From positions 9,300,001 through 9,364,000 of the forward strand of contig NC_090404.1 of assembly GCF_036365525.1 (NCBI RefSeq): 64,000 nucleotides of DNA, written 5' to 3'. Within the stretch, counting starts at the first letter, position 1. Each line of letters opens with the position of its first letter. The stretch is from Heterodontus francisci. Lineage: Eukaryota. A program made the position numbers and the translations under genes. Positions 1-64,000 of the stretch are shown piece by piece. Under the pieces are notes generated by a model, which saw only the letters and a list, made by a program, of their open reading frames with translations, searched no databases and was not told where the DNA came from.

Positions 1-57
1 TACAGGTTCCTATCAGGTAATCTCTGCATATCTACTTTTCTCTCCTGTGCTTATTCC

Positions 58-265
58 TTTGTGAGGTACAGTTCCACAAGCTCCATCCATCCTATAAGGA
101 GAGGGTTGTTCAGACGGCCCTGAATGTATTGAATCATTTGAGAGGTACAGTTCCACATGCTCCATTCATTCGGTAAGGAAAGGGTTATTCAGACTGTCAT
201 GAATGTGTTGATTTATTTGTGAGGTACAGTTCCACATGCTCCATTCATTCGATAAGGAAAGGATT
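58..265. repeat. ~80-bp tandem repeat, about 2.6 copies
   Basis: gaggtacagttccaca(a/t)gctccat recurs at about 63, 142 and 221. Confidence 0.8.
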
Positions 266-315
266 TTACTGAATTCGAACACCCAGCGCCAGGTCTGCCC
301 CTTTAGAGTAAATTA

Positions 316-470
316 AAATAAAAGCAAAATGTTGCAGATGCTGGAAATCTGAAATAAAACCAAAAGAGTTCTGGAAATACTCAGCAGTTCTGATGCAAGG
401 TCACTGACCTGAAACGTTAACTTTGCTTCTCTCTCCACAGATGCTTCCAGACCTGCTGAGTACTTTCTGC
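316..470. mobile_element. Penelope-like element terminal/hairpin-derived repeat
   Basis: aaagcaaaat..gatgctggaaatctgaaat followed by the inverted ..acgttaact..ctctccacagatgct..agacctgctgagt; the same motif ends the PLE at about 19140-19280. Confidence 0.65.
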
Positions 471-619
471 CCCTTTACAGAGTCATTATCACAAAGGGAT
501 GGGATTCCCCTCAATTCCCTCCACAAGGAGGAGAGGAATAAGCTGATCATTAGACAACTGACAAGTCCAGATATAAACCATTGGCGAATGGAGCAGCGAA
601 TCAATAAACTACCTCTTTA

Positions 620-1080
620 CATTTGTGGAGTGCCACAGGGATCAGTGTTGGGGCATCAACTATTTACAATTTATATCAATGACATGAATGAAGGGACCGA
701 ATGTATGGTTGCTAAATTTTCTGATGACACAAAGATCGGAAGGAAAGCAAGTTGTAAAGAGGACAAAAGCAGTCTGTAAAGAGATATAGATAGGTTAAGT
801 GAGTGGACCACTTTGGCAGGGAGAATAGTAAAGTGGTATATTATTTAAATGGAGAGAGATTGCAGGACTCTGAGGGTCAGAAGGATTTGGGTGTCTTACT
901 GCATAAATCACAAAAGGTTGGTCTGCAGATACATCAAGTGATTAGGAAGGCAATTGGAATTTTGTCTTTATTGCAAGGGGAATGGAATATAAAACTAAAG
1001 ATTTTTGCTACAGTTATATAGGGTATTGGCGAGACGACATCAGCAGTACTGTGTACATGTTTTGTCTCCTTATTTCAGAA
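620..1080 (+). mobile_element. CR1 LINE reverse-transcriptase fragment
   Basis: GVPQGSVLG..LFTIYIND..KFSDDTKIG, with frameshifts and stops. Confidence 0.85.
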
Positions 1081-2730
1081 AGGGAGACCAACCCTGATTC
1101 AATGAAGAGTGCAGGAGAGCATGCCAGCAGCAGCACCAGGCATACCTCAAAATGAGGTGTCAACCTGGTGAAGCTACAACCCAGGACTACTTGCATGCCA
1201 AACAGTATATGCTGCATGCGATAGACAGAGCTAAGCGATCCCATAAGCAACGGATCAGATCTAAGCTCTGCTGTGCTGCCACATCCAGCCGTGAATGGTG
1301 GAGGACAATTAAACAACTAACTGGAGGAGGTGGCTCCACAAATATCCCCATCCTCAATGATGGGGGAGCCCAGCACATCAGTGCAAAGATAATGCTGAAG
1401 CATTTGCAACAATCTTCAGCCAGAAGTGCCGAGTTGATGATCCACCTCGGCCTCCTCCTGTAGTCCCCAGCATCACAGATGCCAGACTTCAGCCAATTCG
1501 ATTCACTCCACATGATATCAAGAAATGACTGAAGACACTGGATACTGCAAAGGCTATGGGCCCTGACAATATTCCAGCAATAGTACTGAAGGCTTGTGCT
1601 CCAGAACTTGCCGTGCCCTTAGCCAAGCTGTTCCTGTACAGCTACAGCACTGGCATCTACCCGGCAATGTGGAAAATTGCCCAAGTATATCCTATGCACA
1701 AAAAGCAGGACAAGTCCAACCAGGCCAATTACCGCCACATCAGTCTACTCTCAATCATCAGTAAAGTGGTGGAAGGTGTCATTGACAGTGCTGTCAAGCG
1801 CTAAGCAATAACCTGCTAAGTGACGTTCAATTTGGGTTCGCCAGGGCCACTTAGCTTCTGGCCTTATTTCAGCCTTGGTTCAAACATGAACACAAGAGCT
1901 GAATTCAAGAGGTGAGGTGAGAGTGATTGCCCTTGACATCTAGACAACATTTGACAGATTATGGCATCAAGGAGCCCTAGCAAAACAAATGTCAATGGGA
2001 ATCAGGGGAACACTCTCCGCTGGTGGGAGTCATAACTAGCGCAAAGGAAGATGGTTGTGATTGTTGGAGGTGAATCATCTCAGCTCCAGGACATCACTGC
2101 AGGAGTTCCTCAGGGTAGTGTCCTAGGCCCAACTATCTTCAGCAGCTTCATCAATGACCTTCCTTCAATCCATAAGGTCAGAAGTGCAGATGTTCGCTGA
2201 TGATTGCACAATGTTCAGCACCATTCGTGACTCCTCAAATACTGAAGCAGTCCATGTAGAAATGCAACAAGACCTGGACAATATCCAGGCTTAGGCTGAT
2301 AAGTAACATTCGTGCCACACAAGTGCTAGGCAATGACCATCTCCAACAGGAGAGAACCTAACCATCTCCCCTTGGCATTCAATGGCATTACCATCGCTGA
2401 ATCCCCCACTATCAACATCCTAGCGGCTACCATTCACCAGAAACTGAACTGGAGTAGCCATATAAATACTATGGCTACAAGAGCAGGCCAGAGGCTAGGA
2501 ATCCTGAGGCTAGTAACTCATCTCCTGACTCCCCAAAGCTTGCCCACCATCTACAAGGCACAAGTCAGGAGTGTGATAGAATACTCTCCACTTGCCTGGA
2601 CGGATGCAGCTCCAACAACACTCAAGCAGCTCAACACCATCCAGAACAAAGCAACCCAATTGATTGGCACCAAATCTACAAACGTTCACTCCCTCCACCA
2701 CCGACGCACAGTGGCAGCTGTGTGTATCTA
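1081..2730 (+). mobile_element. CR1/L2-group non-LTR retrotransposon, degenerate ORF2
   Basis: MGPDNIPAIVLK..ELAVPLAKLF, NYRHISLLSIISKV, YKAQVRSVIEY; multiple disablements. Confidence 0.85.
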
Positions 2731-2739
2731 TTATTAAAC

Positions 2740-3620
2740 TGTGTCCCCGAGTACTAGTCTCTCCCACAAGGGGAAACAGCCTTTCAACATCCACCCTGTC
2801 AATTCCCCTCTATATCTAACATTTTTTCAATAGGTTCACCTCTCATTCTTCTAAACTCCAATGGATACAGACCCAACCTGTCCAACCTTTCTTCATAAGA
2901 TAACCTCACCCCAGGCGCCCCATCCCAGGTATCAGTCGTGTGAATGGTCTCTGCACAGCCTTTAACGTTTTTTAAAAATTCATTCATGTGATGTGGGCAT
3001 CGCTGGCCAGGCCATCATTTATTGTCCATTCCTAATTACCTTTGAGAAGGTGGTGGTGAGCTGCTTTCTTGAAGTCCATGTGAGGTAGGTACACCCACAG
3101 TGCTATTAGGAAGAGAGTTCCAGGATTTTGACCCAGCGACAGTGAAGGAATGGTGATTTCGTTCCAAGTCAGGATACTGTGTGACTGGGAGGGGAACTTG
3201 CAGGTGGTGGTGTTCCCATCCATTTGTTGCCCTTGTCCTTCTAGTTGGTAGAGGTCACGGGTTTGGAAGGTGCTGTCTAAGGAGCCTTGGTGCGTTTCTT
3301 CAATGCATCTTGATTATAATAAGGGGTCGCCCATTTAAGACAGAGATGAGGATTTTTTTTTTTCTCAGAGGGTTGTGAGTCTTTGGAATTCTCTTCCCCA
3401 GCGAGTGGTAGAGGGAGGGTCATTGAATATTTTTAAGGCTGACGTAGATGAATTCTTGACTAGTACGGGAGTCAAAGAGTAGCGGGGGCACGGGGTCGGG
3501 AGGAAAGTGGTGTTGAGGCCACAATCAGATCAGCCATGATATTATAGAATGGTGGAGTAGGTTCGAAGGAGCCGAATGGCCTCCTCCTCTTCCTAATTCG
3601 TAAGTTCGTATGTTCGTATG
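2740..3620. mobile_element. Mosaic of CR1 3' fragments (2740-2910 minus, 3315-3620 plus) and a CR1/L2-group 3' end (2975-3310 minus)
   Basis: LSYEERLDRLGLYPLEFRRMRG; tail tcattcatgtgatgtgggcatcgctggccaggcc shared with other copies. Confidence 0.75.
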
Positions 3621-3793
3621 TACGTCGCGTGTACAATATCCAGTTCCAGCCAATCCAAGAACAGCAAACCCACGTGACTGAGACTTTGGTTGACGCTGAC
3701 TTTAATATGCCGACTGTTCAGTGTCTTCACTCGGTTCGTATTCTTCTGCTGCGAACAGTGTCGCGTTTCCTTCCTGAAATGTTAATTACAAGG

Positions 3794-4228
3794 ATGTATT
3801 ACTCGGTACAAATGAATCTATTATCCGTCATTTTGACGCTGCTAACATGTAGGTACAGGAGCCGTATTCAATAACCCGCGGTGATTCTTTTTTTTATTCA
3901 CGTTGCTTCAGCGTTTAATGATCTGAATGCTTTTACAGGTCGATGCCTCTCGGACCGAGTGTTCCAGTCTCCGGCTGCGCGAACAGTCCAGAGCGGGGAT
4001 TCGGTGCAGCTGAACTGCAGCTATGAAATGTCGAGCATTTACGGCATGCATTGGTACAAACAGAAATCCGGTCACGGACTGGAGTGGGTCATAAGGCGAG
4101 CATCAGCTGGGAGGGAGAGAAGTGGGCGATTTAAATTGGATCTTTCCACTGCGGCCAAACGCGGCCAACTGGTTATTGAAAACACGGAGAGCGCGGATAT
4201 GGCGGTGTATTACTGTGCGATAGAGCCG
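3794..4228 (+). CDS. TRAV/DV: TCR V segment V1, apparently functional (leader 3794 or 3812 to 3848, V exon 3939-4228)
   Basis: Phase-1 GT at 3849 and ttttacAG at 3938; DRVFQSP..LNCSY..MHWYKQ..DMAVYYCAIEP; RSS cacagtg 4229-4235, 23-bp spacer, acaaaaaca 4259-4267. Confidence 0.92.
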
Positions 4229-4289
4229 CACAGTGAGAGGAAACGCGGCAGTCACTGTACAAAAACATTCCTCCTGTTTACAGTTCCGG

Positions 4290-4380
4290 AACAGCTGCAG
4301 CAATCTCTATAATAACACAGGGCAGGCAAAGGCGGGTCGGAGTGAGAGCAGCAAATGGAGGCTGTGAGCGGGGCTGCCGC
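4290..4380 (-). promoter_or_regulatory. Orphan copy of the type-A V upstream (promoter) module, antisense to V1
   Basis: Homologous to 5672-5755 upstream of the V2 leader (gcaatctct..aataacacagggcag..aaaggcgggtcggagtgaga); no leader follows. Confidence 0.7.
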
Positions 4381-4589
4381 GGGCAGGATTATTGCAGAGT
4401 CTGTCTCTATAATTCCCATTGGATAGCGGGTTTGATCAGAGATACTGACGGTCACAGCATAAAGTATCCGACTGAGGAGCCAGTCACTCCGCGAGTGTAG
4501 TCTTTGCTGTGAGAATAGCTTCAACATTGCTCAGTTGTGGGATTATATTCAATGATGCCGAATCGGTCTCTACACAGAATGTTTAATTT

Positions 4590-4830
4590 TTGTTTATTCC
4601 TTTATGGAGGTGGGTGTCGCTGGCAAGGCCAGCATTTGTTGCCCATCCCTATTTGCCCTCGAAAACTGAGTGACTTGCTTGGCCATTTCAGAGGGCAGTT
4701 CAGAATCGACCACATTGCTGTGGGTCTGGAGTCAGATATGGACCAGACCAGGTAAGGACGGCAGATTTCCTTCCCTAAAGGACATTAGTGAACCAGATGG
4801 GCTTCTACAACAATCGATGATAGTTTCATT
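4590..4830 (-). mobile_element. Shark SINE fragment (possibly SacSINE1/DeuSINE-like)
   Basis: ccacattgctgtgggtctggagtca..ggtaaggacggcagatttccttccctaaaggac, also at about 46465-46540; tail shared with the CR1/L2-group LINE. Confidence 0.55.
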
Positions 4831-5010
4831 ACTGACAGATGTAGCTGATATTGTGATTTAACATTAGAAAATGACAAATATTCTAAATAATTATTTTGCT
4901 TCGATTTTCACACTTCACCGCCCTTATAACTGACTTCAGCTGGCGGCGCTTACGATCTACATAGCGGCGGGAGTTCCTGTACGAGCATTTACCTGATTTC
5001 CATCAGTGTG

Positions 5011-5562
5011 AGCCTCAGGGCGCAGTAATAAACTGCAGTGTCGGTCAGCTGCAGCCCTGAGATGGTTAAACTGGTGAATTTTGCCAAGCGGTCGAGTTGT
5101 GCTGAGAAGCGGATTTTGGCAAACTCTGCTTTATCTTCAGAACCACTTGCGTATTTCATCAGAATAAACTCAGGTTGTGTGTCTGGCTGTTGCCGGTACC
5201 AGTACAAATTATAGCTGCCGCCCCGTGTAGTATTATAGGTACAGTTTAAAGTGACCGCTTGTCCTTCTGTCTTAACACCTGAGGACAGCGGCTGAGTGAC
5301 AGAATCTCCATGACTCAGATCTGAAAAACATGTTCAAACAGGAAAGGATCAAACACACAGATGTTTAATATTCAGGTTCAAAACTTGTCGGAAAAGAGAA
5401 TAAGATTCGAAATGGGTTTGACCCAACTTTGACCCAACTTCGCCGTTTACAAACAATAATATGTAGGTTACAGCAGTCAGCCGGAGAATGGATTTTTACT
5501 GGGCCAAAATACTTACTGAGAAGTGATATAGTTACGAGGAATAGATAGAGACGGTTCCGCAT
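5011..5562 (-). CDS. TRAV/DV: TCR V segment V2 (leader 5562-5517 MRNRLYLFLVTISLL, V exon 5320-5011), open frame, weak RSS
   Basis: SHGDSVTQPL..LNCTY..LYWYRQQP..DTAVYYCALR; heptamer cacactg 5010-5004, 23-bp spacer, nonamer acaggaact 4980-4972. Confidence 0.92.
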
Positions 5563-5819
5563 GATGCTCCCTGAGTCTTTAACTCTGCAGTCCGGGAAAT
5601 CTTGCGCCGTAGCTGAATAACAGATCCCCGCCCCACTGCACTGCTGAACCAACCAGTGCTATCAGGGAACCGCGGCAGCTGCAATCTCTCCAATAACACA
5701 GGGCAGACAAAGGCGGGTCGGAGTGAGAACTGCAAACGGAAGCTGTGGGTGGGCCTGTAACAGGCAGTGTTATCACATGCAGAATCCGTTTGTGAGGAAC
5801 TGTTTCGCTGCCCTCACTT

Positions 5820-6380
5820 CAAAGAACAAAGAACAAAGAACAGTACAGCACAGGAACAGGCCATTCGGCCCTCCAAGCCTGCGCCGATCTTGATGCCTGT
5901 CTAAACTAAAACCTTCTGCACTTCCGGGACCGTATCCCTCTATTCCCATCCTATTCATGTATTTGTCAAGATGCCTCTTAAACGTCGCTATAGTACCTGC
6001 TTCCACCACCTCCCCCGGCAACAAGTTCCAAGCACTCACCACCCTCTATGTAAAGAACTTGCCTCGCACATCCCCTCTAAACTTTGCCCCTCGCACCTTA
6101 AACCTATGTCCCCTAGTAACTGACCCTTCCACCCTGGGAAAAAGTCTCTGACTATCCACTCTATCTATGCCTCTCATCATCTTGTACCCCTCTATCAAGT
6201 CTCCTCTCATCCTTCTTCGCTCCAATGAGAAAAGCCCTAGCTCCCTCAATCTTTCTTCGTAGGACATGCCCTCCAGTCCAGGCAGCATCCTGGTAAATCT
6301 CCTCTGCACCCTCTCTAAAGCTTCCACATCCTTCCTATAATGAGGCGACCAGAACTGAACACAATATTCCAAGTGTGGTC
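5820..6380 (-). mobile_element. CR1 LINE 3' end with (AAAGAAC)n tail
   Basis: EYCVQFWSPHYRKDVEALERVQRRFTRMLPG; heptameric tail at 5820-5842. Confidence 0.9.
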
Positions 6381-6810
6381 GCCTTATATTAAGTGGTTGA
6401 ATGGATTATTCTGATAATTTATTTGTAATTCCACTAACGGAACCCTCTGGAACCAGAGGTATTGGATTTAAGGTGAAGCTAGATAAGTAGATGAGGGAGA
6501 CAGAATTAGAAAGAGATGAAGTAAGGTGGGAGAGATTCGTGTGTAGCACAAACACTAGCACAAACTAGTTGGCCGAATGGCCTGTTCATGTGCATACATT
6601 CTATGTAATTTTCCAATCTAATCCTTCAAGTTCCCAGCGACAAGGATTGCATCCGCCTCTGCACCGGGCTGGTAAACAGGACAGGCCCCAGAGAGGAAAA
6701 GGAAACCCTTTAAAATTCAGGACCAAGCACATTCCTCTCACATCGAACCACCGGCTTCATTGTTTCTTGAATTCTCCAGTTTATTGACATTTATTTTAAT
6801 TTTTCTGCAG

Positions 6811-6914
6811 TTAAAGATCTGCAGGAGCCATCTGTGTCTGTCCTCCTGCCCTCGGCAGAAGAAGCCTCCGCTCAGAGGTTCCTCTCCCCCACCTGCTTAG
6901 TGAGAGGTTTTTCG
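6811..6914 (+). pseudogene. IGHM: Immunoglobulin mu heavy-chain CH4 exon, 5' fragment with intact splice acceptor
   Basis: ttttaatttttctgcAG then (V)[34 protein letters not shown], matching my recall of shark IgM Cmu4 ([35 protein letters not shown]); truncated by a satellite. Confidence 0.82.
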
Positions 6915-6919
6915 CTCTC

Positions 6920-7165
6920 CATCATCCCATCAAGCACTCCCAGGACAGAGACAGCACAGGCTAGGGATAGAGTAAAGCTGCCTCGACACTAGCTCACCAA
7001 ACACTCCCACAGCAGACACAGCAGGGGTTAGATACAGAGTACAGCTCCCTGTACACTGTCCCATCAAATACTCCTAGGACTGATCCAGCATGGGTGAAAG
7101 ACATGGTAAAGCTCCCTATAAACGCATTAAACGCTTCCAGGACAGGCGTGGCACGGGTTAGATAT
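6920..7165. repeat. ~65-bp shark satellite-like tandem repeat
   Basis: ccatcaaacactcccagga..cagcacggggttagatacagagtaaagctcc units; same family as 15200-15600. Confidence 0.75.
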
Positions 7166-7184
7166 ATAACAGACACACATGACA

Positions 7185-7560
7185 GGCATAAACCCTGGGA
7201 ATGATTCCGAGAGACTGGTGCATATCTGACAAAATATAACATCGAGCACAAGATCTGGGAATTATTCCAATAGCCTGGGGACATCTGAAACAACGGGAAG
7301 CACAAACCCTGGGAATGATCCCACAGCCCTTGGGCCTATCTAATACACCAAGGAAGACAACCCCTGGGAATGATCCCACAGCCCTGGGGCACATCTAATA
7401 CACCAAGGAAGACAACCCCTGGGAATGATTTCTAAAGCCTGAAGCCTATGTGACAAACATGGAGGCAGACTGTCTGGGTTGATTCCCAGAGCCTGTGGCC
7501 TAACAGACACAACAGAGAGCACAAACCGTGGGAATGTTTCCAGGAGACTGAGGCCAATCT
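7185..7560. repeat. ~55-60-bp tandem repeat
   Basis: accctgggaatgat(c/t)cc..agcc recurs about 7 times. Confidence 0.8.
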
Positions 7561-7898
7561 GATGCAGTGACTCTATCTTTGCATTTTCGGTTCTACACAC
7601 AACTCACAATCTCCATTTCTTCCGTCAGACACACACACACACACACATTCTCTCTACTTTTCTGTTCTACACATGCCCACCATCTGCTTCTACCTTTTCT
7701 GCTATACCCATTATCCCTGCTCCTCTGATAAATGTTTCCCTGGTGATCTCTGTTCCGCTCCATTCCCTCTGATACCATCTCGTTGATCAGCATCCCAGGG
7801 ATCCTCTCTCCCTGCTATATTCCCTCTGATACAATCTCCCAGAACTCACTGAACATCGTCCTAGGGATTGCCTCTCCCTGCTCCCTTACTGAACATAT

Positions 7899-8255
7899 GG
7901 GCGGCACAGTGGCGCAGTGGTTAGCACCGCAGCCTCACAGCTCCAGTGACCCGGGTTCAATTCTGGGTACTGCCTGTGTGGAGTTTGCAAATTCTCCCTG
8001 TGTCTGCGTGGGTTTCCTCCGGGTGCTCCGGTTTCCTCCCACATGCCAAAGACTTGCAGGTTGATAGGTTAATTGGCCATTATAAATTTCCCCTAGTATA
8101 GGTAGGTGGTAGGGAAATATAGGGACAGGTGGGGATGTGGTAGGAATATGGGATTAGTGTAGGATTAGTAGAAATGGGTGGTTGATGGTCGGCACAGACT
8201 CGGTGGGCCGAAGGGCCTGTTTCAGTGCTGTATCTCTAAATTAAAATTTAAAAAA
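7899..8255 (+). mobile_element. tRNA-derived V-SINE (HE1-like)
   Basis: A box tggcgcagtggttagc, B box gggttcaattc, V-domain gtggagtttgca..ctccctgtgtctgcgtgggtttcctccgggtgctccggtttcctcccac. Confidence 0.85.
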
Positions 8256-10232
8256 ATATAACCCCAGGGATCCTCTCTGCCTCCTCCATTCACTCTCATC
8301 CCATCTACCTAAACTCCATACCAGGGATCTGCCTCTGAGCTTCAAATCTTCACGACCTGAAGTTTCTCTCCTGGCCACGGGAACATCGCCGGAGGTTTCT
8401 GTTCAGACCCGAGTGTCTTCGGTATTTTCCTTCTAATGCTGAGCCGCTTTTTATCTGAACTCAAGAAATTCAGGCACGGGGTCTCCTGTGACTGAATATC
8501 ACAAGGGAGGGATTTTTTTTATTCATTCATGGGATGTGGGCATCACTGGCCAGACCAGCATTTTGTTGCCCATCCCAAATTGCTCTTGAGAAGGTGGTGG
8601 TGAGCTGCCTTCTTGAACCGCTGCAGTCCATGGTATGAACGCTCCTTCTGAAGTGCTCGGCATGATAGTTGGGAATGGGTGGCGTTGATGTTAGAACTCT
8701 TTCCCTGCCAAACCTCTCTCCCCGCTTCTCCCTCACCACCATCATTCAGGGTCGCCCGGCCCTCGACATTACATTTATCTTTAGCCGCCATCACTGTGAC
8801 TCCCGGTCTCCATCCTTTCCCCAGACTCGCGCGGACACACTGGGTGCACGGCTCTTTAAGATGCAAGGATTGGCCCCATCGGTCACTGCCCTGAGTCAGG
8901 GGTAACATGGGCTGAATGTAACCTGGAGACGGTCCGTGACCCCCTGACCCTGAATCAATGGGGGAAAACATCCAATCACGGTGTAGTGACGTAAAGAAAG
9001 TAGTGTGGCGTCATCCACAACAGGGCAAACCGGCGTCCGCCATTTATGTGTGACGTCACACATTGCTCATGTTTGCCAGTCATTTAAAAGAACGACTCGA
9101 TTCAAAGGAAAACCGACTTCGGTTTCCATCAAAATAACAACTCAATCTTAATCTACAAAAGCGCAGGTTTGGTCAGCGCGAGTATAGAAAGAGCTGTGCT
9201 TAAACCGGCTGTGGGTGTGAGCATGTGCTGCTCGTGCCACAGATAGAGGCTCTTCCCAGCCGTTGTGAATTGTGGAAGCTCCAGCCCTCCATAGCCCAGT
9301 CATTAACAGAGTCAATCCAAACTCAACCTCCAGCCGATAGCGACCCGCATTGTTAATCCCGACAGACATAAAAGTGAGGTACAACCCCGGTTAAGCGACA
9401 ACACAGAACAACATGTGTGCTAAACAGCGGAAGCAGCATGCCATGGACAGAGATAAGCAATCCCACAACAAACGAATCAGATCAAAGCTCTGCAGTCCTG
9501 CCACATCCAATCGTGAATGGCGGTGAACAATTATAACCTGAGGAGGAGGCTCCAAAAACATCCTCATCCTCGAAGATGGAAAAGCCCAGCACAAGAACGC
9601 GAAAGACAAGTCTGAAATATTTACAGAGCCATTTTTAGCCAGAAATGCCTAGTGGCTGATTTATCTCAGCCTCCTCCTGAGGTTCGCAGCATCTCACAAG
9701 CCATTATTCAGCTAATTTGATTCACTCCACGTGATATCAAGAAATGGATGAAGGCATTTGAGACAGCAAAGTCTTTGGGCCCTTGCAACATCCCAGCTGT
9801 CGTACTGAAGACTTGTGCTCCAGAACTAGCCGCATCCGTAGCCAAGATATTAGCATCTACCCGACTATGTGGAAAATTGCACAGGTATGTCCTGTCCATA
9901 AAAAACAGGACACATCCAATCTGACTAATTATCGCCCCAGCAGTCCATTCTCAATCATCAGCAAAGTAATGGAAGGTGTCATTGACAGTGCTGTCAAGCG
10001 GCACTTTCTCAGAAATAACCTGCTCAACGATGCTACGTTTGAGTTCTGCCAGGGCCACTCGGCTCCAGTCCTCATGAAAGCCTGGATCCAAACATAGTCA
10101 AAGGAGGTGATTTCCACGGGTGAGGTGGCAGCATTTGACGGAGTGTGGCAGAAAAGAGCCCCAGTAAAATTGAAGTGAATGGGAATCAGGGGAAAGCTCT
10201 CTACTGGTTTTAGTCATATCTAGTACAAAGGT

Positions 10233-11304
10233 GTTCCGTGTCAGTGCGCCATTTTCCCACACTCTCTTGGCCAGTCTGGACATAGCAGTGGAAGCCTTAC
10301 CCATGCGCTTGTTGATTTCTGCATCTAGAGACAGGTTACTGGTGATAGTTGAGCCTAGGTAGGTGAACTCTTGAACCACTTCCAGAGCGTGGTTGCCAAT
10401 ATTGATGGATGGAGCATTTCTGACGTCCTGCCCCATGATGTTCGTTTTCTTGAGGCTGATGGTTAGGCCAAATTCATTGCAGGCAGCCGCAAACCTGTCG
10501 ATGAGACTCTGCAGGCACTCTTCAGTGTGAGATGTTAAAGCAGCATCGTCAGCAAAGAGGAGTTCTCTGATGAGGACTTTCCGTACTTTGGACTTCGTTC
10601 TTTGACGGGCAAGGTTGAACAACCTGCCCCCTGATCTTGTGTGGAGGAAAATTCCTTCTTCAGAGGATTTGAACGCATGTGAAACCAGCGAGGCCTGGAC
10701 AACGTATGCCAGCCAAGAGCGACGTCTCAATTCATTCCATCTTCGCTGCCTTCGGAGAATACTTGGCATCAAGTGGCAGGACTATATCTCCAACACAGAA
10801 GTCCTTGAAGCGGCCAACACCCCCAGCTTATACACACTACTGAGTCAGCGGCGCTTGAGATGGCTTGGCCATGTGAGCCGCATGGAAGATGGCAGGATCC
10901 CCAAAGACACATTGTACAGCGAGCTCGCCACTGGTATCAGACCCACCGGCCGTCCATGTCTCCGCTATAAAGACGTCTGCAAACGCGACATGAAATCGTG
11001 TGACATTGATCACAAGTCGTGGGAGTCAGTTGCCAGCATTCGCCAGAGCTGGCGGGCAGCCATAAAGACAGGGCTAAATTGTGGCGAGTCGAAGAGACTT
11101 AGTAGTTGGCAGGAAAAAAGACAGATGCGCAAGGGGAGAGCCAACTGTGCAACAGCCCCGACAAACAAATTTCTCTGCAGCACCTGTGGAAGAGCCTGTC
11201 ACTCCAGAATTGGCCTTTATAGCCACTCCAGGCGCTGCTTCACAAACCACTGACCACCTCCAGGCGCGTATCCATTGTCTCTCGATATAAGGAGGCCCAA
11301 AAGA
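10233..11304. mobile_element. RTE-clade LINE with 5' inversion (10233-10686 minus, 10686-11304 plus) and 11-bp TSD
   Basis: RELLFADDAAL..ISLKKTNIM..FTYLGS on minus; SEAWTTY..FHLRCLRRIL..RLRWLGHV and a CxxC..H..H zinc finger on plus; TSD agtacaaaggt at 10222-10232 and 11305-11315. Confidence 0.9.
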
Positions 11305-11766
11305 AGTACAAAGGTAGATGGCTGTGCTTGTTCGAGGCCAATCTTTCCAGCTCCAGGGTGTGTCCTAGGCCCAAACATCTTCTGCTGCTTCATCAATGAT
11401 CTTCCCTCCATCATTAAGTCAGAAGTGGCGATGTTCACTGATGATTGCAGTGTTGAGTACCATTCAACTCCTCTGATACTAAAGTAGTCTGTGCCCACAT
11501 GGAGCAAGACATGGATAACATTCAGGCTTGGGCTGATAAGTGGCAAGTGACTTTCGCGTACGCAAGTGCCAGGCAATGACCATCTCCAACAAGAGACAAT
11601 CTAGCCATCTCCCCTTGACATTCAATGGCATTACCATCGCTGACTGACCCACTATCAACATCCTGGGTGTTAAAATTGACCAGGAACCTAACTACTGGTC
11701 GAATAAATACGGTGGCTACAAGAGCAGGTCAAAGGCTGAGAATTCTGCGGAGAGTAACGCACCTCA

Positions 11767-13487
11767 AAGAAAGAACAAAGAACAAAGAACAAAGATAATT
11801 ACAGCACAGGAACAGGCCCTTCGGCCCTCCAAGCCTGCGCCGATCCAGATCCTCTCTCTAAACATGTCGCCTATTTTCTAAGGTTCTGTATCTCTTTTCT
11901 TCCTGCCCATTCATGTATCTGTCTAGATACATCTTAAAAGACTCCATCGTGCCCGCATCTACCACCTCCGCTGGCAATGCGTTCCAGGTGCCCACCACCC
12001 TCTGCGTAAAGAACTTTCCACGCATATCCCCCCTAAACTTTTCCCCTTTCACTTTGAACTCGTGTCCTCTAGTAATTGAAACCCCCACTCTGGGAAAAAG
12101 CCTCTTGCTATCCACCCTGTCTATACCTCTCATGATTTTGTACACCTCAATCAGGTCCCCCCTCAACCTCCGTCTTTCTAATGAAAATAATCCTAATCTA
12201 CTCAACCTCTCTTCATAGCTAGCGCCCTCCATACCAGGCAACATCCTGGTGAACCTCCTCTGCACCCTCTCCAAAGCGTCTACATCCTTTTGGTAATGTG
12301 GCGACCAGAACTGCACGCAGTATTCCAAATGTGGCCGAACCAAAGTCTTATACAACTGTAACATGACCTGCCAACCCTTGTATTCAATACCCCGTCCGAT
12401 GAAGGAAGGCATGCCGTATGCCTTCTTGACCACTCTATTGACCTGCATTGCCACCTTCAGGGAACATTGGACCTAAACACCCAAATCTCTCTGCACATCA
12501 ATTTTCCCCAGGACTTTTCCATTTACTGTATAGTTCACTCTTGAATTGGATCTTCCAAAATGCATCACCTCGCATTTGCCCTGATTGAACTCCATCTGCC
12601 ATTTCTCTGCCCAACTCTCCAATCTATCTATATTCTGCTGTATTCTCTGACAGTCCCCTTCACTATCTGCTACTCCACCAATCTTAGTGTCGTCTGCAAA
12701 CTTGCGAATCAGTCCACCTATACTTTCCTCCAAATCATTAATGTATATCACAAACAACAGTGGTCCCAGCACGGATCCCTGTGGAACACCACTGGTCACA
12801 CGTCTCCATTTTGAGAAACTCCCTTCTACTGCTACTCTCTGTCTCCTGTTGCCCAGCCAGTTCTTTATCCATCTAGCTAGTACACCTTGGACCCCAAGCG
12901 CCTTCACTTTCTCCATCAGCCTGCCATGGGGAACCTTATCAAACGCCTTACTGAAGTCCATGTATATGACATCGACAGCCCTTCCCTCATCAATCAACTT
13001 TGTCACTTCCTCAAAGAATTCTATTAAGTTGGTAAGACATGACCTTCCCTGCACAAAACCATGTTGCCTATCACTGATGAGCCCATTTTCTTCCAAATGG
13101 GAATAGATCCTATCCCTCAGTATCTTCCCCAGCAGCTTCCCTACCACTGACGTCAGGCTCACCGGTCTATAATTACCTGGATTATCCCTGCTACCCTTCT
13201 TAAACAAGGGGACAACATTAGCAATTCTCCAGTCCTCCGGGACCTCACCCGTGTTTAAGGATGCTGCAAAGATATCTGTTAAGGCCCCAGCTATTTCCTC
13301 TCTCGCTTCCCTCAGTAACCTGGGATAGATCCCATCCGGACCTGGGGACTTGTCCACCTTAATGCCCTTTAGAATACCCAACACTTCCTCCCTCCTTATG
13401 CCGACTTGACCTAGAGTAATCAAACATCTGTTCCTAACCTCAACATCCGTCATGTCCCTCTCCTCGGTGAATACCGATGCAAAGTAC
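11767..13487 (-). mobile_element. Young CR1 LINE (RT domain to 3' tail), nested
   Basis: KSPGPDGIYP..NYRPVSLTSV..YMDFSKAFDKV..GVPQGSVLGP..FADDTK; (AAAGAAC)n tail. Confidence 0.93.
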
Positions 13488-15199
13488 CTGTCCACAAGGC
13501 ACAAGTCAGGAGTGTATTGGAATACTCTGCACTTGCCTGAATGGGTGCATCTCCAACACCACTCGAGAAGCTCGACACCATCCAGGATAAAGCGGCCCGC
13601 TTGATTGGCACCTATCCACCTCCTTGAGCATTTAGGCCCCACAGCACCAAGGCACAGTGGCACAAGTGTGTACCATCTACAAGATGCACTGCAGCAACTT
13701 GCTAAGACTCCTTCGGCAGCACCACTGTTGCTTGGTCAAAATCCTGGAACTCCCTCCCTAAAAACTCTGTGGGTGTACCCGCACCAGATGGCCTGTCCAA
13801 ACTGCTAGCTCGCCACCTCCTTCGGGGCAGTTAGGGATGGGAAGCAAATGCTGCCCTGTCCTGAGACCATCACATCCCATGAAAGAATAAAAAAGACTGA
13901 GAGGGTGCTTTTGAGCGGAGAGAGTCTCTGAGCAGATTGGAGACCGAATCCGGGACATCACAGGAGGCGGTGACTGCTCATCAACCAAAGATGGATTGAA
14001 GCAAAGAAAGGGAATAAAGTAATTCTACTGGTCTCCGTGATAACAGGCGGATAATATATTTAACCCCTACAGTGTTAAATAACATTGAAGTTTTTTTTTA
14101 TATAACAGAAAGGGACAGACGTTTCAAATATCGCGCCATTCACGGCTTCAGAACGTTCAAAAGCATCTTGCAGCTAAAGAAGCATTTTGCAGGTGTAGTC
14201 GCTGTTCCAATGCAGGAAATATTATTTACGCAGAGTGAGGTGAGAATGTTTAATTGTCTGACAGAAAGTTTTGCCAATCTGACACTTGTGGAGGAGTAAG
14301 AGGATTTGGAAGTCCAGGAACTTTCCAGATTATTTCAATTTATGGTCAATAATGAAGCAACATCCGGTCACAAAACAATCGATGCAATTGTCTGCATATT
14401 TGTCTGTTTATGTATTATTAAGAACCATTTTGAACGGAAGAATTGTTGTCTTTCATCTTCGGGCGACAGTGGCATTAGATTAATGAAAAACAATGATTCC
14501 GACAGTTCACTGTCTCAGTCAACAATGCCATAAGACCTGTCATTTGCTCTCGCCGTTTGCGGTGTTATCACACAGGAATGTTTCCTGTAATCTCCAGCTG
14601 TCACCTGTGAAGCCAATAAACTGACGGCTCTGCAACTTTTGGGCAAAAATGAGGTGCTGGAGCGCCATCCAGTGGCGTCAGGTGGTAAATGGAATCCTGT
14701 CTGTGAAACATTTGGATTCTCAATTTATGAGTGAAACTGTTGCATGATCATGTTGAGCTGTTATTACGTTAGAGTACAATAGTTGTCATTGTTTTATTTT
14801 TATTATCACTGTGACTGCTGCGATTTTATTGTTTTACTGTTACTACCGTTAATATTTTGTGTTAATTCTGAGATTTCGTGTCTCAGTTTTCTGGTGTGCC
14901 CAAGTCACTAACACATTACATGTTCAATTGCATACATTAGACGGACTTTACGTTAATAATTGCTCAATTCATCTGCCTGGATTTTTAATGTCATAACAGT
15001 GGAAGACTTTCGACCTCTCAAATTATCAAATACGGAGATCAAGCAATATTCAGTAACTCTATGACACGAAAGTGATCAATATTTTGCTGTTGAGGTTTTA
15101 TCTGTATATTGGAACAAAACACACACACACACACGCGCACACTCACACACGCATATAAATATAAACCATCCCATTCGGGAGCATCATGAGTGAGGAAGC

Positions 15200-15600
15200 A
15201 AAGCTGCCTTTACACTGCCCCACCAAACACTCCCAGAGTAGGTACTATATGGGATAAATATTGAATAAAGATTCATATACACTGTTGTATCAAACACTCC
15301 CAGAGCAGGTACAGTATGGGTTAGATGTAGAGTAAAGACCCCTGTGCACTGCCCCATCAAACACTCCCAGAGCAGGTGCTATAGGGGATAAATATTGAAT
15401 AAAGATCCATATACACTGTTGTATCAAACACTCCCAGAGCAGGTGCCGTATGGGTTAGATACAGAGTAAAACTCCATTTACAATATCCCAGTAAACTCTC
15501 TGAGGGCAGGTACATCACGCGTTAGATACAGAGTAAATCTTTCTCTGCACTGTCCCAACAATCACTCCAGGGCAGTTACAGCACGAGATAATATACAGAG
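15200..15600. repeat. ~65-bp satellite-like tandem repeat, about 6 copies
   Basis: caaacactcccagagcaggt..gggttagatacagagtaaa repeated. Confidence 0.85.
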
Positions 15601-15851
15601 AGGTTCTGCCTGGATCGGACAGGACTATGCATGAAATTGCGAAAAATAAACGTATTTCCAACTAAACAGTACATATTAGTTTATTGCATTGAAAATAATT
15701 ACTTTGATGATGTAATTTACTCATTTAAATAACCTTATTGCTGATTTTGCTTGTTTCGCACTAGCTTCTGTGACCTGTGAACTGCTCCTCTCCTCTCACT
15801 CCATGCTGAGTGAGTTATTGTACAGGCTCCTCACATCTATGTTTCACCGTG

Positions 15852-16132
15852 TCTCACTGCACTGTAAAACACCGCAGCGTCTGACAGCCGAGCCGTGTTA
15901 ACGGTGAGAGTGGTGGTGCCTTTCTCACGGTCCACAGATATTTTAAACCTTCCCTCAACTTTCTCATCGCTGTATGTGGAGAGGAGATGTTGGGGAGCTT
16001 GATTGGAGAACTGCCGGTACCAGAATACAAGATCATTTCCAGCTAAAGTAGCGTTGTGATGAAGTGAAATGGTTTGTCCTTCGGTTCCTTGATGCATAGA
16101 TATCTGCAATGTCTCTGAGTGACAAAGAACAC
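15852..16132 (-). pseudogene. TRAV/DV: TCR V exon V3, open frame but both canonical Cys lost; possible leader 16548-16506
   Basis: VLCHSETLQ..ISLHHN..VFWYRQ..EGRF..DAAVFYSAVR; RSS cacggtg 15851-15845, 23-bp spacer, acaataact 15821-15813. Confidence 0.85.
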
Positions 16133-16749
16133 CTGTCAAAGCAAGAGCAAAAATTAACAGAATGATACATAAAAGGAGAATTAAATACAATGTGGTGGAT
16201 ACGGGCAAAATTGACTAATCTACACATTTCTCCATCGATCTATCTACTTATTTCTCTATCTATATATCGATATATCTATCTATTTATCTATCTATCCACC
16301 TAGCCATAGCGATCTTTCCATCTATAATATATTAATCTATCTCAGCCTTTCTCTTGCTCAATTTATCTATATATCTATCCGCCTAGCTGTATCTATCTCT
16401 CACGCTGTATATATTAATCAACCTTCCTCTGGCTCTTGTTGTATTAATCTATGTATCTATCTCTGTGTGTGTGATGCAGTGTTCCATGTCTGTCCATCTA
16501 TTTACTCTGTATGTTGTGCAACCAAACATAGAATATCTTAGTCAACATATTTCGATGTACTGTATTTGCAGTAACAGCTATAGAATGTTGAAACTTTATC
16601 TAGGTTGAAGTTTAAACACGGGCCTGTAACATTTCTGAATATCACCAGCATGTCTAAATGACTTGGTTTGGGGAAAGGTTAACTGTGCAGCGGAGACACG
16701 GCAGCAAACAAGATATTGTGCATCTGGATGTGCTCTTTGACTCACTGTG

Positions 16750-17177
16750 TCCCCACGGCACAGTGATATAGTCCCGCGTCCTGGGCCTCGGTGCCATCTA
16801 TAGAAATGGTGTTGGACTTCTTTACTCGGTCCAAGGACAGTGTGTAGCGTCCAGTAGTCTCAGTCCCCTGGTATATGGAGCTGATAAATGTCGGTGCCCC
16901 TTTCAATGTTTGTCTGTACCAGCCTACAGTATCCCGAGCAGCAATGGAGAGCCGGCAGTCCAGTTCAGCCCGTTCCCCTTCCCGAGAAACCACCTGCTCA
17001 GGGTGTGAGCTCTGATCCTCACACTGAACGGCTGTGAACAAAACAAAATCACTCAACAACCACAAGGTATTAAGAGATTGGTGAAACAAGGTGTCTGATC
17101 AGATAAATAAACTCACACAACATCAACAGCACCAGAACTCCAACTGGAACCCGGTTTTTGCGGAAGTTTCTGTTCAT
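16750..17177 (-). CDS. TRAV/DV: TCR V segment V4, apparently functional (leader 17177-17117, V exon 17031-16750)
   Basis: MNRNFRKNRVPVGVLVLLML then GTGAGT; ELDCRL..VGWYRQ..GRYTL..DAGLYHCAVG; RSS cacagtg 16749-16743, 23-bp spacer, acaatatct 16719-16711. Confidence 0.9.
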
Positions 17178-17619
17178 GACGGTGAAGATGGACAAAAGGC
17201 GGATCAATCAGGGTCTGATTTCCAGACTACAACTTTCTGCCGAGAGCCAGCCTCTCAATGGTGAGGAGGGGGAGGAGAGGGGAGAGCCTTACATTCTCCT
17301 CGTACAGTGTGAGACTGATGGGCGACATTCACCAATCGGACTATTATGGGCTGTTGTCACCTGACATTATTCACTGAGACTCTCAGTGATTGGCTGTTTC
17401 TCACAACAACAAAAAACTCTTGAACCGTCACAGGGAAGGAATTTCTCTTCTTGCTCTGAGTAGTGACTCATTAAATGATTCGGGAAGATTTAATCTTTGT
17501 TTATTTCTATCCCAAATGTTCAGCGCGGTCTGAAATCATAGAATTTTACAGTATTGTTCCAAACCTTATTTATCTGAATCCCTCAGTTTTTCTCCTTCTT
17601 TACTCCTTTAAAAGAGTAA

Positions 17620-19280
17620 TAACTGCATATTGGGTCCTAGTTATGCCTGTCCTTTTGTGGGATATGTTGAACATTCCTTGTTCCAGTTCTACTGAGGCTT
17701 CCTCCCTCACCTGTTTTTCCGGTACACTGATGACTGTATCGGTGCCGTTTCCTTCTCCCACCCCGAATTGGAAAACTTCATCAACTTTGTTTCCAATTTC
17801 CACCCTTCTCTTTCCTTTGCATGGTCTATTTCCGACACTTCCCTTCCCTTCCTCGAGTTCTCTGTCTCCATCTCTGGGGATAGGCTGTCTACTAATATTC
17901 ATTATAGGCCCACCGACTCCCATAACTACCCTGACTATATTTCCTCACACCCTGTTTCCTGTAAGGACACCATCAGATTCTCCCAGTTTCTCTATCTCTG
18001 ACTCATCTGTTCTGATGATGCAACCTTCCACAACAACGCTTCTGACGTGTCTTCCTTTTTCCTGAACCGAGGATTCCCCCCCCCCCCCACCCCCACCCCT
18101 CACCCCCACCCCAGCAACCCCCCAATGTGGTTGACAGGGCCCTCAACCGTGTCCATCCCATTTCCCGCACTTCTATCCTCACCCCTTTCCCTCCCTCCCA
18201 GAACCGTGATAGGGTTCCCCTTGTCCTCACCTTCCACCCCACCAGCCTCTACATCCAAAGGATCATCCTCCGCCATTTCGGCCACCCCCAGCGTGATGTC
18301 ACTACCAAATGCATCTTCCCCTCCCCTCCCCTGTCAGCATTGCGAAGGGATCATTCCCTCCACGACACCCTAGTCCGCTCCTCAATCACCCTTGACACAT
18401 CGCCCCATTCCACTGGCACCTTCCCACGTAATCACAGGAGGTGCAATACCTGCCCATTTTCCTCCTCTCTCTTCACCATCCAAGACCCCAAACACTCCTT
18501 CCAGGTGAAGTAGCGATTTAGTTGTACTTCAATTTAGTGTACTGCATTCGCTGCTCACAATGTGGTCGCTTCTATATTGGGGAGAACAAACGCAGATTGG
18601 GTGACCACTTTGCAGAAGACCTCCACTCAGGCCGAAAGCATGACCCCGAGCTTCCGGTCGCTTGCCATTTTAACACGCCCTCGCAACCCCACCCCTGCAT
18701 TCATGTCAACATTTCTGTCTTTGGCCTGCTCCAGTGTTCCAGTGAACATCAACGCAAGCTCGAGGAGCAGCACCTGATCTTTCGGTAAGGCACTCTACAG
18801 CCTTGCGGACTGAACATTGAGTTCAATAACGTCAGAAAATGACTGGCCTTTTCTTTATATATTTATATTTTTTTATTTTATTTTATTTTTCAACCAAGTG
18901 CCTGTTTTCTTGTTATTCTGCTATTAACAGTCTCTCTGGACTAATGCTTTGTCTTTCACCACAAGCATTAACACAATCTTTGCTTTGTCCCAGGTCAGCT
19001 TTGCTATGTAATCTCTCCTGTTTTCTGCCCTATCAAACACCTCCCCTTATGCTCCCTTCCCCGCCCCCCGCACCCCCTCCCTCCCCACCCCCCCTCCCCA
19101 TCCCCTTCAGTTGCTTAAAACCTAATTCTTTGCTAACCTTTGCCAGTTCTGATGAAGAGTCACGGACCTGAAACGTTAACTCTGCTTCTCTCTCCACAGA
19201 TGATGCCTGACCTGCGGGGTATTTCCAGCACTTACCTTTTTTATTTCAGATTTCCAGAATCTGCAGTATTTTGCTTTTAT
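17620..19280 (+). mobile_element. Penelope-like retroelement (RT C-terminus plus GIY-YIG endonuclease), degenerate
   Basis: LENFINFVSNFHPSL..LPFLE..IHYRPTD; NLVYCIRCSQCGRFYIGENKRRLGDHFAE. Confidence 0.88.
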
Positions 19281-19689
19281 TAACTTTATATTGCCTTCCC
19301 TTATTTGTCCACTTTATATTTAACGTGATTTCCCTATGGTATTTGGTCAGTAGGAATTTATTGTACAAAACAAACAGAAACGGCAATTTCTGGTTTTCCT
19401 TTAAATTCCACATCAATGTCGAATCTCCAGAACGAACAGGCGCACTGCCTGGTGGTGGTGTAGTCTTACTGCGTGTTCGTCAAATTTAGCCAACAATATA
19501 TTCGCTCCTGAAATCACCTGCAATTATTCTACTTATTTTACCCTGGAGAGATGTTTATTGCGGGGAAAATATAACTCACCACTGAGGTTAGTATTGTAGT
19601 AACTTCCATTTACATTTATTTTATCTGAACTGGCGCTACATAATAAGACCAAAAAAACAAAGAATGTTACACCAATTTATTTTAACCTC

Positions 19690-19880
19690 ATATAATAAAA
19701 GCAAAATGCTGCGGATGCTAGAAATCTTAAATAAAAAGAGAAAGTGCTGGAAATACTCAGTAAGTCTGGCAGCATCTGTGGAGAGAGAAGCAGAGGTCGC
19801 AGAAACGTTAACTATGTTTCTGTCTCCACAGATGCTGCCAGACCTGCTGTGTATTTCCAGCACATTCTGTCTTTATTTTA
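19690..19880. mobile_element. PLE-derived palindromic element
   Basis: tctggcagcatctgtggaga followed by the inverted tctccacagatgctgccaga. Confidence 0.7.
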
Positions 19881-20019
19881 AACTCGTTCTCGGGCTGTTG
19901 CTGCCGCTGGCAACACTGACATTAACTGGCCATCCATAACTACCCGTGATGTCTAGCTAAATCTCCTTAATGAGTTTTTAACAATGCAATCTATTATATT
20001 TTATGTGTCCTGGTGAAAT

Positions 20020-20492
20020 CACAACAACACTCAGGAAGCTCGACACCATCCGGGATAAAGCAACCCGCTTGATTGGCACCCCATCCACAAACATTCACTC
20101 CCTCCACCACCGACGCACCGTGGCAGCAGTGTGTACCATCTACAAGATCCACTGTAGAAACGCACTAAGCCTCCTTAGACAGCACCTCCCAAACACGCGA
20201 CCTCAACCAACTAGAAGGACAAGGGCAGCAAATGCATAGGAACACCACCACCTGCAAGTTCCCCTCCAAAACACACACCATCCTGACTTGGAACTATATC
20301 GCCATTTCTTCACTGTCGCTGGGTCAAAATCCTGGAACTCCCTTCTTAACAGCACTGTGGGTGTACCTACCCTACATGCACTGCAGCGGTTCAAGAAGGC
20401 AGCTCACCACCACCTTCTCAAGGGCAATTAGGGATGGGCAATAAATGCTGGCCTGGCCAGCGACGTCCACGTTCCAGGAATGAATAAAAAAA
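20020..20492 (+). mobile_element. CR1/L2-group LINE 3' end
   Basis: TTLRKLDTIRDKATRLIG..; tail gggcaattagggatgggcaataaatgctggcc..gaatgaataaaa. Confidence 0.85.
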
Positions 20493-20749
20493 TATATGTT
20501 TGGTGAGGTAACCCCACAAGATACTCTGGAATTCCTACAAATGTGTTCACCCAAAGTAGTGGCACCATTAACATTCAGATCTTTGTTAGATGACACTATA
20601 CGACAATATTGCAAATCTTATTTTTTTAACTGTAAACGGAGACTTGAGGTGGTGAGGATGAAAAGTACTGAACAGATTGAGAAGTATTCCAGTTATTGTA
20701 CAGGATGTTTCACGCTTTGTGCATCCTCCCATCCCCAATACACCCTCTG

Positions 20750-21125
20750 ACTGAAGCCGCGGTTTCCCGCCCACCGTGAGTATTATAACTCCTCTTTCTG
20801 TTAAGAAACACTCCGAGCCATCCGCTCATATCGGTTGTTCTGCCCTGACAGAGGAAGATTATAAATTGCGGCTCCCGGTCCGGTAACTGATGGTACCACA
20901 CCATCCAAGCATTGTGTCTGGTGGCGGCAGTGCACCGGATTTGAACCGCTTGTCCCTGAACTGCAGTCACCTGCTCGGTGTGGGACATCCCGTCCTCACC
21001 ACGGACCCTGTTAATGCAAGACAAAGATGCAAATCTTTCAATAGCTTTATTTTCATGCCCAGTCTCCTAAGTTCAGAACAGCCACATGAGAATAAGAAGG
21101 TCAATGTCCCAACTGGACGCACCGT
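20750..21125 (-). pseudogene. TRAV/DV: TCR V pseudogene V5 (degenerate leader, frameshift, no 3' end or RSS)
   Basis: EQVTAVQGQAVQIRCTA..MVWYHQLPDREPQFII; homologous with its upstream region to 39480-39830. Confidence 0.8.
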
Positions 21126-22274
21126 ATTTCAGGATATTGGTTTTGAAATCACAGTAATATCAATTGTCTCAGAAGCTGCTCGTATTGTTGATCAATTCGA
21201 TAATCGATATTTTAATTTGCCAGCGCCTCAACATCTAATAGTCAGACGGCTGACGTGTTTCTCACTCACAGACCCGAAATTCACTCTGCTTGGACTTGGT
21301 AAATCTTAAAGCGATTGGTATCTATTCACTCTGGCGTGGTAGTCATTTCCTCACAATGTGTCCGAAGCCAACCTTTCACCCTCTTGGACTCTGTGCTGAA
21401 ATCTGACACAGACAAAGTGGACGGATGCCTCCTTTTCTGGTGGGGGTGACGAGCGTGAAAAGTGTGTCAGAACGTTTAACCTATTAGGCACCCGGGGCTA
21501 GCGAATACAAGAGAGAAATGAGCCTTAGCGGTCCCATCGAATAGGTTCACCCACCCGAGGGGAAAAACACAAACAAATGTAGCTGATGGAACATAATAGA
21601 AACGTGTAAAATATTGCACACAAGAAAGGAAATGGAGAACATATAGACCTCCTGAGTGGTGTTGGGATAGCTACAGATGAATTTGAAAGAGAGCTGAGAG
21701 TCTAGAGAACTCACATTTACAGGAATGCAGTGGGGAACATGTCGGATATTCGCCAGAGTCAGGGGTCTGTTTGTCGGGGATGTTCACATTGACAGGGGAA
21801 AATAGAAGTTTTGTAGCGTTCAGCTGTGCGGTCACAAACAATACAAATGAGAGGAGATTACTTCAAGAATAATGTACCCATTCAAAATGATATCAATCCA
21901 CTTCTCTATAAGAGCCGTGTTACTCCCTTGCTGGGAATAGGATTTGTAGTGAAATTGTTTAGCTACAAATACCTTCACCGCTCAGCTGGGTTACGCTATC
22001 GGGGTGAAAGTAGATGTTGGATGACATAGAAAAATTCCAACCCATTCTGAATTGTAATTCTCAATGGCAAATGTTTTTATTTTGAAATTGTCAGCATAAC
22101 GTGACCAGCTCATTTGCGGTCAGGCAATGGGTGAAATTTTTATAGTGTTAGTGAAGATATAATATTAATTAACATAAATCTAAGAGTTGAAAAATAATCT
22201 CTTGTAAATTTATACTAATGTTCGTCAGTATTCGTGGAGGTAATGAGACCTGTGGTGGGTCACAGCGGTTTGTC

Positions 22275-22289
22275 GGCGCCACCTGGTGG
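22275..22289 (-). promoter_or_regulatory. CTCF-binding motif
   Basis: CCACCAGGTGGCGCC, about 315 bp upstream of the V6 leader. Confidence 0.7.
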
Positions 22290-22604
22290 TCGGATTTAAA
22301 GATTCCTCTTTGAGCGGGTCTCACAGACGTTGCTCACTATTTGTGTTCTCTCTGTTTCCATTTCTGGGTTTGATTCAGGGTGACGCGCTGATGCTCTGAC
22401 GCATGAGTTTTCCTCCCACCCTATATCAATGGTGAGCCTAAACCTCCCTCACTCTTCACTTTGTGATCACAAGTGCCAGAGACCTTCGGACACAGTGTCC
22501 TGGTGTCGGGTTCACTTTGATACAAAACAGTGCTGCCTTCTCCGGGAGCCTCTCTCCGCCTGGATCTTCCGACAGTTACTTTACACCAGTGGATAGGATC
22601 CGAC

Positions 22605-23074
22605 ATGAAGCTGAGGTTCACTTTAGTTATTATCTCCCTGGATTTCTTACTCTGCCCGCCGTGTGAGTGCGGTCACTATCTCTGTCAGGAATATTCTGCA
22701 CATTTATATATATAATATATATTGTATTCTGTTCTGTTGCATTTTATTGCGTTATGTTATATTGTATTGTGTTATACGAATTATATATTATATCTCTATA
22801 TTCAGATGCCGCTGGTAGTGAAGAGGTATCACAGTCTCCTGAGTCAGTGGTTGTTACCAAGGGAGACACTGCATCGTTGACCTGTTCCACCACAGTAGCA
22901 CGGATCCTACATTGTTACAGACAATACCAGGACCGAACCGTGCAGCACCTGGCGAGCGGTACCAGTGATCAGAACAGGATCATGGCTCGGTTTATTTTAG
23001 CAGAGAAGCGCAGCTCCCTGGCTGTTAGTGACACTCGAGTGACAGGCACCGCCACCTATTTCAGTGCATTGAGA
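22605..23074 (+). pseudogene. TRAV/DV: TCR V segment V6, ORF with Trp41>Cys and Cys104>Ser (leader 22605-22662, exon 22806-23074)
   Basis: Intact splice sites; EEVSQSPESVVV..LTCS..LHCYRQ..TATYFSALR; RSS cacagtg 23075-23081, 23-bp spacer, acaaaaatc 23105-23113. Confidence 0.85.
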
Positions 23075-23215
23075 CACAGTGTAGCAATGATCAGCAGGGG
23101 GCGTACAAAAATCTGCCGGGGCTGGTCCTGACCGTGCATGGCCTGTGCAGTTAACAGAGCGCTGGAAGTTTTATAACACTATCCTTATTTTCCGTCGAAC
23201 TTTAAACGAGCCCCC

Positions 23216-23600
23216 ATGCGTTCCACGTATTCTTTACTCATAATAATGACCGTGCTGCTCGGTGAGTCTATGTCTAAATGGTCACTGTCTGTAAAATGCG
23301 TCACATTCAAACCCAGACTTAGACACATTCTCTGTTTGGTTATATGAGCAAATGGCGCAGACTCAGTGTCCCAGAATCCGTCTGAGTTAACGGTTCAGGG
23401 AAAACATTCTGTAATATGCAGCTACAGTTATTTCACAGCTGACAGCGTTCTCTACCTCTATCGGTGCATCAATATTCCGGGTGGGTTCTGAGATATTTAC
23501 TGAGGAGGTAGAACTCGGGGCATGTAAATAATTCTCCAGATTTCCCAGACCAGTTCTCTTTTGATTTGGACAAGGGTAAAGACAGCAATACAACTATTTG
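23216..23600 (+). pseudogene. TRAV/DV: TCR V pseudogene V7 (leader 23216-23261 MRSTYSLLIIMTVLL; 3'-truncated)
   Basis: DSVSQNPSELTVQ.. paralogous to 53025-53319; frameshifts, no RSS. Confidence 0.8.
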
Positions 23601-23741
23601 ATCTATAAACCTGGAAGTCTCATTCTCCCTGAGTCCGGAATCAAACTAACCCGCCGAAAATGGCACCAAAGAACACTTAACGAAGCTGTAAATACTCTCT
23701 GAGGTTTTTGTACAGGGTAATGGCTTTTATCTGACGCTGTG

Positions 23742-24270
23742 CCTCACTGCACAGTAATATAGCGCCCCGTCCTCCACACTCAGGTCACTTATATTGAGAT
23801 AACCGCTCCTTTTAGACTTATCAGCAGCCGCTAGATATTGTCCTGAGATTTCGTTTTCCTTCAGTGCAACTACTTTGCTAATAATCCAGCGTGGAGGCTG
23901 TGCCGGTTTCTGCCGATACCATTGCATGTATTGAATATTCAGGATTGTATATTCGCAATCTAACTGCACCGAACCCCCTTCTGACACGGTTATTTTCGCC
24001 GGAGACTGAGTTACTGGATCTGCACATCGTCCGCCTGTGAACGTAGAGGAATAAAGAACAGGAGGTTAAAGAGGATCGGTGTAAAATTTTGTCTATCTGT
24101 GTATGTATGTGTAATCTTCCATCTACCCGGCTGTCCATAATATGGATCTTTCTGATAGCAAATTACATTAAATCCGAGAACAAATTCTCATCAGAAATCT
24201 GACAATCTGCCTTATTTAAGCTAATCCAGTACTTACTGTCCAACACAGCCGCCAGTATTATCAGAAACAT
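23742..24270 (-). CDS. TRAV/DV: TCR V segment V8, apparently functional (leader 24270-24237, exon 24034-23742)
   Basis: MFLIILAAVLD then GTAAGT; DPVTQSP..LDCEY..MQWYRQKP..EDGALYYCAVR; RSS cacagcg 23741-23735, 23-bp spacer, acaaaaacc 23711-23703. Confidence 0.92.
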
Positions 24271-24459
24271 GTCTGACTGAATCCCTCGCAGTGAATGGGA
24301 ATGGAATGAGCCAGAGATTGAGAAGGGGAGTGAGGTAACCCGGTGCCTGTTCAACACATTGTTCCACCCACACACTGCAGGGGACGGCCCCATTGTGACC
24401 TCACTCCTTTTTGCCCTTTGCTGGCATCACGTGACTTTCTAATCTCCATGCTCGAGTTT

Positions 24460-24474
24460 TGCGCCCTCTGCTGG
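24460..24474 (-). promoter_or_regulatory. CTCF-binding motif
   Basis: CCAGCAGAGGGCGCA upstream of V8; paralogous motif at 57157-57171 upstream of V18. Confidence 0.7.
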
Positions 24475-24629
24475 CGGATTCTTTTCAATCCGGTCGAGAA
24501 TCGGGTTATTGAGTGAATTCAGTTGATATTGATTTACATATTAAAACACGAATGCCAGACATTGCCTCCCAGAAAGCTAAATTGGAGCTGATTAGACCCA
24601 TTCGTTATTGTTATTGATATTGATGCCCG

Positions 24630-25190
24630 AAAGTGATGTTTAACCTTTCTAAATCACTGTTTAGACATCAGTTAGGGTTCTGTGTCCAATTCTGGGCACC
24701 ACTATCTAGAAAGAATGTCAAGACATGGGAGAAAGTGCGGAGGAGATACACCAGAATGGTACCAGGAATGAAGGACTTTTATGTGAACAGACTAGAGAAA
24801 CTGGGATTATTCTCCTTATATCAAAGAAGTTCAAAATGATAAGCATTTTTATAGAATTGATCACACATAACTATTTCCACTAAGAAGGAAATTTGGATAA
24901 CCCAGCACCTGGATTTACGAGAATTGATTAGAAAAAAGACAAGGAAAGATCAGATTTAGTTATCACACTGTGATCTGTTAAAATAGGGAATGCGCTGCCT
25001 TAAAGGGCGGCAGAAGAAGATTCAATAGGAACTTTCAAAACGGAAATGTATATAACTTAAAAAGGAAAAAAAAAAGATGCGCTTTGTTGAAAACGCAGGG
25101 AGTGAAAGATGAATTGGAGAGCTCCTTCAAAGAGTCACAGGTAATATAGGCCGAATGGCCTCATTCCGTGCTCTAAGCTTCTATTATTCC
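24630..25190 (+). mobile_element. Old CR1 3' fragment
   Basis: CVQFWAP..RRYTRMVPGM..RLEKLGLFSL. Confidence 0.75.
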
Positions 25191-25537
25191 AGTCCCTTCA
25201 TGTCCCTCCCACTCTATTTGTTGTCGGTCAATTGTAAGTGAGCTGGTGCAGGATGGCCACAGACTTCTGGAGATTCAACCGTCGCTATTTCCGCTCCATC
25301 AGTTCCGAGTGCAGCTGAGTGTCGCCGCACATTTCGTTCAATTTTGAGGCTGCGGTATCCCCGCCCACAGCTTCCGTTTGCTGCTCTCGCTCTGACCCGA
25401 TTGTGTTATTGGACAGATTGCTGCCGCTGGTCTATTCTTGTCATTGGTTGGATCAGCAGTGCAGTGGGACGGGGATCTGTATTTCTGCACCGACAGAGAA
25501 TTTCCTGCACTGCAGAGTTACAGGTTCAGGGAGCATC

Positions 25538-26040
25538 ATGGGGAACCGTCTCTCACCGCTTCTCATCATTATATCACTTCTCAGTAAATATTTCCTTCCC
25601 AGTAAAAATCCATTCTCCCCCTGACTGCTGTAATCCAGATGGGATTGCTGATAAAATAATAGTGTTGGTGGTGATGATGTTTATGTTAATCAGTATGGGC
25701 TGATCCTGATTGTTGTTATTACCACTTTTATGCTGGAATGGAGCCATTAAGACTCAGTGGAACAGCCGGCTGCTGAAATAACGGATGAAGAGGAAAGTAA
25801 CGTCACACTGACCTGCAACATGAAAACAAACGCTGCAAATCCTTATTTGTACTGGTATAGCCAGCAGCCCAGGCAGCCTCCACACAACATGCTTCGTCTT
25901 CTTGGAGGGAATGTATACAGGAACACCGATATCACTGACTGAGTTTCTTCTACATTTAATAAAACTGCCAAGATTACTGACCCAACGATCGGCAACACCC
26001 TGATCTCCGACATCGCCGAGCATTTCTGTGCCATGGAGCC
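25538..26040 (+). pseudogene. TRAV/DV: TCR V pseudogene V9 (type-A leader 25538-25583; V12 family)
   Basis: Acceptor AG>GG, in-frame TAA and TGA; VTLTCNM..LYWYSQQP..HFCAMEP; heptamer cacactg 26041-26047 with shortened spacer. Confidence 0.88.
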
Positions 26041-27706
26041 CACACTGAGACACAGCGGATGCGGAAAAAAACCCACGTTGAGAGTTCCAGTTAATGCTCA
26101 GCAGAGGGCGCTCTCACACCGATCAACAGAAGCAATAGTTCAGACTCCTCAGTGAGAGTCACAGGGACCTTCTTAAAACTGCCACAAAGCACAAACCTCA
26201 ACAACAGGCGTAGTCCACTTGCGCGGTTATCTTAGTCTGTGGTTACAACTTACACGTATCATAAAATGAGCTTTACAAATCGATTTGTGATGCATTTATT
26301 CACCTCTTGTCTTTCGATGCCCTTTCCCTGCCTACACACTTTACCCATAATTGTATACATTTCCTTATTACACTCTTTAGATTACAGATATAAACACCTG
26401 TGCCTTCATTCAGACCCACTCCAACACAGCTACCCATAGATTCAGCCCTGGTTTAAACCAACTTCACTGAGGGAGATTTTGCTTATTATTGCATAATATA
26501 CTAGCACTCCTGTCCCGATCCTGCTTTCCCCCAATATGTAATGAATGTGGCAGTGTTGCAGCTCTTATAGAGAGCCCGAGTTATATAATTGCTGACGATA
26601 TTATTATTTAATTCCGCTCTTGACAAATGGATACTTCCCCCAGAAACCCCGCCCTTTGCTGTCTCTCTGACCTGTGAGCGGAAGGAGTAGAAGATGTGGA
26701 AAATAATATTAAAATGTGACTGACAGACACACCCTGGGACCTGATTTCTGAATCCATTCACTGTACCGTTAGTGGAGATCGATGGTAAAGGAGAGAACGA
26801 CAAACCGACACCGCCTGTATTTTGTTTCTTTTTCTGCTCGACACGTTTTTCGATTCTGAGTGACAGTTGTAAGGACAGTTTTTCATGTCCTGCTGCTATT
26901 GGGTTCTTGTTATGAGAATCGTCCTGCACCTCACCCTGGAGTCTTTGAACCCGCTCCCCGCGCTCTGCTCCCGCCACTTTCAACCAATGAGCGGCAAATT
27001 GCTAAAAGCCCCGATTCGCCGCTCCGTCGATTCTCTCTCATCGCTAATCCAACATCTGTAGATTATGGTTGTTTAATTTAATCATTACTAACAAAAGGAA
27101 TGTCGGGGTTCAATAGAAATAATTTAAACAACATTTTAAATGGAAACTAGGGTAGAGGGCGGTACTGGAAATGGTGTTTAAATTACAGCGAGAGTTTATT
27201 CTTTATGTGTGTTCAGTTGTTTGTTCAGTAACAGCAGATATCATCGTTCTAATAAGACCAATCTATAAATCACTCCGACAAACGACAGAATCATTGTTAG
27301 TTCACTAGTTAACTGATCGGTGAGAGAAATCTCACTGGAGTCACGGTTACCAGTGTGCTGATGGTGAGGTTACTGGAATTTGAGAGGAAGAATTGACGCC
27401 AGAATAAACCAAATCCATTAACAATCCCATGTTTCCTGTTACAATAACCAGACAAGGGTTTCAGTCCCCGCCCCACGTCTCTAACAGTGGAACCAGTCCC
27501 CATATAAGGACAGTGACTGTCGCCCAGCTCGGGGTGTTTCCATTCACTGACAACCAGCTCACCACCTACCGCTCTCACAGTACCACTGAGGACACAAGGA
27601 AGTGATGTCAGAGCATTCTGAGACACGACAGCAGATTATTGAGGGTGGGGATTAGAACGGGTGTCTTCAAATATCCAACTCCCCTTTTACAGAGCTGACA
27701 GCAACA

Positions 27707-28169
27707 ATGCGGCTACTCAGCATCTGGGTTGTGTGGGGAGCATTTCTGACAGGTAATTGTGGATTAAATACATTTAATCTTTTCTCTCATTTCACAAACA
27801 TGCTTTAAATACGATTTTTGAACACCCAGTCTGACCTTTTCCTGTTTAACCATGTTTTTCAGATCGGAGTCATGGAGATTCTGTCACTCAGTCGCTGTCC
27901 TCAGATGTTAAGACTCAAGGGGAAGCGGTGATTTTAAGCTGTACCTATGATACTACACAGAGCAACTATTATTTATACTGGTACCGGCAACACCCAGATA
28001 CACAGCCCGAGTTTATCCTGAGGAAATACACAGGCGGTGCTGAAAATAAAGCAGATTTTGCTAAAACCCGTTTCTCTGTAAAGCTCCAGAAAGCGACTAA
28101 ATTCACCAGTTTAACCATCTCGGGTCTGCAGCTGACTGACTCTGCCGTGTATTACTGCGCCTTCAGCCT
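27707..28169 (+). CDS. TRAV/DV: TCR V segment V10, apparently functional (leader 27707-27752 MRLLSIWVVWGAFLT, exon 27863-28169)
   Basis: SHGDSVTQS..LSCTY..LYWYRQHP..DSAVYYCAFS; RSS cacagtg 28170-28176, 23-bp spacer, acaaaaact 28200-28208; GGAAGTGATGTCA (ETS plus CRE-like decamer) at 27598-27610. Confidence 0.94.
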
Positions 28170-29377
28170 CACAGTGATGGAAAGCAGTCTCACCCCTGTA
28201 CAAAAACTGCCTTTGGACTGTGGGTGGGAGCTCCTGTCTGTTGTCGGTTGTGTAGAATCGCGGGCAGATGCAGCCACAATGTGCAGCGCACTGTCAGGCG
28301 CTCAAACACACACCGAGAGGAAACCAAATTAACCTCGGATCAAACTGTCACCCAACTGTTTCCAGGAGCGGCCGAGAAAACAAACTGCAGAATCCAATCA
28401 GACAGACAGATCCAGCACAGAATCATATTTGAAAACATTAGTTCTAAACCCCACCCTCAATAATCTGCTGTCGTGTCTCAGGATTCTCTCACCTCACTTC
28501 CTTGTGTCCCCAGTGGTGCTGTGAGACCGGTAGGTGGTGAGCTGGCTGTCAGTGAATGGAAACACCCCGAGCTGTGCTTCCGTCAGAGTCCTGATAGGGG
28601 AATTGTTGAACGTTTAGAGACCAGGGGTGGGTATGAAACCCTGGTCTGTCCATTCTCACCAGCAAGCTCGGGATTGTTAATGGTGACACAAACCATCCCA
28701 GGATTAAGGAGACATGCTGAAGCACAATGGTGATTGAGGGGATTTTGTGCTTGGGGCTTGTTTTAAATATCACAGACACTACCTTGTGGAATCTGTTCAT
28801 TGTGGCCTGCTCCTGCTCCTAATTCGCATGTTCGTATGTTCGTAATCCCCAAGCACAGAGTTCCCCCAATGTTCATTGTTCTTCAGGATGTAGAGTTTTC
28901 TGGCGATAAATAACGGACAATGGTTTCATTCTCACCCCAGTCTGTAAAAGTGAAAGGGACCCACTATCAGGACTCTGACTGGAGCCCAGCTCAGGGTGTT
29001 TCTATTCACTGACAGCCAGCTCACTTGCCAGTCTCACAACACCACTGAGGACTCGAGGAAATAAACTGAGAGAATCCTGAGACATTATTGAGGGTGGAGA
29101 TTAGAACACGTGCTTTCAAATATGATTCTGTGTTGGATTTCTCAGTCCGATTGGATTCTGCAGTTTGTTTTCTCGGCCTCTCCTGGAAACAGTTGGGTGA
29201 CAGTTTGATCCGAGGTTAATTTGGTTTCCTCTCGGTGTGTATTTGAGCGCCTGACAGCGCGCTGCACATTGTGGCTGCATCTGCCCGCGATTCCACGCAA
29301 CCCCAACAGACAGGAGCTCCCACCCACAGTCCAAAGGCAGTTTTTGTACAGGGGTGAGACTGCTTTCCATCACTGTG

Positions 29378-29842
29378 AGGCTGAAGGCGCAGTAATACAC
29401 GGCAGAGTCAGTCAGCTGCAGACCCGAGATGGTTAAACTGGTGAATTTAGTCGCTTTCTGGAGCTCAGCAGAGAAACGGGTTTTAGCAAAATCTGCTTTA
29501 TCTTCAGCACCGCCTGTGTATTTCCACAGTATAAACTCGGGTTGTGTATCTGGGTGTTGTCGATACCAGTATAATGTATAGCTGCTCTGTGTAGTATCAT
29601 AGGTACAGTTTAAAGTCACCGCTTCTCCTTCTGTCTTAACATCTGAGGGCTGGAGCTGAGTGACAGAATCTCCATGACTCCGATCTGAAAAACAAGTTTA
29701 AACAGGAAAAAATCAAACCAAGTCTGTTGAAAATTCAGGTTTAAAACATGTTTGTGAAATGAGAGAAAAGATGAAATGTGCTTAGTTCACAATTACCTGT
29801 CAGAAATGCTCCCCACACAACCCAGATGCTGAGTAGCCGCAT
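29378..29842 (-). CDS. TRAV/DV: TCR V segment V11, apparently functional; inverted duplicate of V10 (leader 29842-29797, exon 29684-29378)
   Basis: Same leader; LNCTY..LYWYRQHP..DSAVYYCAFS; RSS cacagtg 29377-29371, 23-bp spacer, acaaaaact 29347-29339. Confidence 0.94.
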
Positions 29843-31099
29843 TGTCGCTGTCCGCTCTGTAAAAGGGGAGTTGGATATTTGAAGACACCCGTTCTAATCC
29901 CCACCCTCAATAATCTGCTGTTGTGTCTCAGGATTCTCTCACCTCACTTCCTTGTGTCCCCAGTGGTGCTGTGAGAGCGGTAGGTGGTGATCTGGCTGTC
30001 AGTGAATGGAAACACCCCGAGCTGGGCGACAGTCTCTGTCCTTATATGGGGAATGGTTCCGCTGTTAGAGACGTGGGGCGGGGACTGAAATCCTTGTCTG
30101 GTTATTGTAACCGGAAACATGGGATTGTTAATGGGGTTGGTTTATTCTGGCGTCAATTCTTCCTCTCAAATTCCAGTATCTTCACCATCAGGGCACTGGT
30201 AACCGTGACTCCAGTGAAATTTCTCTCACCGATCAGTTAACTGGTGAACTAACAATGATTCTGCATTTTGCCGGGGCCATTTTTGGATCCGTCATATTAG
30301 AACGATGATCTCTGCTGTTTCTGAACAAACAACTGAACAGAAATAATGAATAAACTCTCGCTGTAATTTAAACAATGTTTCCAGCACCGTCCTCTTCGCT
30401 GGTTTGCATTTAAAATGTTGTTTAAATTCTTTCTGTTGAATTCTGACATTCCTTTTGTCCGTAATGACTAATTTAAACATCCATAATCTATAGATTTTGA
30501 GAGAGTGTTGAGAGAGCGGCGAATCGGGGCTTTTTGGCAATTTGCCGCCCGTCGGCTGAAAGTGGCGGGAGCAGAGCGCGGGAAGCGGGTTCAAAGCCTC
30601 CAGGGTGAGGTGTAGGGCGGATCCTCTTCACAAATGCTCAACATCGGCAGGACATGAAAGACTGCCTTTGCAACTTTTACACAGATTGGAAAAACCAGTG
30701 GAGCAGAAAAAGAAACAAAATACATGCGGTTTCAGTTTGTCTTTCGGTCCTTTCGCATCGATCTGCACTAACGGTACAGTGAATGGATTCAGAAATCAGA
30801 TCTCAGCATGTGTCTGTCAGTCACAGTTTGATATCCTTTCCACATCTTCCACACTTTCCACTCACTTGTCCTGCTCACTGGTTAATATTAGAGTCCGTCC
30901 TTCGATATGTGGATGCTTGTTTGTGTTGATTATTGGTCAATGTAACTTCTCAAACCCATTGAGCTAAGTTGATTTCAGGTACATTATTCCAAAATATCCT
31001 TAGATTTTGGGGAAACAGAAATGAACTCACTGTTATTACTGCTCTAGACATGTTTCTCTATACATCATATTTGGCCCTATCTCCTCTATTATTGCACTG

Positions 31100-31588
31100 G
31101 ACATGTCTGTGTTTATATTCCACACGAGCAGCACCCGATCTTTCAATTAGGCACTCTACAGCCTAGCGGAGTGAACAACAACCTCAGAACATGACTGGCC
31201 TTTTCTTTATATTTTTATATTTTTTATTTTGTTTTATTTTATTTTTCAACCATGTGCCTCTTTTTCTTGTAGTCAGAGCTGCTCATTATTCTGCTATTAA
31301 CACTCCCTCTGACTAATGCTTTGTCTTTCACAACAAGCATTAACACATTCTTTGCCTTTGTCCCAGGACAGCTTTGCTATTTAGTCTCGCCTGCCTTCTG
31401 CCCTATCCCCTTTTGTTCTCCTCCCTACCATCCCCCCGCATCTCCTTCACTTGCTTGAAACCGAATTCTTATCTAGCCTTTGCCAGTTGTGATGAAAGGT
31501 CACAGAGCTGAAATGTTAACTCTGCTTCTCTCTCCACAGATGCTGCCAGACCTGAGGACAGCGGCTGAGTGAGAGAATCTCCATGAAT
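31100..31588. mobile_element. PLE 3' fragment fused to a ~36-bp V2-family FR1 relic (31552-31588, minus)
   Basis: Matches 18770-19210; then acctgaggacagcggctgagtgagagaatctccatga, matching 5277-5313 (HGDSLTQPLSSG). Confidence 0.75.
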
Positions 31589-32599
31589 ATAATTTGCCGC
31601 TGATCCGCTGATAGTGACCGGGAGTAGAGCACGGGGAGCAGGTTCAAAGCCTCCAGGGTGAGTTTTCTCATTAATAAGAACCCAACACCAGCAGGACATG
31701 AAAAACTGTCTTTACAACTTTCCCCTGGAATAGAAAAAGAAGCGAATCAGAAAAAGAAACAAAATACAGGCGGTATCGGTTTGTCTTTCTCTCCTTTAAT
31801 ATCGATCTTCACTAACGGTCCAGTTAATGGGTACAGAAATCATATCTCAACGTGTGTCTTTCATTCACATTTCAATATGCTTTCTCCCTGTTTCGCACGC
31901 TCCATTCACTGGTCCTACGCACTGTTTAGTATCAGAAGCCGATAGATAAATAGATTTTTTTTGGTGATGATTATTGCCTAACTTATCTCCCCACCCCATG
32001 GAGATAAGTTGATTTCAACTAATGAACTTTTATTTATTCCAAAATATACTCGGTTTAACTCGCTGCCAGGGGTTTGATCAGCCAAAGGAATTGTGTGATC
32101 TGACGCCCTCTGGTGGATATTCTGAGAAGTGTTCAATTGTCGGTGAACGGAGTTTGAGAATTCTGTTTTTATTCATCAACCAATCACAAATTCCTGCTTA
32201 TAGAAAACTGGATTCCAGCACTTCTGAATTAATATGCCGAGCAGAAATAATGGATTTATATCGTTAAATTAACGACTGGAAGAAGGAGACGAGCGATGAG
32301 AAAGAATCGGCACAGAAAAGACGTCAGAAGACATATAGTCACTACAGGCCCGGCAGGTACATTTGTAAATATTTATTATAAATGCGAGTTGAAATCACAA
32401 ACTAATATAATTCTGCAAGTCGACCTCATCTGCTGTTGCTTGTTGATTTTTGACCTTTAAAACTCTCCCTGTGACTCTCGCAGTGGGGGCTGAATTACTG
32501 TTTCTGTTTATGGGTGCGAGAGCGCCCTCTGGTGAACACTAACTGGAACTCTCAGTGTGGGTTTTTGTACGGGATCCGCTATATCGCTGCAGCAGTGTG

Positions 32600-33080
32600 G
32601 GGTTCATGGCACAGAAATACACAGCGGTGTCAGAGATCAGGGTATTGCTGATAGTTAATTTCGTAATCTTGGTCGTTTTACTAAACGTAGAAGAGAATCG
32701 GTCAGTGAAGTCGGGGCTCCGGTTTACGATCCCTGCATAGAGATAAAACACGTACCGTGGAGGCTGCCCAAGGTGCTGACTGTACCAGAACACATAAGGG
32801 CTGGGATTGCTTGTTTTTACGGTGCAGTTTAGTGTGACATTACTTTCTTCTTCAACCGTCATTTCAGGAACCGGCTGTTCCACTGCGTCTTGGTGACTCC
32901 ATTCTAACATAAAATAATAATAATAGTCAACAGCAAGGTCATGCTCTTCATCACATCAACACTTTACCAATGGTAACACCTGGGTTACAGCAATCAGGGG
33001 GGAACTGGATTTTTACTGGGAAAGAAATACTTACTGGCAAGTGTTATAAGGATGAGGAACGATGCGAGACGGTTCGGCAT
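32600..33080 (-). CDS. TRAV/DV: TCR V segment V12, apparently functional (leader 33080-33035, exon 32903-32600)
   Basis: MPNRLASFLILITLA then GTAAGT; DAVEQP..LNCTV..VFWYSQH..DTAVYFCAMN; RSS cacactg 32599-32593, 24-bp spacer, acaaaaacc 32568-32560. Confidence 0.92.
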
Positions 33081-33910
33081 GGTGGTCTTTGAGTCTGTAA
33101 CTCTGCAGACCAGGAAATCCTCGGTTGTAGCAGAAATACAGATCGCACCCCAATGCACCACTGAACCACCCAATGACAAACAGGGCACAGCGGCTGCAAA
33201 CTCTTCTATAACACCGGTCAGGGAAGGCGGCTCAGACCGACAGCAGCAAATAGAAACTGTGGGCGTTGCTACCACTGGCAGTGTCACCGTATGCTTAATC
33301 TGGATAATTCCCAGTTGATAACAGCGAGAAACATGTGACTCCGGAACTCTCTGGCGGTGACTCTGAGAACGTTACAGATAATGTCCAGATAATGGCAGAG
33401 TGAAGTGTGACCTGATCTAATTGTTAGATTCATGAATCCATTTACTGGGAGTCGCTTTACAGATAATTCAACTGTATAACTAGGAGGAAGAAAATATGAA
33501 TGAGTTGAAAGGAAAGTGCCTTTTACTTATTTTCTGAATCCATTTCTTCATAGCTTTCTTTACCTTGTAGCTTTGTGTTTCATTCTGGTTCTTTCTCACT
33601 TTCTTTTATTGCTCTTTCCTCATGTTCCTAGTTTGCTCTACACGGACTAGGAAAGTGTTTTTTTTTTCTCCTTCTCTCATTCTTCCTTTCATGGTTTTAC
33701 TACTGTTTTCTCCCGCTGTGTTTCCAACTCTCTATTTCTCACTTTCCTTACCTCTTTCTCTCTCTATTTACTTTTTTTTAAATCTCATTCACTATAGATA
33801 TCGATTATTATAGCAGTGCCACTCACAATGCCGATACTCCAATCACACAAGAGCGGCTCTCCCACTGTGCAGGTTCCTGTACCGACCCTGTACTTGTTCA
33901 TTAAACTGTG

Positions 33911-34190
33911 TCCTCACAGCTCAGAGATAGGTGGCGGTGTCTGTCACTCACATCTTTCTTACAGTCAGTGCACTGAGTTTGTAGTCTCCCCCGATTGAAG
34001 TAGTGATCCTCCCGTGTTGATCAGTGAGCTTGTGGCCATCACCAGATGCTGGAGGGGCTGATAAGGTTGCTGTCTGTAAAAGTGTAGAACAGTAAACGGA
34101 AGGTAATGGAGCAGTTCATGGAGACAATTCTCGCTTCACTGACAACCACCCGCGGAGGGAGAGGCATCACCTCCTCTTCACCGACGGCAT
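33911..34190 (-). pseudogene. TRAV/DV: TCR V pseudogene (V6 family)
   Basis: DAVGEEEV..VSMNCS.. frameshift ..DTATYL*AVR; RSS cacagtt 33910-33904, 23-bp spacer, acaggaacc 33880-33872. Confidence 0.8.
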
Positions 34191-34498
34191 CCACACAGAC
34201 AGTGTAAAACAGCAAGTAGAATCTGTAAATCCGGTACATTATCAGATCAGATGAAACGGAGTCTGAAAGTATTGTACTAGGACGTCGGGCTAGAGCCAGG
34301 ACGCGTATATTTTATTCAGGAGAATTAACAAGGACTCAAACGCCAGCTGCAGGTCCAACTCAGAGGCTTCTTCTTGTCGACCTTTAGAAACTGAGGCTGA
34401 GTCTCGGGGATTACCCTCCCCCTTCCCAACAACCCCCACCACACCACCACCACCACCAACCCCGCATTACCCACATACAGTGTTTCTTACTGATACCA

Positions 34499-36270
34499 GC
34501 TCACATTGTCTCTGATCTTACACTGTCTTTGAGCTGACACTGTCTCTGAACTCACACTGTCTCTGAGCTCACGTTGTCTCTGAACTCACACTGTCTCTGA
34601 TCTTACACTGTCCTTGAGCTGACACTGTCTCTGAACTCACACTGTCTCTGAGCTCACATTGTCTCTGAACTCACACTGTCTCTGATCTTACACTGTCTTT
34701 GAGCTGACACTGTCTCTGACCTCACACTGTCTCTGACCTCACATTGTCTCTGAACTCACACTGTCTCTGATCTTACACTGTCTTTGAGCTGACACTGTCT
34801 CTGAACTCACACTGTCTCTGAGCTCACATTGTCTCTGAACTCACACTGTCTCTGATCTTACACTGTCTTTGAGCTGACACTGTCTCTGAACTCACACTGT
34901 CTCTGAGCTCACATTGTCTCTGAACTCACACTGTCTCTGATCTTACACTGTCTTTGAGCTGACACTGTCTCTGACCTCACACTGTCTCTGACCTCACATT
35001 GTCTCTGACCTCACACTGTCTCTGACCTCACACTGTTTCTGAGCTCACACTGTCTCTGAATTCACACTGTCTCTGAGCTGACACTGTCTCTGAACTTCCA
35101 CAGTCTTTGAGCTGACACTGTCTCTGACCTCACACTGTCTCTGACCTCACATTGTCTCTGACCTCACACTGTTTCTGATCTTACACTGTCTTTGAACTCA
35201 CCCTTCTCTGAGCTCACACTGTCTCTGAGCTGACACTGTCTCTGAGCTCACACTGTCTCTGAGCTGACACTGTCTCTGACCTCACACTGTCTTTGAGCTC
35301 ACACTTTTTCAGAGCTCACACTGGCTGTTCTCATACTGTCTCTGACATCACACTGTCTCTGAGTTCGCACTGTCTCGAGTTCACACTGTCTCTGAGCTCA
35401 CACTGTCTCTGAGCTCACACTTTTTCAGAGCTCACACTGTCTCTGACCTCACACAGTCTCTGAGTTGACACTGTCTCTGAGCTCACATAGTCTCTGATCT
35501 TACACTGTCTTTGAACTCACACTGTCTCTGAGCTGATACTGTCTCTGAGCTCACATTGTCTCTGATCTTACACTGTCTTTGAACTCACACTGTCTCTGAG
35601 CTGATACTGTCTCTGAGCTCACATTGTCTCTGATCTTACACTGTCTTTGAACTCACACTGTCTCTGAGCTGATACTGTCTCTGAGCTCACATTGTCTCTG
35701 ATCTTACACTGTCTCTGAGCTGATACTGTCTCTGAGCTCACATTGTCTCTGATCTTACACTGTCTTTGAACTCACACTGTCTCTGAGCTGACACTGTCTC
35801 TGACCTCACATTGTCTCTGACCTCACACTGTCTCTGAGCTCACACTGTCTCTGACCTCACACTGTCTCTGACCTCACACTGTCTCTGACCTCACACTGTC
35901 TCTGAGCTGATACCGTCTCTGAGCTCACACTGTCTCTGAGCTCATACTGTCTCTAAGCTGATACTGTCTCTGAGTTCACACTGTCTCTGACCTCACACTG
36001 TCTCTGACCTCACACTGTCTCTGACCTCACACTGTCTCTGAGCTCACACTCTGAGCTCGCACTGGCTCTGAACTCACACTGTCTCTGAGCTCACACTGTC
36101 TCTGACCTCACACTGTTTCAGAGCTCACACTGTCTCTTAGCTCACTCTGTTTCTGAGCTCACACTGGCTCTAATCTCACACTGTCTCTGACCTCACTCCG
36201 TTTCTGAGCTCACACTGTCTCTGACCTCACACTGTTTCAGAGCTCACACTGGCTCTGATCTCAGACCGTG
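34499..36270. repeat. 17-bp minisatellite (CTCACACTGTCTCTGAG), about 100 copies, with an 85-bp higher-order unit in the 5' part
   Basis: Direct inspection; 5-monomer period visible at 34550-34970. Confidence 0.95.
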
Positions 36271-36309
36271 TTTCCCACACTCAGTCTTTCTCATTTTTAA
36301 AAAATCTAT

Positions 36310-36720
36310 CTCCCTCTGTTGGTGTCTCTCTGTATCATTGTACTCAGTCTCACCTTTATCTATCACCCTCTGTTGGTGTCTCTCTGTATCGATGTACTCA
36401 ATCTCAATTTTATCGATAGTGCTCTGTTGGTGTCTCTCTATTTCACACACTGTACTCAGTCTCACCTTTATCTATCACCCTCTGTTGGTGTCTCTCTGTA
36501 TCGCTGTACTCAATCTCAATTTTATCGACAGTGCTCTGTTGGTGTCTCTCTACTTCACACACTGTACTCAGTCTCACCTTTATCTATCACCCTCTGTTGC
36601 TGTCTCACTTTGTCACTCACCATACTCAGTCTCACCTTTATCTATCTCTTTCAGTTGGTGTTTCGCTGCGTCACTAACTGTAGTCAGTCTCATCTTTATC
36701 TACCTTTGTTTGTGTCTCTC
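36310..36720. repeat. Composite ~113-bp tandem repeat
   Basis: tgtactcagtctcacctttatctatcaccctctgttg recurs at about 36339, 36451 and 36563. Confidence 0.8.
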
Positions 36721-36809
36721 TTTATCAGTCAGACTTTCCCCATATCATGTTCTCTAGAATAGCCAGTGATATTCCAAAATGTTACACTCTGGTCGAGGGG
36801 CTGGTAAAA

Positions 36810-38520
36810 AATCAGTCCCTGGTCTCATCAATGCCCTGCATAACTGAAGCATAACATCCTTACTTTTATTTTCAGTTCCTCTTGTAATAAAGGATAACAT
36901 TCGATTAGCCTCCTTTATTATTTGCTGAACCTTCATACTAACTTTCAGTGACTCATGCACTAGAACACCTAGATCAGTCTGCACTTCGGAATTCTGCGGT
37001 CGTTTTTCAGTTAAGTAATACTCTGCTCTTTTATTCTTCCTGCCAAAGTGAACAACTTCACATTTTCCCACATTATACTGCATCTGCCAGATTTTTCTCA
37101 CTAACTCAACCTATCTATATCCGGCTGCAACCTCCTTATGTCCTCTTCACGGCCTACTTTCCTGCCTATCTTTGTGTCATCTGCAAATTTAGCTACCATG
37201 CCATCTCTCCCCTCATCTGTGGTGTTGATATAAATTGTAAAACATTGAGGTCACAGCACAGACCCCTGTAGGACTCCACTTGTCACATCCCGCCAATCAG
37301 AAAAGGACCCATTTATGCATACTCTGTTTTCTGCCAGCTAGCCAATCTCCTATCCATGCTAATATCTTACATCCTACACCATGAGCTCCTACTTTGTGCA
37401 ATCACCTTTTATGTGGCACCTTGTCAAATGCCTTCTGGAAATTCAAGTGCAGTATGTCAACGGGCTCCCCTTTACCCACAGTGCGTGTTACTCATTCAAA
37501 GAACTCAAATAAATTGGTTAAACATGACTTTCCTTTCACAAACCATGCTGACTATTCTCGTTTACCTTGAGTTTTTCTATGTACCCAGCTATAACCTCCT
37601 TAATGATCGATTCCAGCACCTTCCCCATGACAGACGTCGAGCTAACTGGCCTATAGGTACCTGTATTCTGCCTCCCACCCTTCTTGAATAGAGGGGTTAT
37701 ATTTGCTACTTTCCAGTCTGATGGAAGCTTTCCAGAATCTAGCGATTCAAAGGAACCTCTGGGGGGTAAAGCACTTTGGGATGTCCTGATGTCGTGAAAG
37801 GCTATCTGAGAATGCATTTCTTACTTTAATTATTTGATGTATTGAACTCAGTGCTCTAACATGCCAAAACGTAACACCAACGCATCTACTACGTCATTAG
37901 CCACCTCTTTTAAGACCCTAGGATGACGTCCATCAAGACCTGGAGACTGGTCAGCCCGCAGTTCCATCAGTTTGCTAACTACCAATTTCCTGGTGATTGC
38001 AATTTCACCAAGTTTCTCTCTTCCTTCCACCTCCTGATTTACAGCTATTACTGAAATGTTTTTTGTATCCACAATAGTGAAGACAGAAACGACATATTTG
38101 GTCATTTCATTCGCCATTTCCTTATCACCGACTATTAACTCCCCATTCTCACTGTCTAGAGGACACTTTACTTGCTCTTTTATTAAATACCTATAGAAAC
38201 TCTTGCTATCCGTTTTTACATTTCTAGATAGTTTCCTCTCATACTCTAATTTCTTTCTCGTGATTAATCTTTTAGTCATTCTCTGCCGTAATTCATATTC
38301 TGACCAATCTGAACTGACAAGTCCCCAGGTCCTGATGGACTGCATCCTAGGGTCTTAAAAGAGGTGGCTAATGACCTGCCAGTCATCTTTGCGCAATTAT
38401 ATGCCTTTTCCTTAAATTTGATGCTTTCCTTCACTTCTTTAGTTAACCACGGATGGTGGGTCCTCCCTTTAGAATTTTTCTTTATAGTGGGAAGACGCCT
38501 ATTCTGAGCATTCTGAAATA
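36810..38520 (-). mobile_element. Fragmented CR1 LINE with a local inversion (about 38320-38372)
   Basis: WQMQYNVGKCEVVHFG; DWKVANITPLFKKG..YRPVS; PGLDGRHPRVLKE. Confidence 0.85.
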
Positions 38521-52130: not shown

Positions 52131-52465
52131 GATGCAGGTAAGATGTTTCCCCTGCTTGGGGGAGTCTAGAACCAGGGGGCACAATTTCAAAATAAGGGGG
52201 AAGCCACTTAGGACAGAGATTAGGACAATTTCATCTATTCAGAATGTTGTGAATCGTTGAAATTCTCTATCCCAGAGGGTTGTGAAAGCTCAGCCATTGA
52301 GTATGTTCAACGTAGAGATTAACAGATTTCTAAATACCAATGACATAAAGAGATATGGGGATAGTGTGGAGGAAAGACCTTGAAGTGGATGATCCGCCAT
52401 GATCGTATTGAATGGCGGAGCAGACCCGATGGACTGAATGGCCCACTCCTGCTCCTATGTTCCTG
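52130..52465 (+). mobile_element. CR1 3' end
   Basis: Homologous to 56646-56980. Confidence 0.8.
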
Positions 52466-52894
52466 TGTGTGTGTGTGTGTTAAGGTGTGTGTGTGAGAGA
52501 GCGAGTGAGAGAGAGAGACTCACTCACATGGCTAGGCAAGGATAGGGTTAGTTCGAAGACATCAGTAGTTGGTCCACAGCTCGCACTGGTTGAGGCACAT
52601 CTGGTGTCAGTTCTGAGAGACCCTGTCCCTGGGGGACGCCCCGCGCTCTCACAGTCAGTCCAGTCCCTGCTTACCTGAGTTTACTCTTTGCTATCGACTA
52701 GAAGAGTCAACATATTTAAAACATACTGAAGAAGGGTCACTGACCTGAACCGTTAACTCTGCTTCTCTCTCCACAGATGTTGCCAGACCTGCTGAGTATT
52801 TCCAGCATTTCTCGTTTTAATTTCAGATTTCCAGCATCGGCAGTATTTTTCTTTTATTATTTAAAACATACTGTTATTTTCAGTCAAAATCTAA

Positions 52895-53319
52895 ACCAGA
52901 CACCATGTTCCTTACTGATAATAATGGTCTTGCTGCCCGGTGAGTCCGTGATTAAATGAACAGTGTATGTTCCAGGGGTTATACTTACTCCCAGACTCTT
53001 GACTGTTTCTGTATTTTGTTACAGCAACCAGTGGTAAAGATTCAGTATCTCAGGATCCGTCTGAATTAACGGTTCAGGAAGGACTGACCATAAAACTGAA
53101 CTGCAGTTACTCCACACCCAGTGACTTTCCCGACCTCTACTGGTACATCCAGTGTCCTGGGGAAGCTCCGAGATATTCACTGAGGAGATACGGCAAGGGA
53201 CAGTGAGATAGGTCTTCAGATTTCCCAGATCTCCTGGACCAAGACAAGAAAACGGTTCCTTTAAATACCGCCGGGGCCCTTGTCTCTGACTCTGCCGTGC
53301 ATCACTGTGCGCTGAGCCT
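52895..53319 (+). pseudogene. TRAV/DV: TCR V pseudogene V15 (leader lacks in-frame ATG; exon 53025-53319 with TGA)
   Basis: DSVSQDPSELTVQEG..LNCSY..LYWYIQ..DSAVHHCALS; RSS cacacta 53320-53326, 23-bp spacer, acaaaaagc 53350-53358. Confidence 0.9.
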
Positions 53320-53701
53320 CACACTATTGCAGAGGCCCGGTCAGTCCGGACAAAAAGCAGAAATGCACTCTCACCGCTCTCTCTCTCAATCAGATAATAG
53401 AAAGGAAACCAAACTTCAAAGATCAATTCTGCCGAATGGCATATTTCTGCGCTACGACTCTATGTCATTCTGTGTAATAAGCCCCATAATATCAGCTGTG
53501 GATGGTTCCCAGGGTCCTTGAGCAGTTCTTATAATGGGAGGCTCCGTCATTGATACCAGTGCAACAACAATTATTTCCCCTCATTGCCACCATCTCACCG
53601 ACTGACCCTGTTAAAGGGCCAACATTGGATTTGATCCCCGTCCAGTTCTTTGTTGTGAGCAGAACAATGTTACTCTGTTCCCTGCTCCTTGCTCTGATGT
53701 T

Positions 53702-53832
53702 ATGAATTGGCGAACAAAGGATCTGTGAGCTGATTGGTTGGATGAATTGGAGAACAAAGGAGCTGTGAGCTGATTGGATGAATTGGAGAACAAAGGAGCT
53801 GTGAGCTGATTGGATGAATTGGAGAACAAAGG
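53702..53832 (+). promoter_or_regulatory. 36-bp tandem repeat (about 3.5 copies) upstream of V16 carrying AACAAAG and ATTGG motifs
   Basis: atgaattggagaacaaaggagctgtgagctgattgg at 53702, 53742, 53778 and 53814 (partial). Confidence 0.65.
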
Positions 53833-53979
53833 CGCCAACTGGATGTGACCTGTTCACTCTTCCAGCAATGGACCAATCGGAAGAGAGACCGGATATTACT
53901 CAACATCTTCCCAACCCTGACTGAAACAATTACAGGTTCAACCCGTTCTGTTCAAATCCGCCATCAACTCTCTGCAAAC

Positions 53980-54504
53980 ATGTTGGTTGTTGCTTTGTAT
54001 TCATTCCTCACAGCTACAGCTCTCTTAACTGGTAAAGTTTACATGTTTTCATTTTTTCTTTTGAAGTATCACTGACATAGAAAATCTACTTTTTAAATGT
54101 TTCTTTTCTCTATTTACGACGGATTCTGTTACATTTATATTAGTTGTAATAAAGTGATAATAAAAGCTTAAAGTTCTGTATTTCTAAATTTCTGTAGGTG
54201 TTCGTTGTGCAGACTCGGTCTCACAGGAGCCGGGTGCAGTGATGCAGGTTGAAGGAGACTCGGTGACCATTAATTACAACTATTCGACCACTGCTAATTT
54301 CTATTCCTTACAACTGTACCGTCAGGACCGGGATAAATCCCCCCTAATCTTAATCTACATCCCTTCTGCTGGAGAGGTTTTCAGAGCAGAGGGCGTGGGC
54401 AATCGATTTTCTGCATCTCTCGACACTTCGAAAAGTGAGGGGAATTTCACCATCCGTGACCTGCGGCTGTCTGACAGCGCGATGTATTACTGCGGGCTGA
54501 GAGA
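53980..54504 (+). pseudogene. TRAV/DV: TCR V segment V16, ORF lacking Cys23 (Tyr) and Trp41 (Leu) (leader 53980-54031, exon 54198-54504)
   Basis: DSVSQEP..VTINYNY..LQLYRQ..DSAMYYCGLR; RSS cacagtg 54505-54511, 23-bp spacer, acaaaaaca 54535-54543. Confidence 0.9.
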
Positions 54505-54906
54505 CACAGTGACAGGAACCAGAGGGAGCCTCGTACAAAAACACTGCCTCAGTGTGACAAGGTGAACGGAATAGCAGGCAGTGTGGGGTGAAACACGGAG
54601 TGTCAGTATTTATCACAGGAGAGTTTATTCATATAATAATCTTGATATTAGTTTCATAAAAATATATTTGATTGGACTGTTCTTCCAATCTCTGTTTATT
54701 TAATGGACACCTTAACTTTCAAACTTAGTGGAGCAAATATCAAACTAGTACTCAGTGTGCGCCAGAGTCACAATCAGACCTGGCACTCTAGCTAGTATGA
54801 AATGAACTGAACAGAGGGGAGACATTCAGTCACTTCATCGAGGAAAAACCCTTCAGAACAGCGAAGTCTCCTCAGAACTGTGAGGCCGACAAACTCAGGT
54901 CCTAAT

Positions 54907-55180
54907 CTGCGATGGAAGCCCGGTGTGCTGACTGTACCAGTTGAGAATATTTACTGAGAAGTGATGTAATGATGAGGAGCGGTGTGAGACGGTCCCGCGT
55001 GATGCTCCCTGAATCTGTAACTCCGCAGTACGGGAGCTCTGTCCAAGCAGAAATACAGATCCCCGCCCCACTGCACGACTGATCCAACCAATACCAACCA
55101 GGGAACAGCGACATTAATCTCTCCAGTAACACAGGGCAGGTCAGAGTGAGAACAGAAAACGGAAGCTGTGGGTGGGGGAC
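54907..55180 (-). pseudogene. V12-family relic: type-A promoter, leader (ATG>ACG, 55000-54955) and fused FR2 fragment
   Basis: (T)RDRLTPLLIITSLL, then gtaaat, then WYSQHTGLP. Confidence 0.75.
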
Positions 55181-55364
55181 ACCGCAGAAACAAATGGAGT
55201 GAATTGAAAACTCTGTGTAAGGACAGAAAGCGCGCGGCGCCGCTCAGCTGCACTGGGAGCTGATGGAGCGGAAATGGTGATGGTTCCATCTCTAAATGCC
55301 TCTTGATAAACTGTCACTGCTCACTGATCAAAGCATTGTGTTAGGGATGTTTTTCGAGAGCAGT

Positions 55365-56985
55365 ATGTTGAGGAACCGACTAGAGAACAGGCTATTTTTA
55401 TATCTAGTATTGTGTAATGTGAAAGGGCTAATTAATAATCTTGTTGCAAAAGAACCTTTAGGGATGAGTGACCATAATATGATAGAATTTTACATTGTGT
55501 TTGAAAGTGAGTTCAATCTGAAGCCAATGTGTTAAATTTGAACGAAGGAAGCTATGAAGTTATGAGGGGCAAATTGGCTGAGGTAGATTTGGAAAATACA
55601 TTAAAAGATATGACAGTACATAGGCAATGGATAGTCTTTAAATAAAATATTACATAGTTTACAGCAACTATACATTCCTTCAAGGCACAAAAACCCCAAA
55701 AGTAAAGGCAGTCAACGTGGAAATCAAAGGAAGTTACGGGTTATATAAGATTAAAAGAAAAGGTCTATAAAGTTGCCATAAATAGTAGTAAACTTGAGGA
55801 TTGGGAGGATTTTAGAATACAGCAAAGGAGGGTGAAGAAACTGATGAAGAAAGGGAGAATAGAATATGAATGTAATCTTGCAAAAACATCAAAACGGACT
55901 GTAAAAGCTTCTACAGGTACGTAAAAAGGAAACGTTTGGCTAAGACAAATGTGGGTCCATTACAGGCAGAGTCAGGAGAATTTATAATGGGGAATAGAGA
56001 AATGGCAGAGAAGCGAAATGATTACTTGTGTGGGAGGACCAAATGCAGTATTTCCAAGTTCGCGGATGACACAAAACTAAGTGGGAATGTATGTTGTGAG
56101 GAAGATGCAAAGCGGCTTCAAGGGGATTTGGACGGACTCAATAAGTAGGCAAGAACGTGGTAGATGGAATATAATGTGAAAAAAATGTGAGGTTGTCCAC
56201 TTTGGTAGGAGGTACAGATGTGCAGAGTATCTCTTAAATATTAAGAGATCCGAAAGTGTATATGCAGAAAGGGACCTGGGTGTCCTTGTCAATAACTCGA
56301 TGAAAGCTGACATGCAGATGCAGCAAGTAATTAAGAAGGTGAATGGTATGTTAGCCTTTATCACAAGAGGATTTGAGTACAGGAGTAGCAAAGTCTTACT
56401 TCAATTGTAAAGAACCTTGGTTAGACCGCACCTGGAATACTGTGTGCCGTTTTGGTCCCCTTACCTTAGGAAGGATATTATTGCCATAGAGGGAGTGCAA
56501 CGAAGGTTCACCAGACTTGTTCCCGGGATGGCGGGACTGTCCTATGAAGAGAGATTGGAGAAACTGGGCCTGTATTTTCTACAGTTTCGAAGAATGAGAG
56601 GTGATCTCATTGAAACTTACAAAGTATTTAAAGGGATAGACAGGGTAGATGCAGGTAAGATGTTTCCCTTGGTTGGGGAGTCCAGACCCAGGGGACATAA
56701 TTTCAAAATAAGGGGGAAGCCACTTAGGACAGAGATGAGAAGAAATTTCATCACTCAGAGGGTTGTGAATCTTTGGAATTCTCTACCCCAGAGGGCTGAG
56801 GAAGCCCAGTCATTGAGTATGTTTAAAGTAGAAATGCATAGATTTCTAAATACCAATGATATAAAGGGATGTGGGTATAGTGTGGGGAAAAAGGCATTGA
56901 AGTGGATGATCAGCCCTGATCGTATTGAATGGCGGGGCAGGCTCTATGGGTTGAATGGTCTACTCCTGCTCCTATATTCCTCTGA
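55365..56985 (+). mobile_element. CR1 LINE, internally deleted
   Basis: EPLGMSDHNMIEF; KFADDTKL; VRPHLEYCVPFWSPY. Confidence 0.9.
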
Positions 56986-57371
56986 TTGGGAACAAATAGC
57001 TTGGGAACGAAAAGATAGGATTACATGCTATGGGAAGCAATGAGAGGATTTCATCATTATAATGTAATTTTTTGAGATACAAATGCGACAGACGTGCTTT
57101 TATATGTGATCAAAAACTCTAAATCCCCTCAATGACCTCGGGTTGACTAGAATCCGCCAGCAGACGGCGCCAAACTCAATATGGCCGTTCTGGAGTCATG
57201 TGATGCCAGCGCCAACGCCAATAGGGATCGCAGCCTGAGTGAGGTCACAATAGGACCGCCCCCTGCAGTGTGTCCGTGGAAGAATGAGCTGAACAGGCAC
57301 GGGTTACCTCTGTCCCTTTCTCAATCTCTGGCTCATTCCATCTCAATTCACTGAAAGAGATTCAGTCAGAC

Positions 57372-57884
57372 ATGTTTCTGATTATACTGGAGGCTGTGTT
57401 GGACAGTAAGTACTGGATTAGTTTAATCAAGGCAGTTTAGCAGATTCATGCAAAGAGTTTGTGCAGGAACGTAGTACAATTATCAATCAGGACTATCCGC
57501 ATGATGGGTAATGGGAGTTTACACACACTCACAGAAATAAACTTATCTTTAGTTAGATCTTGTTTAACTGCTTGTTCCTTTATTCCCCTATCTTTACAGG
57601 CGGAATATATGTAGATATACTAACATAATTTTCGGTGACAGGTACGGTGGCGGGGTTCGATACAGTTAGATTGTGAATTTTCAGCCCGGTTATTAACAAC
57701 ATGCAATGATATCGGTAGAAACTGGCACAGTCTCCATGCTAGAAAATGAGCAAAATACCAGCACTGACGGGAGACAAAACACCAGGACAATATCAGGCGG
57801 CTTTTGACACGTCTAAAAAGAACGGTTCCCTCAATATAAGCGCTCTAGTGTGGAGGGCGGGGCGCTCATTACTGTGCGGTGAGG
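57372..57884 (+). pseudogene. TRAV/DV: TCR V pseudogene V18, inverted paralog of V8 (leader 57372-57405, exon from 57600)
   Basis: MFLIILEAVLD; stops and frameshifts; heptamer mutated to gacagca 57885-57891; acaaaaacc 57914-57922. Confidence 0.88.
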
Positions 57885-58217
57885 GACAGCATCAGATAAA
57901 ACAAAGGTCTCATACAAAAACCTCAGCGACTATTTACCGCTGCATTGAGTCTGGATGGTAACAGTTAACATGCCTCTGGTGAGATGTTACCGGAGTGGCG
58001 AGGCGCCTGTTTCTGTCTATTTACCCATCATCTGCTGATGATCTGTAGCACAAGCACTTCACAACAGAACTCAAACAGGAATATTGACTTGGTGTTAAAC
58101 AGCCCGCGTGAGGCGAGGTTACCGGGAATACCTTCAAGGCGTCATTGTTTACAATTATTTTCCAATACTACCAGCGTAGCTCCTTCTTTCATTCTAAATT
58201 CATATTTTACGTAATTA

Positions 58218-58260
<43 letters not shown>

Positions 58261-59162
58261 GTATATATAGTTAAGAGCGATAGACCAGCACACAGAGCGG
58301 GGCACATTCATACAGAACACTTCGAACAAATCCCGGGTTGCACTATTTCTCTCTATGTTATCACAAATCTTGTGTCGAACACACCCTTCCTCTCCAAAGA
58401 GGGATTCGCAAATGCGAATTGGATATGTACTTGAAAAGGAGAAACTTACAAGTCTCTGGGGGACAGCAGCGCAGTGGAAATAATTAAATACCAGTACGGG
58501 CATGACGGACGGAATGGCCTTCTCCATTGCTATAGGATTCCATGAAATGAGCTCAGAAGGAAATTAAAGAGCGACTTGGGGGCGACATCGACCCCAGGAA
58601 AACTGGCATCATTCAGTCTCTGACTAATTGTGATTCTGGAGCGATTTCCAGGAGACTCTCGGTCCTTATTAGTGATTAAACGTCATTTACTACCCCCGGT
58701 TAACGCTAAGGGTAGCTAAGTACTGTCTCTGTAAAATCCCTCTGCTACATGCAATGAACTGAATAACTAAGCGAGGGGAATAATGTCCCCGTTCATTAAA
58801 TACAATGAATCGCAAATCTTTCTACGAAGGTTTCCGCTGACCCCTCTCCAAACTAACCTTAAATATGTTCTTTGCGAATAAATTGTTGAAAAAATAAAGA
58901 GCTTACAATTTCGCTCCAAATACTGTCCAGTGGAATCTTGACTGAAACATTTCTCATGTTGCCTCACACACAGCGACCACATCAATTCCTCCTGTTCCCT
59001 GATGATGTAACATTGTCAATAACGGATATGACATGGCGGCAGAGTCAGTTCCCTTTCTATCACGGTCACAGGGTTAAATAGTTCAGCCTGCTGCGGTGCT
59101 GGTGGCTGTTTTTGCCACTGTAGAGAAAGTGTCGATGCTCACATTGTGACTCGTGGACAGTG

Positions 59163-59612
59163 ATGTGTTTCTCTATTTATTTCAGTGTGGTTTTAGCCCT
59201 CTCTGTGTTGTGTAAGTACATGTGGAATCTGTGTACAAATAAACACTAACAGGTCTGGCTATTGAGGCGGCTATTTGTAAACGTTCAATTTCTCTTCCAG
59301 CCGGCAGTGTTAGCGGCGATTCTGTGCATCAAGACTATTCGACCAGGACAGTGCGGGAAGGGGAAGCGGTGACGCTGAATTGTAGTTTTACAACAGATAC
59401 AGACCCTTACCTTTCCTGGTACCGGCAGCTTCCCGACCGGACTCTGGTAAATGTGTTGTTTATCACCCAATACGGCACATTCCCAGCCGACTTCTCCAAG
59501 GACAGTTTCACAGCAGAGCTGAGCACAGAGGAGAGCACGGTTCAGCTGAGAGTTTCTGCGGCGGAGCTGTCAGACAGCGCCGTGTATTACTGCGCTCTGA
59601 GAGCCACAGCTA
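59163..59612 (+). CDS. TRAV/DV: TCR V segment V19, open frame (leader 59163-59211, exon from 59301), triplicated heptamer
   Basis: DSVHQD..LNCSF..LSWYRQLP..DSAVYYCALRA; cacagct at 59605, 59613 and 59621; acaaaaacc 59643-59651. Confidence 0.92.
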
Positions 59613-60298
59613 CACAGCTACACAGCTCCGTGTCCGCCCTGTACAAAAACCTCAGCACACTGTGTGTAACTAGAACTGTGTGTGACTGCACCACCCGCTC
59701 TGTGATGGTCTGAATTGGACAGTTATTCTCCGGATAGAATGTTCCCGCAGTGCAGCTCCCATTAGCTCCAAATAGAGGAGTCAGATTTCAGATTTCATTC
59801 ACTCTATAATGAGGAATCGACAGGCGAAAGCCTGACAAAGTTTAGTAGGCCAACTTACCGGGTAATGTGTGTTAAATTGCAAGTTTCCCCTATTCACTAC
59901 CCATGTACTTTCCCGTTCTGTTTGGCATGTCGCTATCACAGAGACACCAGAGGAAATCTTCCCCGTGTGTATCTTCAGCAGAAAATTAATGAACCCAATC
60001 CCCATCAACTAGCTCAGTCTGATTAATAACAGTGAGTGAAATAAACTGAACATCTTCATCTACATTCAACTCCTGTCTTCCTTTCTTTGAGAGGACTTCT
60101 CTCAAGCAAACATAAAATTTTCTCTCAGGTCAATTGGAGATCAAACTCTCTCTCAGATCAATTAAACATGAAACTGTGTTTCAGATCAATTCGAGATCAA
60201 TGTGACTCTCTGGTCAATTAGAGATCCATCTGCCCACATTTATTAAACTTTTTCTTTAACATTTCAGTTCTCCGAAATAAACACGAACTTGTGGTTAA

Positions 60299-60468
60299 GG
60301 AAGTGACATCAGACCAGCCAGAGCCAATCCTCTCAGACTTTTCTATTTGACGCTCTGCAGGAAGTGACGTCAGACCAGCCAGAGCCAATCCTCTCAGCTT
60401 TTTCTATTTGACGCACTGCAGGAAGTGACGTCAGACCAGCATCAGCTCTTTCTGTTTGATGTTCTGCA
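60299..60468 (+). promoter_or_regulatory. V20 promoter: triplicated 61-bp unit with an ETS-CRE composite and CCAAT
   Basis: GGAAGTGACATCA at 60299; GGAAGTGACGTCA at 60360 and 60421. Confidence 0.78.
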
Positions 60469-60513
60469 GCTTTCTGAGACGCAGAATGTCCCTCGAATTC
60501 CGAAGCAGCAGCA

Positions 60514-61585
60514 ATGCGGCTCCCTGTTCTCGCCGTGCTCTGGTTGACATTCATAGTCGGTAAGAAGATTCAAGCTTTAAAAAGGGATCAATTGCTACGG
60601 AAATAAATTTGAAAAACGGTGTTCATGTTAAACTTGTGAGGACCACAATTGGGGTATGGTGAACAGCTCTGGTCTGACAACAAGGATGTAGAGCCACAGG
60701 ATAAAATGCAAAAAATGATTTACAAGGATGACGCCAGAACTGAGAAGTAATATATATCAGAAAACACTACAGGCTGGGGCTCTTTCCTCTTGTAAAGGGA
60801 AGACTGGGGGCAAAGGATAGATGTCTTTAAAATTATGAAGGTGTTCGACATGTAGAACTGGAGACGGTGTTGCCACTTGTGGACGATATCAATACAATGG
60901 CTCATAAATATAAGAGTAACCAAAATATCCACCAGGGAATTCAGAAGAAACTTCTTTACCCAGAGTGTGATGAGAATGTGGAACTCGCTACCACAAGGAG
61001 GGGTTGAGGTGAATTGTGTAGATGCATTTAAGCGGAAGCTGGATAAAGAGATGAGGGAGAAAGGGATGGAAGGATAAAGTGAGATGAGGGGGGTGGGGGG
61101 GGGGTGGGGATGCTCTAGGGAAATGTGAACCCAGGCATGGACAGGTTGGGCCGAATGACCTTTTCTGTGCTCCAAATTTTATTTAATTTTGTGAAACACT
61201 GACTGCGAATTTTCCCGGTCAGTTCGGTCTGTTTTGAACATTTAATCGGTGATTTCCGCTTTCTTTAACCGTGTGTTCCAGATCTGAGCGATGGAGATTC
61301 TGTTACTCAGCGGGAATCCTCGCTCACACAGACAGAGGGAGAAGATGTCACTTTAACCTGCACCTATCCCGGCGATGGTTATTACTTATTTTGGTACCGC
61401 CAATACCCAGGCAGACAGCCCGAGTTTGCAGTCCGGAGGTACACGAGCGGCGGTGCTGAACTTAAGGCGGATTTCGCTCAGAACCGGTTTTCTGATAGAG
61501 TCCAGCAGTCAGACAAGTTGTACCGATTGACCATCTCGGAGCTGCGGCTGTCTGACACAGCGGTCTATTACTGTGCACTGAGTCT
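60514..61585 (+). CDS. TRAV/DV: TCR V segment V20, apparently functional (leader 60514-60559, exon 61282-61585; CR1 fragment 60620-61170 in the intron)
   Basis: MRLPVLAVLWLTFIV; DSVTQRES..LTCTY..LFWYRQYPGRQPEF..DTAVYYCALS; RSS cacaatg 61586-61592, 23-bp spacer, acaataact 61616-61624; this frame is absent from the ORF track. Confidence 0.93.
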
Positions 61586-62969
61586 CACAATGATGGGAAC
61601 GAGCCACAGCCTCGTACAATAACTGCCGCAGGTTTCTGGGTCACAGCTGCTGTCTGCTGAGGGCTGTTTATAACAGCGGCTCACACACTGACACGTGAAT
61701 ACATTCCTGTGCGGGCAGAACCCGAGCACAATCCACATAAACACCATGTAAAATCATTCACATCGAACACTGATTCAGTCTGATTATCACATTAACTGTG
61801 TGAGGGCAGAATTGTCTGTTGTTTATTTGTGTATCTCTGGGAATTCACCATTCACATTGAGAATACAAACTCCAGCAGGTGACCTGGAACTAGTTATATC
61901 CGTGCACCGGACAGGATTAGAAGCTGACGGATAACGGTTAATGGGCTAATAATCTGTAAGGACAACCATGGTGTGTTCTAGGCACCGGGCCAGAGGCTCC
62001 GAAGGGCGACTGAAACCAAAAAGGCGATGAAAAAAGGTATCAAAAGGTTGCGATAGTGAGATACAAACCGTGAAGAGGACATTGTGCAAAGACTAGAAAA
62101 CGGCGTGGAGACTCACTAAAGAGTAATTTTAAGTTTATTTACCGGTTTAACGTGTTCATTATTAATTTAAAAAATAACCTGAAGACATTGGAACGCTGTC
62201 AAGTTAGCAAGGTGTAACTAAAATATAATATATACAATACATAAAAACTCAAAAACGTGAAAGATGCGAGTTTGAGTCAGTGCAGAGCAAGAGATCAACA
62301 CTGCTCCCAAAGGAAACGGATAATATCAGTTCTGCTGTATCTATTGCCTTACCTGGTAAGACGCTTAGCAATCTGACTTGTTAACTGTGCTTTGTTTTAT
62401 ACTAGCTACAACTATTCAATTATCACAACCGTTTTGGTGTAGTGTCCTTCAGAATATCGTACAAAAGAAACTGATAAACAATAGCTCTCCGGATTGAAAG
62501 AAAAATACTGGGGGAGATTCTGATGGTTGCCACCAGATGGCAGCAAACACCGCGTAACCATCCCACAACATCTGTCTACAATTGATGATCTCTGCCAGTA
62601 TTCTGCAGGTCACGCACAGTGTCGCCCATTAACTGCTCAGCTGAGGTTCCTGAAGATAATTTCACCTTCTGGCAGGCCTGGGACTTGTCTGTCAGAAACT
62701 CGGTGGTTTAAAATTTTCTTGTGCCCCTAGACCGACTCCGATTAAATTGGGTAGTTCACTTGTCCTCAGGGAAGTGGATTCTCCAGCCTGTCTCTGTCAA
62801 TCTCGATAGTCCGTCGGTGTATAATATAGACTCAGGTCACTTCTACAAATTCTAACACCCATTCTGTCAATATTCGCACAATCTGGTTTAAGATGATCCA
62901 GTGAGAAGTGTGAAATCCATTCGCACCACAAAACATATCCTTTGCCGAGTTATATTTCACCTTTGGATC

Positions 62970-63440
62970 TATCTCAGTTATTACATGCACTCGACACGAT
63001 CTCTGTTTATATTACACTGGACCCTGTCTATGTTTAAATTACTCTTGCCCCTGTCCTTGTTTATATTAAACTAGACCCAGTCTCAGTTATAAGCACCCGA
63101 CCATTTCCTGTTCCTATTACACTAGGCCCAATCTCACTCATTGCTGCACGAGACCATGTCTCTGTTCATAATACAGTAGACACTGTCGGTCTTTATGTTA
63201 AAATAGACCCTGTTTCAGTTATTACTGCACTAGACCCAGTATCTGCTTATATTATAATAAGCCCTGTCTCAGTAATTTCTGCATAAGACTTGCCTCTGTT
63301 TATGCTACATCAACCACTATCTTTGTTAGGACTAGGCCACGCCTCTGTTTATATTACATTAGATCTTTTCTCTTTTGTATCACTCCAGGCCGTATCTCAG
63401 ATATTACTACACTAGACCATGCCTCTGTTTATATTCTGCA
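62970..63440. repeat. Degenerate short-unit tandem repeat
   Basis: ctagaccc..tctctgtttatattaca units. Confidence 0.7.
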
Positions 63441-64000
63441 GTACATTATCAGTACCGGTGCAGTGAGATGGAGAGTTTAAAGATACAGAGACAGATACCA
63501 ACCTGACTGCAAGTCAGTGACTCTGAATTGCCCTCATATAACAGAGGCCTGTCACTCAAACCCCGCTCTGCTCAGCCCAGGGCCCCTCACCTACCAAGTA
63601 ACAGCTTTCTGTATTCCAGACTACGTCCCCCAGGTGTGATAGAGTCCACGGGGCGTTGTCAGTATCCAGAATGGTTGTGGTGGGGGCCGTGGGGTGTGGG
63701 GAGTGGCTTCTGTCATGTGCCTGTGTCTTGAATGGTTCCTTCCTGGGCCAGTCTGAGGCCTCTGCTACTGGTGTCCGAGTGTTAGCAGGAATGAATCTAG
63801 AAGAATCACTCGACACTCAGGTCTGCTCCAATGTCAAACAGTTTATTGAGTTACGCCAGTGGGGAGCAGGTCACTGGTCTGTCCAGATGCCTCTCCACTG
63901 AACAAAGGAAAATCATCAATACTTATACATTTTCAAACAGTTACTCAGCCCATCCCGGCTGGACATGGTCCAATCACAACGATTATAGATCATATACATT

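Follow-up and report, generated by a model that had tools for sequence, protein, structure and literature searches.

A truncated IgM Cmu4 exon with its upstream intron, very probably a dead genomic relic, in a TCR alpha/delta V array of Heterodontus francisci

In the 64-kb stretch of Heterodontus francisci DNA analysed here (the window), a 300-bp piece lying among TCR alpha/delta-type V genes is very probably a dead relic of genomic IgM heavy-chain sequence and derives, unspliced, from an IgM cluster. Judged by sequence comparison, its coding part is IgM Cmu4. The view that this copy has decayed rests on its truncation and on a single Leu-to-Pro change, read over 100 coding bases. The features on which the analysis draws are the following, in window coordinates:

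3939..4258, forward strand: V exon of V1, which is transcribed and is the closest TCR-type V gene on this strand
~6435..6610, forward strand: 3' tail of a LINE, 5'-truncated, directly abutting the IgM intron piece
6611..6810, forward strand: what is left of the Cmu3-Cmu4 intron, with a pyrimidine tract and CAG acceptor at its end (6790-6810)
6811..6910, forward strand: 5' fragment of the Cmu4 exon, phase 1, encoding the first 33-34 residues of the domain
6911..7170, no strand assigned: high-copy repeat with a period of ~67 bp, in place of the remainder of the Cmu4 exon

A pyrimidine-rich tract (6790-6810) with CAG at 6808-6810 stands directly before the exon start at 6811, and since the first two exon bases (TT, 6811-6812) complete a split codon G|TT that is followed by AAA GAT CTG, the exon is phase 1. 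The first Cys codon occupies 6894-6896 and the fragment ends just beyond it, with the break between the IgM reading and the repeat at 6910/6911. On the forward strand the frame stays open for ~60 codons (6813-6992) and runs to a TAG at 6990-6992, inside the repeat, where it ends by chance. In these respects the preliminary description, which had reported a polypyrimidine tract with AG at 6810, a phase-1 exon, a cut by a satellite after the first Cys and a frame end at 6990-6992, is borne out by the letters and by the translation of 6813-6992, the satellite corresponding to the ~67-bp repeat beyond the break. It erred in stating that the frame is absent from the ORF list, where a 52-aa ORF at 6834-6992 is present at a min_aa of 20. 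The Leu located two residues before the Cys, which is kept in 14 of 14 compared IgMs, is Pro in the window (6888-6890), a change found in none of the 14. The stretch 6594-6920 is unique within the 64 kb. What is left does not amount to an intact C1-set domain with both Cys, the conserved Trp and a secretory tail after it, and the fragment cannot form a folded domain, as it encodes only the domain start, to just past the first Cys. Pfam returned no family and no C1-set call for the 34- and 59-residue translations, a query too short for it.

We searched the 34 window residues with phmmer against 1.84 billion representative proteins and obtained 9 matches at E<=0.001, the best of them at E 1.1e-07, a likeness well outside what chance would give. 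The best matches were shark IgM heavy chains, aligned at the start of their last C domain. P0001, a VH-CH1-4 chain with a mu secretory tail at its end, showed 84% identity to the window peptide at residues 420-450 of 545, and P0005, a chain that ends with a mu transmembrane segment, showed 87% identity at residues 319-348 of 468; the source names among the relatives of these two include "immunoglobulin M heavy chain" (Triakis) and "immunoglobulin mu heavy chain" (Ginglymostoma). P0016, another of these relatives, recorded as "Ig heavy chain C region, membrane-bound form" from Heterodontus francisci itself, matched the window in tblastn with an E of 6e-11. When aligned to individual domains, the peptide fell on the CH4 start in each of the 14 IgMs, sharing 18-27 of its 34 residues and scoring 90-128, as against 34-50 for the next-best domain in each chain. 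The best match is hence the CH4 of IgM- or mu-named proteins, clearly over the other CH domains. A phmmer search of PDB with the same 34 residues yielded Ig C domains only, headed by the terminal CH domains of IgG and IgA, to which CH4 corresponds in IgM. P0016 reads Val-Lys-Asp-Leu exactly where the window has (G)TT AAA GAT CTG, so that acceptor and phase fit the Cmu3/Cmu4 boundary, the exon boundary in P0016 being one that is deduced and does not come from genomic DNA. The piece thus offers a phase-1 acceptor at the Cmu3/Cmu4 boundary with the gene's own intron before it. The identity proposed earlier, shark IgM CH4, holds: the best matches in phmmer and tblastn are named Ig mu CH4 domains, and paralogue contigs continue as Cmu4, as described below.

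For read evidence we used Logan contigs of four runs, namely a DNA run (X1), two RNA runs (X5 and X6) and a run from another species (X7). X5, from the same animal, is confirmed as RNA by an exact spliced V1 contig (3848 to 3939), and X6, which belongs to the same study, was taken as RNA. Depth in the exon bin 6709-6885 reached 432,964 in X5, 59,600 in X6 and 192 in X1, where single-copy depth is ~6. These bin depths indicate that a gene family with very high expression matches the exon at a likeness of 88% or more, and the X1 depth of 192, at this likeness threshold of >=88%, corresponds to a few tens of copies. Identity and break point are both fixed by the way in which the paralogues go on: 48 X5 contigs and 6 X6 contigs depart from the window exactly after 6910, with an agreement of 1, and encode SPREIFVKW, which is the next CH4 stretch in P0001, P0005 and P0016.

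The paralogues share the intron as well. Contigs of X5 (6695-6818, 14 differences in 124), X6 (6645-6772, 14 differences in 128) and X7 (6765-6903, 12 differences in 139) cover parts of the intron piece, and paralogue variants are listed from 6634 onward, at an X1 depth of 28-200 compared with ~6 for single copy. Since the intron is common to multi-copy paralogues back to at least 6634, the piece cannot be counted as a processed retrocopy; no fewer than 177 bp of the intron (6634-6810) are kept, and Cmu3 sequence is absent. In X5 the bin 6532-6708 has a depth of 54, about 1e-4 of that of the exon bin, and is therefore intronic in the genes that are expressed. The "decayed Cmu3 end and donor" that had been suggested at 6694-6702 was accordingly abandoned, as this stretch has intron depth in the RNA runs and gives no significant tblastn match to CH3. 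The piece resembles a processed (retro-)pseudogene in that an expressed gene has left a truncated copy without function at an ectopic site, and differs from one in that the intron is kept and the preceding exon is missing, which implies that the source was not spliced mRNA. The earlier argument that the retained intron rules out a retrocopy therefore stands for the processed kind, but not for RNA-mediated copying as such: intron retention alone does not exclude the latter, because a LINE tail abuts the intron on its 5' side.

This LINE tail (6435-6610) carries the family motif GGCCGAATGGCCTGTTC and one ATTCTATG unit, which together we take to be a CR1-type tail. It aligns with LINE tails at 5700-6010 (-), 11800-12100 (-) and 56800-57100 (+), its stretch 6571-6593 matches 5870-5848 (-), and high-copy read depth extends over it up to ~6531. 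A further fragment of this LINE family, inverted, occupies 5773-6372 (-). Copies of the family sit between V genes across the whole window; fragments with reverse-transcriptase ORFs that share the GGCCGAATGGCCTGTTC 3' tail are found, besides the one at 5773-6372 (-), at 11858-13663 (-) and 56417-57043 (+). On the other side of the piece, Tandem Repeats Finder reported a 67-bp-period array at 6924-7074, with related copies of the repeat at 15197-15583 and an X1 depth of ~96,000. The 67-bp-period repeat (6886-7240 and 15197-15583) is also abundant in contigs of the RNA runs, reaching a depth of 2e5-4e5 in the bin 6886-7062, part of which stems from the IgM exon bases 6886-6910. A tandem array with a period of 55 bp lies at 7186-7562; its ~3-7 copies are 68-84% alike, and the DNA run covers it at single-copy depth. 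It is followed by (AC)n at 7629-7647.

We infer that the relic arose as a side effect of the birth-and-death turnover of the IgM clusters that are interleaved with TCR V arrays in this chromosome region. Some 200 bp from the Cmu3-Cmu4 intron, acceptor included, together with the initial 100 bp of Cmu4 would have been copied, unspliced, from one of many IgM clusters, and would have come to sit in the TCR alpha/delta V array, cut on the right by the 67-bp repeat and bounded on the left by the LINE tail. As to the form in which it arrived, our guess, held with slightly less than even confidence, is that deletion and repeat invasion reduced a whole or partial cluster to the relic. A sizeable minority of our confidence goes to a piece that has been small ever since it arrived, transduction associated with the LINE included, and what remains goes to an origin of some other, unspecified kind.

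LINE 3' transduction itself we consider unlikely. It supposes a LINE that lay in the Cmu3-Cmu4 intron of the donor, in the orientation of the gene, and was transcribed through its own end, whereupon the read-through RNA, with the remaining intron and the first part of Cmu4 in it, was reverse-transcribed into the TCR V array; the predicted outcome is a 5'-truncated LINE tail followed by unspliced IgM flank, RNA-mediated despite the intron. Order and orientation agree with this prediction, the LINE tail at ~6435-6610 (+) being followed by 6611-6910 (+), and there is no other IgM piece nearby. Moreover, one X5 paralogue contig appears to span ~6597-6708 and so to reach into the last bases of the LINE tail, a hint of the same LINE-intron junction in paralogues. 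However, the X6 paralogue contig stops matching at 6645, so that the left limit of homology is placed only tentatively. No target-site duplication or terminal tail was seen by eye around ~6435 and 6911. LINEs with a CR1-type tail depend on their own 3' end to be reverse-transcribed, and if this holds for the present family, read-through copies should be rare. A template-switch chimera between LINE and mRNA was rejected, as it would place the LINE tail 3' of the captured sequence and not 5' of it.

Turning to the surroundings, the window contains ~14 V exons on both strands that are TCR alpha/delta-like and show W-Y-R-Q and D-S-A-V-Y-Y-C-A motifs. In single-stretch PDB comparisons a typical V exon matched TCR alpha with 72 bits and TCR delta with 59-64 bits, and these single-domain matches confirm the location within a TCR V array, here of alpha/delta type, that had been claimed. 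With 12 IgM heavy chains as tblastn queries against the 64 kb (E<0.1), the only C-region match was 6810-6914, and no Cmu1-3, no Cmu4 remainder and no TM exon emerged. A motif scan of 4300-14000 on both strands gave nothing credible for the Cmu4 remainder, a six-frame search of the window gave no J-like motif, and no RSS heptamer was found near the piece, the CACAGTG at 7905 falling in a high-copy repeat, probably a SINE. The other parts of an IgM minicluster (V-D-D-J-Cmu1-4-TM) are thus not found in cis. The inserted IgM minicluster envisaged in the preliminary description receives no support from these searches, which turned up no other IgM piece, no J and no nearby RSS, nor from V1, which is not VH-like.

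Of the TCR-type V genes on the same strand, V1 lies nearest to the piece. Its leader is spliced from 3848 to 3939 over a 90-nt intron (X5 contig, 0 differences), and its V exon ends near 4258, ~2.55 kb upstream of the fragment on the same strand, in agreement with the 2.6 kb given before. FR2 of V1 contains an Ig-like GLEWV motif, and the gene's PDB matches fall about equally on VH and TCR alpha. Against shark VH it scored 48.9 bits, which lies mid-range among the V genes of the window (23-55), so that V1 is not a recent VH. V1 was accordingly rejected as an IgH-derived V, since it resembles VH no more closely than its fellow V genes in the window do; a word-based search for relatives of V1 returned nothing. 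It may be one of the 'intermediate' V domains mentioned in PMC12227049. We regard it as very unlikely that a single IgM cluster collapsed and that V1 and the Cmu4 stub are what survives of its two ends: there is no D or J remnant between them, and V1 is not closer to VH. If it were true, the V gene of the cluster would have been taken over by the TCR alpha/delta locus, and the arrangement would be a snapshot of the donation of Ig-type V segments (e.g. TAILV) to TCR delta.

That the fragment is still used as an exon strikes us as highly improbable. The 6810/6811 acceptor would have to take the phase-1 leader donor of V1 or of another upstream V gene and give rise to a leader-Cmu4-stub transcript or a small secreted peptide. 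The acceptor is intact and its phase does match the V leader donors, as had been pointed out; V1 is transcribed, with its leader donor at 3848 in use in X5; and the frame is open for 60 codons. However, no joint into 6811 occurs among the joints listed (15 of ~900), and the product would lack most of the domain and carry Pro in place of the conserved Leu before the Cys. In addition, six listed intron positions (6634-6768) distinguish the copies, and at all six the X5 and X6 contigs carry the paralogue base without exception, so that, judged by these intron positions, there is no sign of transcription of the window copy. The fragment is expected to be without function.

Equally remote, in our estimate, is an origin not from IgM but from an IgW or IgNAR terminal CH exon, or from the C exon of a TCR or light chain. 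All C1-set domains start alike, 34 residues are a short query and Pfam made no call, which leaves some room for another isotype; yet the identity to IgM CH4 starts was 79-87%, compared with 31-58% for all non-IgM matches in the search of 1.84 billion proteins, which counts against it, as does the continuation of the paralogues in RNA as IgM CH4 sequence. Our direct domain comparisons were with IgMs only.

We give as little credence to a chimeric assembly join or read artefact that would have misplaced IgM-cluster sequence into the TCR V array, a notion invited by the high-copy repeats on either side, where assemblers can mis-join: X1 contigs at 6353-6798 and 6793-7219 match the window with 0 differences at the single-copy depth of ~6, and the intron part is ~11% different from every paralogue contig listed, which speaks for a distinct locus and not for a misplaced functional copy. 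Both the LINE/intron and the exon/repeat junctions therefore exist in short-read data. These contigs answer the misassembly concern raised earlier and rule out assembler error, though not a peculiarity of one individual, as X1 may come from the animal of the assembly itself.

How the relic compares with known arrangements can be stated point by point. With shark IgM Cmu4 (P0016) it shares exon start and phase (G|TT, Lys-Asp-Leu) and 27 of 34 residues, and with the expressed multi-copy IgM paralogues it shares the upstream intron, which is homologous. It departs from P0016 in comprising only the first 100 bp, without the second Cys and the secretory tail, and from IgM clusters in having no Cmu1-3, TM or VDJ with it in 64 kb and in the replacement of the conserved Leu by Pro. 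In elasmobranchs, IgH clusters occur in close linkage with TCR alpha/delta, with TCR-type V exons between them (PMC12227049); that study describes intact IgH clusters in four other species, and the word 'pseudogene' does not occur in it. Here, too, IgM-derived DNA adjoins TCR alpha/delta-type V genes on one chromosome, but as a 300-bp relic deep in a V array and not as intact clusters. TAILV and VH-delta are likewise IgH-derived sequences within the TCR alpha/delta locus, but they are functional V segments, whereas the present sequence is the stub of a constant exon.

Given the published interleaving of IgH and TCR alpha/delta (PMC12227049), an IgM stub among TCR V genes is debris of the kind to be expected. 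The relic is a real but ordinary pseudogene and not evidence of an exceptional Ig-to-TCR transfer, because shark IgM clusters and these V genes occupy one chromosome region. By itself the fragment matters little: it adds one pseudogene piece to those left behind as a large multigene family turns over. As a marker it is of modest value, showing that DNA of IgM clusters was laid down and eroded within the TCR alpha/delta V array and not only beside it, and it agrees with the published view of the elasmobranch antigen-receptor complex, where parts pass between Ig and TCR elements.

The V array itself presents some further observations. At 27309-30240 there is an inverted duplication, a palindrome-like pair that comprises near-identical V exons at 27934-28161 (+) and 29622-29386 (-) and near-identical 105-aa ORFs at 27309-27626 (-) and 29923-30240 (+). 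Three V exons look pseudogene-like, namely 42085-42327 (+), which has an in-frame stop (42136 region), 54188-54562 (+), in which the first Cys and the Trp of FR2 are gone (54386 region), and 20589-20995 (-), which has multiple stops in its extended frame (20980 region).
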